Shown here: positions 1 to 64,000 of the stretch, piece after piece
Layout: the number at the start of each line of letters is the position of its first letter
Position numbering within the stretch: the stretch's first letter is position 1
NCBI GenBank assembly: GCA_965261735.1
Contig: OZ253470.1
Coordinates: 2,112,001-2,176,000 of the forward strand
DNA: 64,000 nucleotides
Reading direction: 5' to 3'
DNA from: Alphaproteobacteria bacterium
GTDB lineage: Bacteria > Pseudomonadota > Alphaproteobacteria > SHVV01
Notes under the pieces: model-generated
Database searches by the model: none
Told to the model about the DNA's origin: nothing
Seen by the model: only the letters and a program-made list of their open reading frames with translations
Translations under genes and position numbers: made by a program

Positions 1-192
1 GGTGTCGAGGTTGCGGCAGATCGAGCAGCCGCGCACGTTCGCCGCCGCCGCGACCATCGCCTCGGCCAACGGCTCGAGCAGCGCCTCCTTGCGCTTGAGC
101 AGATAGAGCGCGGCACGGCGCGCCGATCGCGGCCCGAGGCCGGGCAGCTTGGCGAGCAGCTGGATAAGGCGTTCGATGTCGGCGCCGCGCAT
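1..192 (-). CDS. recR: Recombination mediator RecR (N-terminal part; runs off window)
   Basis: Manual translation [36 protein letters not shown]...CSICRNLDT shows the HhH motif and start of the Zn finger. Conserved dnaX-ybaB-recR order. Confidence 0.95.
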
Positions 193-235
193 GGCCCGCG
201 TCACGATAGATGCACGGCCCGCGGGTGCGCCGCCG

Positions 236-559
236 TCAAAACGGCAGCTTCATGCCCGGCGGCAGCGCCAGCCCGCCCGTGAGCTTGCCCATCTCCTCGG
301 CCGCCCGGGCCTCGACCTTGGCCTTGGCGTCGTTGTGGGCGGCTACCACCAGGTCCTCGACGACGGCGGCCTCGCCGCCCTCGAGCAGCGATGGCTCGAT
401 CGCGAGCTTGCGCATGTCGCCCTTGCCGTTGAGCGTCACGCTGACCATGCCGCCGCCAGCCGACCCGGTCAGCTCGATACGCTCGAGCACGGCCTGCATC
501 TCGCCCATGCGCTCCTGCATCTCCTGCGCCTGCTTCATGATCTGGCCGAGGTTCTTCAT
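236..559 (-). CDS. ybaB: Nucleoid-associated protein YbaB/EbfC
   Basis: [15 protein letters not shown]...[16 protein letters not shown]...[11 protein letters not shown]...GMKLPF; lies between dnaX and recR. Confidence 0.95.
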
Positions 560-566
560 CACCGCT

Positions 567-2414
567 TCACCCCTCCTGGTCCCCGGCACCGCCGGCCCGC
601 GGCCCGGCGTCTGCCGCCGCCTCGGCGTCGCCATCGAGGTCCGCATCCATCGGCTCGCCCTCGGCCGCCAAGGCGGCGATCCCGGCCGCGATGCCCGGCC
701 GCTTGCGCACCTCGGCGATCTCGGCGCCGGGAAAGGCGGCGAGTGCGGCCTTGACCAGGGGATGCTCGGCCGCGGCCTCGCGCTCGCTCGCCACGCGGCG
801 CACGTTCTGTTCGGTCAGCGTCGGCGCGCCCGCTTCGTTCGACAAGGTCACGACCCAGCGCGCCCCGGTGCACTCGCTGAGGAAGGCGGTGAGGCGGGCC
901 GCGAGATCGGCGGGTGCGTGGGCCGAGGGGCGGAACTCGATGCGTCCCGGCTCGAAACCAACCAGGTGGACGTCGTTGACCAGGTGGGCATAGAGCCGGA
1001 CCTCGCGCCGCACTGAAGCGAGCTTTGCCACGGCAGCGAAATCGGCGACCTCGGATCGCGCCGAGGGCGCCGGCTCCGAGGCCCGGGGCGCCGCGCGCTC
1101 TGCCGGTTCATCGGGCGCCGCCGCGTCCTCGGGCACCGGCTCGGGCACCTCGGCGAGCGCGGCCTGTGGGCCGGCCTGCGCGCCGGACGGAAACGACGGC
1201 ACCGGCTGGGCGGGGGGAGCGGGCGCCGGCGCGTCCGCACCGGCAGCGTCCGCGCCGCCGCCGGCCTGAATGAGCTCGGCCGGCGTCAGCAGGTCGGCGA
1301 CGTAGGCGAGGCGCACGAGTAGCATCTCGGCCGCCGCCAGCGGCGCCGGCGCGAGACGGGCCTCGCCCAAGCCCTTAAGCAGCATCTGCCAGGTCCGCGC
1401 CAGCATCGCCATCGACAGGCGCCCGGCCATCTCGGCGCCGCGGCGCCGCTCGGCGGCCGCGATCGCGACGTCCTCGCCCGCGCCGGCAACGATCTTGAGC
1501 CGCGTGAGCCAGTGCGTGAGGTCGAGCAGGTCCTGCACCACGACGAGGGGATCGGCGCCAGCGTCGTACATGTCGCGTAGCACCGCCAGCGCGTCGCCGA
1601 CCTCGCCTTTCATCACCAGGTCGAACAGGTCGAACAGGCGCGCACGGTCGGCGAGGCCGAGGATATCGCGCAGCGCCGCCTCGCCGACCGTACCCTCGCC
1701 GTGCGCGATCGCCTGGTCGAGCAGCGACAGGCCGTCGCGCACCGAACCCTCGGCGGCACGGGCGATGAGAGTGAGCGCGGCCGGCTCGACCACGGCGCCC
1801 TCGCGATCGGCGATCTCGCCGAGATAGTCGGCGAGCACGTCGAGCTCGACGCGGCGTAGATCGAAACGCTGGCAGCGCGACAGCACGGTCAGCGGGATCT
1901 TGCGGATCTCGGTGGTGGCGAAGACGAACTTGACCCGCGGCGGCGGCTCTTCGAGGGTCTTGAGCAGCGCGTTGAACGCCTGCGTCGACAGCATGTGCAC
2001 TTCGTCGATGATGTAGACCTTGAAGCGCGCGGAAGCTGGCAGGTAGCGCACGCCGTCGACGATCTCGCGGATATCGGCGACGCCGGTGTGGCTGGCGGCG
2101 TCCATCTCGAGGACATCGACGTGGCGGTCCTCGGCGATGGCGCGGCAGTGCTCGCACACCCCGCAGGGCGTCGCCGTCGGGCCGCCCGCGCCGTCGGCGC
2201 CGATGCAGTTGAGCGAGCGCGCGATGATGCGCGCGGTCGTCGTCTTGCCGACGCCGCGCACACCGGTCAGCATGAAGGCATGCGCCAGGCGCCCGCCGGC
2301 GATGGCGTTCTTCAGCGTGCGCACCATCGCCTCCTGGCCGATGAGCTCGCCCAGGCTCGCCGGCCGGTACTTGCGGGCGAGGACGCGATAAGCGGGTTGC
2401 GGGGCCTCGGTCAT
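567..2414 (-). CDS. dnaX: DNA polymerase III subunit gamma/tau
   Basis: YRVLARKYRP, Walker A GVRGVGKTT, IIDEVHMLS, FNALLKTLEEPP, SRCQRFDL. Confidence 0.98.
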   Translation of the reverse strand: MTEAPQPAYRVLARKYRPASLGELIGQEAMVRTLKNAIAGGRLAHAFMLTGVRGVGKTTTARIIARSLNCIGADGAGGPTATPCGVCEHCRAIAEDRHVDVLEMDAASHTGVADIREIVDGVRYLPASARFKVYIIDEVHMLSTQAFNALLKTLEEPPPRVKFVFATTEIRKIPLTVLSRCQRFDLRRVELDVLADYLGEIADREGAVVEPAALTLIARAAEGSVRDGLSLLDQAIAHGEGTVGEAALRDILGLADRARLFDLFDLVMKGEVGDALAVLRDMYDAGADPLVVVQDLLDLTHWLTRLKIVAGAGEDVAIAAAERRRGAEMAGRLSMAMLARTWQMLLKGLGEARLAPAPLAAAEMLLVRLAYVADLLTPAELIQAGGGADAAGADAPAPAPPAQPVPSFPSGAQAGPQAALAEVPEPVPEDAAAPDEPAERAAPRASEPAPSARSEVADFAAVAKLASVRREVRLYAHLVNDVHLVGFEPGRIEFRPSAHAPADLAARLTAFLSECTGARWVVTLSNEAGAPTLTEQNVRRVASEREAAAEHPLVKAALAAFPGAEIAEVRKRPGIAAGIAALAAEGEPMDADLDGDAEAAADAGPRAGGAGDQEG

Positions 2415-2460
2415 GAAGATCCTGTACCCCGAGGGCTTCGGGGCGGGCGGTGGCGCCGGG

Positions 2461-2561
2461 GCGGGGGGCTGAACGAGCGAACCGGGCCTGGCTCGTTACG
2501 GCTGCTTCCTTCCGGACCTGACCGGGTTGGCGAGGGACCCGTCCACCGCCAACCCCCCTGC
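2461..2561 (-). ncRNA. ffs: Signal recognition particle 4.5S RNA
   Basis: Minus strand contains GGTCAGGTCCGGAAGGAAGCAGCC (SRP domain IV) inside a long hairpin with complementary ends, just upstream of dnaX. Confidence 0.93.
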
Positions 2562-2631
2562 ACGCATTTCAGCCCAAGGGGCGAGCCCATGCAAGCGCGT
2601 TCGCGGGCGGCGCGCCGTCGACGGCGAACCG

Positions 2632-3678
2632 CTAGTCGCTTCCCGTGCGGAACACTTTGTCGAGGAAACGCGCGAGGTCGGCGTTCGAGCGCGCGCGGAC
2701 ATCATCGTCGCGGCCGATGAGGTAGCCGGCCTGGTCCGCGCACAGGGCCAGGATGAGCTTGCGCGTCCACGGGTTGAGCATGGGCAGGAGCCAGCGGCCG
2801 TGGTGGACGCCGCCGTCGCGCTCGACGACGAGGCGGCAGCCGGCCAAGTTGCGGCCGATCTCGCGCGGGCGGGCGAACCGACCGTCCCACTGGTGGTAGG
2901 CATCTTCGTAGACGACGACCTCGACCGGCGCACCGCCGGATCGCAGCGCGCCCGCCGTCCCTTCGCAGCGGCCGCGGTCGACGATGGCGTCGCGGCCGCC
3001 GAACAGCATGAGCACTGGGGCGCCGGTGGCGCGGTTATCGCGGAAGGTGACGATGCACGGCGCGTAGAAGGCGACGTGGCCGGCGAAGCGCTCGCCGCCC
3101 GGCGCGAAGCGCCGCGCCACCTGGTCGTAGGCCGCGTAGGTCGCCGCCATCCCGCCATAGGAGAAGCCGATGAGCGCGACGCGGCCGGCGTCCACGTCGG
3201 CGCGCCCCGCGAGATAGCGCAAGCCGGCGAAGGCATCGGCCAGGACCATGGCCTCTGTGATCTCGATCAACCGGTCGATGAAACGGCTTGCGCGCTCGCG
3301 CCGCGCCGCGAAGGCATCGATGACGAGGGCCGCAACCCCCATCGATGCGAGCTGCCGCGCGTACGTAAGCTCGCGCGCCCACATCACGCCGGCGGCCCCG
3401 TGGAGGATGATCGCGGCGGGTGCCGGCGATTGCGCCGAAGCCCCCGGTGGCAGGAACAGGGTGGCGAGCGCCGCGGTCGGCGCCTCGCACGAAGCGCGGC
3501 GATCGGAGAGGACGAACGGGCTGGAGCTGGGAAAGGTCACGCGGGTGCCAGCGATGTCAGCGAGGCGCTGCACGCTCGGCCACGGCGGCGTGAGGTCGGG
3601 CGCGGCCCGGCCGGGTGCACATACCGCGAGGACGAGAGTTGCGGCGAGCACCAGGGTGGGCGGTTGTGGCATTCTCAT
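2632..3678 (-). CDS. Dienelactone hydrolase-family alpha/beta hydrolase, probably exported
   Basis: IILHGAAG, GFSYGG nucleophile elbow, GGRDAIV, AYHQWD; hydrophobic signal-like N-terminus. Start uncertain. Confidence 0.8.
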   Translation of the reverse strand: MRMPQPPTLVLAATLVLAVCAPGRAAPDLTPPWPSVQRLADIAGTRVTFPSSSPFVLSDRRASCEAPTAALATLFLPPGASAQSPAPAAIILHGAAGVMWARELTYARQLASMGVAALVIDAFAARRERASRFIDRLIEITEAMVLADAFAGLRYLAGRADVDAGRVALIGFSYGGMAATYAAYDQVARRFAPGGERFAGHVAFYAPCIVTFRDNRATGAPVLMLFGGRDAIVDRGRCEGTAGALRSGGAPVEVVVYEDAYHQWDGRFARPREIGRNLAGCRLVVERDGGVHHGRWLLPMLNPWTRKLILALCADQAGYLIGRDDDVRARSNADLARFLDKVFRTGSD

Positions 3679-3814
3679 GGCGCGCTGCGATTCTAGGCGA
3701 GGCGGACGCCGACGCCCACCCGAGGAGCTGCGCAGTAAGTGGAATGCGCCTGTCGTACCCGGCCCACCCGGCCTAAGATGCGGGCGGCGGATCGGGGCGC
3801 GTGGGACGAGATCG

Positions 3815-4603
3815 ATGGGCGCGGGCTTGGCGAGACTCCTCGTACTCATCGCGGCCCTCGTGACGGCGCATCCGGCAGCCGCCCAGAATCGCGGCGCGCC
3901 GGTGAAGGTCGACCTGGAGCTCGTGCTCGCCGTCGACGTGTCCGGCTCCATGGACGCCGAGGAGCACGCGGTCCAGCGCTCGGGCTACGTCGAGGCCCTG
4001 CGCCACCCGGACCTATGGGCAGTCATCTGGAGCGGCGTCCACCAACGGATTGCGCTCACCTACATGGAGTGGGCGGGGCCTCACTCGCAGGTCATCGTCC
4101 TGCCGTGGCGGGTCATCGACAGCCCGGAGGCGGCGCGTGGCTTCGCCGAGGATCTCGCGGCGCGTCCCATCGCCTACATCCGCGGCACGTCGATCTCGGG
4201 CGCGCTGCACTATGCCGCCAGGCTGTTTCACAGCAACGGCTTCGAGGGCTCAGGCCGGGTGATCGACGTCTCGGGCGACGGGCCGAACAGCGCGGGGAGC
4301 CCGGTAGAGCCGGCGCGCGATGCGGTCCTCGCCCAGGGTATCACGATCAACGGCCTCCCCATCATGCTGCGCCCGACGCGCGGCGCCGTGGAGCTCGACC
4401 GTTACTACCACGACTGCGTGATCGGCGGTTTCGGGGCCTTCGTCCTGCCGGTGACGCACCCCGCCGAGCTCGCCAAGTCCATCCGCCGCAAGCTCGTTCT
4501 CGAGATCGCCGGCGGCGCCGCGCCGGCCGTCGTGCGCGCTCAAGCGCGCGCCCGCGCCGACTGCACAACCTACCGGCTCCGCCGGATCTGGGAGGTCCCC
4601 TAG
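3815..4603 (+). CDS. DUF1194 (vWA-like) exported protein
   Basis: VDLELVLAVDVSGSM MIDAS-like motif, VIDVSGDGPN, ITINGLPI, CVIGGFGAFV; signal peptide. Confidence 0.88.
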   Translation: MGAGLARLLVLIAALVTAHPAAAQNRGAPVKVDLELVLAVDVSGSMDAEEHAVQRSGYVEALRHPDLWAVIWSGVHQRIALTYMEWAGPHSQVIVLPWRVIDSPEAARGFAEDLAARPIAYIRGTSISGALHYAARLFHSNGFEGSGRVIDVSGDGPNSAGSPVEPARDAVLAQGITINGLPIMLRPTRGAVELDRYYHDCVIGGFGAFVLPVTHPAELAKSIRRKLVLEIAGGAAPAVVRAQARARADCTTYRLRRIWEVP

Positions 4604-4738
4604 GCGGGCGCAGTCGAGGCAATCGGAAACCGATCCAGATCAAGGCGTGCGCGCCGAGCGCGCTGCTATGGGGTGGGCACAGGCGTTTAAGTCGCAATCC
4701 AGGCGACCCTGTGATCGATGAAGGCTGGAGGAGAGTTT

Positions 4739-5020
4739 ATGGCTACTGGCAGCACCCGGTCGGAGGAGCGCGCCGTGGGTCCGATGCCGATGTGCCCGAT
4801 GGGCGAGACCTGCAAGCGCATGGTCGGGCGCCGCCCGTCGCGCTTCCTGATCTTCGTACCCGGGCTCGCGTTCATCGCCGCCGGCCTATTGATTTTCGTC
4901 GCGCCCCAGATCCTGGCTTGGCTCGTCGCCGCCGCGCTGCTCCTCGCCGGTCTCGCCATGCTGGGCGGCGCCTATTTTGTCCATGCGATAGGCAGGCGGC
5001 TCATGAGGACGCACCCCTAA
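4739..5020 (+). CDS. Small membrane protein (two hydrophobic segments, MPMCPM..C motif)
   Basis: GGAGGAG RBS before ATG 4739; hydrophobic C-terminal half. Confidence 0.65.
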   Translation: MATGSTRSEERAVGPMPMCPMGETCKRMVGRRPSRFLIFVPGLAFIAAGLLIFVAPQILAWLVAAALLLAGLAMLGGAYFVHAIGRRLMRTHP

Positions 5021-5119
5021 GCCTACCCGCGCGGCCCCGGCTCCGCAGACGCCCCGGCCGCAACACGGGCCCTTCCACGAATTCCTGGCGGCCGATGATT
5101 TGCGCTGGCGCCGGCTTCC

Positions 5120-6070
5120 ATGGCACCCTCGGCCGCCGCGATGACCGCCCCCGTCAACGTATTCGCCGGAAGCCCGCTCGACCGCGCGGGAAACCTGCGC
5201 CGTGACGCGGGCTGGCTGGCCTCGCGCCTCGTCGCCCCGGAGACCCGCTTCGTGCCGCTATGGCGCCTCCATCCGCTGGTCGGCGGCGGCGAAGCGCCCT
5301 CGATCGCCTGGCAGAGCCGCGAAGCCATGCGCCCCTTCGTCGAGGGTGGCGCCCCGTGGGTGCTGCTCGGCCTCGAGGGTGACGTGGCCCACTTCGCCGT
5401 CGACATCTCGCGCCTCGAGGCGCCCGAGGACAGCGCGCCCTTTGCCGGCGCCGGCACCTTCGCCGAGCTGCGCGCCGCCGCGGCGAGTCTGCCGGCCGGC
5501 GATGCGGCGATCCTGGCCCAGGCGCGCTCGCTGATCGATTGGCATGCGCGCCATGGCTTTTGCGCGGTTTGCGGGTCGCCTACCGTGGCCCAGGAAGGCG
5601 GCTCCATGCGGGTTTGCAGCCGCGAGCCCTGCGCCGCCCAGCATTTCCCGCGCACCGACCCCGTCGTCATCACCATCGTTGTGCACGACGATCACTGCCT
5701 CCTCGGCCGCAACGCGCGCTTCCCCGGAGGCTTCTACTCGGCGCTCGCCGGGTTCATCGAACAGGGCGAGACGATCGAGGAAGCCGTGCGCCGCGAGGTC
5801 GGCGAGGAGGCAGGGGTCGCCGTCGGCGCCGTCCGCTACCACTCCTCGCAGCCGTGGCCGTTCCCGTCCTCGCTGATGATCGGCTGTATCGCCGAGGCGG
5901 CCGCCACGACCATCAAGATCGATAAGCACGAGCTCGACGACGCGCGCTGGTTTCACCGCGACGCGGTACGCAAGGCCCTGGCCGGCGAGGACGAGGCCTC
6001 GGGGCTGCGCATGCCGCCGCCACTCGCCATCGCCCACCAACTCGCGCGCTGGTGGATGGAGACGTCCTGA
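5120..6070 (+). CDS. nudC: NAD(+)/NADH diphosphatase NudC
   Basis: FCAVCG Zn finger, FPRTDPVVI, Nudix box GFIEQGETIEEAVRREVGEEAG, SQPWPFPSSLM. Confidence 0.95.
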   Translation: MAPSAAAMTAPVNVFAGSPLDRAGNLRRDAGWLASRLVAPETRFVPLWRLHPLVGGGEAPSIAWQSREAMRPFVEGGAPWVLLGLEGDVAHFAVDISRLEAPEDSAPFAGAGTFAELRAAAASLPAGDAAILAQARSLIDWHARHGFCAVCGSPTVAQEGGSMRVCSREPCAAQHFPRTDPVVITIVVHDDHCLLGRNARFPGGFYSALAGFIEQGETIEEAVRREVGEEAGVAVGAVRYHSSQPWPFPSSLMIGCIAEAAATTIKIDKHELDDARWFHRDAVRKALAGEDEASGLRMPPPLAIAHQLARWWMETS

Positions 6071-6101
6071 CCGCTCGAATCGGCTCACACAAACCCGGGG
6101 T

Positions 6102-6241
6102 GTCACCCCCGCCCCACCCTCCCCCATCAAGGGGGAGGGCTAGAACTCGGAGTCGTTCGGTAATACCCCCTCCCCTGGGTGGGAGGGGAGTAGGGGGAGG
6201 GGGACGAATCGAACAGGGGGAGGGGCGAGTAAGTTACTTCC
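6102..6241 (+). repeat. Intergenic palindromic (REP/RIME/CIR-like) repeat, copy 1
   Basis: Stacked hairpins CCCTCCCCC-ATCAA-GGGGGAGGG and CCCCTCCC-CTGGGT-GGGAGGGG between convergent nudC and pheA; homologous inverted copy at 30543-30680. Confidence 0.8.
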
Positions 6242-6255
6242 TTCGCGAGCGGGTA

Positions 6256-7119
6256 CTAGTCCGTGGCGCGAAACGGGTGCGCGGGATAGACGCCGAGGAT
6301 CTTCACCTCGGCTGAGAAAAAGCCGAGCTCCTCGAGCGCGAGGCGCACCGGCTCGTCGTCCGGGTGGCCCTCGATATCGGCATAGAACTGCGCCTGGTTG
6401 AAGCTGCCGCCGACCTGGTAGCTCTCGAGCTTGACCATGTTGACGCCGGTGGTGGCGAAGCCACCGAGCGCCTTGTACAGGGCCGCCGGGACGTTGCGCA
6501 CGCGGAAGACGAACGTCGTCATGACGAGCCCCGACGATGGCGCCGGGTCGATGCGGGCGCGCCCCATGACGCCGAACCGCGTCGTGTTGTGTTGCGCGTC
6601 CTCGATATCGGCTTCGAGCACGTCGAGGCCGTAGATCTCGGCGGCGAGAGTGGAGGCAATGGCCGATTCGGCGGCGTCGCCGCGCTCGGCGATATCGGCG
6701 GCCGCGCCGGCCGTATCGGCGTGCACCTGCGGCTGCAACTCGTGCCGGCGGATGAAGTTGCGGCACTGGCTGAGCGCCTGCAGATGGCTGTGTACCGTCT
6801 TAAGACCCTTGAGCGAGGCGCCGCGGGGCGCCAGCAGCTGGTGGCGCACGCGCTGGAAATGCTCGGCGACGATGTAGAGGTCTGAGTCGGGCAGCAGATG
6901 GTGAATGTCGGCCACACGCCCCGCGAGCGAGTTCTCGATTGGGATCATGGCGCGGTCGGCGCGGCCCTCGGCGACCGCGCCGAAGGCATCATCGAAGGTT
7001 GCGCACGCGAGCGGCGCGAGGTCGGGATAGACCTCGCGGCAGGCGAGGTGCGAGTAGGCGCCGAGCGATCCCTGAAAGGCGATCGTGCGATCGGGCGCCG
7101 CGGGTTCGGAGGTGGGCAT
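6256..7119 (-). CDS. pheA: Prephenate dehydratase
   Basis: IAFQGSLGAYSH, PIENSLAG, HNTTRF, ACT domain RNVPAALYKALGGFATTGVNMVKLESY. Confidence 0.96.
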   Translation of the reverse strand: MPTSEPAAPDRTIAFQGSLGAYSHLACREVYPDLAPLACATFDDAFGAVAEGRADRAMIPIENSLAGRVADIHHLLPDSDLYIVAEHFQRVRHQLLAPRGASLKGLKTVHSHLQALSQCRNFIRRHELQPQVHADTAGAAADIAERGDAAESAIASTLAAEIYGLDVLEADIEDAQHNTTRFGVMGRARIDPAPSSGLVMTTFVFRVRNVPAALYKALGGFATTGVNMVKLESYQVGGSFNQAQFYADIEGHPDDEPVRLALEELGFFSAEVKILGVYPAHPFRATD

Positions 7120-7127
7120 GGGCGGGG

Positions 7128-7889
7128 TTAGTTCGCGCGCCCGGCGCCAAGCTCGGCGCGCACGCGCTCAAGATCGGCCGGAGTATTGACTTCGAGGATC
7201 GGACTGTCAACGAGGGCCGCGTCGATGCGCATGCCGGCCTCGAGCGCGCGCAGCTGCTCGAGCCGCTCGCGCTTCTCGAGCGGCGCCGGCGGCAGCGCGA
7301 CGAAGCGGGCGAGCGCCTCGGGCCGAAAGGCGTAGATGCCGAGATGATGGTAGAGCGGGCCCTCGCCCGCCGGCGCCGCGGCGCGGGTAAAGTACAGCGC
7401 GCGGCCGACGTCGGCGCCGGGCGCCAGCGACAGCACGACCTTGACGGTGTTGGGATCCACGGCCGCGGCGGCATCGCTCGTGGCTATAGCCAGGGTCGCG
7501 ATATCGACATTCCGTTCTTCGAGCGGGCGCAGCACGGCGCGGATGACGTCGGGATCGATGACCGGCAGATCGCCCTGGAAGTTGACGATGGCATCGAAGC
7601 GCCCGCCCGGATTGACCTTGCCGAGGGCCTCATGGACGCGGTCCGAGCCCGAGGCATGGTCGGGTCGCGTCATCACCGCCGCACCGCCCGCCGATTCGAC
7701 GGCGGCGGCGATCTCGGCCTCGCCGCAGGCGACGTACACCGGACCGATGTCGGCCTCCTCGGCGCGCCGCAGGACATGGACGATCATTGGCGTTCCTGCG
7801 CCGTCGATGGCGGCGAGCGGCTTTCCCGGCAGGCGCCGCGCCGCCATGCGGGCGGGAATGATAACGACCGGATGGGTGGGGAGAGTCAT
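7128..7889 (-). CDS. kdsB: 3-deoxy-manno-octulosonate cytidylyltransferase
   Basis: [44 protein letters not shown]. Confidence 0.95.
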
Positions 7890-7989
7890 CGCAGTAGTGC
7901 TCGGCGCGCGCACTTATACGGGTTGCGCGGTGTCGGGGGAAGCCGCTAATCTCCCCGCGCACGAAACTCCGCTTTGCCGAAGCTTGCGC

Positions 7990-8526
7990 ATGAGCGCGTT
8001 CGAGTTCAACAAGTTTGCCGGCGCCTTCCTCGGCACCGTGATTCTGATCGTGGTCCTCAACCTGGTCGGGAACGAGCTGTTTGCGCCGCACGAGCCCGAG
8101 CAGCGCGCCATCGCCGTCAGCGAGCAGGCGGCACCGGCTGCGACCGAGGCGGCCGCCGAGACGCCGCCGCTCGGCGTTCTCCTGGCTGCCGCCGACGTCG
8201 AGAAGGGCAAGAAGGTCGCGAAAAAGTGCGCCTCGTGCCACACCTTCGTGCAGGGCGGCAAGAACAAGATCGGCCCCAACCTGTGGGCTACCCTTGGCGC
8301 TCAGCGGGCGCGCGTCGAGGGCTTCAAGTACTCCTCGGCCATGGCCGGTGCCGGCGGGGCCTGGGGCTACGACGAGCTCGACGCCTTTCTCGCCAACCCC
8401 AAGGCCGCGATCAAGGGCACTAAGATGACTTATGCCGGCGTCAAGAAGGCGACCGACCGGGCCGCCCTCATTCTCTACCTGCGGACGCTGAGCGACGCGC
8501 CGCCGCCGCTGCCGGCGGCGAACTAG
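7990..8526 (+). CDS. cycM: Membrane-anchored cytochrome c (CycM/cytochrome cY type)
   Basis: N-terminal anchor FEFNKFAGAFLG..., CASCH heme motif, GPNLW, GTKMTYAG. Confidence 0.88.
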   Translation: MSAFEFNKFAGAFLGTVILIVVLNLVGNELFAPHEPEQRAIAVSEQAAPAATEAAAETPPLGVLLAAADVEKGKKVAKKCASCHTFVQGGKNKIGPNLWATLGAQRARVEGFKYSSAMAGAGGAWGYDELDAFLANPKAAIKGTKMTYAGVKKATDRAALILYLRTLSDAPPPLPAAN

Positions 8527-8557
8527 CGGCCCGCCCTCGGCGCCGCCGACGCGGTCC

Positions 8558-9337
8558 ATGGGCGGCGCCTGTCCCGACGCCTTCGTAGCTCTCGCCGAGC
8601 GCCTCGCGGATGCCGCGGGCGCCATCATCCGCACTCACTTTCGCACGCCCGTGGCGGTCGAGCACAAGCCCGACGCGAGCCCGGTGACGATTGCCGACCG
8701 CGAGGCCGAGGCGGCCATGCGCGAGTTGATCGAACGCGCCTATCCCGATCACGGCATCCGCGGCGAGGAGCTCGGAGACATCCGCGTCGACGCCGAGTTC
8801 GTCTGGGTCCTCGACCCAATCGACGGCACGCGCTCCTTCATTACCGGCAAGCCCCTGTTCGGCACGCTGATCGCGCTGTGCGGGGACGGCCGCCCGGTCC
8901 TCGGCCTTATCGACCAGCCGATCAGCCGCGAGCGCTGGCTCGGGCGCGCCGGCGAACCGACGACGCTGAACGGCGCGCCGGCGCGCACCCGGCCCTGCGC
9001 CGATCTCGGCAAGGCCGCGCTCTACACCACCGGCCTCGAATGGTACGCGCCCGACGAGCGCCGCTCGTTCGAACGCCTGCGGGCCCGGGTCGGCATGACG
9101 CAGTACAGCGCCGACTGCTACGCCGTGGGGCTGCTCGCCAGCGGGTTTGTCGACCTGGTCGTCGAATGCGATCTCGAATGCTACGACTTTTGCGCCCTCG
9201 TGCCCGTGGTCGAGGGCGCCGGCGGTACCATCAGCGATTGGCAGGGGCGGCCGCTCGATCTGGCGAGCGGACGTCGCATCCTGGCGGCCGGGGATGCGGC
9301 CGCGCACGCACAGGCACTGACCCTTCTCGGGCCCTAA
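8558..9337 (+). CDS. hisN: Histidinol-phosphatase (inositol monophosphatase family)
   Basis: SPVTIADREAE, GEE, WVLDPIDGTRSF, YDFCALVPVVEGAGG. Confidence 0.88.
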   Translation: MGGACPDAFVALAERLADAAGAIIRTHFRTPVAVEHKPDASPVTIADREAEAAMRELIERAYPDHGIRGEELGDIRVDAEFVWVLDPIDGTRSFITGKPLFGTLIALCGDGRPVLGLIDQPISRERWLGRAGEPTTLNGAPARTRPCADLGKAALYTTGLEWYAPDERRSFERLRARVGMTQYSADCYAVGLLASGFVDLVVECDLECYDFCALVPVVEGAGGTISDWQGRPLDLASGRRILAAGDAAAHAQALTLLGP

Positions 9338-9440
9338 GCCCTCGGCCGGCGCGGGGCCGCGCTCGCCATCACGACGGGCGAGCGTCGCCGGACACGATCG
9401 GTTATGGTCACGGGCCGAGGATCGCGAGAGAAGGTGCGCC

Positions 9441-11258
9441 ATGAGACTCACCACACCTGGGTTGGCGGTCGCGTTAGTGGCGCTGGGGATTGCCGGCGCC
9501 GCCGCCGAGGAGAAGGTCACGGTCAGCCATGCGCTGTCCCTCACCGGGAGCCCCAAGTACGGGCCCGACTTCGAGCAGCTCGACTATGCCAACCCGGCGG
9601 CACCCAAGGGCGGGGTCTTCCGCCAGCACGCCATCGGCAGCTTCGATACCCTCAACCCGTTCATACTGAAGGGCGCACCCGTGGGCGGGACGGGCCTCAC
9701 CTTCGAGGCGCTGATGACGTCGACGAGCGATGACATGTCCGCCGAATACGGGCTGCTCGCCGAGAGCATCGAGGTACCCGACGATCTTACCTGGGTTGCC
9801 TTCACCCTGCGCCCCGAAGCGCGCTGGCACGACGGCACGCCGGTCACGGTCGAGGACGTGATCTTCAGCTTCGAGACACTGAAAGCCAAGGGCCGCCCCT
9901 TTTACCGCTTCTACTATGCCAACGTGGTCAGCGCCGAAGTGACCGGCCCGCGCAAGGTCACCTTCCGTTTCACCGGCCAGACGAACCGCGAGCTTCCGCA
10001 GATCATGGGCCAGCTGCCGATTCTGTCGAAGGCGTACTGGTCGACGCGCGACTTCGAGAGGGCGACGCTCGAGCCGATGCTCGGCAGCGGCCCCTATCGC
10101 GTCGCCGCGGTCGAGGCCGGGCGCTCGATCACCTACGAGCGCGTTCCCGACTACTGGGGCAAGGATCTACCGATCAACCGCGGCCGCTTCAACTTCGATC
10201 GGCTTCGCATCGACTACTATCGCGACGATACGGTGGCGCTCGAGGCGTTCAAGGCCGGGAAGTACGACTTCCGCCTCGAGTCGACCTCCAAGGTTTGGGC
10301 GACGCTCTACAACTTTCCGGCGCGCACGAAGGGCGATGTCATCAAGACCGAGGTGCCACATTCGCGGCCCACGGGGATGCAGTCCTTCGTCTTCAATACC
10401 CGCCGCGACAAGTTTCGCGACCGCAGGGTGCGCCAGGCCTTGGCGCACGCTTTCGACTTCGAGTGGAGCAACAAGACGCTGTTCTATGGGCAATACACCC
10501 GCACCTCGAGTTACTTCTCCAACTCCGAGCTGGCCGCTCGGGGCATGCCGACCCAGGCCGAGCTCACGATACTCAACCCGTTCCGCGGCGTGGTGCCCGA
10601 CGAGGTGTTCACCGACCTGTATCAGCCGCCGATCACCGGCGGCTCGGGCAACATCCGCCGCAACTTGCGGACCGCCAGCAAGCTGCTCGCCGAGGCCGGC
10701 TGGGTGATCCGGGGCGGCAAGCTAGTGTGGCCCGAGACCGGCGCACCTATGGAGATCGAATTCCTCCTCGTGCAGCCCGCGTTCGAGCGCGTGGTGTCAC
10801 CGATCATCAAGAACCTCGAGCGCCTTGGCGTCGTCGCGGGCATTCGCACGATCGACAGTTCGCAGTACATCAACCGCATTCGCGAGTACGATTTCGACAT
10901 CGTCGTCAGCAGCTGGGGCCAGTCGGAATCGCCGGGCAACGAGCAGCGCGATTTCTGGAGTTCGGAGGCCGCCGACCGCCCGGGCAGCCGCAATCTCGCC
11001 GGCATCAGGGACCCGGCGGTCGATGCGTTGATCGAGAAGATCGTCGCCGCGCCCGACCGCGCAAGCCTCGTCACCGCGACGCGCGCGCTCGACCGGGTGC
11101 TGCTGTGGGGCCACTACGTCATCCCCAACTGGCATATCCGCTTCGAGCGCATCGCCTACTGGAACAAGTTCGGCAAGACCGGCGAGACACCGAAATACGG
11201 CATCGATTTATTCGCATGGTGGATCGACCCGGCCAAGGCAGCGGCGCTCGGGCAGTAG
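9441..11258 (+). CDS. yejA: YejA-family ABC transporter substrate-binding protein (paralog 1)
   Basis: Signal peptide, DYANPAAPKGG, FDTLNPFILKG, ARWHDG, SESPGNEQRDFW. Confidence 0.9.
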   Translation: MRLTTPGLAVALVALGIAGAAAEEKVTVSHALSLTGSPKYGPDFEQLDYANPAAPKGGVFRQHAIGSFDTLNPFILKGAPVGGTGLTFEALMTSTSDDMSAEYGLLAESIEVPDDLTWVAFTLRPEARWHDGTPVTVEDVIFSFETLKAKGRPFYRFYYANVVSAEVTGPRKVTFRFTGQTNRELPQIMGQLPILSKAYWSTRDFERATLEPMLGSGPYRVAAVEAGRSITYERVPDYWGKDLPINRGRFNFDRLRIDYYRDDTVALEAFKAGKYDFRLESTSKVWATLYNFPARTKGDVIKTEVPHSRPTGMQSFVFNTRRDKFRDRRVRQALAHAFDFEWSNKTLFYGQYTRTSSYFSNSELAARGMPTQAELTILNPFRGVVPDEVFTDLYQPPITGGSGNIRRNLRTASKLLAEAGWVIRGGKLVWPETGAPMEIEFLLVQPAFERVVSPIIKNLERLGVVAGIRTIDSSQYINRIREYDFDIVVSSWGQSESPGNEQRDFWSSEAADRPGSRNLAGIRDPAVDALIEKIVAAPDRASLVTATRALDRVLLWGHYVIPNWHIRFERIAYWNKFGKTGETPKYGIDLFAWWIDPAKAAALGQ

Positions 11259-11279
11259 ATCGAGCCCGAGGGCGCGGCA

Positions 11280-13130
11280 ATGCGGGAGCAGGTGATGAAA
11301 GCGTGTGGGCCCGCGACGGGGGCGATCGTGGCCCTTGCCCTTTGCTTCGCCGCCAGTGCGGCAACCGCCGAGCCCAAGCACGGCATATCGGTGTTCGGCG
11401 ACCTCAAATACGGGCCCGATTTCGCCCACTTCGAGTACGTCAACCCGGACGCCCCCAAGGGCGGCGAGATGCGGCTCTCGTTCATCGGCTCGTTCGACAA
11501 CCTCAATCCTTATATCCTCAAGGGTGATGCCGCGGAGGACGCGGGGCTGCAGTTCGATACCTTGATGGCGGCGGCTGGCGACGAGCCGGACGCGCTCTAC
11601 GGCCTCGTCGCAGAGGGCATCGAACTGGCACCGGACCGCTCGTGGGCGTTGTTCACCCTCAGGTCCGAGGCACGCTGGCACGATGGCAGCCCGATCACCC
11701 CCGAGGACGTCGTCTTCTCCTTCGAGACGCTCAAGAGCAAGGGCCACCCACGCCTAAGGCTCGTCTACCGCGACATCGAGGGCGCCGAGGCGGTGGCGCC
11801 AAATCAGGTCAGGTTCCGCTTCAAGCCCGTGGAAAACAGGGATCTGCCGGTCATTGCCGCAGGCCTCCCGGTGCTCTCGAAGGCCTACTTCAGCGCCCAT
11901 CCCTTCGAGCGCACGACACTCGAGCCGATCATGGGGTCCGGTCCCTATCGGGTCGCCAAGGTCGAACCGGGGCGCTCGGTCACCTACCGCCGGGTGACCG
12001 ACTACTGGGCGCGCGACCTGCCGGTCAACCGCGGCCGCTACAACCTGGATGTGATCCGCTACGACTACTACCGCGACCGCGACGTCGCCATGGAAGCGTT
12101 CAAGTCCGGGGACTACGACTTCCGCGAGGAATTCACCTCCAAGGTTTGGGCCACGGGCTACAACTTTCTTGCGATCGAGCGCGGATGGGTGGTGCGCGAG
12201 ACCCTACCCGACGCGCGGCCCGCGGGAACGCAGGCCTTCTTCCTCAACGTCCGCCTCGACAAGTTCGCCCACCCCAAGGTGCGTGAAGCGATCGGTTACG
12301 CCTTCGACTACGAGTGGCTGAACAAGAACATGTTCCACGGGCAATATGGCCGCACCCGCAGCATGTTCCAGAACTCGCCTTTGGCCGCGAGCGGCCCGCC
12401 CTCGACCGCCGAGAGCGCCGTGCTCGAAGCGTATCGCGACCAGCTCCCGGCGCACGCCTTCACCCAGGAGTACAACCCGCCGGCGACCGACGGTAGCGGC
12501 AACATCCGCGGGCAGCTGCGCGCGGCCGCCAAGCTGCTCGCCGAGGCCGGTTGGGAGATCAAGGACGGCGTGCTCGTCGGGCCCGACGGAGCGCCGCTCG
12601 AGATCGAGTTCCTGATCGACGAGCCCACGTTCGAGCGCATCATCGGCCCGTTCATCAAGAATCTCGAAAAGCTCGGCATCGCGGCGCGCATTCGTACCGT
12701 CGATTCGGCCCAGTACCAGAACCGCTTCGAGCAGTTCGACTACGACGTGGTCGTCGCTCGCTTCCTGATGTCGATGACGCCGGGGGTCGAACAGCGCAAC
12801 ATGTGGGGCTCCGAAGCCGCCGACCTGCCGGGCAGCTACAACCTGAGCGGAATCAAGAATCCGGTCGTCGATGCGCTGATCGAGCAGGCCGTCGCGGCCC
12901 CCGACCGCGCCAGCCTGACCACCATCGTGCGCGCGCTCGACCGGGTGTTGATGTGGAACCACTACGTCGTCCCGCAGTGGTACAAAGCGGTGCACAACAT
13001 CGCCTATTGGGACAAGTTCGCGCGCCCGGCGATGAAGCCGAAATTCGCGCCCGGCTATCACGACACCTGGTGGTTCGATCGAGACAAGGCCAAGGCCCTG
13101 GAGGTCGCGCGCAGCGGCAGCAAGGGGTGA
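11280..13130 (+). CDS. YejA-family ABC transporter substrate-binding protein (paralog 2)
   Basis: Same motif set (YVNPDAPKGG, FDNLNPYILKG, RALDRVL); start could be 11295. Confidence 0.9.
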   Translation: MREQVMKACGPATGAIVALALCFAASAATAEPKHGISVFGDLKYGPDFAHFEYVNPDAPKGGEMRLSFIGSFDNLNPYILKGDAAEDAGLQFDTLMAAAGDEPDALYGLVAEGIELAPDRSWALFTLRSEARWHDGSPITPEDVVFSFETLKSKGHPRLRLVYRDIEGAEAVAPNQVRFRFKPVENRDLPVIAAGLPVLSKAYFSAHPFERTTLEPIMGSGPYRVAKVEPGRSVTYRRVTDYWARDLPVNRGRYNLDVIRYDYYRDRDVAMEAFKSGDYDFREEFTSKVWATGYNFLAIERGWVVRETLPDARPAGTQAFFLNVRLDKFAHPKVREAIGYAFDYEWLNKNMFHGQYGRTRSMFQNSPLAASGPPSTAESAVLEAYRDQLPAHAFTQEYNPPATDGSGNIRGQLRAAAKLLAEAGWEIKDGVLVGPDGAPLEIEFLIDEPTFERIIGPFIKNLEKLGIAARIRTVDSAQYQNRFEQFDYDVVVARFLMSMTPGVEQRNMWGSEAADLPGSYNLSGIKNPVVDALIEQAVAAPDRASLTTIVRALDRVLMWNHYVVPQWYKAVHNIAYWDKFARPAMKPKFAPGYHDTWWFDRDKAKALEVARSGSKG

Positions 13131-13139
13131 ACCGGCGCT

Positions 13140-14252
13140 ATGTTCGCCTACATCGTCCGCCGACTGCTGCTCATCATCCCGACCCTGTTCGGGATCATGG
13201 TCATCAACTTCGCCGTCGTGCAGGTGGCGCCGGGAGGTCCGGTCGAGCAGCTGATCGCGCAGATCACCGGCACGGCGGTCGATGCGACGGCGCGCATCGG
13301 CGGTAGCGCCGGCGGCGAGCTCGGCCCCGGCCAATCGAGCGGCGGCACCGCCGCCAGCGACGTCACCAGCAAGTATCGCGGCGCGCGCGGTCTCGATCCC
13401 GAGTTCATCAAGGAGCTCGAGCGCCTCTACGGCTTCGACAAGCCGCTGCACGAGCGCTTCATCCACATGATGGGGAGCTACCTGCGCTTCGATTTCGGCG
13501 AGAGCTATTTCCGTGACCGCTCGGTCATCGACCTCGTCCTCGACAAGATGCCGGTGTCGATCTCGCTCGGCCTGTGGACGACGCTGATCGTCTACCTCGT
13601 CTCCATACCGCTCGGCATCCGCAAGGCAGTGCGCGACGGCAGCACCTTCGACGTGTGGACGAGCGGTGTCATCATCGTCGGCCAGGCGGTGCCGAGCTTC
13701 CTGTTTGCGGTGCTGCTGATCGTCCTGTTCGCCGGCGGCAGCTACTTCGACTGGTTCCCCTTACGCGGGCTGACCTCGGAGAACTGGGCGGAACTATCGG
13801 GGCCCGAGCGCATCCTCGACTATTTCTGGCACCTCGCGCTGCCGATTCTGTCGCTGGTGATCGGCAGCTTCGCGGGGCTCACCATGCTGACCAAGAACTC
13901 CTTCCTCGATCAGATCAACCAGCAATACGTGCTGACCGCCCGCGCCAAGGGGCTGAGCCAGCGCCGCGTGCTCTACGGCCACGTGTTCCGCAACGCCATG
14001 CTCATCGTCATCGCCGGTTTTCCGAGCGCGTTCATCGGCATTCTGTTTACCGGCGCGCTCCTGACCGAGATCATCTTCTCGCTCGACGGCCTCGGCCTGC
14101 TCGGCTTCCAGGCCGTGATCAACCGCGACTATCCGGTCTTCCTCGGCACCCTGTACGCGTTCACGCTGCTCGGCCTCGTCATGACCATCATCAGGGACCT
14201 GATGTACGTCATCGTCGACCCGCGCATCGACTTCGAGACGCGCGAGGTCTAG
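13140..14252 (+). CDS. yejB: YejB ABC permease
   Basis: [45 protein letters not shown]. Confidence 0.93.
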
Positions 14253-14257
14253 GGGCC

Positions 14258-15407
14258 ATGAGCGAGCGCATCCTCGGAATGAAGCTCACGCCGCTCGGGC
14301 GGCGGCGGCTTCGCAACTTCAGGGCCAACCGGCGCGGCTTCTGGTCGTTGTGGATATTCCTCGTCCTCTTCGCCGCCACCCTGCCGGCCGAGTTCGTCGC
14401 CAACGACCAGCCCTTGTTGGTGCGCTTCGACGGCAGCTTCTACGTCCCGGTGTTGTTCGGCTATGCCGAAACCGAGTTCGGCGGCGATTTCGCGACCGAA
14501 ACCGACTACCGCGACCCGTTCGTCAAGGAGCTCATTACCGAGCGTGGGTGGATCCTGTGGCCGCTGATCGAGTACGACTACTCGACCATCAACCTCGATC
14601 TGCCGGTGCCGGCGCCGGCGCCACCATCGGCGGAAAACTGGTTCGGCACCGACGACCAGGGGCGTGACGTGGTCGCGCGCCTGATTTACGGCTTCCGCAT
14701 CTCGGTGCTGTTCGGCCTGGTGCTCACCTTCTTCAGCTCGATCATGGGCGTCGCGGCCGGCGCGGTGCAGGGCTATTTCGGCGGCTGGACGGACCTCCTG
14801 TTCCAGCGCTTCATCGAGATCTGGTCGGGGCTGCCGACCCTGTTCCTGCTCATCATCCTGGCGAGCATCGTCGAGCCCAATTTCTGGTGGCTCATGGGTC
14901 TCATGCTGCTGTTCAGCTGGATGGCGCTGGAAGGCGTGGTGAGGGCCGAGTTCCTGCGCGCGCGCAACTTCGACTACGTCCGCGCCGCCCGCGCGCTCGG
15001 CGTCGGCAATGTCACGATCATGTTCAAGCACCTCCTGCCCAACGCCATGGTGGCGACGCTTACGTTCCTGCCGTTCATCCTCAGCGGGTCGATTACCGTG
15101 CTGACCTCGCTCGACTTTCTCGGCTTCGGCCTGCCGCCGGGATCGGCCTCGCTCGGCGAGATGCTCGCGCAGGGCAAGGCCAACCTCCAGGCGCCGTGGC
15201 TCGGCATCGCCTCGTTCCTCGTCATCGCCATCATGCTGAGCCTGCTCATCTTCATCGGCGAGGCTGTGCGCGATGCCTTCGATCCGCGCAAGATCATCGC
15301 CGCGGTCGAGGACGATGCGCCAGCGCCGGCGGCGCCGGCACTGGCCACGGCGAAGGCCGAGGTCGGCGGCGAGAGCGGCGCGCACGGCGGCGGCGGCGGG
15401 TCGCGCG

Positions 15408-15415
<8 letters not shown>
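14258..15415 (+). CDS. yejE: YejE ABC permease
   Basis: FRANRRGFWSL, GTDDQGRDVVARLIYGFRIS, RAEFLRARNFDYV, GEAVRDAFDPR. Confidence 0.93.
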
Positions 15416-17032
<1,617 letters not shown>

Positions 17033-17036
<4 letters not shown>

Positions 17037-17959
17037 AGCCGGCCGCGCTGTTCACGAGCGACTACTACCGCGCCGAGGATTGGCTGCCGGCGCTCGCCCG
17101 GCGGCTACCCGAGCTCGAGGTTCGCGTCTGGCCCGATATCGGCGCCGCGGACGAGATCGACATCGCGCTCGTCCACAATCCGCCGCCGGGCTTCTTCGCC
17201 AGCCTACCGGGCTTGCGCGCCATCATCGCCATCACGGCGGGGGTCGAGAACCTGCTCGCCGACCCCGAGCTGCCCGAGGTACCCATGGCCCGCGCCGTGG
17301 ACGAGCGCTTCTCGCTCGACATGGCCCAGTACGTGGTGTTGCACGCGCTGCGCCACGCCCGCCACATGCCCGAGGTCGTGGCCCACCAGCGCGCCCGGCG
17401 CTGGCGCCCGATGCTGCCCCGGCGCGAGGCCACCGCCGGGGTCATGGGCCTCGGCGCGATGGGCGCCACAGCGGCGCGGGCCCTTGCGGCCGTCGGTCTC
17501 GGCGTCGCCGGGTGGAGCCGCACCGCCAAGGACATCGCCGGGATCGACTGCTATTCCGGCGCCCAAGGGCTGGGGCCGTTCCTCGCCGCGACCGATATTC
17601 TCGTCTGCCTGCTGCCGCTGACCCCGGCCACGCGCGACCTGATCGACGCTGAGATGCTCGGCCGCCTGCGACCCGGCGCCTGTTTCATCAACGCCGGGCG
17701 CGGCCACCAGGTGGTCGATGCCGACCTGCTGGCGGCGCTCGACTCGGGCCAGCTCGCGCACGCCACCCTCGATGTCTTCCGCGAGGAGCCGCTGCCCGCC
17801 GATAGCCCCTACTGGGACCACCCGGGCGTGACCCTCACCTGCCACAGCGCGTCCGACCCCAACCCCGACTCGATGGCGGTCACGATCGCCGAGAACATCC
17901 GCCGCGCCCGCGCCGGCCAACCGCTGCTCGACCCCATCGACCGCGCGCGCGGGTATTGA
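17033..17959 (+). CDS. ghrA: Glyoxylate/hydroxypyruvate reductase A-like 2-hydroxyacid dehydrogenase
   Basis: GVMGLGAMG, LLPLTPAT, INAGRG, ATLDVFREEPLP, C-terminal DRARGY. Confidence 0.85.
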
Positions 17960-17970
17960 GGGGGCCTGCT

Positions 17971-18222
17971 CCGCGGCCGCAAGGCCAGCCCTGAGGACAC
18001 AAGGCGTGAGGACATCAGGCATGGGGACGCGAGGCCGCCCCATGACGCCCGAGGCCGTCCATGAGGACATGAGATATGAGGAGGCAAGCCGCCCCATGAG
18101 GAGGCGAGACCAGCCTTGAGGACGCAGGCAGGCGATGAGGGCACAGGGCCGTAGGGCACGAGGACATGAGGCATTAGAACGGCGAGACCGGCCATAAGGA
18201 CGCAAGGCGTGACGACTTCGCG
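17971..18222 (+). repeat. Degenerate direct-repeat array, ~13 units of consensus ATGAGGACRYRAGGC, some followed by a 5-nt CNNCC linker
   Basis: Units start at 17991, 18006, 18021, 18041, 18061, 18076, 18096, 18116, 18135, 18158, 18173, 18194 (weaker at 17971 and 18209). Confidence 0.85.
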
Positions 18223-18276
18223 TTGACAGGTGGCTTCGGCGCGGAGATACTAATAGGAGTTATACTCCTTTTAGTA
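18223..18276 (+). promoter_or_regulatory. Sigma70-like promoter with overlapping 13-3-13 inverted repeat (operator-like)
   Basis: TTGACA (18223-28), 17 nt, GATACT (18246-51); palindrome TACTAATAGGAGT-TAT-ACTCCTTTTAGTA at 18248-18276 with one mismatch. Confidence 0.7.
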
Positions 18277-18288
18277 GGTGTGAGACTC

Positions 18289-18687
18289 GTGCCAACCATC
18301 GAGCTGACCGAGGAAGTTTGGAAGGAGATCGCTCGACGGGGGCAATTCGGAGAGACCGAAGACGTGGTCTTGCGCCGTCTCTTCGGTCTCGAACAGATCC
18401 GCCACCCAAACCCCGCCGCGCCGGCCAATCGAAGCTCGCAGGGAACACCTCGCAGAAGATTCGCGACGGACCGGCAGTCGGTGTATTCGCGCGGTGATCG
18501 GTTGATCGTGTCCTACGAGAGTGGCGCACGCCAACAGTGGTCCCTACCGGCCCAGGACGACAAGCTCTCTATTCGCCGCTTGATCGACGAAGTGACGGTG
18601 TTCGGCCATGCGAACGGCGCCACTCACGGGCAGGTCTTGGCGCTCCGCAAATGGCTCACCGAACGCGGCTGGCACCTGACCAAGTAG
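18289..18687 (+). CDS. Hypothetical DNA-binding protein with SeqA-N-like ribbon-helix-helix N-terminus
   Basis: GTG start. MPTIELTEEVWKEIARRGQFGETEDVVLRRLFGL follows the pattern of the SeqA N-terminus (MKTIEVDDELYSYIA...GESASDILRRML). The C-terminal domain is not recognised. Confidence 0.7.
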   Translation: MPTIELTEEVWKEIARRGQFGETEDVVLRRLFGLEQIRHPNPAAPANRSSQGTPRRRFATDRQSVYSRGDRLIVSYESGARQQWSLPAQDDKLSIRRLIDEVTVFGHANGATHGQVLALRKWLTERGWHLTK

Positions 18688-18702
18688 CGACCGCCGCTGC
18701 CC

Positions 18703-19056
18703 TCAACCCTCGATCTGTTCGCCGGCCTTGGTGATTAGCCAGGCGAAGTCGCTCAGGTACACCGAGCCCTTGATCGTCGGCAGGACGAGCACGCTGCGCC
18801 GGTCGGCGCCGTCGCGCGACCGCCGTACGAAACCGAGCCGGCCCAGCGAATCGAGGGCCCGCGTGATCGCCGGCTTGGAGACGTTGAGGGTGGCGGCCAG
18901 GCTACCCGCCGTGTGCGGCTCCGGCGTCAGGTACACGGTCAGCATGAGCGCCATCTGCCGGGCCGAGAGATCGGGGCCGTCGCGGCGCACGTTTTGGACC
19001 AGCGCCTCGCGCCACAAATTGAGCGCCTGCCGCATGGTGTAGCTTGCTTCCGTCAT
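18703..19056 (-). CDS. MarR-family transcriptional regulator
   Basis: DLSARQMALMLTVYL, NVSKPAITRALDSL, DRRSVLV; sits directly downstream of the M17 aminopeptidase gene. Confidence 0.9.
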   Translation of the reverse strand: MTEASYTMRQALNLWREALVQNVRRDGPDLSARQMALMLTVYLTPEPHTAGSLAATLNVSKPAITRALDSLGRLGFVRRSRDGADRRSVLVLPTIKGSVYLSDFAWLITKAGEQIEG

Positions 19057-19138
19057 GCCGCCTCTCCGCGGCTGCCAGATCGTTCCGGTTCCGGTTTAAT
19101 ATAGCACGGATTGCCGCCAGCGGTGCGGCGGCCGGCGA

Positions 19139-20462
19139 TCAGCCCGGATAACGCTCGGCGATCAAGGCGTAGAGTGCGCGCAAGCCTTGCGCCTCGCCGC
19201 CGAGGGGGCGGCCGGGCCGAGGTTTATGGCTCCAGGCATAGAGGTCGAGATGGGCCCAGCTCGCGGCACCGGCGACGAAACGCTGCAGGAACAGCGCCGC
19301 GGTGATGGCGCCCGCGAAGGGCGAGTCGCCGGCATTGTCGAGGTCGGCCACCCGGCTGTCGAGGACAGTCGCGGTAGGGCGCCCATAGGGGCAACCGCCA
19401 CAGCGGGTCGGCCTCGGCCTCGGCGTGGCGGGCGAGCGCGCCGGCGAGCGCATCGTCGGGCGTGAACAGGGCGGGCAGGTCGGGGCCGAGGGCGCTCCGC
19501 GCGGCGCCGGTGAGGGTTGCGCAATCGATCACCAGATCGGGCGCCTCCTCGCCCGCGAGCGCCAGCACATCGCCTGGCCGGATCGCATTGCCGGCGACGC
19601 TGTTCTCGACCGCCGGGATCAGCACCCGCAGCCGCACCGGCAGGCGCGCCGCCATGATCATTTGGGCGAGCCCGAGGACCGTGGCGGCGCCGCCCATGTC
19701 CTTCTTCATGAGCCGCATGGTGCGCGCCGGCTTAAGGTCGAGGCCGCCCGAATCGAAGCACACGCCCTTGCCGACGAGGGTCACCTTTGGTGCCGACGCC
19801 TCGCCCCAAGCAAGATCAATGAGGCGCGGCTCCCGCGTGCTCGCTCGCCCCACCGCATGGATGGCCGGCAGGTTTCGCGCCAATAGGGCGTCGCCGGCGA
19901 TGGTTTCGCAGGTGGCGCCGTGCGCCTGGGCGAGATCGGCGGCCGCGGCGGCGAGCTCGGCCGGTCCCATGTCGGCGGCCGGCGTGTTGATGAGATCGCG
20001 CACGAGGAAGACGGCGCGCACGCAGCGCACGACGTGATCGGCATCGGCCGCCGCCGGGGTCAGCAGGGTCGCGGCGTTCTCGTTCGCGCCCGCCTTATAG
20101 CGGGCGAAGCGATAGCCGCCGAGGGCGAAGCCGAGCGCGGCGTGGGTCGCTTCGCCGGCTTCAAGGGCGGCGTCGATGCGGTAGGCGGCGGCCGGCAGCG
20201 CACCCGGCAACACCGCATAGGCCCACGGGTCGATCTCGTCCGCAACCCCGAGGGCCACACCGGCAAGAACCCCGCCCTCGCCCGGCACCAGCAGCACATG
20301 GCCCGCCTTGGCGGCAAAACCCGCACGCTCGACCCACGCCGCAACGGCGGCGGGCTGCGAGCGCCGCCACGCATCGAGCCCGGCGGGCGTGAGCGGCCAA
20401 ATCGGGATGGCGCCCGAATCGGGCGCGGCGGGTGCGACGGGGGCGGCGGTGTCGTCGGACAT
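19139..20462 (-). pseudogene. M17 leucyl aminopeptidase family pseudogene
   Basis: LVGKGVCFDSGGLDLK and MKKDMGGAA are present. The NTDAEGRL catalytic segment is missing (RPGDVL joined to ALAGEE) and there is a +1 frameshift near 19365. Confidence 0.88.
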
Positions 20463-20686
20463 GGCACGGACCTGATATGTAGGCGGGGATAGGAGCGGAC
20501 TCTGCATCAACAGTCTCTCACCAGCCCCGTGCCGGCAACCCCGCGAGGCTCGGTATTGGTGCCGCCGAGGTGCGGCACCTAATCTCGGAGCGTCCGCCCC
20601 GCCGCGCGGGCACGTTGGCCCGCTCGCGCCTCGGCGCTCGAGGAGATCGGACGGCAACTCGCCGCGATTGCCGAGCCGGGCCGCAA

Positions 20687-21030
20687 TTAGCAGAGATCGA
20701 GGGGCTCGATCGCACGCAATACGGCGTCCGGTTGCGTGCGCGTCATCGCCATCAGGTCGTGCTTGTCGGGCGACACCTCAGACGGCGCGCCGCTATGGCC
20801 GACGACCACATCGTCCCAACCGTCGCCGTTGAAATCGCCGCGCGCGACGATCTCCAGGTAGCGCCCGCCACGCTCGGTTAGCACGACCAGCAATTCCGCG
20901 CTCGGCACTTCGACCAGCGGCGTGTCCTCGAAACGGCGCCATGGGACGCCCTTGTCGTTGGCGGCGCGGGCCCGACAGTACTGGTCATCGGAGGGGTTGG
21001 GCATCAGGACCGCCGGCAGGTAATCTGCAC
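20687..21030 (-). pseudogene. 3' remnant of a protein with an FG-GAP-like motif, fused to the transposase remnant
   Basis: GDFNGDGWDDVVVG motif; no independent start; in frame with the ISKra4 C-terminus. Confidence 0.5.
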
Positions 21031-21800
21031 GTGGACTGATGTTGTCGTTGGCCGGTGTGTCGGTTGCGCTGATCAGGGCCTTCCATGCGCGCTCGAAGCG
21101 GCCGGATTTGATCAGGGCGCGGAAGGTCAGAACAGCCTGTCCGCCGACGATCCGCCAGCGCATGCCGGAGCGCTTCATGCGCTGTGTCACCAGGGATCTT
21201 GTTGGCAGCCTCGACCACGCCTGAGCCGATGGCGATGCCCTCTTCCTTCAGGGCGTGGTAGCGCATGCGATGGCGATGCTTGCGGAAGAAGGCGAGTTCC
21301 CGCTCGGTCTCGGCCCGGTCCGGCGCAGCGGCGGCATCGCGAAGGTGGCGCAGCGCCCGGATCACCTTGGCGACGCCACGGGGATCGTGACGGAGGATCT
21401 CGCGGTACTTCTCGAACCAGCCGGGCGCCACGGCATGGTCGGACGCGGTTTGCAGATGTTCGCAAGCATGCCAGAAGTCGATCACCTCGGTTTCGGGCGA
21501 CAGGGTCTCCAGGAAGGTCCAGTTGTCGGCGGCGCCATCGGCGATAGCGACGATCCCGATCTCGGGGCGTGCTCGCCTGATGTGTGCGACTTCGCTTGCA
21601 AGCTGCGCCTTCAGCGTGAGCTTGCCGCTCTCCGGCATGGGGCCGAGATAGAGGGTCTTCAGGCGCTTGCCCTCGGCGTCGTGGAAGGAGACCGTGCCGC
21701 AGGCGGCCTCGCGCCAGGAGGCCTTGGCGCGACCGTCCTCGCCGGGTCTCAGCGGCACCATGACGCCGTCGAGGGAGACCGAGGCGTCGGCGGCGAGCGG
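21031..21800 (-). mobile_element. ISKra4-family transposase remnant (5'-truncated, frameshifted)
   Basis: VSLDGVMVP, AIADGAADNW, IDFWHACEHL, IGSGVVEAANK, then +1 shift to LVTQRMKRSGMRW. No terminal repeats recognised. Confidence 0.82.
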
Positions 21801-21891
21801 CTCCAGCCTGTCGCGGCGCAGGACTTGGCCGACCAGGAAGATCGTTACAAGGGCGAGCACGATGACGCTTTCCATGGTTTCCTCCCATGTC

Positions 21892-22019
21892 TGAATGATG
21901 TTCACTCATACCAGAGAATTATACATCGTTTAAAACTATTTTTGAACAATGTCCATTTCCTTGGAAAAGGCGGATTCTCGCCCTGTTTATCCGTCGGTAA
22001 ACAGTGTTCAAATAGTTTT
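21892..22019. promoter_or_regulatory. Four 13-bp palindromic operator-like sites (consensus TGAACNNTGTTCA) in AT-rich divergent promoter region
   Basis: TGAATGATGTTCA 21892, TATACATCGTTTA 21920, TGAACAATGTCCA 21943, TAAACAGTGTTCA 21998; directly upstream of the TetR gene. Confidence 0.7.
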
Positions 22020-22055
22020 CGAACGAGCGTCAGTTATGTGCGAGGATAGCCGCCA

Positions 22056-22718
22056 ATGGCGCGACGCACGGACCACACCCGCGAGGAACTCTACGAAGCC
22101 GCCCTCGCGGCTGCCTGGGAAATAGCTGAATCAGAAGGGCTTAGGGGCTTGACCGCGCGGCGAATAGCAGGCCGGATCGGCTACTCGCCCGGCACTCTCT
22201 ACAACATTTTCGAAGATTTGGACGATCTGGTCGTCCATCTGCTCGTTCGGATTCTTGACGCCATGTACAAGGCATGCGCCGCCGCACCCCCTGACCCGCG
22301 GCCGGCAAAGGCCCTCAATGCACTTGCTCAAGCCTACATAAGCTTCAACCGCGACCATCCGAAGCTGTGGGGCCTCCTGTTCGAGCATCACCTGCCCGAC
22401 GGCCGCGAGCTCTCCGACTGGTACAGAGCCAAGGTGCTGCGCCTGCTCGGCCTCGTCGAGACCGCACTGGCACCCCTGTTCGCAGCCGGGTGCGAGGAGG
22501 CACGGCTCCATTCGGCCCGAGTGCTCTGGGGCTCCTTACATGGAATGTCTTCACTCGCCGCCGCCGAGAAGTTGGCGCGCCCACGCCCGGTTGCTGACTC
22601 GTCTGGCGAGACCTCCGAGATGAAGTCGCGCACCGAGATGCTCTCGGCCCTCGTCGAATCGCTGGTCGAGAATTACGTGGCCGGTCTCGAGCAGACGGTT
22701 TCAAGGACCACCGGTTGA
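22056..22718 (+). CDS. TetR/AcrR family regulator (WHG-type C-terminal domain)
   Basis: LTARRIAGRIGYSPGTLYNIF HTH; LWGSLHG motif. Confidence 0.92.
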   Translation: MARRTDHTREELYEAALAAAWEIAESEGLRGLTARRIAGRIGYSPGTLYNIFEDLDDLVVHLLVRILDAMYKACAAAPPDPRPAKALNALAQAYISFNRDHPKLWGLLFEHHLPDGRELSDWYRAKVLRLLGLVETALAPLFAAGCEEARLHSARVLWGSLHGMSSLAAAEKLARPRPVADSSGETSEMKSRTEMLSALVESLVENYVAGLEQTVSRTTG

Positions 22719-22790
22719 CCCCGCCGCTGGGGCCTATCGAGCGCTGCCCGCAAGCATTCCTGGAAGATGCCGGGCTGTGGCGAGGCCATT

Positions 22791-23183
22791 CTAGCCCCCC
22801 CCGAGGTCGGCCACGGCCTCGAGCTCCATCAGCCACGCCGGGTTGGGCATCGAGCTCACGATCATCCCGGTGGCCGCCTGATCGTCGGTGCCGAAATACT
22901 TGGCCCGCACGTCGCGGTAGACGGGGAGCTGGGCCGGGTCGGTGAAATAGACGTTGAGCTTGACGATGTCCTCGAAGCCGCCGCCCGCCTCGGCGAGGAT
23001 CGCCTTCATGTTCTCGAAGATCTGCGTGAGCTGAGCCTCGGGATTTTCGGGCTCGACATCCTCGTCCGCCGGGTTCTTGGCGACCTGACCGGAAATGAAC
23101 AGCAGCCCGGCGCTCGTCAGCACGCCGTGAACGTATCCTTGCGTGGGGTGAAGGGTGGGGGGTCGAATGATTCGTTTGCTCAC
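22791..23183 (-). CDS. Rid (YjgF/YER057c/UK114) family protein
   Basis: LFISGQVA, AQLTQIFENMKAILAEAGG, IVKLNVY, LMELEAVA; GGAGG RBS before GTG. Confidence 0.9.
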   Translation of the reverse strand: MSKRIIRPPTLHPTQGYVHGVLTSAGLLFISGQVAKNPADEDVEPENPEAQLTQIFENMKAILAEAGGGFEDIVKLNVYFTDPAQLPVYRDVRAKYFGTDDQAATGMIVSSMPNPAWLMELEAVADLGGG

Positions 23184-23351
23184 CTGATCCTCCCTGGTGC
23201 CGCCGCCTTCCGCGGCTAAGCTCCCTTTTTACTTCGTGCCCGCGCCGCCGTCGAACGGTGACGGCGCCTCACCGGGCGTCGCCGGCGGGGCCCGCGTCTT
23301 GTCGCCCGATCCGCCTTGATCATATACTTGTCCGGACCTGGACCCCACGAC

Positions 23352-24236
23352 ATGAACCGCAAACCGCCCCGTCCCATATCGCGCGAGGAGATCGAGCGCT
23401 TCGAGCGTGACGGCGTCGTGTGCGTGCGGGGCCTGCTCGACGATGACTGGGTGGCGCGGATGCGGCGCGCGACCGATGACCTGCTCGACCACCCGGGCCC
23501 GCGTGGCGGGGACCTCAACGACGACGACGATGGGCGCTTCGCCTACGACAACTACCTGTGGACCTTCAATGCGGACTTCCGCGCCGTCGCGTTCGAATCG
23601 CCGCTGGCCGAGGTCGCCGCCACGCTCATGCGCTCGAGGAGGGTGAACGTCATTTTCGACTTCATCCTCGTCAAGGAGCCGCATACGTCCAAGGTCACGC
23701 GCTGGCACCAGGACATGCCCGCCAACGCCTGCCAGGGATCGCAGACCTGCGGCGTCTGGGTCTCGCTCGATCGCGCCACGGTCGACAGCGGTGCGCTCGA
23801 GTCTGTTCAGGGCTCGCAGCGGTGGCCGGCCTACTCGATCGCGAGCTCGAGCGATCCGGCCCGGCACAAGTACCTCGAGGGTTTCGGCAAGGACGCGCCG
23901 GCCGACGCCGCCGGGGCCGCCGAGGCGGCGGAGCCCCTGCCCGACATCGAGAACAACCGCGACGCTTACGACATCGTGTGCTTCGACACCGAGCCCGGAG
24001 ACTGCCTGTTCTCGAGCCTCATGACGACCCACGGCGCGCGCGGCAACGCGACCGACCGGCGCCGGCGTGCCTTCGGCTACAAGCTGATCGGCGACGACGG
24101 GACCTATGCGGTGCGGCGCAGCCCGGTGGCGATCAAGCCGCTACGCGATCCCCACCTCGCGCACGGCGACCCCTTCCCGCAAGACCCCGATCACCCGGTC
24201 TTCCCGATGCTGTGGCCGCGCCCGCAGGCGCGCTGA
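23352..24236 (+). CDS. Phytanoyl-CoA dioxygenase (PhyH)-like Fe(II)/2-oxoglutarate oxygenase
   Basis: FERDGVVCVRGLL, WHQD (HxD), EPGDCL, distal His in TTHGA. Confidence 0.85.
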   Translation: MNRKPPRPISREEIERFERDGVVCVRGLLDDDWVARMRRATDDLLDHPGPRGGDLNDDDDGRFAYDNYLWTFNADFRAVAFESPLAEVAATLMRSRRVNVIFDFILVKEPHTSKVTRWHQDMPANACQGSQTCGVWVSLDRATVDSGALESVQGSQRWPAYSIASSSDPARHKYLEGFGKDAPADAAGAAEAAEPLPDIENNRDAYDIVCFDTEPGDCLFSSLMTTHGARGNATDRRRRAFGYKLIGDDGTYAVRRSPVAIKPLRDPHLAHGDPFPQDPDHPVFPMLWPRPQAR

Positions 24237-24251
24237 GACAGGAGCGGCCGC

Positions 24252-25346
24252 CTACAAGCCGTAGAGCGCGGCGGCGTTGCCGCCGACGACGCCGGCGAGG
24301 GCCTCGGGCGCGAGCTCCTTGAAGTGGCGGGCGAGCACCGCCGGCGTGTCCTTGGTGATCGAGCGCACGTGGGGATAGTCCGATCCCCACAGGATTTGGC
24401 TCGCGCCGATCGCCGGAATCGCGAGCGCCGCCGCCTGGTCGTCGATCACGCCGTGCCATATGCGGCGGCGCAGGTAGTTGGAGGCGCGCTCCTTGATCGG
24501 GCGCAGCTTGAGCCGGTGCGCCATCGACGCCTGCATCTGGTCGAGCCGGTACATTAGATACGGGATCCACGAAATCTCGAACTCGCTGCACACGAGCTTG
24601 AGGTCGGGAAACCGGTCGAGCAGGCCACCGAAGACGAAATCGTTGGCGAGCACGACCATGATCTCGTTGTAGCCGCTCAGCAGCACGCCGGGCCCCTCCT
24701 CGCGCTCCTTGTCGGTGCCGAAATGGAAGGGATCGTCGAAGCTGCCCGAGCCCGAGTGCAGGGTGATCGGCACCCCGGCCTCGCTCGCGCGCCCCCAGAA
24801 CGGATCGTATACGGGGTCGCGGTAGGGCGGACAGTCGCGCGGCGCCCCGAGATTGATCAGCGCACCCTTGAAGCCGCGAGCCAGGTTGCGGTCGAGCTCG
24901 GCCACGGCCCACTCGATGTCGTGCATCGGGATGACGGCGATGGCGACGAGGCGGGCCGCGTCGTAGGCGCAGAACTCGGCGAGCCAGTCGTTGTAGACGG
25001 CCGCGGCTGCACGCAGGACTTCCGCGTCGCGGCCGCGCAGCTGGCCGAGCATGGCCGAGGTGTACATCAGCTCGCAGGCGACGCCGGCCTCATGCTGAAA
25101 CGCGATGCGCTTCTCGGGCACGTAGCCGTCCTCGCTCGAGCCCCGGGTCTCGGCGTCCTTTTCGATATCGCCGAGGTTGCGCACCTGCCCCCCGGTATAG
25201 AAGAAGCGCCCCTTCTGGCCCTGCCACTCGCCCATCACTCGCGGCGTGCGGTCCCCGAACTTGTCACCGAGAGCGTTCCACCACAGATCCGGCGGCTCGA
25301 CGACATGGGAGTCGCCGGAAACGATATAGGTTGGGATCTCGCTCAT
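24252..25346 (-). CDS. Amidohydrolase-2 family protein (decarboxylase/hydratase-like)
   Basis: VSGDSHVVEP, YNDWLAEFC, PITLH, LDRFPDLKLVCSE, WGSDYPH. Confidence 0.88.
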   Translation of the reverse strand: MSEIPTYIVSGDSHVVEPPDLWWNALGDKFGDRTPRVMGEWQGQKGRFFYTGGQVRNLGDIEKDAETRGSSEDGYVPEKRIAFQHEAGVACELMYTSAMLGQLRGRDAEVLRAAAAVYNDWLAEFCAYDAARLVAIAVIPMHDIEWAVAELDRNLARGFKGALINLGAPRDCPPYRDPVYDPFWGRASEAGVPITLHSGSGSFDDPFHFGTDKEREEGPGVLLSGYNEIMVVLANDFVFGGLLDRFPDLKLVCSEFEISWIPYLMYRLDQMQASMAHRLKLRPIKERASNYLRRRIWHGVIDDQAAALAIPAIGASQILWGSDYPHVRSITKDTPAVLARHFKELAPEALAGVVGGNAAALYGL

Positions 25347-25454
25347 GGGTGCTACTCCGGTGGCGGTCGCGGCCCGCCACCATAGCGCGGGCGGCCGCGA
25401 AAACCATGCTAAACTTACTGGTACTCGTCAGCGTCGGGAGCACGGAGACTAGCC

Positions 25455-26879
25455 ATGGCCGAGAGAGCCAGCGCCGCGGTCGCGAGCGAGGCCGCCCACG
25501 CCGAGCCGATCGCACGCAGACTCGCCGATTTCGCCCACACCCTGCGCTACGAGGACATTCCCGAGGCGGTGCGCGAGCGAGCGCGCTACCTCATTCTCGA
25601 TGCGGTCGGCAACGCCTACGCCTCCACCCACTACGAGTTCTCGAAGGACATACTGGCCGGCTTGACCGAGCTTGCCGGTGCCGGCGAGCACCCGGTGATC
25701 GGCCTCGCGGCGCGCCTTCCCTTGCGCGACTCGGTGGTCATGAACGGCGCGCTCATCCACGGCCTCGACTACGACGACACCCATCTCGAGGCGATCGTCC
25801 ACCCGACGGCGAGCGCGTTCAGCGCCGCGCTCGGTATGGCGGCCCATCTCGATCTTTCGGGCCGCGACCTGCTCACGGCCTATGTGGTCGGCATGGAGAC
25901 GGTGATCCGCATCTCGCTCGCCGCCCGCGGCGGGTTGCACCGATACGGCTTCCACCCGACCGGCATTGCCGGCCATTTCTCGACCGCGCTGGCGGCCGGC
26001 CGGCTCCTCGGGCTTTCGCGGCCACAGCTCGCGATGGCCCAGGGCCTCGCCGGCAGCACCGCCGCGGCAAGCCAGGAGTTCCTCGAGGAGGGCGGCTGGA
26101 ACAAGCGCTTCCATCCCGGCTGGGCGGCCGCCTCGGGCATCACGGTCGCCTACCTCGCGAAGAACGGGTTCATCGGGCCTACCTATCCCTACGAGGGCCG
26201 CTTCGGCCTCTACCGAAGCCACATGCACGATGATGCCGACACCATCGACTACGAGGACGCCACCAGCGGGCTGGGGCAGGTTTGGGAGACCACGCGCACC
26301 GCGGTTAAGCCCTTCCCGACCTGCCACTTCACCCACTCGATCGCGGATTCAGCCCTGGCGATCCGCGAGGCGCATGGGGTTGCGGCCGCCGACATCGTGC
26401 ACATCCGCGCCCAGATGCCGGAGGTCGCGGTGCCGCTGATCGCCGAGCCGGTCGCGCGCAAGCGCCGGCCGGTCAGCGATTACGACGCCAAGTTCTCGAC
26501 TCCCTTCATGGTCGCGGCCTGCTTCGTGCGCGGCAAGTTCGGCCTCGCCGAGCTCGAGCCGGAGGCCCTACAGGACCCGGAGATATTGGCGCTCGCGGAC
26601 AAGGTGGACTACGAGCTCGACCCCAAGACCGGCTTCCCGCAGTACTACTCGGGCGGGCTCATCATCACCACCCGGGACGGCGCCGAGTACGTCCACCACG
26701 AGCGCGTCAACCGCGGCGCCGGTGAGCGCGCGCTCACCGGTGACGAGATCGCGGCCAAGTATCTCGACAACGCGACGCTGGTCATGGGCCAGGGCGAGGC
26801 GCAAGCCGTACGCGACCGGGTGCTCGCGCTCGATTCGGTCGGCGCGAGGGACTTCGCCGAGTCGCTCGCGCGCAGCTAG
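25455..26879 (+). CDS. MmgE/PrpD family protein
   Basis: NGALIHGLDYDDTH, GFHPTG, KRFHPGWAA, EGRFG, KPFPTCHFTH, AKFS. Confidence 0.92.
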   Translation: MAERASAAVASEAAHAEPIARRLADFAHTLRYEDIPEAVRERARYLILDAVGNAYASTHYEFSKDILAGLTELAGAGEHPVIGLAARLPLRDSVVMNGALIHGLDYDDTHLEAIVHPTASAFSAALGMAAHLDLSGRDLLTAYVVGMETVIRISLAARGGLHRYGFHPTGIAGHFSTALAAGRLLGLSRPQLAMAQGLAGSTAAASQEFLEEGGWNKRFHPGWAAASGITVAYLAKNGFIGPTYPYEGRFGLYRSHMHDDADTIDYEDATSGLGQVWETTRTAVKPFPTCHFTHSIADSALAIREAHGVAAADIVHIRAQMPEVAVPLIAEPVARKRRPVSDYDAKFSTPFMVAACFVRGKFGLAELEPEALQDPEILALADKVDYELDPKTGFPQYYSGGLIITTRDGAEYVHHERVNRGAGERALTGDEIAAKYLDNATLVMGQGEAQAVRDRVLALDSVGARDFAESLARS

Positions 26880-28030
26880 TGGATTGATCGGAACGAAAGA
26901 GTCCGATTTGAGATTCCGTATTGTGCGGTGTCATGCGAGTCTGTGCTATGCGCACCGGCATCCATTTTACTGTCACGTCTGGCGACCGTCAGCGATTGCA
27001 AGCTATCGTCACGGACCCGAAGAGCTCGCAGAAACATGTCTGGCGGGCGCGGATCATCCTGAAGAGCGACGAGGGGCTCGGGAACTCGTCGATCATGGCC
27101 GAGACCGGCAAGTCCAAGACCTGTGTCTGGCGCTGGCAGGAGCGGTTCATGCACGAGGGTGTCAACGGCTTGCTTCGCGACAGGTCCCGTCCGCCTAGCA
27201 AAGCGCCGATCCCGCCGGAGCGCGTCGCCGAGATCGTCCGCCTGACCCAGCAAGCGCCGCCGCACGAGGCGACCCACTGGACGCTGCGCGCGATGGCGAA
27301 GGTTGCTGGCGTCGCGGCGTCGACGGTCCAAGCGATCTGGAAGGCCCATGGCCTCAGCCCGCACCGCTGGCGGCACTTCAAGCTCTCCAATGATCCCGCC
27401 TTCGCCGAGAAGCTCACAGATATCGTCGGCTTGTATGTCGATCCGCCGGCCCATGCCGTGGTGCTGTCGGTTGATGAGAAATCACAGATCCAGGCGCTCG
27501 ACCGCACCCAACCCGGCTTGCCGATGAAGAAGGGCCGCGCCGGTACGATGACCTATGATTACAAACGGCATGGCACGACGACGCTGTTCGCCGCGCTCAA
27601 CGTGCTGGACGGTACGGTCATCGCACAGAACATGCAGCGCCACCGCCATCAGGAGTTCATCCGCTTCCTCAACCGCATCGAGCGCGAGGTGCCGACGGAC
27701 AAGGCCGTCCACGTCATCCTCGACAACTACGCCGCGCACAAGAAGGACAAGGTCCGCGCCTGGCTCGCCCGCCATCCACGCTGGACCTTCCACTTCACGC
27801 CAACCTCGTGCTCGTGGCTCAATGCCGTCGAGGGCTTCTTCGCCAAACTAACGCGGCGCAGGCTCAAATACGGCGTCTTCCAATCCGTCGTCGACCTTCA
27901 GGCCGCCATCAACCGATTTGTCCGCGAATACAATGACGCAAACCCAAAACCCTTCATCTGGAAAGCCGACCCCGATCATATCATCGCCGCACGAAACAGA
28001 GGGTTCCAAACGTTGGAATCAATCCACTAG
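26876..28030 (+). mobile_element. IS630-family insertion sequence
   Basis: Inverted ends CTAGTGGATTGAT...ATCAATCCACTAG, with CTAG at both junctions. Confidence 0.93.
26948..28030 (+). CDS. IS630 transposase
   Basis: HWTLRAMA, VDEKSQIQAL, YKRHGTTTLFAAL, ILDNYAAHK, SWLNAVEGFF. Confidence 0.95.
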   Translation: MRTGIHFTVTSGDRQRLQAIVTDPKSSQKHVWRARIILKSDEGLGNSSIMAETGKSKTCVWRWQERFMHEGVNGLLRDRSRPPSKAPIPPERVAEIVRLTQQAPPHEATHWTLRAMAKVAGVAASTVQAIWKAHGLSPHRWRHFKLSNDPAFAEKLTDIVGLYVDPPAHAVVLSVDEKSQIQALDRTQPGLPMKKGRAGTMTYDYKRHGTTTLFAALNVLDGTVIAQNMQRHRHQEFIRFLNRIEREVPTDKAVHVILDNYAAHKKDKVRAWLARHPRWTFHFTPTSCSWLNAVEGFFAKLTRRRLKYGVFQSVVDLQAAINRFVREYNDANPKPFIWKADPDHIIAARNRGFQTLESIH

Positions 28031-28075
28031 GCCACCCCAGGCCACCGAGCCCATGCATCGGCGCGCCGGCATCGC

Positions 28076-29026
28076 ATGAGCGTTCTCATTATCGGCGGCA
28101 CCGGCTTTATCGGCGCGAGCCTGGCGCGGCGGCTCGCGGGCGCGGGCGAGACCGTAGTATGCATGGACACCAGTCTGGACCCGTGGCACCTGCGCGAGAC
28201 GGCCACGCGGGTCAAGCTCGTGCGCGGCGATATCTCCCAGTTCGACGAGGTCGCCGCGGCCATTCTGGAGAACCGGGTCAACCAGGTGGTGTGCCTCGCC
28301 TACGTCCTCAGCGCGGCGAGCGAGACGGCCCTGCACCTCGGCGTCCGCGTCAACGTCCTCGGCATGGACAACGTCTTCGAGGCGGCCCGGCTGACGGGCG
28401 TCCGCAAGGTCCTGTACGCGAGTTCCGTGGCCTACCACGGGGCCAATCCTTCGCCCGAAGCCTCCACGATCACCGAGGAGACGCCGGCGCGCCCGCTCGG
28501 CGCCTATGGCTGGCAGAAGCAGTTCAACGAGGTGATGGCGGCCCGCTACGCGAAGGCCCACGGCATGACGATGGTCGCGGTCAGGCCGCCCGTGGTGTTC
28601 GGCCCGGGGCGGCGGCTCGGCCAGATCGCGCAGGCGCAGATGATCAACGAGGCCGCGCTCGGCCGCCCGGTTCGCGTGCCGGCGCGGCCGAAAGCGAGGG
28701 CCGCTCTCGTTTATGTGGACGACGTCGCCGAGCTGTTTTTCCTGCTCGCCACAGCGCCGAGCATACGCCACGCGGCCTATCTAACCGGTGGTGAGGTCGT
28801 GAGCTATGAGCGCCTCGCCGACATTGTCCGTGAACTGATTCCCTCGGCCGAGATCTCGTTCGACCCCGTCGCCACGTCGACCGGCTACGGCCTCTCCTAC
28901 GACTACGACCACACGAGGGCCCGCGAGGAGTTCGGCTATCGCCTCCCGCCGCTCGCCGAGCGCGTGCGCGACAGCATCAACGCCACCCGGACGATCGCCG
29001 GGCTACCCGATCTGGCGCCAAGCTGA
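28076..29026 (+). CDS. NAD-dependent epimerase/dehydratase (extended SDR)
   Basis: GGTGFIG, YASS, YGWQK (YxxxK), YVDDVA. Confidence 0.9.
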   Translation: MSVLIIGGTGFIGASLARRLAGAGETVVCMDTSLDPWHLRETATRVKLVRGDISQFDEVAAAILENRVNQVVCLAYVLSAASETALHLGVRVNVLGMDNVFEAARLTGVRKVLYASSVAYHGANPSPEASTITEETPARPLGAYGWQKQFNEVMAARYAKAHGMTMVAVRPPVVFGPGRRLGQIAQAQMINEAALGRPVRVPARPKARAALVYVDDVAELFFLLATAPSIRHAAYLTGGEVVSYERLADIVRELIPSAEISFDPVATSTGYGLSYDYDHTRAREEFGYRLPPLAERVRDSINATRTIAGLPDLAPS

Positions 29027-29039
29027 CTGGCGGACCGGA

Positions 29040-29408
29040 ATGGGTCGCGGGCGTTTCGATATTTCTCTCAAGCGCGCCTATGACGCGCCTTCCAGCACCG
29101 ACGGGGTGCGCATTCTCGTCGAGCGCTTGTGGCCGCGCGGCGTGACGAAGGAGAAGGCACGCATCGACCATTGGCTCAAGGACATCGCACCGAGCCCGGC
29201 CCTGCGGCGCTGGTATAGCCACGAGCCCGAGCGCTGGCCCGAGTTCACCACGCGCTATCGCGCCGAGCTCGCGGCCAACGCCGCCGGCGTAGCGGAACTC
29301 GAGGCCTTGTGCGCCGCCGTCCCGATCAGCTTCGTCTTCGCCGCTCGCGATACGGAGCGCAACAGCGCCGTCGTCCTCAAGGACTATCTGGCCGGGCGCG
29401 CCCGCTAG
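29040..29408 (+). CDS. DUF488/YeaO family protein
   Basis: LKRAYD, DGVRILVERLWPRGVTKE, KDIAPSPALRRWY. Confidence 0.9.
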   Translation: MGRGRFDISLKRAYDAPSSTDGVRILVERLWPRGVTKEKARIDHWLKDIAPSPALRRWYSHEPERWPEFTTRYRAELAANAAGVAELEALCAAVPISFVFAARDTERNSAVVLKDYLAGRAR

Positions 29409-29426
29409 TACTTGGTTGCTTGGTTG

Positions 29427-30531
29427 CTTGCCTATCCGGTTGACACCCACACCCACTAGGGCTAGAATGGGCGCAACCCGGATATAGGGGAGCGCGCCAT
29501 GGATGTTCTCGACCGCGCCGATCTCCCATTCCCGCATTCGCTACCCGAGTTCCAGCGACTTTTCCCCGATGATGCGGCCTGCGCCGCCTACCTGGAGAAA
29601 GCCCGCTGGGGAGACGGCTTTGCCTGCCCGCACTGCGGCACGGCGGGAGAGCCGTTCCACTTTGAAAACCGCCCTGGCGTCCTGCGCTGCCGCAAGTGCC
29701 GCCAGAACACCGGGCTGACGGTGGGAACAGTGATGGAGCGTAGCCACACTCCGCTGAACGTCTGGTTCTGGGCCGCTTATCTGGTCGCCAGTCAGACGCC
29801 CGGCATGTCCGCCGTGCAGTTTCAGCGGCAACTTGGTCTTTCGCGCTACGAGACGGCCTTTCAAATTCTCCACAAGCTCCGCTCGGGCATGGTGCGGCCC
29901 AACCAAGACAGGATCGGTGGACAGCCCAAGAACCATGTTGAGGTGGACGAAACCTGGGTTGGCGGGCGAACGCGTGGGGAAGGCCGTGGTGTTCACCACA
30001 AGGTTCCCGTCTCCTGTGCCATCGAGGTGCGTCATCGAAAGCCGGGCACCAAGCTCGACAACCGGAAAGACGGACGCTATGCCGGACGCGTTCGGCTCGC
30101 CGTCGTGCTCGACCGTAGCGCCGAGTCGCTCTGTGGGTTCGTCGAGAGCACCGTCGCGCCGCGATCGCTGATCGTTACTGACGATTGGAGCGGCTATGCT
30201 GGCCTCGGTAAGCGCGGCTATGAGCACTTCGCTGTTGCCGAGTGTGGTGATCCAGAGGTTGCCGAGCAATACCTGCCGATCATCCATCTGGTTTTCGCCA
30301 ACCTGAAGACGTGGCTGATCGGTATCCACCACGGCGTTAGCCACCAGCACCTACAAGCCTACCTCAACGAGTTCACCTTCCGCTTCAACAGGCGGTTCTA
30401 CCCGTTCAACGCCTTCCGCTCATTGCTCGGCATCGCGGGCGACACCTCTGCTCCAACCTATGCCGAGCTTTACTCGGGAGAGTGGCGGCACCCTACATGT
30501 AGCGGTCATGGGCGTTAACCGGATAGGCAAG
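29427..30531 (+). mobile_element. IS1595-family element, copy 1 (intact, 8-bp target duplication CTTGGTTG)
   Basis: TIRs CTTGCCTATCCGGTT...AACCGGATAGGCAAG; CTTGGTTG at 29419-26 and 30532-39. Confidence 0.93.
29499..30518 (+). CDS. IS1595 transposase
   Basis: CPHCG Zn ribbon, VEVDETWVGG, IVTDDW, HLQAYLNEFTFRFNRR. Confidence 0.93.
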   Translation: MDVLDRADLPFPHSLPEFQRLFPDDAACAAYLEKARWGDGFACPHCGTAGEPFHFENRPGVLRCRKCRQNTGLTVGTVMERSHTPLNVWFWAAYLVASQTPGMSAVQFQRQLGLSRYETAFQILHKLRSGMVRPNQDRIGGQPKNHVEVDETWVGGRTRGEGRGVHHKVPVSCAIEVRHRKPGTKLDNRKDGRYAGRVRLAVVLDRSAESLCGFVESTVAPRSLIVTDDWSGYAGLGKRGYEHFAVAECGDPEVAEQYLPIIHLVFANLKTWLIGIHHGVSHQHLQAYLNEFTFRFNRRFYPFNAFRSLLGIAGDTSAPTYAELYSGEWRHPTCSGHGR

Positions 30532-30542
30532 CTTGGTTGGAA

Positions 30543-30680
30543 AGGAAAGTAACTCATTACTTCGTCCCCCTCCCCCTGCCCCCTCCCACCAGGGGAGGGG
30601 GATTTGTGGTGCGATGCCGATTTCGTCAGCCCTCCCCTTGATGGGGGAGGGTTGGGAGGGGGTGACCGAAAACTTACTCA
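30543..30680 (-). repeat. Intergenic palindromic repeat, copy 2 (inverted relative to 6102-6241)
   Basis: Reverse complement reads GTCACCCCCTCCCAACCCTCCCCCATCAAGGGGAGGGC...CCCCCTCCCCTGGTGGGAGGGG...GGGGGAGGGGGACGAA, closely matching copy 1. Confidence 0.8.
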
Positions 30681-30760
30681 GGCAAATATTGGCCAGTCGG
30701 GCAAGGCCACGGGACGAGGCGACGGACGAGCGCCGCCCCGTTCCCGCTTCCGCTATGCGG

Positions 30761-32577
30761 CTAGCGTCCCGCCGCGAAGTACTTGCGGATGCGTTCGTTG
30801 AACCAGTCCTTGGAATGGATGCTCCATAGCCGGTTCGCGTCCATCGGCTCCATCATCGCGTCGTTGAGGCGGGCGAAGCCGCCCGGGCGGTTGGCAGGAT
30901 CCGCGGGGATCTTGCCGGTGCCGCCAATAATCTCCTGCGCCTCCGGTGTCAGGATGAAGTCGACGACGAGGCGAGCCGCGTTCGGGTGCGGTGCCGACTT
31001 GTTCGCCTGAACGGTGAGGCCGACGAAGAACATCGGCGTCGGCGTACCCCAGTCGATCGGCGCGCCCTTGATCTTCAGGGGCTCGGTGTAGTCGGGATAG
31101 GCGGCGAGCTGGATCGCGATCTCACCCGAGGCGAGCGATTCGCGGATCGGGAAATAGCGGCCGAACTTGCCGATCTGGCCGCCCATTCTTGTCCATGAAC
31201 TCGAACCACCTCTCCTCGCCGTAGACCTGGTACATCCGCGCCACCCAGGCGTGGGCGCCGCCGCCGCCGGACTTCGGGTCCTGCATGCCGACCTTGCCCT
31301 TCCACTTGGGATCGAGCAGGTCCTCCCAGGTCTTGGGCGCCTCGCTCGGCTTCACGAGGTCGGTGTTGTAGGCGAAGCCGACCGTGTTCAGGCCGTAGTT
31401 GTACCCTTGCCTATCCGGTTAACGCCCATGACCGCTACATGTAGGGTGCCGCCACTCTCCCGAGTAAAGCTCGGCATAGGTTGGAGCAGAGGTGTCGCCC
31501 GCGATGCCGAGCAATGAGCGGAAGGCGTTGAACGGGTAGAACCGCCTGTTGAAGCGGAAGGTGAACTCGTTGAGGTAGGCTTGTAGGTGCTGGTGGCTAA
31601 CGCCGTGGTGGATATCGATCAGCCACGTCTTCAGGTTGGCGAAAACCAGATGGATGATCGGCAGGTATTGCTCGGCAACCTCTGGATCACCACACTCGGC
31701 AACAGCGAAGTGCTCATAGCCGCGCTTACCGAGGCCAGCATAGCCGCTCCAATCGTCAGTAACGATCAGCGATCGCGGCGCGACGGTGCTCTCGACGAAC
31801 CCACAGAGCGACTCGGCGCTACGGTCGAGCACGACGGCGAGCCGAACGCGTCCGGCATAGCGTCCGTCTTTCCGGTTGTCGAGCTTGGTGCCCGGCTTTC
31901 GATGACGCACCTCGATGGCACAGGAGACGGGAACCTTGTGGTGAACACCACGGCCTTCCCCACGCGTTCGCCCGCCAACCCAGGTTTCGTCCACCTCAAC
32001 ATGGTTCTTGGGCTGTCCACCGATCCTGTCTTGGTTGGGCCGCACCATGCCCGAGCGGAGCTTGTGGAGAATTTGAAAGGCCGTCTCGCCAGGGCGGTTT
32101 TCAAAGTGGAACGGCTCTCCCGCCGTGCCGCAGTGCGGGCAGGCAAAGCCGTCTCCCCAGCGGGCTTTCTCCAGGTAGGCGGCGCAGGCCGCCGGCGGGA
32201 TAGCTCTTGGCAACCGGCGAGTTGGTGTCCAGCAGCAGCCCGTCCCTGGTCATGTTTTCGCTGTCGGTGGCCGTGAGCATGAGCACGTCCGACAGGTGCC
32301 GACCCGCCGCCGCCTCGGCTTCGAAGCGCTGGGCGATCTGCGTACTGTCGCCGCGGAAGAAGTCGAAATCGATTCCCGGGAAGCGGGCCTTGAAGGCATC
32401 GGCGAGCTCTTGGATGAGCTCGATCGATTCGACGCTGTACATGACGACCTTGCCTTCGGCCTTGGCTGCCTCGTAGCGCTGCTTCAGCTCCGCATCGTAC
32501 GGGGCCGCGGCAACGCTGGATGCCGCCACAATGGCGGCAGCAACGACCGATAGTGCGGTCGAGGAGTGGGTACGCAT
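30761..32577 (-). pseudogene. Fe3+/thiamine-type ABC substrate-binding protein, interrupted by IS1595 copy 2 and frameshifted
   Basis: N-part 32193-32577 (signal peptide, EAAKAEGKVVMYS); middle 31188-31405 (AYNTDLVKPSEAPKTWEDLLDPKWKGK); +1 shift; C-part with APHPNAARLVVDFILTPEAQ. Confidence 0.88.
31406..32192 (-). mobile_element. IS1595-family element, copy 2 (left end lost, 171-bp in-frame internal deletion)
   Basis: Near-identical to copy 1; right TIR at 31406; FENRPG joined to ETAFQ; identity stops at 32192. Confidence 0.92.
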
Positions 32578-32680
32578 GGTTATCCTCCGACTGGTTGCTT
32601 GTCGGCTTGGCGGCGGAGATCGAGCGTCTACCGCATGGAGCGATGCTCGCACAGCTAAGTCGCGCGATCGGTCCGGCCGA

Positions 32681-34360
32681 TCAGCCCGCGCGTAGTACGC
32701 GGCCCGGGTAGCGGCCGCCGGTCACCGGCATGTCCTCGCCGTCCCGCCGGATCACGGTGCCGTCCACGATCACGGCGTCGATTCCGACCGCCTCGCAAAC
32801 GATGCGATCGCCCCCCGCGGGTAAGTCGAACACGCGCTTGAGCGGCCCCGCGCCCACGGTCTCCGGATCGAACACGACCACGTCGGCCTGCAGGTCAGGC
32901 GCCAGGCGACCGCGGTCGGCGAAGCCCGCGACCTCGGCCGGGCGGCCAGTCAGCATCTGGACCGCGCGCTCGAGCGACAGCGTACCGGTCTCGCGGACCC
33001 AGTGCTGCAGGATGTGGGTCGTGTAGTGAACGTTGCAGAGCTGGCTCGCATGGGCGCCGGCGTCGGAGAAGGCGACGACGCCCACGGGGTCCTGCAGGAT
33101 CTCGCCGACCTCGTCCTCTTCGTAGTTGAGGACGGGGAGGCGGAACTTGGCCTTGAGATCGCTGTCGGCGGAGAGATCGAGCGCCAGGTCTATGGGATGG
33201 ACGCCGCGCTCGCGCGCGACCTCGGCCAGTGGACGCTCGGCGAGGTCGGGCTCGTCGGGCACGTCGACGATAACCGTGCGCTCGGTCCATCCCTGCAGCG
33301 ATGCATCCATGCGATCGGGCTTGTCTTCCCGGAATGCGCGGCGGAACTCGGGGTCGCGATAAATCCGGCACTTGCCGGCACGGTCGGCCTTCATGCTCGC
33401 GGCCAGGAACTCGCGGCGCTCGAATGGCACCGGCACCTCGAAGTCGAACTCGAACTCGACCGGGAGCGGTGAAAACTGCGGGAATACCTTCAAGCCGCTG
33501 GCCTGGACCTCGTGCGCGTCGGCCAGGTACTGCCGGTGGGAGCCGGGTCCGGTGAGCCCCGAGAGGATCCCGGTCCAGCTGAATGTAAGGTCGTGCCGGC
33601 CGACGATCTCGTTGAACTTCTCCAGCCATTCGAGCTTCCCGATCGACGCCTGCATCATGCCGCCGCCGGCCTCGGCGAAGGCCCCGGCGAGCTGGTCGAT
33701 TTCGTCGAAGTCGGCCAGCCGGCTCGGGATCGGATGTCCGTCGTAGGCGAACTGGCCGAGCGAAAGCGAGGTCGTGAAACTCATGGCACCGGACTTGCGG
33801 GCAGCGCGAACCAGATCGCGCATGGCCTCGATCTCCTCGGCGTTGGCGGCGCGCTCGACCGCGTCCTCACCCATGACGTTGAGCCGCACCGCGGTGTGGC
33901 CGACCGAGAAGGCGACGTTGACGAGAACCCCGCGGCGCTCGATGGCATCGAGGTAGGCGGCGAAGTCGTGGAGCGGAAAGTCGGCGTCGATACCGGTCCG
34001 TAGCACGGCCAGGTTCATGCCCTCGACGCGCTCGAGGGTGCGCAGGATCAAGTCGCGGTGCTCGGGCCGGGTGGGCACGACCGAGAAGCCGCAATTGCCC
34101 ATCAGCGCCGTGGTGACGCCGTGCCAGGGCGAGATCGAGATGGTCGGGTCCCAGGTGATTTGCGCATCGTAGTGGGTGTGCAAATCGATGAAGCCGGGGC
34201 ACACGACACGGCCGGCGGCATCGATGGTCGCGTCCGCGACGCCGTCGACTTCACCGAGGGCGGCGATGCGACCGTCCTCGATCGCCACATCGCCGCGGTA
34301 GCCGGGTGCGCCCGTCCCATCGAGGATGGTGCCGCCGATGATCTTGAGGTCATAGGCCAT
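32681..34360 (-). CDS. N-acyl-D-amino-acid deacylase family amidohydrolase
   Basis: YDLKIIGGTILDGTG, PGFIDLHTHYDAQ, MGNCGF, SDAGAH, ADVVVFDP. Confidence 0.9.
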   Translation of the reverse strand: MAYDLKIIGGTILDGTGAPGYRGDVAIEDGRIAALGEVDGVADATIDAAGRVVCPGFIDLHTHYDAQITWDPTISISPWHGVTTALMGNCGFSVVPTRPEHRDLILRTLERVEGMNLAVLRTGIDADFPLHDFAAYLDAIERRGVLVNVAFSVGHTAVRLNVMGEDAVERAANAEEIEAMRDLVRAARKSGAMSFTTSLSLGQFAYDGHPIPSRLADFDEIDQLAGAFAEAGGGMMQASIGKLEWLEKFNEIVGRHDLTFSWTGILSGLTGPGSHRQYLADAHEVQASGLKVFPQFSPLPVEFEFDFEVPVPFERREFLAASMKADRAGKCRIYRDPEFRRAFREDKPDRMDASLQGWTERTVIVDVPDEPDLAERPLAEVARERGVHPIDLALDLSADSDLKAKFRLPVLNYEEDEVGEILQDPVGVVAFSDAGAHASQLCNVHYTTHILQHWVRETGTLSLERAVQMLTGRPAEVAGFADRGRLAPDLQADVVVFDPETVGAGPLKRVFDLPAGGDRIVCEAVGIDAVIVDGTVIRRDGEDMPVTGGRYPGRVLRAG

Positions 34361-34492
34361 GTCGGTCACCGTCGCTGGTTGATCTTTCGCATTGTACGCC
34401 CGGCAGCCGCGCGGTCTACACGGCAGTGGCCCCCGTGGTCGGCACGGTGCTATGCTTTTTGTCTCCCTTCATCCATAGGGGCGGGGGCTCTC

Positions 34493-35854
34493 ATGGCCGC
34501 GTTCTTCCGCTGCGGCAAGCTCTTTACGGGGCGCGACGAGCAGGCGCTCGCCGACCACACCGTCGTGGCCGAGGACGGCCGCGTCACCCATGTCGGCCCG
34601 ACCGCCTCGGCGCCCGAGCCGGGTCCCGGCGACTCCCTGATCGACCACAGCGCGCACTTCGTCATGCCTGGACTGATCGACGGGCACGTCCATGTCCACG
34701 CCGGCAACGCCCAGGCCGAGGAGAACATGGACATTTATGCGCCGCTCGAGTTTCGCGCGCTGCGCGGCCTGGTCAATGCCCAGCGCATGTTTTCGGCCGG
34801 CTATACCGGCATGATCGACGGCGGCACCACCGGCCGCGTTTCGTTGGCGGTACGCGATGCGATCAATGCCGGGCTGTTTCCGGGGCCACGCATGATGTGC
34901 TCCGGCGGCTTCCTGACGACGCGCCAAGGCGCACCCGATATGTACCCGAGCTGGTTCAACAACCCCTACTCGCTGCGGCTGCTGGCGACCTCGATCGACG
35001 GCGCGCTCGAGTCCATCCGCACCATGGTCAAGGACGGGGTCGACTGCGTCAAACTCGGCCTCGACGGCCGTCAGCTCAACTTCGAGGGCGGGCTCGCCGC
35101 CGCCTTCAGCGAGGGCGAGACGCTGCGGCTGGCGCGAGAAGCCCAACGGCTGGGCAAGTGGGTGAAGGTGCATGCCAAGGGTACCCAGGGCTTGCTCTAC
35201 GGTGCGCGCGCCGGTGCCCGCGTGATCAACCACGCCGCCGACGTCACCGACGAGGTGGTCGATGCGCTGCTCGAGAGCGGCACCGCCCTGTGTCCACAGC
35301 TCGCGCTCATTTACAGCTTCACCTGCTTTACCCAGCCGACCGACAACTATTACCAATTCACCGCGCGCGGCCTGGACGAGTGGGCCCGTACCGTCGCCTC
35401 GATGCGCAAGGCATACGAGGCCGGCGTGCCGATCATCGCCGGCAGCGACGCCGGGTTCGCCTGCGTTCCCTTCGGCGAGTGGCACGCGCTCGAGATGAAG
35501 CTCCTGGTCGACTACTGCGGGCTGACCCCAGCCGAGAGCCTGCGCGCCGGGACCTCGCTACCCGGCGATTTATTCCCGGCGGACGCTCGGCCCGGCACGC
35601 TGGCACCCGGCTACTTCGCCGATATCGTGGCCTTCGAGGGCGACCCGCTCGCCGACATCGGCGTCATCGTCGACAAGCGCAACGTGCGCGGCCTCTATCG
35701 TGGCGGCGAGGCGGTGACATGCGTCGCGCCCGAGATCAACGCGGATACCGAGACCAACTTCTCCTACCGCATGTGGCAGCAGATTTACGATCAGAAGACC
35801 GTCGCCGGGCTGGAGAAGAAGCCGCCGCTTCACGCCCCGGCCGGGCTCGCGTAG
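34493..35854 (+). CDS. Metal-dependent amidohydrolase (Xaa-Pro dipeptidase-like)
   Basis: VMPGLIDGHVH, GVDCVK, KVHA, INH, AGSDAG, GYFADIV. Confidence 0.88.
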   Translation: MAAFFRCGKLFTGRDEQALADHTVVAEDGRVTHVGPTASAPEPGPGDSLIDHSAHFVMPGLIDGHVHVHAGNAQAEENMDIYAPLEFRALRGLVNAQRMFSAGYTGMIDGGTTGRVSLAVRDAINAGLFPGPRMMCSGGFLTTRQGAPDMYPSWFNNPYSLRLLATSIDGALESIRTMVKDGVDCVKLGLDGRQLNFEGGLAAAFSEGETLRLAREAQRLGKWVKVHAKGTQGLLYGARAGARVINHAADVTDEVVDALLESGTALCPQLALIYSFTCFTQPTDNYYQFTARGLDEWARTVASMRKAYEAGVPIIAGSDAGFACVPFGEWHALEMKLLVDYCGLTPAESLRAGTSLPGDLFPADARPGTLAPGYFADIVAFEGDPLADIGVIVDKRNVRGLYRGGEAVTCVAPEINADTETNFSYRMWQQIYDQKTVAGLEKKPPLHAPAGLA

Positions 35855-35879
35855 GCGGCCCGGCGCGGCCGCGCTGGCG

Positions 35880-36590
35880 TCACGCGCCCAGTCCGGCCTT
35901 GCGAAGGCCGTCGAGCACGTGATCGAGCTCATCGGGAGCCAAGTAAAACCAGCCGCCGTGCCAGTTCGTCGCGAGTTCCGGTTGAATGCGACGGCACCCG
36001 CCGAGAGCCTCCTCAGCCTCCGATTCCTGACCCAGATGGCCGAAGCTCGCGGCTAGAACGACATGAGCATCGAGGTGGTCCGCCCGTCGGCCGATCGCCT
36101 TCTGCGCCCATTCGACTGCCTTTTCGTAGTCTCGGCATTGCATGTGCGCGCCGGCCAGCCGCGTCATGAAGAAGTGATTGTAGGGGTCCTTTGGACTGAT
36201 TTCGAGCCCCTGCTCGATGTAGGGAATGCCTTCGCCCGGCCGGCCTAGATAGATGAGTTGGACGCCATAGGCGATCCGACCGGCGCCGGTCGGATCGAGT
36301 TCCATGGCGCGCATGGATTGCGCAGCGGCGAGTTCGAACCGACCAGCCCGGGCGAGCGCCAAGCCGAGGATGACGTGGGCCCAAGCGTCATCGTCGTCGA
36401 GCGCCACGGCCCGTTGCGCGGCCGCGATGCAGAGGCGCGAAGATTCGGCCCGATCTTCGCCATAACCGAAGACGACATCGCGGTGATGGGAATGGGCTAA
36501 ACCGGCATAGGCCTGACTGTAGCCGGGGTCGAGCGCTAGCGCCCGTTCGAACATGGTACGCGCCTCGATCGTTCCCCGTTTGGTTTGTTC
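35880..36590 (-). pseudogene. TPR-repeat C-terminal remnant of a TolB-like/TPR protein, truncated by IS1595 copy 3
   Basis: ARTMFERALALDPGYSQAYAGLA, AAQRAVALDDDDAWAH, terminal LDGLRKAGL; the upstream part of the ORF is IS sequence. Confidence 0.8.
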
Positions 36591-37633
36591 CTTTCCTATC
36601 CGGTTTACACCCACACCCACTAGGGCTAGAATGGGCGCAAACCGGATATAGGGGAGCGCGCCATGGATGTTCTCGACCGCGCCGATCTCCCATTCCCGCA
36701 TTCGCTACCCGAGTTCCAGCGACTTTTCCCCGATGATGCGGCCTGCGCCGCCTACCTGGAGAAAGCCCGCTGGGGAGACGGCTTTGCGCTGCCGCAAGTG
36801 CCGCCAGAACACCGGGCTGACGGTGGGAACAGTGATGGAGCGTAGCCACACTCCGCTGAACGTCTGGTTCTGGGCCGCTTATCTGGTCGCCAGTCAGACG
36901 CCCGGCATGTCCGCCGTGCAGTTTCAGCGGCAACTTGGTCTTTCGCGCTACGAGACGGCCTTTCAAATTCTCCACAAGCTCCGCTCGGGCATGGTGCGGC
37001 CCAACCAAGACAGGATCGGTGGACAGCCCAAGAACCATGTTGAGGTGGACGAAACCTGGGTTGGCGGGCGAACGCGTGGGGAAGGCCGTGGTGTTCACCA
37101 CAAGGTTCCCGTCTCCTGTGCCATCGAGGTGCGTCATCGAAAGCCGGGCACCAAGCTCGACAACCGGAAAGACGGACGCTATGCCGGACGCGTTCGGCTC
37201 GCCGTCGTGCTCGACCGTAGCGCCGAGTCGCTCTGTGGGTTCGTCGAGAGCACCGTCGCGCCGCGATCGCTGATCGTTACTGACGATTGGAGCGGCTATG
37301 CTGGCCTCGGTAAGCGCGGCTATGAGCACTTCGCTGTTGCCGAGTGTGGTGATCCAGAGGTTGCCGAGCAATACCTGCCGATCATCCATCTGATTTTCGC
37401 CAACCTGAAGACGTGGCTGATCGGTATCCACCACGGCGTTAGCCACCAGCACCTACAAGCCTACCTCAACGAGTTCACCTTCCGCTTCAACAGGCGGTTC
37501 TACCCGTTCAACGCCTTCCGCTCATTGCTCGGCATCGCGGGCGACACCTCTGCTCCAACCTATGCCGAGCTTTACTCGGGAGAGTGGCGGCACCCTACAT
37601 GTAGCGGTCATGGGCGTTAACCGGATAGCCAAG
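36591..37633 (+). mobile_element. IS1595-family element, copy 3 (62-bp frameshifting deletion, mutated TIRs, no target duplication)
   Basis: CTTTCCTATCCGGTTT...AACCGGATAGCCAAG; deletion at ~36788 between TGC microhomologies; flanks GTTTGTTC and AAGAACTC differ. Confidence 0.92.
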
Positions 37634-37866
37634 AAGAACTCAGAGCAGCCATCCCCCATTACGTCGACTTGACGGATGGCGACATGGAAGACTCCCCTAG
37701 CCGACCCGGCGAGCAACGCTGGGAACAGATTATGCGGAACATCCAGTCACACCACTTAAGCCCGAATAACTTCATCAACCTCGGGTACTTGGAGCACGTA
37801 CCGGGCGGTGGCCTCAGGATAACCCCTGATGGATACGATCTCATATCAAATCTCGACGCTTCGTAG
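37634..37866 (+). pseudogene. 5'-truncated winged-helix protein remnant (Mrr N-terminal-like)
   Basis: ELRAAIPHYVDLTDGDMEDSPSRPGEQRWEQIMRNI...GYLEHVPGGGLRITPDG; frame is open back to the IS end. Confidence 0.5.
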
Positions 37867-37869
37867 GCG

Positions 37870-38058
37870 TTATTGCTGTGTGGGGGGATGCAATTCGGTT
37901 CCGTCGAACTCGCCCCCCCATCCGATGACGGGAATCTTTCCAGCGTCCCAAAGCGGCTGGCATATGGCCAGCGTTGCTTGCTCTGTCTTTTCAAGGGACA
38001 GTCCGGGCGGACAGGGCGGGATGGGAATGCGAACTCGCGGCCAGTCGGGTTTTTCCAT
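37870..38058 (-). CDS. 62-aa hypothetical protein, probable IS passenger
   Basis: AAGGAGG RBS upstream of ATG; downstream of and co-oriented with the IS1595 transposase. Confidence 0.5.
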   Translation of the reverse strand: MEKPDWPRVRIPIPPCPPGLSLEKTEQATLAICQPLWDAGKIPVIGWGGEFDGTELHPPTQQ

Positions 38059-38142
38059 CGGTTCCTCCTTGATGAAGGAACCGTCGCAGAATCTACAAGA
38101 ATGCCAAGGACTTAGTGGAATCTAGGAGAGAAAAATGGTGTC

Positions 38143-39078
38143 TTAGTCGGCTACGAGATCCCGGTACATCAACCGTTTGCCGACCATTCCGGCAACGATG
38201 TTCTGCATCTGCGTGATTGTGTCTTGCTCGCGGACACCGTGGCGACCGGAAAACTCGTCAACATAGCGTTGCAGGTGTTTCGGGCTGATCTTGTGGTAGA
38301 CGCCCTTGTGGGCTCGCTTCAGCATCGACCAGAAGCTCTCGATGCCGTTGGTATGGGCCATGTCCCGGACGTACTCGCCAACGCTGTGGCGGACGCTCTC
38401 ATGGTCGAAGGGCATGCCCTTGTAGGCCTTCGCGTCGTCGGTATAGACGGTTGCGCCATCGGCGGCGCTGTCTGCGACGAACTTCTGTAGGGTCTTGGCG
38501 TCGGTATTCTCAACGACCTTTGCCTTGACCTTGTTGGTCTTCCGATCCTTCGCGCCCACGACAGCAGCTTTGCCGACGCCGCCCCTGCCAGCCCGGAGTT
38601 TCTTTCTGGAGTGCTTGTTGCTTTCCTTGCCGCCGAAATAGGTTTCGTCGATCTCGACCGGCCCGGCGAATAGCTTGTCGTCTCCTTCCCACGCCTTGCG
38701 GATGCGTTGCAGCATGAACCACGCGGCGGGCTGGGAAACCCCGATATCCCGGTGTAGCTTCATGCTCGACACGCCCTTGAGGCTGGTTAGGTGCAAGTAG
38801 ATAGCAAAGACCCACTTGCGGAGAGGGATATGCGACTTGTGCATCACTGTCCCGGTCTTGACCGAGAAGTAGCCGCGACAGTCCGAGCACCGATAGGGCA
38901 TGTTGTTATGGCCGGCCTCGTGGGTGTGTGTGCTCCCACAGTGGGGGCAATGCCTACCGCTTGGCCAGACACGGGCCTCAAACCACTCGCGCGCGCTTCC
39001 CTCGGTGGGAAACATGTCGCAAAGCTGCACTAGAGTGATGCCTTCACGGTCTGATTTTCCTGGGGATTGATGGGCCAT
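38143..39078 (-). CDS. IS1595-family transposase (second, distinct type)
   Basis: CPHCGS..YRCSDC, KGVSSMKLHRDIG, VEIDETYFGG, VYTDD, HTNGIESFWSMLKR, YVDEF. Confidence 0.93.
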   Translation of the reverse strand: MAHQSPGKSDREGITLVQLCDMFPTEGSAREWFEARVWPSGRHCPHCGSTHTHEAGHNNMPYRCSDCRGYFSVKTGTVMHKSHIPLRKWVFAIYLHLTSLKGVSSMKLHRDIGVSQPAAWFMLQRIRKAWEGDDKLFAGPVEIDETYFGGKESNKHSRKKLRAGRGGVGKAAVVGAKDRKTNKVKAKVVENTDAKTLQKFVADSAADGATVYTDDAKAYKGMPFDHESVRHSVGEYVRDMAHTNGIESFWSMLKRAHKGVYHKISPKHLQRYVDEFSGRHGVREQDTITQMQNIVAGMVGKRLMYRDLVAD

Positions 39079-39101
39079 TGATCTCGTCTCCCTATGCTCT
39101 G

Positions 39102-39129
39102 AATATAGGGATTCATGGGCCCATGTCAA
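39102..39129 (-). promoter_or_regulatory. Sigma70-like promoter in IS left end
   Basis: Minus strand TTGACA-16 nt-TATATT upstream of GGGAG RBS and the transposase ATG. Confidence 0.6.
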
Positions 39130-40970
39130 TACAAGCTTATAAGCCCCTTTTTTAGGGCGGCCGCGAGTCTCATCTGGAGCGCCCGATCCAGCCGCAAGTC
39201 CCACTCGGGGTCCCCTCGGCGTAGCTCGTTGCGCAGCTCCTCCAGCGAGAAACCCTCCGGGTTGTCAACGAGGCACATCGTGGCAGCCGCGCGAACATCG
39301 TCCTCTCCGGCGTCGCGGTCCCGGTGATCCTCGGCGCGCTCCGCCGCCAGTGTGTGAAGGTCGCGCGGCAGATTGGCGCGCTCGCCTTTTTTGTAGCGCG
39401 CCAGCGCCTCGCTCCACCACTGATTGCGGTCAACGGACGCGGCCGAAACATCGCAACCACGCGCTAGCTCCACCACAACGAACCGGCGATTTCCGGACGG
39501 GTCGTTGGGCAGGCACTCGGAATCGTTCGTTGTGCCGATGAACACGCAACCGCGCGGGCTGGGTACGGCCGCCCGCGCGTAGGCGTGGCGGAATTGTCCA
39601 TCATCTTGCCGCGATAAGAAACTTTTGAGCCGCTCAAGTTCGGCCTTGCGAATGCCGGTCATTTCCGACAACTCGACAACGACCTTGCCGGCAAGCTGCT
39701 CCGCTTGCTCCTTCGGCCTCGCGCCCAGGTCTACGGCGTCGCCGTGCCACTCGTGCTGCCACTCAGTGAACCAGTTCCTCGGAAACGCGGATTTGCCGAC
39801 GCCTTGCTCGCCGAGGAGGACGGGCACTTCGTCGAGTTTGCACCCAGGCTCGTGCGCCCGCTGGACCGCGCCGATGCCGATGTACGAAGATGCCCAGCGG
39901 GTCAGCGGGTCGTCCTCGGCCCCGAACAGATTCGTACGCAGCCCGTCAATCCGCTGAACGCCATCCCACGGGGGAAGCGTCTCCAGCCAATCGCGGAAGG
40001 GGTCGCGCCGCAGGCCGTTGCCGAGGGCGCGGCGGAGGTCGAGGAACACGTCGGGCGAAAACTTAAGCGGCATCACCGCGTTCGACCCGCCCTTTGTTAA
40101 AAATTTCCCCGCAATCTCATGGCGCAACCAAGCATCGCGCTCGTCGTCGGCGACCTCCCACTTGCCGCCGAGGAGATATTCGTAGCGTTTTGCACGGGTG
40201 TTTAGTTGCAGTTCGATGCCCAGGCTCGCCAGGCAGAACGCCAGGCCGGCCGGCGTGCGGGCGTTGTCAACGGGTGTCCGCGCGCCCTGCCGCTTGCCGG
40301 CCGCTACGGCGCTTTTGACCGTTTCCGCAATCTCGCGCTCCGGCAACCCCGCTTGGCGCGCGGTTTCAACATGCCCCTCGATGGGCGCACCGTTGATGGT
40401 CGCCAGGAAGACCTTCCGATTGAGCGTGTTGTTGCGATTGCCGACCTCGGGCACGCCGGACTGCTCCTTGGGTTTGGGGGGCAGCTGGGCGAGGTCGGCC
40501 AAATTAAGGTTGCGCAGCGAGTGCGACGGCTCGGCCAGGGCCGCCGCGACTGCGCCAGCGTCCCACAAAATCGCATGCCCAAAGCCGCCGCGAATGTCGC
40601 CGTCTCGCCACTGCTTATTGTGAACGTCGGCGGCGTCACGGCATCGGTACCAAAGGTGCCAGCGACCCGCTTGCCTCGACGGCAGCTTGGCCAGTGGGAG
40701 GCCAAACCGCTCGACAACTTCGTCGGCCGCCTCGTCGCCGCCGTAGTCCACGTCGATCACGACGCAGCCGAGAGAAGCGGGCATTACTCCGACCAGTTTG
40801 GTGTGCCTTAAAACCCTGTCGAGGGGCGCCGCGTTTTGCGGCTTTTGCCATTTCTTCCACATGGCCTTCTTGTTCAGCCAGCACAGAACAAAATGTGCGC
40901 CGGCGTCTGCCAGGGCCGTCAGGGCCGCCCGCGCGTCGCCTTGAATTTCGGTCGCCCGGGCGCTAGCCAT
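39126..40970 (-). CDS. Prim-Pol (AEP) plus VapE/VirE-like helicase of phage/satellite type; C-terminus cut by IS1595 near 39147
   Basis: VVIDVD (DxD), RWHLWYR, GNRNNTL, DPFRDWLETLPPWDG, Walker A GEQGVGKS, VVELSE, FIGTTN, DPSGNRRF. Confidence 0.85.
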   Translation of the reverse strand: MASARATEIQGDARAALTALADAGAHFVLCWLNKKAMWKKWQKPQNAAPLDRVLRHTKLVGVMPASLGCVVIDVDYGGDEAADEVVERFGLPLAKLPSRQAGRWHLWYRCRDAADVHNKQWRDGDIRGGFGHAILWDAGAVAAALAEPSHSLRNLNLADLAQLPPKPKEQSGVPEVGNRNNTLNRKVFLATINGAPIEGHVETARQAGLPEREIAETVKSAVAAGKRQGARTPVDNARTPAGLAFCLASLGIELQLNTRAKRYEYLLGGKWEVADDERDAWLRHEIAGKFLTKGGSNAVMPLKFSPDVFLDLRRALGNGLRRDPFRDWLETLPPWDGVQRIDGLRTNLFGAEDDPLTRWASSYIGIGAVQRAHEPGCKLDEVPVLLGEQGVGKSAFPRNWFTEWQHEWHGDAVDLGARPKEQAEQLAGKVVVELSEMTGIRKAELERLKSFLSRQDDGQFRHAYARAAVPSPRGCVFIGTTNDSECLPNDPSGNRRFVVVELARGCDVSAASVDRNQWWSEALARYKKGERANLPRDLHTLAAERAEDHRDRDAGEDDVRAAATMCLVDNPEGFSLEELRNELRRGDPEWDLRLDRALQMRLAAALKKGLISLY

Positions 40971-41197
40971 CGTCCGCCTCCAACTCCGCCTCCGCGCGCG
41001 CTTCTAGCTGCGAAAGCGTTGTGCCGGCTTCGCGCGCTTCGATCTCCCCAAGCGCCTGAATCCAGGCGGTTGGGTCGTTGGTTGATAGCCACGCATCCAA
41101 TAAGGGATTGCTGGACTCGGGGGGATACTCGGGCAAAAACCGCCACCACAGGCCGGGTGGGTTGCTGGCCTCGGGCCGGTTGGGCAGGTTGGGACAC
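40963..41197 (-). CDS. Hypothetical small ORF overlapping the primase-helicase start (5' end undefined)
   Basis: Open frame ending ...LEARAEAELEADDG whose stop overlaps the primase start region; no clear start codon. Confidence 0.35.
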
Positions 41198-41274
41198 GCG
41201 CGAAATTCGTCTTTATAATAAATGCCCCTGTTTGGGGCGGCTGGGACACCTAACTTGTTGATTTCATTAGTGAT

Positions 41275-41550
41275 CCCGAGTCCTGCCCGGCCCACCAACC
41301 CTCGACGGAAGAGGGCACCGGATCCCGGCCTGCCGCCAGAGCGGCTGCCAGGGCTGCGGGGCCGAAGCTGATCAGGTCGCGGAAGAAGCGCGACAGGCTG
41401 TGGACGATGATGAGGTCGACCGGGCGGTCGGAGCGATGCGCATCTTCGATCATGCGCTGGAACACCGGGCGCCGATCATCTGTGGCGCTCGCGCCTGGTT
41501 CGATGTAGGTCGCGGCGACCTGCCAGCCCTTGGTGGCGCAGAGGGCTCGT
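41275..41550 (-). pseudogene. Large serine recombinase remnant (catalytic-domain piece fused to probable extreme C-terminus)
   Basis: LCATKGWQVAATYIEPGASATDDRRPVFQRMI...IIVHSLSRFFRD followed directly by ALAAALAAG...VPSSVEGWWAGQDS. Confidence 0.75.
41277..41297 (+). other. tRNA 3'-end fragment (att-site-like)
   Basis: CGAGTCCTGCCCGGCCCACCA reads as T-loop 3' half, T-stem, acceptor strand and CCA, with no 5' half of a tRNA upstream. Confidence 0.65.
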
Positions 41551-41839
41551 GTTGGCGACGCCGGACGTTCGTGTATTTGGGACGGGCCAGATTGACCTTA
41601 AGGAGGAACAGATCCGACTTGAGTTTCGACCCGAAACGAAGAACCGTCAGCTCATAAAACTCGCGACACCGTTTGCAATGAGCAGGCCTCTGGTCTCGCC
41701 GAAGATCGAAATAAACCCCGTGGGTGCGGCCGCGACGAGCGTCGGTGTCGTGGCGGCCTCGCCTCTCAACGCCTTGGGCGCATTGGTTTCCAGGGTTATC
41801 GACGGTGGGGCCGATGCCGCGAACCCTTGCGCTCAGTAG
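41549..41839 (+). pseudogene. AsmA-family C-terminal fragment
   Basis: VFGTGQIDLKEEQIRLEFRP...LATPF...SPKI...NPCA resembles AsmA C-termini; no 5' part. Confidence 0.55.
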
Positions 41840-41922
41840 TAGCGAGCGTTCGAGGCGCATTGAGGTGGCCTCGGTTTGTCGGACAGCTTGGCGGCTTGAT
41901 TAAGGTGTATTCCAGTTGTCGT

Positions 41923-42858
41923 TCATGCCGCCAGAATCCCTTTGCATCGATCTCCTTGCCGTTGTTGTTGCGCCTGTGGGGATGTGGGCAAGGCGCGTAG
42001 CGGCTTGTCCATCATATCCACAGGCGGGGCGCCGCGGTAGGCCTCGGCCGGCGTTTCCCCCCCGAGCGCCGAGTGCGGCCTCTCGGTGTTGTAGAAGTCG
42101 ATCCACTCGCCGATGACGCGCCGGGCCTCGAAGCCGTCGGCGAGCTCGCGCAGATAGACGGCCTCGTATTTGAGCGAGCGCCACAGCCGCTCAATGAAGA
42201 TGTTGTCCAGGCACCGGCCCCTGCCGTCCATCGAGATCCGGATGCCGGTCTCCCGCAAGCGCCCGGTGAAGGCGAAGCCGGTGAACTGGCTGCCCTGGTC
42301 GGTATTGAAGATCTCCGGCGTGCCATGGCGGGCCAGCGCCTCGTCGAGCGCGTCTGTGCAGAAGCCCGCATCCAGGGTGTTCGACAGACGCCAAGCCAGC
42401 ACATGCCGGTTGGCCCAGTCCATGATCGCCACCAGGTAAAGAAAGCCGCGCCGCACCGGGATGTAGGTGATGTCGGCGCACCAGACATGGTTCGCCCGCT
42501 CGATCGTCAAGCCTCTGAGCAGATAGGGGTAGACCCGGTGCTCGGGATGCGGATCGCTGGTGCGCGGCGCCCGATAGATCGCCTGAAGCCCCATCAGGCG
42601 CATCAGACGACCGGCCCGGCGACGACCGACGCGCACGCCCTCGCGGCGTAGATGACGGACCATCTGACGGGCGCCGTAGAACGGATACTTCAGGAACAAC
42701 TCATCAATGCGCCGCATCAGCGCCAGGGTCTCCGGGCTCTCGCCCTTGGGCGTGTAATAGAGCGAGGAGCGTCCGATCGACAGCAAACGGCATTGACGGC
42801 TCAAGCTCAGCGCCGGGTGAGCGCGTATCACCATCGTTCGCCTCTCGGCCCGGCTCAT
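41923..42858 (-). CDS. IS3 transposase OrfB (DDE)
   Basis: WCADITY, FNTDQGSQF, DNIFIERLWRSLKYE, YNTERPHSAL. Confidence 0.93.
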   Translation of the reverse strand: MSRAERRTMVIRAHPALSLSRQCRLLSIGRSSLYYTPKGESPETLALMRRIDELFLKYPFYGARQMVRHLRREGVRVGRRRAGRLMRLMGLQAIYRAPRTSDPHPEHRVYPYLLRGLTIERANHVWCADITYIPVRRGFLYLVAIMDWANRHVLAWRLSNTLDAGFCTDALDEALARHGTPEIFNTDQGSQFTGFAFTGRLRETGIRISMDGRGRCLDNIFIERLWRSLKYEAVYLRELADGFEARRVIGEWIDFYNTERPHSALGGETPAEAYRGAPPVDMMDKPLRALPTSPQAQQQRQGDRCKGILAA

Positions 42859-43136
42859 CGACCGGACCCTCGAGACAAAAAATCCCGCTCCACCGTCAAC
42901 TCGCCGATCTTCGCGTGAAGATCACGGATCTCGCTCTCATGGTCCCGACGGCGGCGCTCGCCCCCGTTCGAAAACACTTCGCCAAGACCATCGATCGCCT
43001 GCCGCTTCCATGTGCTCACTTGGTTCGGATGAACCTGGTGCTGCGAGGCGATCTCCTGAAGCGTCCGGTCGCCACGAAGCGCCTCAAGCGCGATCTTCGC
43101 CTTCAGCTCCCCGGAAAACCTGCGTCTCTTACTCAT
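42855..43136 (-). CDS. IS3 transposase OrfA (HTH); T6 slippery run near its end
   Basis: RRRFSGELKAKIALEAL, VHPNQVSTWK, LHAKIGELTVERDFL; GATTTTTTGTC on the minus strand near 42877. Confidence 0.92.
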   Translation of the reverse strand: MSKRRRFSGELKAKIALEALRGDRTLQEIASQHQVHPNQVSTWKRQAIDGLGEVFSNGGERRRRDHESEIRDLHAKIGELTVERDFLSRGSGR

Positions 43137-43227
43137 CGCGTATCCCTCCTCAGTCGGCGGAATACACCTTAAAAACCTGTCCGATTTTCCGGGGCCACCT
43201 CACATCCCGCGTAGGACCGGGAACGCG

Positions 43228-44677
43228 GGTCGTGTCCCAGGACGTGGTGTAGGAGTTGTTGGAGCCTCTGTTAGCTGTGGGTAGGCGGCTTGCCGTAGCG
43301 ACCGCCGAGAGTCTGGCGTAGGCAAGCCGGCTATCCACAGCGGAGGCCATCGCGGTTCCGGTTTAGGGTTGGGCTAGTGCAAACCAACCTGACCCGAAGG
43401 AGAACCACGATGACCCAGGACATGATGACCCTGCGCGCGCTTTTGGAGAAGAACTCCGATGCCGATCTGCTTTGCGAGATGATCGGCTTCACGGCCGAGC
43501 GGCTGATGGCACTGGAGGTTGAGGGCCTGACCGGCCGCCGGGCACGGCGAGCGCTCGGCGGATCGTATCACCCATCGCAACGGCTACCGCGACCGGTCCT
43601 GGGAGACGCGGGCCGGCACGGTCGAGCTGAAGATCCCGAAGCTGAGGAAGGGAAGCTACTTCCCGGGCTTCCTGGAGCCGCGGCGGATGGCCGAGAAGGC
43701 GCTGGCTGCGGTGATCCAGGAGGCCTACATCCAGGGGGTGTCGACCCGCTCGGTCGACGATCTGGTTCAGGCGATGGGGATGTCGGGCGCCTCCAAGAGC
43801 CAGGTCTCCAGGCTGTGCGGCGAGATCGACGATAAGGTCAACGGCTTCCTCGATCGACCGCTGGAGGGCGACTGGCCCTATCTGTGGCTCGACGCCACCT
43901 ACGTGAAGGTGCGCCAGACCGGACGCATCGTCTCGGTCGCGGTGACCGTGGCTGTGGCCGTCAACGACCAAGGCCGCCGCGAGGTCCTGGGCGTGGCGAT
44001 CGGCGCGTCAGAGGCCGAGACCTTCTGGACCGAGTTCCTGCGCTCGCTGGCCCGGCGCGGGCTGCGCGGCGTGAAGCTCGTGATCTCCGACGACCACAAG
44101 GGCCTGAAGGCCGCCGCGACCCGGATCCTCGGCGCCACATGGCAGCGCTGCCGCGTGCACTTCGCCCGCAACCTGCTGGCCCATGCCGGCCGCCAGGGCC
44201 GGCGCGTCGTCTCCGCCTTCGTCGCCACCGCCTTCGCCCAGGAGGACGCCGACAGCGCGAAGGTCCAGTGGCGCCAGGTCGCCGACCAGCTCAGGCCCAA
44301 GGTGCCCAAGCTGGCAGTTCTCATGGACGAAGCCGAGCACGACGTCCTCGCCTACATGAGCTTCCCCAGGGAGCACCGCCAGAAATTGCACTCCACAAAC
44401 CCGATCGAACGGCTCCATGCCGAGGTCAAGCGTCGCACCAACGTCGTCGGTATCTTTCCCAACGAAGCCGCCATCACACGGCTCGTCGGCGCCATCCTTC
44501 TCGAGCAGAACGACGAGTGGGCCGTCTCAAGGAGATACATGACGCTGGAATCCATCGCTCCGCTGAGCGATGGTGTCCCCATCACGCTGCCCACCGTGGC
44601 AGCCTGAACGTCCCGGCCCTACCCGCCGGGAGCCGCGTAGAGCGCAACGCTCTTACACCACTCCGCGGGACACGATC
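43228..44677 (+). mobile_element. IS256-family element; transposase 43410-44607 with +1 frameshift near 43536
   Basis: TIRs GGTCGTGTCCC...TGGTGTA / TACACCA...GGGACACGATC; [44 protein letters not shown]; no matching target duplication. Confidence 0.92.
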
Positions 44678-44837
44678 GCGCCAGACAGCTGTCGATCGGC
44701 TGGGGATCTTCGGGTTGGTACCAGCTTTCCGTTGCTGTCCTCGTCCAGACGTACTTGTAGAGCCGGTGGCGGTATTCCTCTGGAAACGGCTTGGCGAGCA
44801 GCGCGTCGATCTCGTCGAGGCTTTCGATCCCGATCTC

Positions 44838-45829
44838 CGGCGCCCTCGTCGAGCCTCACCTTGAGCGCCTCGACGATCTCGCGCGTGACCTCGTCCTGGA
44901 CCGCGAAGATGTCCTCGAGGTCGCGGTCGTAGCGGTCGGCCCAGAGGTGACCGCCGGTCGAGGCGTCGATAAGCTGCGCGGTGATGCGCACCCGGTTGGC
45001 GGCCTTGCGCACGCTGCCCTCGAGCACGTAGCGCACGCCGAGCTCGCGCCCCGCGTCGTGGACGTTGACGGACTTGCCCTTGTAGGCGAACGCGGAGTTG
45101 CGGGCGATGACGAACAGGGCCGAGAGCTTCGACAGGGCCGTGATGATGTCCTCGGTGATGCCGTCGCTGAAGTACTCCTGCTCGGGATCGGTGCTCATGT
45201 TGTCGAACGGCAGCACCGCGATCGAGGGCTTGTCGGGGAGCGCCGGCTCCGCCGCGGCCGCGCTCTCGCTGGCGCCCGCGACGGGCGCCGCCGCCGCAGC
45301 ACCCGCAACGCCCGCTCCGCGCAGACGCAGGCGGAAGGTGTGCACCGGCTTGGCGATGTTCTTGAGCTCCTTGCGGCCGAGATCGTCGCCGGCCGCGAAT
45401 CTGGTCGCGCACGGGGCGCGAGACGTAGATGCCGCCGGGCTCGGCCAGCCCCTGCAGGCGCGCCGCCACGTTGACCCCATCGCCGAAGATGTCGTCGCCG
45501 CCGACCATGACGTCGCCGAGGTTGATGCCGATGCGGAACTCCATGCGGCGGCCCTCGGGCAGCGGGGCGTTGCGCGCGCCAAGTTCCTGCTGCACCTCGA
45601 TCGCGCAGCGCACCGATTCGATGGCGCTCGTGAACTCGGCGAGGACGCTGTCGCCGGCCGAGCTGACGACGCGCCCGTGGTGCGAGGCGACGAGGCCATC
45701 GAGGACCTCGCGATAGGCGTTGAGCGTTCTTAGGCTCGCCTCCTCGTCGGCGCCCATAAGGCGGCTGTAGCCGACCACGTCGGCGGAGAAGACCGTCGTG
45801 AGTCGGCGCTCGACCTCGTCCTGTGTCAC
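44838..45829 (-). pseudogene. Class III adenylate/guanylate cyclase plus TolB-like domain protein, frameshifted and 3'-truncated
   Basis: ERRLTTVFSADVVGYSRLM, FRIGINLGDV, GDGVNVAARL; frameshift near 45392; KPSIAVLPFDNMS, YVLEGSVRK, WADRYDR. Confidence 0.88.
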
Positions 45830-46105
45830 CTTTCAAAGCTCCGCGGGCATGCCCGCCGCGAGTCAAGGTCACGCCCCTGCGCGAGTCCAACGGCGTGCCG
45901 GCCGCGAGAGCGGGGCGCCCGAAAAAGAAGGGAGCCCGCGCGGCGGGCTCCAAGTCATGGAGGAGGATATACCGAGAGAGGGTATGGGCGCCATCCTAGC
46001 ACCAGTGCCGGGGCCCACCTATGACTGCCGTCACACCCGTGCGCATTTTCGCAGGCCCGTGATAGCATCCGGCCCGGCACGAAGCGGGGGCAAAGGGCGA
46101 GCGAG

Positions 46106-46789
46106 ATGATCGATCACTACACGGCGTCGACGCCGAACGGGCAGAAGGTCCAGATCATGCTCGATGAGGCCGGGCTCGAGCATGAGCTGCGCTGGGTCCG
46201 CATCGGCAAGGGCGAGCAGTTCGAGCCCGCGTTCCTCAAGATCAGCCCCAACAACAAGATCCCGGCCATCGTCGACCGCGACGCGCCCGGCGGGCCGCTA
46301 TCGGTGTTCGAATCGGGGGCGATTCTGATCTACCTCGCCGAGAAGACCGGCCGCTTCCTGCCGACCGAGCCGCGCGCACGCACCGAGGTCCTGCAGTGGC
46401 TGATGTTCCAGATGGGCAGTGTCGGCCCGATGCTCGGCCAGGCGCACCACTTCCGCGCCTATGCGCGCGAGAAGATTCCCTACGCCATCGAGCGCTACAC
46501 CAACGAGGCGGCGCGCATCTACGGCGTGCTCGACAAGCGCTTTGGGGAGAGCGAGTTCCTCGCCGCCGAGTACTCGATCGCCGACATGGCGGTGTTTCCC
46601 TGGATCCGGCTGCACGGGCGCCAGGGCCAGAAGCTCGAGGACTTTCCCAACCTCGTACGCTGGTTCGAGAGAATCGGCGCGCGCCCGGCCGTTACCAGCG
46701 GCATGGACGTGTTCGAGGACAAGATGCCTCCGCTCGACGACAAGACCTGGAGCATCCTGTGGGGCACCGAGCAGTTCCGCAAGCGCTGA
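46106..46789 (+). CDS. Glutathione S-transferase family (YfcG-like disulfide oxidoreductase)
   Basis: TPNGQK, ISPNNKIPAIVD, FESGAILIYLAEK, GPMLGQAHHF. Confidence 0.92.
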   Translation: MIDHYTASTPNGQKVQIMLDEAGLEHELRWVRIGKGEQFEPAFLKISPNNKIPAIVDRDAPGGPLSVFESGAILIYLAEKTGRFLPTEPRARTEVLQWLMFQMGSVGPMLGQAHHFRAYAREKIPYAIERYTNEAARIYGVLDKRFGESEFLAAEYSIADMAVFPWIRLHGRQGQKLEDFPNLVRWFERIGARPAVTSGMDVFEDKMPPLDDKTWSILWGTEQFRKR

Positions 46790-46800
46790 CGGACCGTTTC

Positions 46801-47796
46801 TTGGCTCACGCTCAACCCGATAGCGCCGGCGCACCCGGCGCACCCGGCGCCTCGCCATCGATCGTCATCGAGGCCGAGGCGGTCTCCAAGCGCTTCGGTG
46901 AGCGCGTCGCCGTCGATGAGCTCGACCTCGCCGTGCCGCACGGCGGCTGCTTTGGCCTGCTCGGTCCCAATGGCGCCGGCAAGACGACGACGCTGCGCAT
47001 GATCTACGGCGTCACCAGACCGACGGCCGGGGCGGTGCGCGTTTTCGGGATCGACGTGGCAAAAGATCCGCGCGCGGTGCGCCGCCGCCTCGGCGTGACC
47101 CTGCAGGAGAACGTCCTGATCGATAGCCTATCGACGCGCGACAATTTGCGGATCTTCGGGCGCTACTACCTGCTCGGCGAGGCTCAGCTGACGCGGTGCA
47201 TCAAGGAGCTGCTCGATTTTCTCGAGCTTCGCTCGCATGCCGACGCACTGGCCCGAACCCTGTCCGGCGGCTTCAAGCGCCGCCTTTCGGTCGCCATGTC
47301 GCTGATCAACGAGCCCGAGGTTCTGGTCCTCGACGAGCCGACCACGGGCCTCGACCCGGCCGTACGCCACGTCTTGTGGTCGCGGATCCGCGACCTGCGC
47401 GCGCGCGGCACAACGGTGTTGCTCACCACCCATTACATGGATGAGGCCGAGCGGCTGTGCGACCGGGTGCTCATCATCGATCACGGCAAGGCGGTAAGCG
47501 CGGGCGCGCCACACCAGCTTATCCAACAGCATCTCGCGCGCGAGGCGGTGGAAGTCGACTGCACCGAGGGTGAGGAAGAGGCCCTGTTCGACGGCGCCGT
47601 CGACGGTGGCGGCACCCGGCTCAAACGACTGCGCGCCGGCAATCGGCTGATGCTGTTCACCGACGATTCGACGGCGCTCGTGGAGCGCATCCACCACACC
47701 GACGGCGGCGCCCGGCGCCCGTTCGTCGTTCGCCCGGCCAATCTCGAGGACGTTTTCCTGTCGATCACCGGCACGGCGTTGCGCGAGGGCGCGTGA
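46801..47796 (+). CDS. ABC-2 exporter ATP-binding protein (NodI-like)
   Basis: GLLGPNGAGKTT, LSGGFKRRL, LDEPTTGLDP, LTTHYMDEAE, RPANLEDVFL; TTG start uncertain. Confidence 0.88.
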   Translation: MAHAQPDSAGAPGAPGASPSIVIEAEAVSKRFGERVAVDELDLAVPHGGCFGLLGPNGAGKTTTLRMIYGVTRPTAGAVRVFGIDVAKDPRAVRRRLGVTLQENVLIDSLSTRDNLRIFGRYYLLGEAQLTRCIKELLDFLELRSHADALARTLSGGFKRRLSVAMSLINEPEVLVLDEPTTGLDPAVRHVLWSRIRDLRARGTTVLLTTHYMDEAERLCDRVLIIDHGKAVSAGAPHQLIQQHLAREAVEVDCTEGEEEALFDGAVDGGGTRLKRLRAGNRLMLFTDDSTALVERIHHTDGGARRPFVVRPANLEDVFLSITGTALREGA

Positions 47797-48563
47797 TGGT
47801 TCCATCGGTCGCATACGCGCTTTCGGTGTGGCGCCGCAATGCAGCGCTCTATCAGCGCAGCTGGAAAACGACGCTGCTGCCCAACTTTTTCGAGCCCGTG
47901 TTCTTCCTCACGGCGATCGGCATTGGCGTCGGCGCCTACATTCGCGAGATGGCAGGCGTTCCCTACATCGAGTTCCTGGCGCCCGGCCTGATGTGCGTCT
48001 CGGCCATGAACGGCGCGAGCTTCGAGGTCACGTTCAACGTCTTCATCCGCATGGTGTACGAGAAGACCTACGACGGGGTTCTGACGACCCCGGTCAACAC
48101 CGACGACATCCTGATCGGCGAGGTGCTGTGGGCGCTGACGCGCTCGGGCCTGTACGGCGGTGGCTTCTTTGTCGTCGCCACGCTGTTTGGCCTCGTCACC
48201 CTTCCGCAGGGGCTGCTGGCGGTTCTCGTGATCCCCCTGGCCGGCCTGTTGTTTTCCGCGATCGGCATCGTCTTTACGCTGAAGATGAAGACGGTCGATC
48301 TGTTCAGCTTCTACTTCACGCTGTTCCTGACGCCGATGTTCCTGTTCTCGGGCGTGTTCTTTCCGCTCGCGGAGCGCTTCCCCGGCTGGCTCCTGCCCGT
48401 CGCCGAGGCGCTACCGCTGCTCCACCCGGTGCGCCTGTCGCACATGGCCTTCAGCGGCCAGTGGTCGTGGATCGCGCTGTGGGACGTGGGCTACGTCGTG
48501 GTGATTTCGGGCGCGCTGTTGATGTGGGCCAAGCAGAGCATCCGCAAGCGGTTGATGAGCTAG
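47793..48563 (+). CDS. ABC-2 exporter permease (NodJ-like)
   Basis: VWRRN, FEPVFFL, FLAPGL, TPMFLFSGVFFP; six hydrophobic segments. Confidence 0.9.
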   Translation: MMVPSVAYALSVWRRNAALYQRSWKTTLLPNFFEPVFFLTAIGIGVGAYIREMAGVPYIEFLAPGLMCVSAMNGASFEVTFNVFIRMVYEKTYDGVLTTPVNTDDILIGEVLWALTRSGLYGGGFFVVATLFGLVTLPQGLLAVLVIPLAGLLFSAIGIVFTLKMKTVDLFSFYFTLFLTPMFLFSGVFFPLAERFPGWLLPVAEALPLLHPVRLSHMAFSGQWSWIALWDVGYVVVISGALLMWAKQSIRKRLMS

Positions 48564-48639
48564 CCCGCATCGACAGGCCGGCGCCTTTACGGCACACTGA
48601 GCGCTTGGTGTGTCCATCGCCAGAGCTACGGAGGGTTCC

Positions 48640-49023
48640 ATGGCAGCAGCGAAAGATGAGCGGCCGGCGCTCGCCATCGGCCATGTGAGTTTGCCGGTGA
48701 GCGACGTGCCTGCCGCCACCGATTTCTTCGTCAAACAGGGCATGCGCTCGATCCACCCGGACGAGCATTTCGCCGTCCTCGAGCTCCGGGGCGGCACCCA
48801 TCTCGTACTGCGCGAAACCGCGGAGCCGGCGGCGGCCGGCACCAAGGCGCCGTTCGACCTGATGGTGGACGACGTGAAAGCGGCCCGCGCCACCTGTGTG
48901 ACGCATGGTATGAGCGTGTCCGAGATCGAGACCGGGCGCATCCATTCCTGGTTCACGCTGGGCGGGCCCGACGGCTACGAGATCACCGTCACCTCGTCGC
49001 ACGTCTCCAACCAACCGGTGTAG
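48640..49023 (+). CDS. VOC/glyoxalase family protein
   Basis: IGHVSLPVSDV, ELRGGTHLVL, FDLMVDD, PDGYEITV. Confidence 0.8.
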   Translation: MAAAKDERPALAIGHVSLPVSDVPAATDFFVKQGMRSIHPDEHFAVLELRGGTHLVLRETAEPAAAGTKAPFDLMVDDVKAARATCVTHGMSVSEIETGRIHSWFTLGGPDGYEITVTSSHVSNQPV

Positions 49024-49040
49024 CGCGAGCCGATAACCTC

Positions 49041-50549
49041 ATGGTCGACGCCCGCCAGGTCCTTGCGGCCGTCGGGCTCGACGCGGCGGCGCTCGATGCG
49101 GGCGCGCTTGTCGTTCGCTCACCCATCGACGGTTCTTTGATCGCGAGGCTCGCGCCCGATGCGCCGGAGCAGGTCGGCGCAAAGATCGTGCGCGCGCAAG
49201 AGGCCTTTCTCGCCTGGCGCGGGGTGCCCGCACCGAGGCGCGGCGAGCTCATCCGCCTGTTCGCCGAGGAGCTGCGCGCGGCCAAGGACGATCTCGGTGC
49301 GCTGGTCACCCTCGAGGGTGGCAAGATCGGCGAGGAGGGCCGCGGCGAAGTTCAGGAGATGATCGACATCTGCGACTTCGCCGTCGGCCTGTCGCGCCAG
49401 CTCTACGGCCTGACCATCGCGTCCGAGCGCCCGCATCACCGCATGATGGAGACCTGGCATCCGCTCGGCGTGGTCGGCGTCATATCGGCGTTCAACTTCC
49501 CCGTCGCGGTATGGTCGTGGAACTTCGCGCTCGCCATCGTGTGCGGCGATTCGGTGGTGTGGAAGCCCTCGGAGAAGATCCCGCTGACCGCGCTCGCGTG
49601 CCGCGAGATCTTCGCGCGCGCGTTGACTCGTTTCGGTGATGCGCGGAATGGGCTGCTCGAAATCGCGATCGGCGATGCGGGCGTCGGCGAGGGCCTCGTC
49701 GACGATGCGCGCGTCGCCCTCGTCAGCGCCACGGGGAGCACGCGCATGGGCCGGGCCGTCGGGGCGCGGGTGGCGGCGCGCCTGGGGCGCTCGCTGCTCG
49801 AGCTCGGCGGCAACAACGCCATGATCGTCGCCCCCTCGGCCGACCTCGACCTCGCGGTCCGCGCCATCCTGTTCAGCGCCGTCGGCACCGCCGGCCAGCG
49901 CTGCACGACGCTGCGGCGCCTCATCGTCCACAACAGCATCGCCGATGCCCTGCTCGCCCGCCTCAAGCGCGCCTACGCCGGCATCGCTATCGGCGATCCG
50001 CGCGCGCCGGCGACGCTCGTCGGCCCCCTGATCGATGGGCTGGCGTTCGAGGCCATGGAGGAGGCGCTAGCGCGCGTTACGGACGAGGGCGGCGCGGTGT
50101 TCGGCGGCGGGCGCGTTCTCGCCAACGAGTTCCCCGACGCCTGGTACGCCGCGCCCGCGATCGTCGAGATGCCGGCACAGACGGACACGGTACGCGCCGA
50201 GACCTTCGCGCCCATTCTCTACGCGATGAGGTATGGCTCGCTCGATGATGCGATCGCGATGCACAACGACGTCCCCCAAGGGCTCGCCTCGTGCATCTTC
50301 ACCACCGACGTGCGCGAGGCCGAGACGTTCCTCTCGGCCGCGGGCAGCGACTGCGGCATCGCCAACGTCAATATCGGCCCTTCCGGCGCCGAGATCGGCG
50401 GCGCCTTCGGCGGCGAGAAAGAAACCGGCGGCGGCCGCGAATCAGGCTCGGACGCCTGGAAGGCCTACATGCGCCGCGCCACCAACACCATCAACTACGG
50501 CCACGACCTCCCGCTCGCCCAAGGCATCACGTTCGGGGCGGAGGAGTAG
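49041..50549 (+). CDS. ALDH7-type aldehyde dehydrogenase (piperideine-6-carboxylate dehydrogenase-like)
   Basis: GEVQEMIDICDFAVGLSRQLYG, ISAFNFP, LELGGNN, AGQRCTT, GAEIGGAFGGEKETGGGRESGSD. Confidence 0.93.
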   Translation: MVDARQVLAAVGLDAAALDAGALVVRSPIDGSLIARLAPDAPEQVGAKIVRAQEAFLAWRGVPAPRRGELIRLFAEELRAAKDDLGALVTLEGGKIGEEGRGEVQEMIDICDFAVGLSRQLYGLTIASERPHHRMMETWHPLGVVGVISAFNFPVAVWSWNFALAIVCGDSVVWKPSEKIPLTALACREIFARALTRFGDARNGLLEIAIGDAGVGEGLVDDARVALVSATGSTRMGRAVGARVAARLGRSLLELGGNNAMIVAPSADLDLAVRAILFSAVGTAGQRCTTLRRLIVHNSIADALLARLKRAYAGIAIGDPRAPATLVGPLIDGLAFEAMEEALARVTDEGGAVFGGGRVLANEFPDAWYAAPAIVEMPAQTDTVRAETFAPILYAMRYGSLDDAIAMHNDVPQGLASCIFTTDVREAETFLSAAGSDCGIANVNIGPSGAEIGGAFGGEKETGGGRESGSDAWKAYMRRATNTINYGHDLPLAQGITFGAEE

Positions 50550-50606
50550 TGGCCCGGTCGAACCCTCTGAGATGTGCTTGGCTTCGAAGGGATACTCGGG
50601 CCGCCA

Positions 50607-50633
50607 GAGTCTCCTTTGACCGCAAACGGACGT
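50607..50633 (+). repeat. 27-bp imperfect palindromic site 1
   Basis: GAGTCTCCTTTGACCGCAAACGGACGT; aligns without gaps to sites at 52003, 52882 and 55624. Confidence 0.6.
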
Positions 50634-50737
50634 TGGCGGGCCAGCGAAAAGGCAGGCTGTTTCCGCGCCCTCGCCCTGGATGTTTTGCGACCGAAGTTGC
50701 GGTGTCCTTGATTTGGCCAAGAGTGGGATGGGATCGC

Positions 50738-51820
50738 ATGTGGCCCAATCGTGAATTGCTCGACCTCATCGGCATCGACTTGCCGATCATCCAGGCGCCC
50801 TTGGCGGGGGCAAACGGCCCGGCTATGGCGATTGCGGTGAGCGAGGCCGGCGGGCTGGGCTCGCTCCCTTGCGCCATGCTCGACGCAGCTAAGGCGCGCG
50901 CCGAAATGGGCGTCATCCGCGAGCAAACGACGAAACCCCTGAACGTCAACTTCTTCTGTCACAAGCCGCCGGCGCCCGACCCGGACCGCGACGCTGCATG
51001 GAAGCGGCATCTGGCCGCCTACTACGTGGAACTCGGACTGGATGCGTCCGCTTCGGCACCAGCCGTCAATCGGGCCCCGTTCGACGAGGCTATGTGTGAG
51101 GTCGTTGAGGACCTCAAACCTGAGGTCGTGAGCTTTCAGTTCGGGTTGCCGGCAAAACCGTTGCTTGGCCGCGTCAAGGCAGCGGGCTGCCGCGTGCTCG
51201 GCTGCGCCACCACGGTCGAGGAAGCCCGCTGGCTTGAGGACAATGGTTGCGGCGCCGTCATCGCGCAGGGCTTTGAGGCGGGCGGGCATCGTGGCATGTT
51301 CCTGACCGACGATATCGCGACTCAAGCGGGGACCTTCGCCCTGGTGCCGCAGGTCGTCGATGCCGTGAAGGTACCGGTAATCGCCGCCGGAGGCATTGCC
51401 GACGGGCGTGGCGTCGCGGCGGTCTTCGCGCTCGGCGCGGCAGGTGCCCAGATTGGCACGGCCTACCTTTTCACCCCGGAATCCCTGATCTCCGACCTTC
51501 ACCGGACGGCTCTCGGGGCGGCCCGCGACGATGGCACCGCCGTAACCAATCTGTTCTCCGGTGGACCGGCGCGCGGCGTGATGAACAGGATCATGCGCGA
51601 GATCGGGCCCATGTCCGACCTGGCGCCGGCGTTCCCGACGGCCGGCAGCGCGTTGGCGCCGTTGAAGGCGGCTGCCCAGGCCCGAGGGGCGAGCGACTTC
51701 ACCAACCTATGGTCGGGGCAGGCCGCCGGCCTCTGCTACGAAACCAATTCCGGCGATCTCACCCGCCGGCTGGCCGAGGACGCGGCCCGGCGGCTCCAGG
51801 AGCTAGCCCTACCCGGTTGA
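50738..51820 (+). CDS. Nitronate monooxygenase family flavoprotein
   Basis: PIIQAPLAG, AVSEAGGLGSL, AQGFEAGGHRG, VIAAGGIADGRG, LWSGQ. Confidence 0.92.
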   Translation: MWPNRELLDLIGIDLPIIQAPLAGANGPAMAIAVSEAGGLGSLPCAMLDAAKARAEMGVIREQTTKPLNVNFFCHKPPAPDPDRDAAWKRHLAAYYVELGLDASASAPAVNRAPFDEAMCEVVEDLKPEVVSFQFGLPAKPLLGRVKAAGCRVLGCATTVEEARWLEDNGCGAVIAQGFEAGGHRGMFLTDDIATQAGTFALVPQVVDAVKVPVIAAGGIADGRGVAAVFALGAAGAQIGTAYLFTPESLISDLHRTALGAARDDGTAVTNLFSGGPARGVMNRIMREIGPMSDLAPAFPTAGSALAPLKAAAQARGASDFTNLWSGQAAGLCYETNSGDLTRRLAEDAARRLQELALPG

Positions 51821-52002
51821 CCGGGGGCCTGACGTTCCGCGCCGTGATGCTTTCATGCTTGGATTGGCAATTCCCAGGGGCGCCCACCCGCGACGGCGGA
51901 AAGCGAGGCCGATAAGCCCTACCAATAGGGACGGATCGAGGCCGATGCCGGCGATACATTCGGACAACAGTCGCGCATATTGACGGGTCGTGAGGCAGCG
52001 CT

Positions 52003-52029
52003 GGTTTCCCTTTGACCCGAAACGGACCA
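52003..52029 (+). repeat. 27-bp imperfect palindromic site 2
   Basis: GGTTTCCCTTTGACCCGAAACGGACCA. Confidence 0.55.
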
Positions 52030-52048
52030 GCCCGATGGCGATATCAAC

Positions 52049-52777
52049 TTAAGACCCGGTCGCTATTTGCAGTTTGCCTTTGACGCCATGCTTTTTGATC
52101 AGCTCGGCTACCAATCCACTCTCTTTGGCTTCCTGGATAAACTGTTCGACGAAGGTTTTGAGGCCGGTGTTCTCCGGTTTTGTACCAACGGCCTGGAACA
52201 CCGATGTAAAGCGCCCGTCCAAAACGCGCGAACCGGGCAGGGTTTCGGCATTTTCCTTCAATGCCGGAACCAGGCCCGCCAGCGCATCCAACTTCTCCGT
52301 CACGAACAAGTCGATTGAACCAGCAAGACCCTTCGCGCGGTGCAGTTCCGCATTCTTCAACGTGCGCGACAGGTATAGGTCGTAAGCGGCGCGGTCCGAT
52401 ACTGCGATCCGCACACCCGGCTGGTCCACCTCCTCGATGGATTGAAAAGGCGAGTTTGCGGGAACAAGATACGTGGCCTCGATCTCAACATAGGCGTCAC
52501 AGAAGGCAATCGACTCGGCGCGCTTCGGCTCCACCGCGATCAACCCGATATCCCATTCGTCCCGTTCCACCGCATCAGCAACTTCGCCCGGTGTGGCGAA
52601 GGTAACGTATGTCACAGCGACGCCAAGGCGCTCAGCGATCGCCGCCGCCAGATCCGGTGCGACCCCTTCCGGATCGCCCGTGGGACTGGTGCCCGTCACC
52701 AGTAGGATGTTGCCGAGATTGATGCCGACGCGCAGCGTACTGGGATCGGTGAGTTCGGATAGGGCGTCTTGGATCAT
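52049..52777 (-). CDS. Family-3 (polar amino acid type) substrate-binding-domain protein without signal peptide
   Basis: LRVGINLGN, GVAPDLA, YVEIEATYLV, DQPGVRIAV, AYDLYLSR; AGAGG RBS before ATG 52777. Confidence 0.85.
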   Translation of the reverse strand: MIQDALSELTDPSTLRVGINLGNILLVTGTSPTGDPEGVAPDLAAAIAERLGVAVTYVTFATPGEVADAVERDEWDIGLIAVEPKRAESIAFCDAYVEIEATYLVPANSPFQSIEEVDQPGVRIAVSDRAAYDLYLSRTLKNAELHRAKGLAGSIDLFVTEKLDALAGLVPALKENAETLPGSRVLDGRFTSVFQAVGTKPENTGLKTFVEQFIQEAKESGLVAELIKKHGVKGKLQIATGS

Positions 52778-52881
52778 GGTCGGCCTCTTGCTCAAACTTA
52801 AAGGGACAATCGGTTGAGAACGCGCGCGATCCGTCAACGGAAATCGACGCCCCCCGGGCGGGTTGTCCCAAGGCAGCGGCG

Positions 52882-52935
52882 ATGTCCGCTCGTGCCAGAA
52901 ACGGAAATCAACAGCGGCCGGAGCAAACGGACGTT
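52882..52935 (+). repeat. 27-bp imperfect palindromic site 3 plus an extra right half-site
   Basis: ATGTCCGCTCGTGCCAGAAACGGAAAT (52882-52908); GCAAACGGACGTT at 52923-35 is identical to 50622-34. Confidence 0.62.
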
Positions 52936-53027
52936 TGGGGGAATTACTTCGAGAACAAGGGCTTACGGATCACCTAACCCCCTCGCGCGATCGCGAGTAA
53001 TCTAGACTTTGGGAACCGGAGCAAGAA

Positions 53028-54011
53028 ATGTTGTTCGGCATCAACTTGGGCGGCGGCAACCTTTCCCATGAATCCCGTGTGGAGGCTCTGGAAGGCCGTT
53101 TGGAAAAATCGCGCCTGGCCAAGCGGTACGGATTCCACTCCCTGTGGAGCGGGGCCGGCTACCTGAACAACGACTTCCATCCCATGCTCTTGCTGTCCAG
53201 GGCGGCGGCGGAGGCTCCCGGCCTGGAGTTGGGAATGGTCGCACTGCTACCTTTGTACCATCCGGTGGAGGCCGCCGAGCAAATTGCCACGCTGGACGTT
53301 ATCAGCGGCGGCAAGTTCGTGCTGGCGCCGGCCTTGGGCTGGCGAGACTTCCAGTTCAACGCCTTCGGAATCCCCAAGGGCGAGCGCCTCTCTCGGTTCC
53401 GGGAGGTAAGGGAGGTCATGAAGCAGCTCTGGACCGAGAGCCGGGTTACCCACCACGGTCAGCATTTCCAAATGGAAGACGTGCCCGGCGGCGGAACCCC
53501 GTTGCAGAAGCCCTACCCAAGGATGTACCTGGCGGCCAACCAGGACCGGGGCGTGGTTCGGGCGGCCCGGCAGGCCGATGGCTGGCTGATCAGCTCCCGG
53601 GCGACTTTGACCACCCTTCGCCAGCAGGTGCCAGTTTACCAGGAAGCCGCGAGGGCGACGGGCAGGGAAGGCTACATGTCCGCCTGGCGGGAGATGTTCA
53701 TCGCGGAAACTCGGGAAAAGGCCATAGAGATAGTCCGACCCCATGTGGAGCGGTTATACCAGGACCGGGCCGCCTCGGGCCACAGCCAGGAACTGCCCGC
53801 CGCCGACCGCATCGACGTTCCCTTCGAGCAGGTGTTGGACGGAAGGTTCATCATTGGCAGCCCTAGCGAGTGCGCCAACGAAATCAAAAAATACCAGGAG
53901 TTGGGCGTCCAGGAGCTGATATTACGCTGCCAGTGGCCCGGCATGCCCAACCAGGACTCCAACAGGGCGGTGGAAATGTTCGGCCGCGAAGTGCTCCCCC
54001 GGTTCGCGTGA
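53028..54011 (+). CDS. Luciferase-like (LLM class) flavin-dependent oxidoreductase
   Basis: GFHSLW, LLPLYHPVEAAEQIATLDVISGG, VTHHGQHF, VVRAARQADGW, GREVLPRF. Confidence 0.9.
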   Translation: MLFGINLGGGNLSHESRVEALEGRLEKSRLAKRYGFHSLWSGAGYLNNDFHPMLLLSRAAAEAPGLELGMVALLPLYHPVEAAEQIATLDVISGGKFVLAPALGWRDFQFNAFGIPKGERLSRFREVREVMKQLWTESRVTHHGQHFQMEDVPGGGTPLQKPYPRMYLAANQDRGVVRAARQADGWLISSRATLTTLRQQVPVYQEAARATGREGYMSAWREMFIAETREKAIEIVRPHVERLYQDRAASGHSQELPAADRIDVPFEQVLDGRFIIGSPSECANEIKKYQELGVQELILRCQWPGMPNQDSNRAVEMFGREVLPRFA

Positions 54012-54092
54012 GGTCCGCAACTCTCCCTCCTACCCGGCTGTATCGATCTCTACGATTGGGCGTGAACGTCCTAGCCCCTGGACGCAGTTTGG

Positions 54093-54896
54093 CTAGAAGC
54101 TTTTCAAGAAGTTTGTCATAAGCCGGCAGGTCTCGTCGGGCTGCTCAAACCCGTAAAAGTGACCGCAGTTCTTGATTATCTTCATGTAGGAGTTGGGTAT
54201 GGCTTTGTTCAGGCCCTCCGACATCTCCACAGGGGTGCGGGCGTCGTCTTCGCCAACGATTATCAGTGTGGGATGCCCGATTTCGCCCAGCTCCGGACCG
54301 AAATCGGATCGCGTGGCCTTGATCACGTCGGCGTAAGACTTGGGGTCGTTTCGGAGGAGGGTTTGCCGTAGCTTCTCCACCGCCTCGGGTTTGTTCTGAA
54401 CACTATGCGGGCTGTAAGCGCCCTTGCTGAACTCGAAGGTCTTTTCTACGATCTCCTCGATACTGGCGCCCTCTTCGGCAAGCCTTCGCCGTGTCTCGAA
54501 CCCCGAGCGGTCCATGGGGGTGGAGGTGGGAAGCGGGCTTCCCGAGCCGAGCAACATGAGATGGCTGACCATCTCGGAATAGCGCAGGGCAAACTTCATT
54601 ACCACCATGCCTCCCAATGACCATCCAGCCAGAGCAGCCTGCTCGAGGCCCAGTTTCCCCATCAACCCAGCCAGGTCGTCGGCCCATAGGTCGTCGGACA
54701 AGGGAACCTGGGTCGGCCTGACCGTCTCGCCAAAGCCCCGCATGTCGTAGGCGTATACCCTGAAGTCCTTGCTCAGTAACGGAATCATATCCTCGAAGCT
54801 CTGGGCGTCGGCTCCGGTGCCATGCACCAAAATCAACGGTTTGCCCTCTCCGCTCACCTCGTAATGTACGTTGCAGTCATTGACCTGTGTGAACAT
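54093..54896 (-). CDS. Alpha/beta hydrolase (3-oxoadipate enol-lactonase-like)
   Basis: LILVHG, YDMRGFG, GWSLGG, IVGEDD, CGHF; AGGAGG RBS. Confidence 0.88.
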   Translation of the reverse strand: MFTQVNDCNVHYEVSGEGKPLILVHGTGADAQSFEDMIPLLSKDFRVYAYDMRGFGETVRPTQVPLSDDLWADDLAGLMGKLGLEQAALAGWSLGGMVVMKFALRYSEMVSHLMLLGSGSPLPTSTPMDRSGFETRRRLAEEGASIEEIVEKTFEFSKGAYSPHSVQNKPEAVEKLRQTLLRNDPKSYADVIKATRSDFGPELGEIGHPTLIIVGEDDARTPVEMSEGLNKAIPNSYMKIIKNCGHFYGFEQPDETCRLMTNFLKSF

Positions 54897-55086
54897 GGTG
54901 CAGCCCTCCTTATGGTGTGGCCCATGGCCGCTCCAAAGATAAAGCGGTTCGGGCAGACGAGTCCTGGTTGGTCACCTCGTTCGTAGCGAGAGACCCGCGA
55001 CGCTGAAGCGCTGGCGCACTATCGGGCTTGTCACCATCTAGCTTGTGGTACCTCACGACCGCCCGGACGAATAAAGCGGGGCCAAG

Positions 55087-55563
55087 ATGTATGGCTTTGT
55101 CGCCCTTTGGAAGATCGATGATCCGGAACCTGCGCACCGGATGATCGCTAGGATTGCCCATCGCGGACCCGACGATGTGCGTGTGAGCCAAGCGCCGAAC
55201 GTCCCCGCCGCAATGGCCCACTGCCGACTGTCGATCATTGGCCTCGAGGACGGAACCCAGTCAATTTACAGCGCTGAGAACGTCCTGGTCGCCAATGGCG
55301 AGATATACAATTATGCCGACCTGCGGGCAATCCTTGGCGAAAGTGCCTTCGAGACCCAGAGCGATAGCGAGACCATTTCTGCACCTGTTCCGCAAGGACC
55401 AATTGCGGTGGGTCGCCAAAGTCGACGAGTCGGCGTGACGCAGCCCGTCGATCGCGGGAGCGAAGGCCGACTTTACGAGCGTCTCCTTCGCGAACAATAC
55501 CAGGATCCCGACCTCATCCTCGACAACGCTGGCACGTGGACGGCCGGGCGCGTTGCGGTTTGA
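55087..55563 (+). pseudogene. Asparagine synthase (AsnB-like) remnant with frameshift and large internal deletion
   Basis: IAHRGPD, AHCRLSII, ANGEIYNY, SDSETI; catalytic Cys2 replaced by Tyr; +1 shift near 55378; synthetase domain absent. Confidence 0.8.
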
Positions 55564-55623
55564 TGGCCGTTATTGCAGCCAACTATCGCGCTGTCCTGGT
55601 GTCGGCGTAGAGCAATCGCCGCA

Positions 55624-55650
55624 ATGTCGCCTTTGGCTAGAACCGGACAT
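55624..55650 (+). repeat. 27-bp imperfect palindromic site 4
   Basis: ATGTCGCCTTTGGCTAGAACCGGACAT with ATGTC/GACAT ends; lies where lower-GC DNA returns to host-like DNA. Confidence 0.62.
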
Positions 55651-55700
55651 CACCGGGCCACGCTCCGGCGCTAGATCAGTACGCCTCCAAGTCCGCGCCG

Positions 55701-56849
55701 CTACGCCTCGCCAAACACGCGGTCGAGGATGCCGTTGATGACGTGATGGATGGGCTTTTCCATTTCGGACATCGGGCCGGGGCGGTAGTTGGCCGACATC
55801 ATGCCATTCTGCAGCGAGGCCACCATGGTGCGGTCCTCCTCCAGAATGAACGCGATATTGTCGTGGTAGACCTTGATGCGCTCGGCCGCGTCCTCGCGCT
55901 CCAGGTGTACCTTCGGGAACAGGCTGTACATCAGGAGCTGGCACTTGTCGGGGCCGAGCGGCCATACCGTGAGCGGGCGGATCTGGTCGCTCCGCGCGAC
56001 GAGCTGCGTGTTGGGCTGCATATAGCCCATGGTGGCGAAGGTATCGGCCCTGTCCTCGAACCACGGCATCTTGCCGAAGCGCGTCTTGCCGTCGGGCGTC
56101 GCCGGGGCCGAGAGGTACTCGAAATTGATCATGCCGCGGGGCTTGAGCTTCACGTGGTCGGGGTCGGTGAAGGTGTGGGCGCCGAAGGTGCCGGCGTGGA
56201 GCACGCCGACGTGGTACATGTCCATCGCGTTCTCGACGAACAGCTTCCAGTTGCATGGCATTTCGAGCACCAGGCGGCCGGCGAGACCGCATTCCTCCAT
56301 ATGCAGGAAGGAGAACGCGTCGGCGAACGGGGCGATGAACTCCTCGAGGGACGGGGCCTCGTCGTCGAAGGTGACGAACACGTTGCCGGCCCAGGTGCCG
56401 AGCCGCAACGGCGCGAGGCGGCAGGTCTCGGGATTGAAGTCCTCGGCCTCGTCCATGTACGCGGCGCCGATGAGCTTGCCTTTGAGGTCGTAGTTCCAGC
56501 CGTGGTAGGGGCAGCTGAAGCTCTTGGCGTTGCCCGAGCCGGATGCGACCTCGACACCGCGGTGTGCGCACACGTTGGAATAGGCGTTGAGGCTGCCGTC
56601 GTGGTCGCGGGCGATGACGAGCGGCTCGTCGAGGATGCGGAAGGTCATGTAGTCGCCGGGGTTGGCGAATTCCTCCTCGCGCCCCATCAGGAGCCAGTCC
56701 TTCATGAAAAGCTTTTCCTTCTCGAGCTGCAACATCTCGTCCGAGGCGTACACGTAGCCCGGGGCGTGGCGCGCGGTGGCGAGCGGCGCCCTGATCTCGT
56801 GCAGGCCCTGGCCCGGTGCCTGGCCTGAGATTTCGTCGGTGAGTGCCAT
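55701..56849 (-). CDS. Rieske non-heme iron oxygenase alpha subunit
   Basis: NVCAHRG...SCPYHGW Rieske motif; NWKLFVENAMDMYHVGVLH; EED near the C-terminus. Confidence 0.93.
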   Translation of the reverse strand: MALTDEISGQAPGQGLHEIRAPLATARHAPGYVYASDEMLQLEKEKLFMKDWLLMGREEEFANPGDYMTFRILDEPLVIARDHDGSLNAYSNVCAHRGVEVASGSGNAKSFSCPYHGWNYDLKGKLIGAAYMDEAEDFNPETCRLAPLRLGTWAGNVFVTFDDEAPSLEEFIAPFADAFSFLHMEECGLAGRLVLEMPCNWKLFVENAMDMYHVGVLHAGTFGAHTFTDPDHVKLKPRGMINFEYLSAPATPDGKTRFGKMPWFEDRADTFATMGYMQPNTQLVARSDQIRPLTVWPLGPDKCQLLMYSLFPKVHLEREDAAERIKVYHDNIAFILEEDRTMVASLQNGMMSANYRPGPMSEMEKPIHHVINGILDRVFGEA

Positions 56850-56985
56850 GTGATCCTCTCGTAACCGGCCGCCCGCGAAGGCCAACCCCGTCGACCCCTT
56901 CGGCTCAGCTCATAGTATAACCCACTCGGCGGCGCATCGGGCGAGCCGTAAGCGTCGCACTGGCGAGCAATGGGGAGAAGAGCCG

Positions 56986-57378
56986 ATGAAGAAAGAAATC
57001 GTTCACGTGCCGACGATCAGCGACACCGAGGCCGAGGCCAACGTGCCGCTCTCGGCCGCGGTGAAGGCCGGTGGCTTCGTGTTCGTCTCCGGCCTCCCGC
57101 CCATCAACCCCGAGACCGGCGTGATCGAGCGGGCCGACATCAAGCGCCAGACCGAACTCTCGCTCGACAACCTCAAGGCCACGCTCGAAGCCGCCGGCTC
57201 GTCGCTCGATAAGGTCGTCAAGGCGACAGTCTATATCTCGAATGCCGCCTACTTCGACACCGTCAACGACATCTACCGCCGCTACTTCCCGCACGATCCG
57301 CCGGCGCGCACCTTCGTGACCGTGGGCTCGTGGCCGTGGCCCTTCGACATCGAGGTCGACTGCATCGCCATCGCCTGA
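56986..57378 (+). CDS. RidA family protein
   Basis: FVFVSG, LEAAGSSLDKVVK, PPARTFV, IEVDCIA. Confidence 0.92.
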   Translation: MKKEIVHVPTISDTEAEANVPLSAAVKAGGFVFVSGLPPINPETGVIERADIKRQTELSLDNLKATLEAAGSSLDKVVKATVYISNAAYFDTVNDIYRRYFPHDPPARTFVTVGSWPWPFDIEVDCIAIA

Positions 57379-57406
57379 GGCGCAGCCCTCGCCTGAGGCG
57401 CGGCCC

Positions 57407-58441
57407 TCAGAGGTAGAGCGGCTGGAGCTCGTCGCTGAGCTTGGCGAGATCGGGCGGGCTGACGATGGTGCCGTCGGCGACGACCTGCTCGCCGTCGACC
57501 CACAGCGACTGCATCTTGATGACGCCGTCGGGGTGGTTCTCGCCGCCGCCGGGCAGCCAGAAGGGCACGCCGAAGCCGCAGGCGTTGTTGCCCGTGGCGC
57601 GCATGTCCTCGACGAAGCAGGTGCCGGTCCAGCGCGCCACCGGATGGATGCCGTTCGTGAAGTGGATGATGTGGCCGTACTCGCCACCGCCGGCGCGCTT
57701 GAGCGCCCGGTCCATGAACCGGCGCTCGTTGCCGCCGCCGCTGATCGCTTTGATGCGGCCGTCGACCTCGACGGTGATCGGCTCGGGGAGCAGCGTGTAG
57801 TACTCGTGGAAGGCGGCCTCGATGACGACTTGGCCGCGCACCGACTCCGGGTCGGGCCAAAGCGCGACGACGCCGGGAATGGTGTAGTTGCCCGGGCTGT
57901 TGGCCTGGCGGCGCTTGGCGAACGGCGGCTCGGCGAGGCTGAAGGTCACGTCGGTACCGGCTTCATTGGTGATGTGGCACGGCGTACCCGGTGCGAGCAG
58001 CGCGGTGAAGCGCTCGAACACGGCGAAGAACTTGTCGAGGTCGGCCCTCCCGAACAGGCGGATCATCGATCCGGTCGGCACCTCGCCGCCCAGGAAATAG
58101 CGCACGCGCTGGGTCTTCATCGCCTCGTCGTGGGCGTGTGAACCCGCCACATACGGGTAGGCGAGGTCGATCCACACGTCGCAGGCGGAGACCACCGCGA
58201 CCAGCGAATCGGAGATATAAGGATCGGCGAGCCCGCCTTGGAAGGGGAGCTGTGGGATGACGAAGATGCCGGGCTTGGCGCCCGCGAGCACCGCGGCGTT
58301 GAGCACCGCGTCCGCGACCATTCGGTCGCCGGCGGTGTCGGTCGTGATGACGACGCTCTCGCCCTCCTCGACCGCCAGGAAATCCTTGACCAGCACGTTC
58401 GCGGCCCGCGCCAGTTCGGGGCCGATGGCAGATGCGTTCAT
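57407..58441 (-). CDS. NicX-like (2,5-dihydroxypyridine dioxygenase / M29-fold) metalloenzyme
   Basis: GESVVITTD, GTDVTF, IIHFTNGIHP, ENHPDG (HxD), SLWVDGEQVVADG. Confidence 0.65.
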   Translation of the reverse strand: MNASAIGPELARAANVLVKDFLAVEEGESVVITTDTAGDRMVADAVLNAAVLAGAKPGIFVIPQLPFQGGLADPYISDSLVAVVSACDVWIDLAYPYVAGSHAHDEAMKTQRVRYFLGGEVPTGSMIRLFGRADLDKFFAVFERFTALLAPGTPCHITNEAGTDVTFSLAEPPFAKRRQANSPGNYTIPGVVALWPDPESVRGQVVIEAAFHEYYTLLPEPITVEVDGRIKAISGGGNERRFMDRALKRAGGGEYGHIIHFTNGIHPVARWTGTCFVEDMRATGNNACGFGVPFWLPGGGENHPDGVIKMQSLWVDGEQVVADGTIVSPPDLAKLSDELQPLYL

Positions 58442-58544
58442 GTGCGGAGCCTCCCTCGCCACGACGTCCGTGGAGCTATGTCCCGTTGCACCGAAGTGTG
58501 TGGGACACGCCGTGTACTGTCAATCGGTGGGCGCGCTAGTGAAC

Positions 58545-58910
58545 CTAAGCCGACGCGGCGCGCCCCGCGTGCTCGGAGGAGACCTCCTCGACGTCGATGT
58601 CCGGGTGATCGCGGGCCACGGCGACGCGGAACCAGATGAACGGCAGCAAGGGGTTGGGCAACCAGTACAACCAGGCGAGGCCGCCCGTCCGGCTTCCGTC
58701 GCCGGTAGCGAGCGACAGCCATTGGTAGAGCCCCTTGTAGGGGCATAGGCCGGGCGCGTAGCTCGGCTTGAACCGCGCCGCGAGGTAGCGCCTCCGAACG
58801 TAGTATCCCTGTTCGAACGGCGTGATGCCCCATCCCACCGGGCCCTCGGCGATCACGGTCCCGGTCGGCCGGTGCGTGAGGCGCACGCTACGTCGTGCCC
58901 GCGAAAACAT
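58545..58910 (-). CDS. DUF427-like protein
   Basis: CPYKG motif and AWLY..P; AGAGG RBS. Confidence 0.6.
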   Translation of the reverse strand: MFSRARRSVRLTHRPTGTVIAEGPVGWGITPFEQGYYVRRRYLAARFKPSYAPGLCPYKGLYQWLSLATGDGSRTGGLAWLYWLPNPLLPFIWFRVAVARDHPDIDVEEVSSEHAGRAASA

Positions 58911-59076
58911 GAACCTCTCGAATCTTGCTGGCCCAGGGCGCCTAGCATAGCGTAACGCGCGAGTGGTGCGGCCCCTCCATTTTCCGCATATCGTCGGCCC
59001 CGCCGCCGCCCTAGGATGAGGCGGAACACTCGTGAGCACAGGCCGGTCAAGGCCGCCAACCCGAGGAGAAGGATAC

Positions 59077-59472
59077 ATGCCCAGGCAGGTCTACAACCCG
59101 ACGACGCTCGGCGAGCCCGTGGGGCCGTTCTCGCGCGCCGTGCGCATCGGCAACGTTCTCTACATCGCCGGCACCTCGGCCATCACCCATCAGACCGGGC
59201 CCATCTGGGACCGGCCGCTATCGCCCGACTTCGACGTGCAGGCACGCGAGACCTTCGAGAACATCAAGAAGGTGCTGGAGGATGCCGGCGGCAAGATGTC
59301 GGACATCTACAAGATTACGGTGCTGCTCAAGGACCGTAAGTACTTCGACCAGATCAGCAAGATCCGCGGCGAGTACTTCCCCGAGAAGGCCTACGTCAGC
59401 ACGGGCTTCATCACCGAGCTCATGCGCGAGGACATGCTGGTCGAGGTCGACGCCGAGGCGCTGCTCGAGTAG
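59077..59472 (+). CDS. Rid family protein
   Basis: PFSRAVRIGNVLYIAG, QARETFENIKKVLEDAGG, LVEVDAEA. Confidence 0.9.
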   Translation: MPRQVYNPTTLGEPVGPFSRAVRIGNVLYIAGTSAITHQTGPIWDRPLSPDFDVQARETFENIKKVLEDAGGKMSDIYKITVLLKDRKYFDQISKIRGEYFPEKAYVSTGFITELMREDMLVEVDAEALLE

Positions 59473-59500
59473 CGCGCGGCGTGCGGCCCGGCCGCCAGCC

Positions 59501-60625
59501 TCAGCCCTGGGCGGCCAGGCTCGCGGCCTCCGGCACCTCGATGCCGTAGAGGCGGGCGGCGTTGCCGCAGGTGAGGTCTTCTTGCACGTCCGCGGGCAGG
59601 GTGGCGAAGGTCTCGGTCACGATCTTCAGGCTGTTGGGAAACGTGCACCGGGGATGCGGGAAGTCCGAGCCCCAGAGCAGCGTCTTGGGATCGACGATGT
59701 CGAGGGTGCGGTCGATGTAGGGGTCGTCGACGGTGCCGTGATAGACGTTGCGCATGAACTCGGCGACCGGCTTGTCGGGCATCTTCATGCCGAGCGCCGG
59801 GCCGAGCGAGAGGCGCCGCTGCTCGGCCCGGAACATCCAATAGGGCAGCCACGAGACCTCGAACTCCGAGAGCACCACCTTGAGGTCGGGGAAGCGCTCG
59901 AGGATGCCGCCGAAGATGAACTCGTTCGACAGTACCGGCGCCGCCTCGCTGAGCACGTGCCAGCTATAGCGCGGCGCGTCGTTGCGCTCCTCGCCGTGTA
60001 GCGTGAACGGATCGCGCGCATTGCCGGTGATGATGTGCAACACCACCGGCATGCCGATGGCTTGCGCACGCGCCCAGAAGCGATCGTAGCGCGGCGATCG
60101 GTAGGGCTCCCAATCGGGCCGCGTATCACAGTTGATCATGGCCGCGACCAGCCCCTTCTTGGCCACCCGCTCGAGCTCCGCGATCGCCCAGTCGACGTCC
60201 TCCATGTAGACCATGGCGGTGCCGAGGAGGCGTTTGGGGTTCTCGCTGCAATGCTCGGCCAGCCAGTCGTTGAAGACGCGGCAGCAGTCGCGCGCGAGAT
60301 CGTGGTTGCGCGCCCGCATGGTGTAGAGCATCGAGGTCGCGTTGAGGACCTCGGCCCAAATACCGTCCTCGTCGTCGCAGGCAAGGCGCACCGCCGGATC
60401 CTCGGTGGCGGCCACCATCTTGTCTTTCAACGCGCCCTCGCCGTCGACGAGCTCGCCGACCTTGAAGCATTCGTATCCGGTGAAATAGAACTTGCCGGCC
60501 TCGCCGCGGAACTCGCCGACCTCGCCCGGCGTTTCGTCGCCGTACTTTTCGCGCAGCGGGCGCGAGAACAGATCGACCGGTTCGATGACGTGGGAGTCGG
60601 CGGAGATCAGCAGTCGGCCCGGCAT
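59501..60625 (-). CDS. Amidohydrolase-2 family protein (paralog of 24252-25346)
   Basis: ISADSHVIEP, FNDWLAEHC, ERFPDLKVVLSEFE, WGSDFPH. Confidence 0.9.
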   Translation of the reverse strand: MPGRLLISADSHVIEPVDLFSRPLREKYGDETPGEVGEFRGEAGKFYFTGYECFKVGELVDGEGALKDKMVAATEDPAVRLACDDEDGIWAEVLNATSMLYTMRARNHDLARDCCRVFNDWLAEHCSENPKRLLGTAMVYMEDVDWAIAELERVAKKGLVAAMINCDTRPDWEPYRSPRYDRFWARAQAIGMPVVLHIITGNARDPFTLHGEERNDAPRYSWHVLSEAAPVLSNEFIFGGILERFPDLKVVLSEFEVSWLPYWMFRAEQRRLSLGPALGMKMPDKPVAEFMRNVYHGTVDDPYIDRTLDIVDPKTLLWGSDFPHPRCTFPNSLKIVTETFATLPADVQEDLTCGNAARLYGIEVPEAASLAAQG

Positions 60626-60752
60626 GTCGTCCTCCCCTTTGTCGCGGCGGCCCGGCAGGCGGCGGCGCGAGCTTTGCCCGCATGTTGACCCTGGCGCCGG
60701 CCGCGGTCAACGCGCGAAAGTGCGTGGCCCGAGTGCTAGAATGCTTGAAGCC

Positions 60753-62453
60753 ATGACCTATGACCTCAAGATTCGCGACGCCACTATCGTCGATGGCACC
60801 GGCGCGCCTGCCTACCGCGGCGACATCGGCATCGCGGGCGGGCGCATCGTCGCGCTCGGTGGCGCACCGGGCGCGGCGCGCGAGAGCATCGACGCCGGCG
60901 GCCTCGTCGCCGCCCCCGGCTTTATCGACATCCACACCCACTACGATGCACAGGTCATATGGGACTCGACGCTGGCGATCTCGCCGTGGCACCGCGTGAC
61001 GACGGCGGTGATGGGCAATTGCGGTTTCGGTATCGCGCCGACGCGGGCCGCGCACCGCGACATGATCCTGCGCACGCTGGAGCGGGTCGAGGCGATGAGC
61101 CTGGCGTCGCTGCGCGCGGGTCTCGGCGAGGACTGGGGCTTCGAGACGTTCCCAGAATATCTCGACGCGGTGGAGGCGCGCGGCACCCAGATCAACATCG
61201 GCTGCTACCTCGGCCACACACCGCTGCGCCTCTACGTCATGGGCGCCGATGCGGTGCGCCGCGAGGCGACCGAGGCCGAGCTCGCGGCCATGTGCCGCCT
61301 CGTTCGCGAGGGTATGGAAGCGGGCGCCCTCGGCTTCTCGACGACGCGCTTTACCGGCCACAACGGCTTCGACGGCGAGCCCGTGCCGAGCCGGCTCGCG
61401 AGCCTCGCCGAGCTCGACGCTCTCGTTGGCACCATGGCGGAGGCGGGGCACGGCATCATGCAAACCACGGCCGGGGATCTGCTCCTGGACGGACTGGAGG
61501 ACCTGGCGCGCGCGCACGGCGTTACCATTGCCTGGTCGGCGCTCCTCAGCGGCATGCGCGGGCCCGGCTCGCACCGCGATTATCTCGAGCATACCCGCCG
61601 CCTGATCGAGGACGAGGGCCTGAACATCGTCCCGCAGACGTCGCCGCGGCCCCTGTGCATCGACTTCACCTTCGACGAGCCGTTCCCGTTCGAGCGTCAG
61701 GCCCTGTTCGTGCCGACGATGAAGACCGACCGCGAGGGCCGCAAGGCGATCTATCGCGACCCCGCCTTCCGGGCCGCCTTCAAGGAGGACGAGCGCGGTG
61801 CCGCGGCGGCCGTGGTCGGCTGGGCCGGGCGCACGGTGATTTCGCACTCGCCGTCGCAACCGGAGATCACCGAGCGGCTCGTCGCTGACGTGGCACGCGA
61901 GCGCGGCGTCCACCCGGTCGATCTCGTGCTCGACCTCAGCCTTGATTCCGACTTCGGCGCGCGCTTTCGCTTCGCCACCCTCAACGACGACGAGACCGCG
62001 GTCGGCGAGATCCTGCGCGACCGCCACGCGGTGATCGCGCTGTCCGACGCCGGCGCCCACAACAGCCAGCTCTGCGATGCCTGCTACACCACCGACCTGC
62101 TCGGCCGCTGGGTGCGCGAGAAGGGGGTGCTGAGCCTCGAGGAGGGTGTGCGCAGCCTGACGGAGCGCCCGGCCGAGGTCCTCGGGCTCGACGACCGTGG
62201 TCGCCTCAAAGAGGGGCTGGCCGCCGACATCGTCCTGTTCGATCCGGAAACGGTGGGCGCCAGCGAGCTGCGCCGCGTCCACGACCTGCCCGCCGGCGCC
62301 GACCGCCTGATCTCCGATGCCAGCGGCATCGCCGCCGTCTTCGTCAACGGAACGCTCATCCGCCGCGACGGCGCCGACGCCCTGCCCGCGGGCGCGCCCC
62401 TACCCGGCCGACTGCTACGCGGGCACGCGACCCGAGCAGGCCCCGGGGCATAA
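60753..62453 (+). CDS. N-acyl-D-amino-acid deacylase family (paralog of 32681-34360)
   Basis: PGFIDIHTHYDAQ, MGNCGFG, SDAGAH, DLPAGADRL. Confidence 0.9.
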   Translation: MTYDLKIRDATIVDGTGAPAYRGDIGIAGGRIVALGGAPGAARESIDAGGLVAAPGFIDIHTHYDAQVIWDSTLAISPWHRVTTAVMGNCGFGIAPTRAAHRDMILRTLERVEAMSLASLRAGLGEDWGFETFPEYLDAVEARGTQINIGCYLGHTPLRLYVMGADAVRREATEAELAAMCRLVREGMEAGALGFSTTRFTGHNGFDGEPVPSRLASLAELDALVGTMAEAGHGIMQTTAGDLLLDGLEDLARAHGVTIAWSALLSGMRGPGSHRDYLEHTRRLIEDEGLNIVPQTSPRPLCIDFTFDEPFPFERQALFVPTMKTDREGRKAIYRDPAFRAAFKEDERGAAAAVVGWAGRTVISHSPSQPEITERLVADVARERGVHPVDLVLDLSLDSDFGARFRFATLNDDETAVGEILRDRHAVIALSDAGAHNSQLCDACYTTDLLGRWVREKGVLSLEEGVRSLTERPAEVLGLDDRGRLKEGLAADIVLFDPETVGASELRRVHDLPAGADRLISDASGIAAVFVNGTLIRRDGADALPAGAPLPGRLLRGHATRAGPGA

Positions 62454-63548
62454 ATGACCGAGGTCACGGCCGCGGTTCTCGAGGAGACCGAGGGTGCCTT
62501 TCGGCTCCAGTCTCTCGACCTCGACGAGCCGCGCGAGGACGAGGTCCTGGTGCGTATCGTGGCGGCCGGCATCTGCCACACCGATTCCGGCGTCCAGGCG
62601 TTGGTGCCCAAGCCGGCGGTGCTCGGCCATGAGGGCGCGGGTGTGGTCGAGCGGGTCGGCTTGCGGGTGACCCGAGTGAGGCCCGGCGATCACGTCGTGC
62701 TGACCTTCGGCAGCTGCGGCGCCTGTCCGGGCTGCGCGGGCGGCACGCCGCACCTGTGCGAGAATGGGCATGCGTTGCAATTCGCCTGCCGGCGCGGCGA
62801 CGGCAGCACCACCCTGTCGACACCGCAGCACCCGGTCTTTGGTGCGTTCTTCCAGCAATCCTCGTTCGCCACGCACGCGCTGGCGACCGAGCGCAACGCG
62901 GTCGTCGTGGCGCGCGACGTCCCGCTCGAATTGCTCGGCCCGCTGGGTTGCGGTTTTCAGACCGGCGCCGGCGCGGTCATGAACTCGCTCGATGTGCGTG
63001 CCGGTCAGAGCCTCGCGGTGTTCGGCGTCGGCGCCGTCGGCCTGAGCGCGGTGATGGCGGGCGCGGTCGTCGGTGCGGCGCCGATCGTAGCCATCGACGT
63101 CAACGCGGCACGGCTCGATCTCGCGCGCGCGCTCGGCGCGACGCACGCCCTCAACGCCGATGTGGGCGACGTGGCCGACGAGATAGGGGCCATCACCGGC
63201 CGCGGCGTCGATGCCGCGCTCGAAACCTCGGGCGTCGAGCAGTCGTTCAACGACGCCATCGCGTGCCTCGCCATGGGCGGCGCCTGCGGCTTGGTCACCA
63301 TCCCCCATATCGGCACCACCTTTCCCTTCACCCCGCGCGGGCTATTGGGCAAGGCGGCGAGCTTGCGCGGCGTTATCGAGGGCTCGAGCGTGCCCGAGAC
63401 CTTCATACCGCAGCTGATCGAGCTCTACCGCGAGGGCCGCTTTCCCATGGATCGCCTCGTCACGTACTACCCGTTCGCCGAGATCAACTCCGCGTTCCGG
63501 GATGCCGCCGCCGGCACCGCGATTAAGCCGATCCTGCGTATGGCGTAA
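62454..63548 (+). CDS. Zn-dependent aryl/benzyl-alcohol dehydrogenase
   Basis: GICHTD, GHEGAG, CGACPGC..C, FFQQSSFATH, GPLGCGFQTGAG, GVGAVG. Confidence 0.92.
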   Translation: MTEVTAAVLEETEGAFRLQSLDLDEPREDEVLVRIVAAGICHTDSGVQALVPKPAVLGHEGAGVVERVGLRVTRVRPGDHVVLTFGSCGACPGCAGGTPHLCENGHALQFACRRGDGSTTLSTPQHPVFGAFFQQSSFATHALATERNAVVVARDVPLELLGPLGCGFQTGAGAVMNSLDVRAGQSLAVFGVGAVGLSAVMAGAVVGAAPIVAIDVNAARLDLARALGATHALNADVGDVADEIGAITGRGVDAALETSGVEQSFNDAIACLAMGGACGLVTIPHIGTTFPFTPRGLLGKAASLRGVIEGSSVPETFIPQLIELYREGRFPMDRLVTYYPFAEINSAFRDAAAGTAIKPILRMA

Positions 63549-63568
63549 GCGCGTGGAGCCAGGCGGCT

Positions 63569-64000
63569 TCAGCCCACCACGCCGAAGCCCTTGGCCGCGT
63601 TCCACAGGAAGAGCAGGCCGCCGAGGGTGACCACGACCTCGACGACGAGCGTGTGAATCCGGATCGAGGTGCGCTCGAGGATCCAGCGGCCGACGAAAGT
63701 GCCGGGCAGGGCGCACAGGCCGACGAGCACGCCGGCCAGTGCCATGCCGCCATCGAGCGTCGCCAAGCTCCCGAACACGACCGTCTTGGTGAAATTGAGC
63801 GTGACGGCGATGGCCGCCAGCGTGGCGACCAGCTGCCCGCCAACGACACCGGTGCCGAGCAGGAAGGGGACCAGCATCATACCGGCGCCGATGGTGCCGC
63901 CGGCGAGCACGCCCCAGCTGCCGCCGAGCACCGCGAGGGTGGCGCGGCCGGCGCGAAACCTGCGCCGTTCGAGATAGCGCCGGAGCGGTGCCGTGCCGAT
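63569..64000 (-). CDS. TauE/SafE (TSUP) family membrane protein, C-terminal part
   Basis: Multiple Gly-rich hydrophobic segments (GVLAGGTIGAGMMLVPFLL, GTFVGRWIL); 5' end is outside the window. Confidence 0.75.
   Translation of the reverse strand: MGTAPLRRYLERRRFRAGRATLAVLGGSWGVLAGGTIGAGMMLVPFLLGTGVVGGQLVATLAAIAVTLNFTKTVVFGSLATLDGGMALAGVLVGLCALPGTFVGRWILERTSIRIHTLVVEVVVTLGGLLFLWNAAKGFGVVG

Follow-up and report, generated by a model that had tools for sequence, protein, structure and literature searches.

The window analysed here, a stretch of 64,000 nt, carries between two host genes a unit of about 720 bp, for which the initial annotation had described some 13 repeats, a promoter, a palindrome and a 132-aa ORF; all of these parts proved real by scans and shuffles. 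The left flank is a ghrA-like D-2-hydroxyacid dehydrogenase gene (17033..17959, + strand; Pfam 2-Hacid_dh_C, E 3e-43), and the right flank a convergent marR-family gene (18703..19056, - strand; Pfam MarR, E 2e-11). The unit is stand-alone, as had been proposed, in that it is an insertion between ghrA and marR and no ATPase, integrase or toxin gene was found between these two genes.

Array, promoter and gene between ghrA and marR

The array (17971..18222, + strand) is non-coding, purine-rich on the + strand, and consists of 13 degenerate direct repeats of (CA)TGAGGAC-RYRAGGC, which start at positions 17992, 18007, 18022, 18043, 18062, 18077, 18097, 18117, 18136, 18159, 18174, 18195 and 18210, with a spacing of 15 or 19-23 nt. 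The word CATGAGG, at no more than one mismatch and without overlaps, is present in 14 copies (mean 5.2, maximum 9 in 20,000 dinucleotide shuffles). Mean pairwise identity among the units is 0.77 for TGAGGAC and 0.33 for the three bases that come after it. A scan of the 5.03-Mb genome with the unit profile gave 13 matches at the array and three or fewer at any other place; no second cluster, unlinked to the gene, was found in these 5.03 Mb.

The array abuts the -35 box of a sigma-70-type promoter match, TTGACA-17-GATACT (18223..18251, + strand), which is the sole consensus match within 1.7 kb (0.1 expected) and was correctly recognised beforehand. The same applies to the 29-bp palindrome over the -10 box (18248..18276), whose arms (18248-18260 and 18264-18276) are complementary at 12 of 13 positions, a score reached by none of 2,000 shuffles; its core GGAGT-TAT-ACTCC (18256-18268) is also the conserved site of the protein family, AGT-N3-ACT, and is predicted to be an operator. 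Three further genomic sites that fit the operator pattern seem, by eye, to belong to coding sequence, and no regulon was found. A Shine-Dalgarno-like AGGTG (18276..18280, + strand) is located 8 nt 5' of the GTG start of the ORF (18289-18687; 132 aa). Longer gene calls (P0002 and P0190), which read back through the promoter and the array, were rejected as the true start because nearly all aligned homologues start at the equivalent position. A metatranscriptome contig spans 18327-18712 of the window, hence most of the ORF, with two differences, and is a weak hint of transcription of the small gene that may also stem from DNA carry-over. The contigs of the RNA libraries leave the array uncovered, to which no weight attaches.

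Three other public runs each yielded the stretch from the array to the gene on one contig, which rules out an assembly artefact. The strain differences near 18149, 18181 and 18220 comprise an 11-nt insertion (two of the three runs), a 1-nt deletion (all three runs) and one substitution; by eye, the insertion adds a 14th unit, and at the deletion it may be the window that has one base too many.

The genes ghrA and marR are convergent neighbours in all five genomes of the same family that were compared for synteny, as the initial annotation had suggested to examine; their gap measures 41-50 nt by aligned ends in four relatives and about 200 nt in the fifth (G002), and contains neither a gene nor repeats in any of the five. 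The unit of array, promoter and gene is therefore an insertion. In the genome with the wider gap, the marR orthologue (G002:C4, L002) was matched in two frames. The GC3 of the 132-aa ORF is 0.75, compared to 0.89-0.93 in the neighbouring genes, and horizontal acquisition of the gene is likely. A search of 60 relatives did not find the protein, and the family profile found no member in seven genomes of the order and in 400 other genomes of the class; in two other phyla, one of 250 and none of 300 genomes beyond the seed genomes were positive, the single case being a stand-alone gene without fusion. The gene is a rare, sporadic accessory gene that is scattered across phyla.

One run (X3, record 15) contains a 514-nt contig of depth 2 from a related organism, in which the end of ghrA is fused to the 3'-terminal ~60 nt of the small gene (window 17961-18652); by eye, the 36 linking letters retain residues 113-119, with codons changed synonymously and the frame shifted. 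This contig is probably a deletion remnant, in which the greater part of the gene was apparently lost along with array and promoter in one deletion, and it suggests that the gene has long been present here.

To the right of marR, a gene for an M17 aminopeptidase (19139-20657, - strand) looks broken, with its C-terminal part in another frame, either as a pseudogene or through an assembly error; the conserved TDAEGR-type motif is absent from all its three frames. At higher coordinates, 2 kb off the unit, lies a split transposase remnant (20687-21905, - strand), presumably ISKra4/ISLre2-like by its appearance, for which no Pfam match was obtained.

A SeqA-like N-terminus on an uncharacterised C-terminal domain

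A word-index protein search returned only the gene's own cluster, and the family was recovered by a full HMMER search; it comprises 177 representatives (E<=0.001), most of them 120-150 aa long and matched end to end. Profile and model divide the protein into a SeqA-N-like domain of the ribbon-helix-helix (RHH) type, predicted to serve for dimerisation (codons 1-34; 18289..18390, + strand), a linker that is variable in the alignment and of low confidence in the model, with a dip in pLDDT (codons 35-53; 18391..18447, + strand), and an uncharacterised basic beta3-alpha2 domain, which is a predicted DNA reader (codons 54-132 and stop; 18448..18687, + strand). In the open-access literature, as judged on titles and the starts of abstracts, neither the family nor its C-terminal domain seems to have been described.

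The likeness to SeqA that the initial annotation had seen in the N-terminus is weak in the single protein (Pfam SeqA_N, E 0.027, under the cut-off) and clear in the family, whose 74-row profile matches the N-terminal domain of SeqA (1XRX) with E 7e-7; 51 of the 74 members match SeqA_N at E<=0.1, and the match of the profile to 3FMT is confined to positions 1-47. Weak matches of members to VAPB_antitox (10 of 74) and to an Arc-like PHROG (2 of 74) were also observed. The AlphaFold2 monomer (pLDDT 89) shows an extended segment followed by helices 8-17 and 24-31, the loose linker, and the beta3-alpha2 domain at 54-132. The N-terminal domain of this monomer, which the initial annotation had expected to model as RHH, fits 1XRX with an rmsd of 1.3 (34 columns, E 0.3); the residues of the SeqA filament are not kept. 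A two-copy complex prediction (score 0.15, mark 0.42) weighs neither way on a dimer; the protein likely dimerises via its SeqA-like N-terminus.

SeqA of E. coli (1XRX, 3FMT; PMC2691817) has the same layout, in which a homologous oligomerisation domain of 33-34 N-terminal residues is joined through a flexible linker to a distinct C-terminal domain; PMC2691817 gives A25R, T18E and I21R as substitutions that disrupt the filaments, with A25R SeqA remaining a dimer without filaments. The filament residues Thr18, Ile21 and Ala25 of SeqA align with Gly18, a one-residue gap and Glu24 in the protein of the window; relative to SeqA, the filament loop is short of one residue, and Ala25 is replaced by Glu. 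Ala is found at this position in only 11 of the 74 members. With Glu at the position of Ala25, a SeqA-type filament, and with it a polymer coating the array, would be unlikely as judged by sequence. The C-terminal domains of SeqA and of the family, the latter about 79 aa of beta3-alpha2, are unrelated. SeqA reads hemimethylated GATC, whereas the site conserved in the family, on its own promoters, is AGT-N3-ACT. A Dam-family methylase (PF02086) was not found in the 98% complete genome, with E. coli as a positive control.

The protein of the window forms one of the two longest branches (1.66) in a quick tree of 95 rows, and several residues that are nearly invariant in the family are altered in it; distant homologues may therefore not represent it. 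No relatives were found in viral contigs with three queries, and none in phage records except for a weak tail-spike match (E 0.2). Three loci (L054, L056 and L057) encode the same SeqA-N-like N-terminus on other unannotated C-terminal domains, and the upstream palindrome of L057 is a different one.

The C-terminal domain is basic (14 K/R, 8 D/E), with Gly114-Gln115 nearly invariant and a conserved Lys121 on the last helix, and its earlier description as an unrecognised domain was confirmed by the lack of a Pfam family for 51 C-domain sequences. Its profile found no match in SeqA, from whose C-terminal domain it also differs in topology. Structure searches yielded no clear match, the top hits being a set of ribosomal-protein and designed folds (Z 6.2 and 5.9, the latter within background), Foldseek gave no match to PDB or BFVD at E<=0.001, and the rows from the Atlas were below the bar for naming; this lack of a structural match is evidence for neither a new nor a different fold.

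Fusions of the C-terminal domain to restriction-nuclease, TIR and HEPN-like proteins also occur: among 30 hits that are longer or of atypical make-up, ten contain HSDR_N (five), Mrr_cat with HARE-HTH, NucS_C, TIR_2, Hypoth_Ymh or HARE-HTH, so that HARE-HTH is present in two of the 30, and eight of 15 hits that were tested match PADLOC defence models. In one protein of 836 aa (P0141) the domain is inserted in a long sequence that is phage head-morphogenesis-like (MuF-like) by eye and has no Pfam match. Fusion patterns of this kind were used by Iyer et al. (PMC4738411) to predict RAMA and HARE-HTH as readers of modified DNA, with restriction-type nucleases and SeqA as partners; a reader role of the C-terminal domain would follow by analogy. 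Its 51 sequences match neither in Pfam, and its best structural Z of 5.9 is within background. Given the domains that the C-terminal domain shares its proteins with, the stand-alone protein probably comes from defence and toxin-antitoxin neighbourhoods, as an accessory in DNA sensing or in regulation.

Predicted operator, neighbours and array at homologous loci

The homologous loci comprised 43 from genomes, the best 80 of 156 from metagenomes, one from a plasmid, and the window, hence 125 in total; the start was placed in 122 of these, and 101 were retained that are non-redundant and have sufficient DNA ahead of the start. The loci of the closest hits to the protein of the window, e.g. P0003 (51%), are outside this sample.

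The initial annotation had proposed to see whether array and palindrome co-occur upstream of homologues; the promoter and the palindrome are kept there, and the array is absent. Of the 101 loci, 67 have TTGAC no more than 90 nt ahead of the start, mostly at a distance of 57-60 nt, and 49 have a palindrome at p<=0.05. An exact AGT-N3-ACT within 75 nt upstream was found in 34 loci, some of them related and thus not independent, compared to a mean of 1.9 and a maximum of 6 in shuffles; these sites cluster 15-16 and 30-35 nt past TTGAC, i.e. on or just beyond the -10 box. On a profile of the family site that was built without the window, the palindrome of the window scores 14.8 bits and the best position of the array -3.3 bits. 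Two thirds of the loci lack the exact site, mostly those of the Arg5 majority, in which variant sites of the TGATAGT type are frequent by eye; these variants could be readable by the ribbon.

The exact site is found with each of the residues at position 5 of the ribbon (R, 11 of 62; K, 9 of 16; T, 5 of 6; S, 2 of 5; E, 4 of 4; Q, 2 of 2; L, 1 of 1) and in none of the three loci that encode the same N-terminus with another C-terminal domain. SeqA oligomerises through its N-domain and binds DNA through its C-domain (PMC2691817). The occurrence of the site with all seven residues, and its absence when the C-domain differs, suggest that the site is read by the C-domain, much as SeqA reads DNA, with the reservation that the kin share both domains, that only 11 of the 62 Arg5 members have the exact word, and that the control with a swapped C-domain comprises three loci.

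Toxin-antitoxin genes are located within two genes in six of 42 genome loci and in the one plasmid locus. No constant downstream gene family was found in the 42 loci, and the gene of the window is followed by the convergent marR, hence by no cotranscribed toxin. Four loci (L029, L030, L039 and L134) have no promoter palindrome, and their gene lies directly 3' of a UvrD-like helicase gene (identified in L029), in a defence-operon-like arrangement.

Arc, CopG and the RelB, VapB and FitA antitoxins are autorepressors of the RHH type. The gene of the window is likewise small, with an RHH-type N-terminus and a conserved palindrome over its own -10 region; in contrast to these systems and to type II antitoxins in general, its family has no conserved toxin partner, has a folded and conserved C-terminal domain, and keeps its site whatever the residue at position 5 of the ribbon. 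The palindrome over the promoters of the family has the layout of an autorepressor operator, and binding to it is predicted from this layout. We consider it most probable that the unit is an imported gene for an autoregulated dimeric protein, made of SeqA-N and a new domain and provided with its own operator, which stands beside a separate, lineage-private array that the family normally lacks. The 132-aa protein would dimerise through its SeqA-like N-terminal domain, its C-terminal domain rather than the ribbon would read the AGT-N3-ACT palindrome, as the C-terminal domain of SeqA reads DNA, and the protein bound to the palindrome would repress its own sigma-70 promoter.

No array was found at any of the 85 homologous loci whose upstream DNA spans 350 nt or more (best repeat score 8, for an A/T-rich word, compared to 14 in the window) or within about 1.5 kb of 100 loci (best score 9, again compared to 14), and none of 124 loci has two or more matches to the array unit of the window within 260 nt. 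The array is missing from every related gene examined and is therefore probably not the normal partner of the protein. The idea of a centromere-like system of protein and array, put forward in the initial annotation, is thus not supported as a conserved system, since the homologous loci are without the array and the array is without the family site.

Origin and possible use of the array

The array itself is most likely private to this lineage and of uncertain origin, which we regard as the better-founded view together with a self-repressing dimeric protein. The unit-pair pattern occurs in one of 400 other genomes of the class, as a single occurrence, and comparison of the array DNA with 20 relatives, 72,556 plasmid records and 50,697 phage records yielded short matches at chance level and nothing long.

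A binding role of the array in this lineage is unlikely, though it has several points in its favour. The diverged protein would bind the 13 CATGAGGAC sites, probably via its altered C-terminal domain, and coat or loop the array, as a means of self-titration, promoter tuning or locus organisation. The array and the gene belong to one insertion, the array reaches up to the -35 box, and uniformity within the unit is highest in its core half, which sites bound by a protein would be expected to show; the AGGA of this core recurs in the operator half-site AGGAGT of the window, where most family sites have GWAGT. The long branch of the protein, the maintenance of the array with small indels in three other runs, and the depth-2 contig of the related organism, where array and promoter were apparently lost jointly with the larger part of the gene, also fit such a role. 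Against it are the absence of the array from homologous loci, the low score of the array on the family site, and the Glu that predicts no SeqA-type filament. ParR, omega and ParG are plasmid centromere-binding RHH proteins with parC/parS arrays, and the window resembles their loci in having an RHH-type gene downstream of a repeat array with its own promoter. Type Ib/II partition systems differ in that no ParA/ParM ATPase was found in the window or the 42 loci, where the 130 neighbour ORFs examined, out of 160 called, contained no ParA/ParM, Rep or integrase family, and in that the array is neither conserved in the family nor a match to its site.

The array could, alternatively, have arisen by local slippage expansion of a 7-8-nt word, CATGAGG(A), and be a functionless, decaying minisatellite, which is a possible though by no means favoured reading. 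The second half of the unit resembles the first half less one base, higher-order copies are present (24 nt at 79-88% identity, 12 nt identical, period 55), and the 11-nt and 1-nt indels between strains are located inside the array, but the conservation within the unit is uneven. Slippage would explain the origin of the array, and is compatible both with the preferred reading of a separate, private array and with a later use of it.

An improbable source is the non-coding region of a phage or mobile element, with the array as an idle relic of short repeats preceding a strong early promoter, or of a field of attachment arms, that was brought in with the gene. The left-end short repeats of T7 (V01146), known as SRL, have the form C[CA]TAAAGAC and precede promoter A1 (TTGACT-17-GATACT) on its own strand; likewise, the array of the window, with degenerate C[CA]TRAGRAC-like units, is on the strand leading to TTGAC-17-GATACT. 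Six T7 repeats reach at least 3 bits on the core profile of the window, compared to 0.75 in shuffles (0 of 500), but T7 was picked after the fact, the repeat copies are not independent, the T7 stretch scores on the reverse strand too, and the T7 repeats stop more than 100 nt before A1. Furthermore, the T7 unit is CCTAAAG, phage genes and a terminal repeat are absent here, and the likeness may be due to chance. As regards attachment arms, the unit has neither an integrase nor a mirror arm. A viral contig (L284) carries a purine-rich non-coding array that has seven strong core matches, compared to 1.25 in shuffles, and ends just before TTGACA; however, it was likewise picked after the fact, was found by using the window's own pattern and is one of 32 such loci. 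This array extends over about 450 nt (about 870-1330, - strand) and consists of degenerate GGCGATA, ATAAGGC and ATGAGG words. The best-scoring of 123 viral loci with the array pattern are coding or simple repeats by eye. The lack of a long DNA match in the plasmid and phage records, and of the protein family in the viral contigs searched, also speaks against a phage relic.

Least probable by far is that the array is transcribed into a CsrB/RsmZ-like RNA, whose AGGA loops would soak up an RNA-binding protein. By eye, GGA is present in nine units, and one forms a perfect CAUG-AGGA-CAUG hairpin; however, no CsrA family match was obtained in the 98% complete genome, the + strand shows no folding beyond that of shuffles (z 0.38), there is no Rfam match at the gathering score, and neither a promoter upstream of the array nor a terminator match was found.

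In a wider and rather doubtful view, the family would be a second, Dam-independent lineage on the SeqA design, its C-terminal domain a new reader of DNA, possibly of modified DNA, that also serves restriction-type and TIR defence proteins, and the private array of 13 sites would be coated for titration or chromosome organisation. At the level of the preferred reading, the previously uncharacterised family now has a predicted site, AGT-N3-ACT, and the N-terminal domain of SeqA would be reused with a different reader outside of Dam-positive bacteria. The C-terminal domain, without a Pfam family or clear structural match and recurrent on restriction nucleases and defence proteins, is a candidate for a new DNA-sensing module.

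Follow-up and report, generated by a model that had tools for sequence, protein, structure and literature searches.

The four short repeats lying between positions 50,607 and 55,650 of the window (the whole 64-kb stretch of DNA analysed, from a genome of 5.03 Mb, G000) are, judging from their sequence, decayed units of a 28-bp palindromic repeat family. Each site belongs to this family and has an orthologous unit elsewhere, two of the gene blocks between the sites recur elsewhere, and blocks of near-identical sequence end at units. It is somewhat probable, in our estimation, that this is a dispersed polar repeat of the REP/BIME/NIME kind that moved with two gene blocks, served as the joints of block exchange and decayed here. 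The units would not have been made in G000 and would have arrived attached to two laterally moving blocks, unit–nitronate monooxygenase (NMO)–unit and unit–solute-binding protein (SBP)–unit, decaying after arrival. Where the family is alive, its units would form the joints between blocks of one to three genes, exchanged presumably by unit-to-unit recombination, with the conserved arms probably read by a putative trans-acting protein; homologous recombination between units would be the fallback. The earlier note on this DNA, which described co-oriented palindromes bracketing unrelated genes like recombinase cassettes, was partly right in its cassette-like outline.

The four 27-mers reported there occur exactly as quoted, all on the + strand, at 50607..50633 (site 1), 52003..52029 (site 2), 52882..52908 (site 3) and 55624..55650 (site 4). 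They align without gaps, with 10 of 27 columns invariant, and share two conserved arms flanking an asymmetric centre, forming a true co-oriented family; the term palindrome was too generous, since only 10, 12, 18 and 14 of the 27 positions (sites 1–4) are self-complementary. All four are intergenic and their neighbours have Pfam support, the gene order running from Aldedh through NMO, SBP_bac_3 and a luciferase-like monooxygenase and, further on, to a GATase remnant and a Rieske oxygenase. The extra half-site also exists: the 13-mer at 52923..52935 (+), a remnant of another unit beside site 3, is identical to 50622–50634 within site 1. That the outer sites lie near the edges of compositionally atypical DNA holds for site 4, at the right edge of a low-GC patch (51.9–55.6 kb, GC 0.60), and fails on the left, where the NMO block lies near the genome GC (0.663 vs. 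0.657).

Units of the family have two 9–11-bp arms (ATGTCCGCT.. / ..AGCGGACAT) around a conserved asymmetric centre of 6–7 bp, the consensus being ATGTCCGCTnn-[TGACCC, TGGCTA or GC-rich core]-nnAGCGGACAT. Alignment A3 resolves the 28 bp as 11-6-11 (ATGTCCGCTTn / TGACCC or TGGCTA / nAAGCGGACAT), while the centre of B-type units has 7 bp. The right arm is better conserved than the left. Conservation of the two shows no covariation (structure-wide pairing 79.9% vs. 81.2% in shuffles), the variable columns pairing at chance level. Folding energies of clean units range from −8.3 to −10.9 kcal/mol (z −3.9 to −7.5). Some marine Alphaproteobacteria carry the repeat in abundance. Among 301 sampled Alphaproteobacteria, 13 contain the exact pattern TGTCCGCT-N6-12-AGCGGACA (backwards control, 3 genomes), and copies with 7-bp arms number 92 in G228, 85 in G307, 23 in G097, 18 in G056 and 2 in G306 (control, 0), a copy number of 2 vs. 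92 occurring inside one genus. The relatives of the unit-rich genomes, among which filled and empty sites of a MITE would be compared, are only ~70% identical in nucleotides, and the collection includes no sister genome for G097. Units lie nearly always between genes and keep a constant orientation over 10–19 kb: in six unit-rich contigs, with genes on both strands, all 32 units with callable orientation agree within their contig. They also form ordered tandem A-B-C composites with a period of 45–46 bp and linkers of ~18 nt; apart from one inverted pair, in contig L167, units are tandem and co-oriented.

Matrices built independently from 16 A-type, 22 C-type and 21 B-type units, at loci outside G000 and G002, give five matches of at least 3 bits in the whole window on both strands, and four of these are the sites themselves (site 4, 31.0 bits; site 3, 12.7; site 1, 10.3 with the A matrix; site 2, 3.9), the fifth lying at position 2675 with 3.8 bits; the reversed window gives one match. 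In a genome scan with a matrix of the sites, proposed in the earlier note, the omitted site ranked 4th to 16th among ~10^7 positions in leave-one-out runs. The likeness of the four sites is thus more than chance. Genome-wide, G000 holds 44 distinct matches of at least 13 bits (reversed-genome control, 3), of which 41 fall outside crude gene calls, compared with 23% of random positions. The idea of a single capture array is not supported, the family being dispersed over whole genomes, with up to 92 copies elsewhere and these 44 relics here. Site 1 is identical to the A’ consensus at 21 of 28 positions, site 2 at 20 of 28, and site 4, the 5th best match in the genome, to the C’ consensus at 24 of 28; in single-strand folding, the four sites do not outperform shuffled sequences (z −0.05 to −1.10). 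Decay has gone too far for them to be plausible as functional sites in G000, where the units probably do nothing now. A derived C’-B’ subfamily specific to G000 has at least 8 copies and, together with composites that conserve their linkers, it shows that the repeat also spreads alone, like a MITE or REP, a point against the reading favoured here.

By alignment, sites 1 and 4 are the units of the NMO block. Site 1, a decayed A’-type unit with the centre TGACC, stands at its upstream end and is followed by a conserved 5’ region (50634..50737, +; aligned with G002 and also present in L015 and L017), by the NMO gene, the cargo of block 1 (50738..51820, +; Pfam NMO, E 1.6e-77), and by a 3’ tail homologous to G002 (51821..51925, +; blastn match to 51895, alignment on to ~51925). 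Site 1 can be aligned in every column with CTGTCCGCTGTTGACCCTTAGCGGACAA, a clean unit that lies upstream of NMO in G002, and similarity between the two genomes fades to its left; their NMO genes are 90% identical in nucleotides and lie in different neighbourhoods. Site 4, a C’-type unit with the centre TGGCTA and the best preserved of the four, matches the unit directly downstream of NMO in G002, with which it shares a 32-nt extension (55651..55682, +). Because this extension also occurs on a second G000 unit (4,006,013, − strand), site 4 and its G002 counterpart may match only as copies of the repeat. Units are present at 4 of 80 NMO loci, all among those with 83–91% identity, and every A or C unit there has the same orientation relative to NMO; in G097, too, NMO lies beside units. 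A variant of the NMO 5’ region in run X1 carries 30 extra nucleotides behind 50724. Genome-to-genome evidence is the weaker kind here, G000 and G002 being just 90% identical.

Sites 2 and 3 are, on the same kind of comparison, the units of the SBP block. The cargo of this second block is a solo solute-binding-domain gene of 242 aa (52049..52777, −; Pfam SBP_bac_3), whose start codon is a conserved ATG fixed by alignment A4. Site 2, a decayed A-type unit, lies 20 nt 3’ of its stop codon, and a conserved 5’ region (52778..52881, −; aligned with L157, L165, L166 and L174) leads to site 3, the decayed C-type unit that bounds the block upstream. The orthologue of site 2 is a unit 13–23 nt past the SBP stop codon in L157/158, L159, L160, L165–169 and L174, the L157 unit having in common with site 2 a run ending ...GGTCCGTTTCGGGTCA. 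Clean C units that L157 and L166 carry upstream of SBP align with site 3, and at the place corresponding to the half-site L157 has a B unit, 18 nt from its C unit. SBP relatives with 80–91% amino acid identity occur in metagenome contigs with differing neighbours, the neighbouring genes varying among G000, L157, L159, L166, L168, L174 and L176. Units are found at 8 of 80 SBP loci and all but one of the units there are oriented opposite to SBP, which fits the convergent layout of NMO and SBP in the window; unit-to-unit recombination would preserve unit polarity and may thus explain why the two genes converge here.

The junctions are sharpest among the SBP contigs. L166 and L165 are 99.4% identical over 940 bp, starting at the first base of an A unit and stopping 4 nt beyond the next one, with unrelated flanks, and L166 and L168 are 99.8% identical over 2196 bp, from unit to unit. 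Each of the two downstream arrangements is seen in more than one independent contig (L166/167/168 and L165/169), and all four breakpoints seen lie at A-type units. Units in arrays are spaced 0.5–1.4 kb apart and, in L166, lie 12–23 nt past a stop codon in three of four cases and 107 nt past the fourth. These junctions rest on short metagenome contigs, in which chimeras are possible at 28-bp repeats. Joints at the four sites of G000 were absent from the contigs of 4 runs, which cannot show rare forms.

The expectation that homology of the cargo genes would end at the sites is borne out for the NMO and SBP blocks, with orthologous units and unrelated DNA beyond, and breaks down for block 3 (53028..55609). 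This block has no internal units and comprises, according to Pfam, an LLM gene (53028–54011, +), an alpha/beta hydrolase (54093–54896, −) and an asnB remnant (55080–55427 plus 55444–55596, +). Its description as a cassette does not stand, since the hydrolase and asnB occur in G001, G005 and G006 without units and homology stops at gene ends. The hydrolase is 90% and 86% identical in nucleotides to the G001 and G005 copies; the asnB pieces are 74–80% identical to G001 and 73–78% to G006, ~1 kb being gone relative to G001. For LLM, the 41 relatives searched gave no DNA match. Units are likewise lacking where SBP, hydrolase and asnB occur in G001, G005 and G006, so that these genes, like those of block 3, move without units too, which also counts against the favoured reading.

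A repeat that joins exchanged blocks finds a close likeness of design, not of homology, in the NIMEs of Neisseria, where 20-bp dRS3 inverted repeats flank RS segments; a site-specific recombinase that binds the units and promotes exchange with unit-bearing incoming DNA was proposed for them (Bentley et al. 2007, PMC1797815). Both systems have short palindromic units whose ends are conserved and whose middle is variable or asymmetric, tandem arrays with short spacers (RS of 19–214 bp in NIMEs, ~18 nt here), and arrays flanking exchanged genes (PMC1797815). On the same source, the differences lie in the unrelated sequence and host class (NIMEs are found in Betaproteobacteria), in the unit length of 28 bp against 20 bp, in the three unit types, fixed order and strict co-orientation seen here, in the absence of a phage transposase linked to the units here, and in the blocks between units, which here comprise entire genes that are 99% identical in differing contexts (PMC1797815). 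Short palindromic repeats are usually dismissed as genomic clutter. The role of NIME units as recombination joints is still a hypothesis in that literature (PMC1797815). The present family, unrelated and in another class, displays what the NIME idea predicts (PMC1797815), namely a 99%-identical block in differing neighbourhoods that ends at units, with block assembly set by unit polarity rather than gene direction. If long reads confirm this, the family would offer a tractable case for enzyme discovery and for the spread of single metabolic genes such as NMO; for the window itself the result is modest, the relic sites dating and delimiting two acquired blocks.

A true cassette system is possible, if doubtful: a dedicated site-specific recombinase, encoded elsewhere, would use the 28-bp units as its core sites and build co-oriented arrays by excising and inserting unit-bounded circles, and the window would hold a dead three-site array. 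The 11-6-11 layout with two discrete conserved 6-bp centres, arms conserved as sequence, polarity that holds regardless of gene strand, and 99%-identical blocks stopping at units, with 4/4 breakpoints at A-type units, all speak for it, as do arrays with a unit every 0.5–1.4 kb, in L166 mostly shortly past stop codons. With similar reserve, one may extend it to an undescribed chromosomal gene-shuffling system of marine Alphaproteobacteria, with dif-shaped co-oriented units, three centre types and a putative trans-encoded enzyme, which would cut and paste one-to-three-gene blocks between units within and between genomes; NMO and SBP would be two of its cassettes, which decayed after reaching a genome of soil type. 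Against such cassettes, and likewise against the favoured reading, stands the search for an enzyme, since no recombinase or transposase adjoins the units at the 30 tyrosine, 9 serine, 11 IS110 and 4 Y1 loci examined. A unit lies within 1.5 kb of only 3/30 tyrosine-recombinase loci, exact-armed units occur at 0/11 IS110 and 0/9 resolvase loci, and no unit of at least 10 bits occurs at any of the 4 distinct Y1 loci, which belong to G097, G307 and G310, Y1_Tnp being absent from G000, G002, G228 (71% complete), G056 and G308. Moreover, units are scattered over very many contigs and loci rather than gathered in a single array, a simple cassette model does not accommodate A-B-C triplets that have 18-nt linkers but no cargo, nor composites whose linkers were copied along, and excised or joined forms were not seen in the contigs of 4 runs.

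The two known systems to which the earlier note had likened the sites fare differently. An integron attC site spans 57–141 bp, combines R’’/L’’/L’/R’ boxes with a GTTRRRY core, lies next to intI/attI and functions as a folded single strand. The units resemble attC arrays in that co-oriented sites lie 3’ of each cargo gene and cargo order is shuffled between strains, but the integron comparison was not sustained: the sites are 27–28 bp with a single arm pair each, lack GTTRRRY, the attC boxes and folded-strand action, and have no intI/attI, none of the 41 genome PF00589 matches falling in the window and the nearest lying ~71 kb past its end. The pdif comparison survives in geometry only. Like dif and pdif sites served by XerC-XerD, the units have 28 bp in an 11-6-11 layout, with one arm better conserved and small modules bracketed; unlike them, they are chromosomal, dispersed and co-oriented, whereas sites flanking pdif modules alternate in orientation. 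Their arms are unrelated to the single dif-like site of G000 (4,873,764–4,873,783, CGCATAA TATATA TTATGGTAAAA), a site of the canonical type; the backwards control of the pattern search for it also gave one match at one mismatch.

An unlikely alternative makes the units ordinary REP hairpins, transcript-end or stabiliser elements past stop codons that are inherited with their genes and play no role in gene movement, homology stopping there through neutral spacer divergence or assembly artefacts. Intergenic units 12–23 nt past stop codons at several loci and a copy number of 2 vs. 92 in one genus would suit it, and the three-palindrome Bradyrhizobium REP in 3’-UTRs offers a parallel (Hahn et al. 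2016, PMC5082802). Divergence cannot, however, yield blocks of 99.4–99.8% identity with wholly unrelated flanks; the stem shows no compensatory change, unit orientation is independent of gene direction, and units also lie between divergent genes (site 3; L119 at 8538). 

Likeness to REP elements is also part of the reading favoured above. In the available part of PMC5082802, Br-REP1 is likewise alphaproteobacterial, consists of three tandem palindromes in spacers and 3’-UTRs, and is strongly unequal in abundance among relatives, but its sequence is CCGGAATCTCGAGATTCCGG, and polarity or block junctions go unreported there. With REP/BIME elements at large, as far as PMC3733652 is available, the family shares 20–40-bp extragenic palindromes, high strain-variable copy number and mosaic clusters, and CGTC-type REPs, mainly alphaproteobacterial, ‘apparently lack a dedicated transposase’ (Di Nocera et al. 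2013, PMC3733652). Measured against that source, the units lack the unpaired GTAG or CGTC tag, their stem lacks the starting A-T pairs followed by a 4–5-nt loop, and they are tandem and co-oriented rather than head-to-head dimers as in REPINs; GTCCGC and GCGGAC are absent from its available text and 4 supplements (PMC3733652). No cognate RAYT (Y1 transposase) flanked by units was found among the 4 distinct Y1 loci.

It is very improbable that the sites are operators of one transcription factor governing NMO, SBP and LLM: the position of sites 1 and 3 upstream of genes and the sequence conservation of the arms would suit this, but sites 2 and 4 stand between convergent gene ends, the nearest unit in L017 is ~230–260 nt upstream of NMO instead of about 105 nt, some genomes have up to 92 copies and tandem triplets, and the G000 copies are degenerate. 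Chance likeness among GC-rich spacers can be set aside almost entirely, even though pairs agreeing at 19/27 positions are expected in 64 kb by our own estimate and site 2 scores just 3.9 bits, because the four sites make up 4/5 of the window matches of the independent matrices, on one strand and within 5 kb, and a clean orthologous unit exists elsewhere for each. A post-hoc pattern, TTTG.C...AA.CGGA, has 5 matches in the 5.03-Mb genome when both strands are counted, 3/5 being sites 1, 2 and 4.

The four 27-mers at window positions 50607, 52003, 52882 and 55624 (sites 1–4) are relic members of a repeat family, the single copies of which, of about 28 bp, are here called units. Each is present on the + strand exactly as an earlier note had quoted it, their gap-free alignment holds (10 of 27 columns are invariant), and all lie in spacers of the annotated gene series that runs from an aldehyde dehydrogenase (49041–50549, +) to a Rieske oxygenase (55701–56885, −). 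Between these, the series comprises nitronate monooxygenase (NMO; 50738–51820, +), a solo solute-binding-domain gene (SBP; 52049–52777, −), a luciferase-like monooxygenase (LLM; 53028–54011, +), an alpha/beta hydrolase (54093–54896, −) and an asnB remnant (55080–55596) in which the N-terminal GATase part and the final 150 nt survive. The half-site reported at 52923 is also borne out by a 13-mer in common with site 1 and is the remnant of the unit preceding site 3. The description of the sites as palindromes is weak, with only 10–18 of 27 positions self-complementary and folding at the level of shuffled sequences (z −0.05 to −1.10).

A 12-base pattern taken from the four sites has five matches in the genome, three of them within this region, and leave-one-out matrices place the omitted sites at ranks 4–16 among ~10^7 positions. 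These tests, derived from the sites themselves, are circular but suggestive, and the decisive test is that with independent matrices, built from 16 A-type, 22 C-type and 21 B-type units with the loci of the source genome (G000) and of G002 excluded. The matrix scan proposed in the earlier note, run in this form on both strands of the 64-kb window, returned five matches of at least 3 bits, four of which are the sites (31.0, 12.7, 10.3 and 3.9 bits), compared with one match in the reversed window; moreover, site 4 ranks fifth among the matches of the whole 5.03-Mb genome. Comparison of six spacers with the genome by blastn-short revealed no longer repeat.

Clean units stand beside NMO relatives in other Alphaproteobacteria MAGs, e.g., ATGTCCGCTTATGGCTAAGAGCGGACAT at loci L015 and L017. 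Three centre types are distinguished, namely A (GGGTCA, TGACCC on the other strand), B (GC-rich, 7 nt) and C (TAGCCA, TGGCTA on the other strand), with variants A', B' and C'; ordered A-B-C tandems are frequent, with a period of 45–46 bp and lineage-specific linkers. Of 301 sampled genomes of the class, 13 contain an exact match to TGTCCGCT-N6-12-AGCGGACA, against three for the backwards control. Counts with 7-bp arms reach 92 in G228, 85 in G307, 23 in G097 and 18 in G056 (control 0), while G306, of the same genus as G228, holds two. Many copies lie at contig ends, as is typical of repeats. Orientation is uniform within each contig for all 32 callable units of six unit-rich contigs, despite genes on both strands, and in eight of nine multi-unit contigs of G097. 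Aligned together, 41 clean units and the four sites show arms conserved at the sequence level; pairing amounts to 79.9% against 81.2% in shuffles, and at the two variable positions per side it is as expected by chance. Since the arms are kept as sequence without excess pairing, the design is one of two arms around a conserved asymmetric centre. A stem maintained by compensatory change was rejected, as hairpin covariation is absent from this alignment relative to shuffles.

The earlier note had proposed that the sites divide the region into three cassettes, and this stands for two of them: the NMO and SBP blocks are exchangeable, recurring with units among other neighbours, whereas block 3 (LLM, hydrolase and asnB remnant) shows no such behaviour. 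Units are found at four of 80 loci of NMO relatives (G002, L015, L017 and L053), all in Alphaproteobacteria MAGs with 83–91% amino acid identity, where the A and C units have one common orientation relative to NMO; in G097, NMO also lies beside units. For SBP, units occur at eight of 80 metagenome loci, all within the group of 80–87% identity, and all but one are in the opposite orientation relative to the gene. Consequently, wherever the units of an array are co-oriented, NMO and SBP have to be convergent, which is their arrangement in the window. The neighbours of SBP vary from an ABC binding protein with a permease to an AsmA-like fragment, TctC with DUF302, a 3-hydroxyisobutyrate-dehydrogenase-like gene with a dienelactone hydrolase, a YadA anchor or an integrase. 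This last, a P4-type tyrosine integrase gene (L176 564–1706, −), lies ~0.4 kb from SBP in one metagenome context, where the unit after SBP is decayed. Contigs L166 and L165 have in common a 940-bp block at 99.4% identity that opens with the first base of an A unit, closes 4 nt beyond the following A unit and is bordered by unrelated DNA, while L166 and L168 share 99.8% identity over 2196 bp (three genes) from unit to unit. Downstream of the SBP block there are two different blocks, and upstream of it at least three; both downstream arrangements are seen repeatedly in independent contigs (L166/167/168 and L165/169). The units of the family mark the joints of exchangeable gene blocks, and probably also make them, the strongest junction evidence coming from short metagenome contigs.

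Each site has counterparts elsewhere. Site 1 aligns with a clean A' unit located 5' of NMO in G002, a genome of the same family as G000 and another genus, in which NMO is 90% identical at the nucleotide level and its neighbours are entirely different; leftward of the unit, similarity fades. Site 2 is the unit that follows the stop codon of SBP by 13–23 nt in G000, L157/158, L159, L160, L165–169 and L174, and each context has different DNA past it. The counterpart of site 3 in L157, L165/166 and L174 is the C unit that stands before the conserved 5' region of SBP. Site 4, together with a 32-nt extension, matches a C' unit ~130 nt after NMO in G002, relative to which the window holds an extra 3.7 kb (~51.93–55.62 kb; GC 0.60 against 0.657 for the genome). 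This extension is present at one other G000 unit, so the match might be one between repeat copies; however, since the extension has only two copies in 5 Mb, site 4 is more likely orthologous to the G002 unit downstream of NMO.

Several smaller features were observed around these blocks. Some 30 nt that G002 has between the conserved promoter region of NMO and its start codon are missing from the window (window 50724; L002 1473–1500); they are also present in a near-identical strain of run X1, as 30 nt behind 50724. In a MarineAlpha3 MAG contig, the NMO block has a c-di-GMP-I riboswitch (70.7 bits; L015 931–1013, −) ~0.7 kb upstream. A 151-nt contig of a sponge-metagenome run (X2) is identical to window 51906–52056, site 2 included, and pieces of LLM, SBP, hydrolase and asnB that differ at ~4–12% of letters occur in other marine runs.

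Relatives of the hydrolase (86–90% nucleotide identity) and asnB (73–80%) in G001, G005 and G006 have no units, nor does the SBP copy of G001 (81%), and the homology of these copies stops at the gene ends. NMO relatives of 72–81% identity without units occur in Gemmatimonadota, Gammaproteobacteria and Actinomycetota (MAG labels Longimicrobiales, Gemmatimonadales, Acidiferrobacterales, Mycobacterium and Rubrobacteraceae), which points to wide lateral transfer of NMO independent of units. Therefore, the cargo genes travel by other routes too. The asnB remnant has lost ~1 kb relative to the intact gene in G001:C16, and a search of 41 relatives gave no DNA match to LLM. Neither G001 nor G005 is syntenic around the aldehyde dehydrogenase gene, where synteny would have defined an ancestral empty locus.

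From the anatomy of the units, a protein would read the conserved arms, and unit-to-unit recombination, site-specific or by homology, would join the blocks while preserving polarity. The closest known design is that of NIMEs, the intergenic mosaic elements of Neisseria, for which Bentley et al. proposed that a recombinase assists the exchange of genes flanked by arrays (PMC1797815). The units are also similar to REP/BIME repeats, but fail the tag, dimer and RAYT features given for the GTAG and CGTC superfamilies in PMC3733652, in whose text and four supplements (figure 2 aside) they are absent. Their likeness to Br-REP1, with its three palindromes, is one of layout only, and they are likewise absent from the text describing it (PMC5082802). 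Rfam (E up to 1, six loci) has no family matching the units, searches with unit DNA strings gave only primer-type hits among the literature matches listed, peptide strings of translated units gave none, and a literature search on RIME brought up nothing relevant.

The search for a co-occurring recombinase or HUH nuclease among Y1, tyrosine, IS110 and serine loci yielded no consistent partner. Y1 transposases are absent from G000, G002, G228, G056 and G308, and four distinct Y1 loci in other genomes have no unit; a RAYT was thus rejected as partner for want of any link at Y1 loci. Behind a truncated Y1 gene of G307 (L138 ~560–700) stand two copies of another palindromic repeat (GTAAAGCCGCGACC...GGTCGCGCTCC), which is presumably the REP cognate to this transposase. 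A unit lies within 1.5 kb of three of 30 tyrosine-recombinase loci, and exact-armed units occur at none of 11 IS110 and nine resolvase loci. Contigs of four runs (X1, X19, X2 and X3) over 49000–57500 contain no joint at any site, such contigs being blind to rare excised forms. The sites are not a pdif array, although A and C units have the 11-6-11 geometry of dif; the host's dif-like site is unrelated to the units. This single canonical site, CGCATAATATATATTATGGTAAAA (G000:C1:4873764–4873783, −), is close to where the cumulative GC skew peaks. The integron reading fails, as the window holds no integrase.

Within G000, the independent matrices give 44 distinct matches of at least 13 bits, against three in the reversed genome; 41 of the 44 fall outside crude gene calls, compared with 23% of random positions, and the majority are degenerate. 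At least eight copies belong to a derived C'-B' composite subfamily with common substitutions, specific to this genome and made up of a C' unit ending in GGAGGCGAAGT, an 18-nt linker and the B' unit ACGACCGCTCTACCCCCGAAAGCCGAC (G000:C1 467476, 532046, 2906832, 3564733, 4510924, 4525645, 4545776 and 4548028). Therefore, the repeat once spread in G000 too, as a composite, and these copies are evidence of past amplification in its lineage; the composite may also be able to spread on its own. GC skew in G000 is weak and noisy, and its units are of mixed orientation. The nearly closed genome G310 is without clean units. Relatives of the unit-rich genomes diverge too far for filled and empty sites to be paired as a guide to how units insert. 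In G228, one of two OmpA paralogues (88% identity) ends at a unit composite and the other has no units, a difference compatible with several readings.

G000 has ~103 IS256-family transposase loci of three subfamilies, one at window 43534–44604; for 11 of the 103 a unit is no more than 1.5 kb away, against ~3% expected, which is read as co-location in accessory DNA. Moreover, G228, G307 and G097 hold large paralogous families of ~590-aa proteins that have a TPR body and, at the N-terminus where one was detected, an adenylate-cyclase or winged-helix domain. In G307, 32 DNA matches were found, nearly all to a paralogue of this family, and the copies examined adjoin unit composites (L119 3618–5603, L122 7688–9451, L123 4714–6516 and L124 5389–9863).
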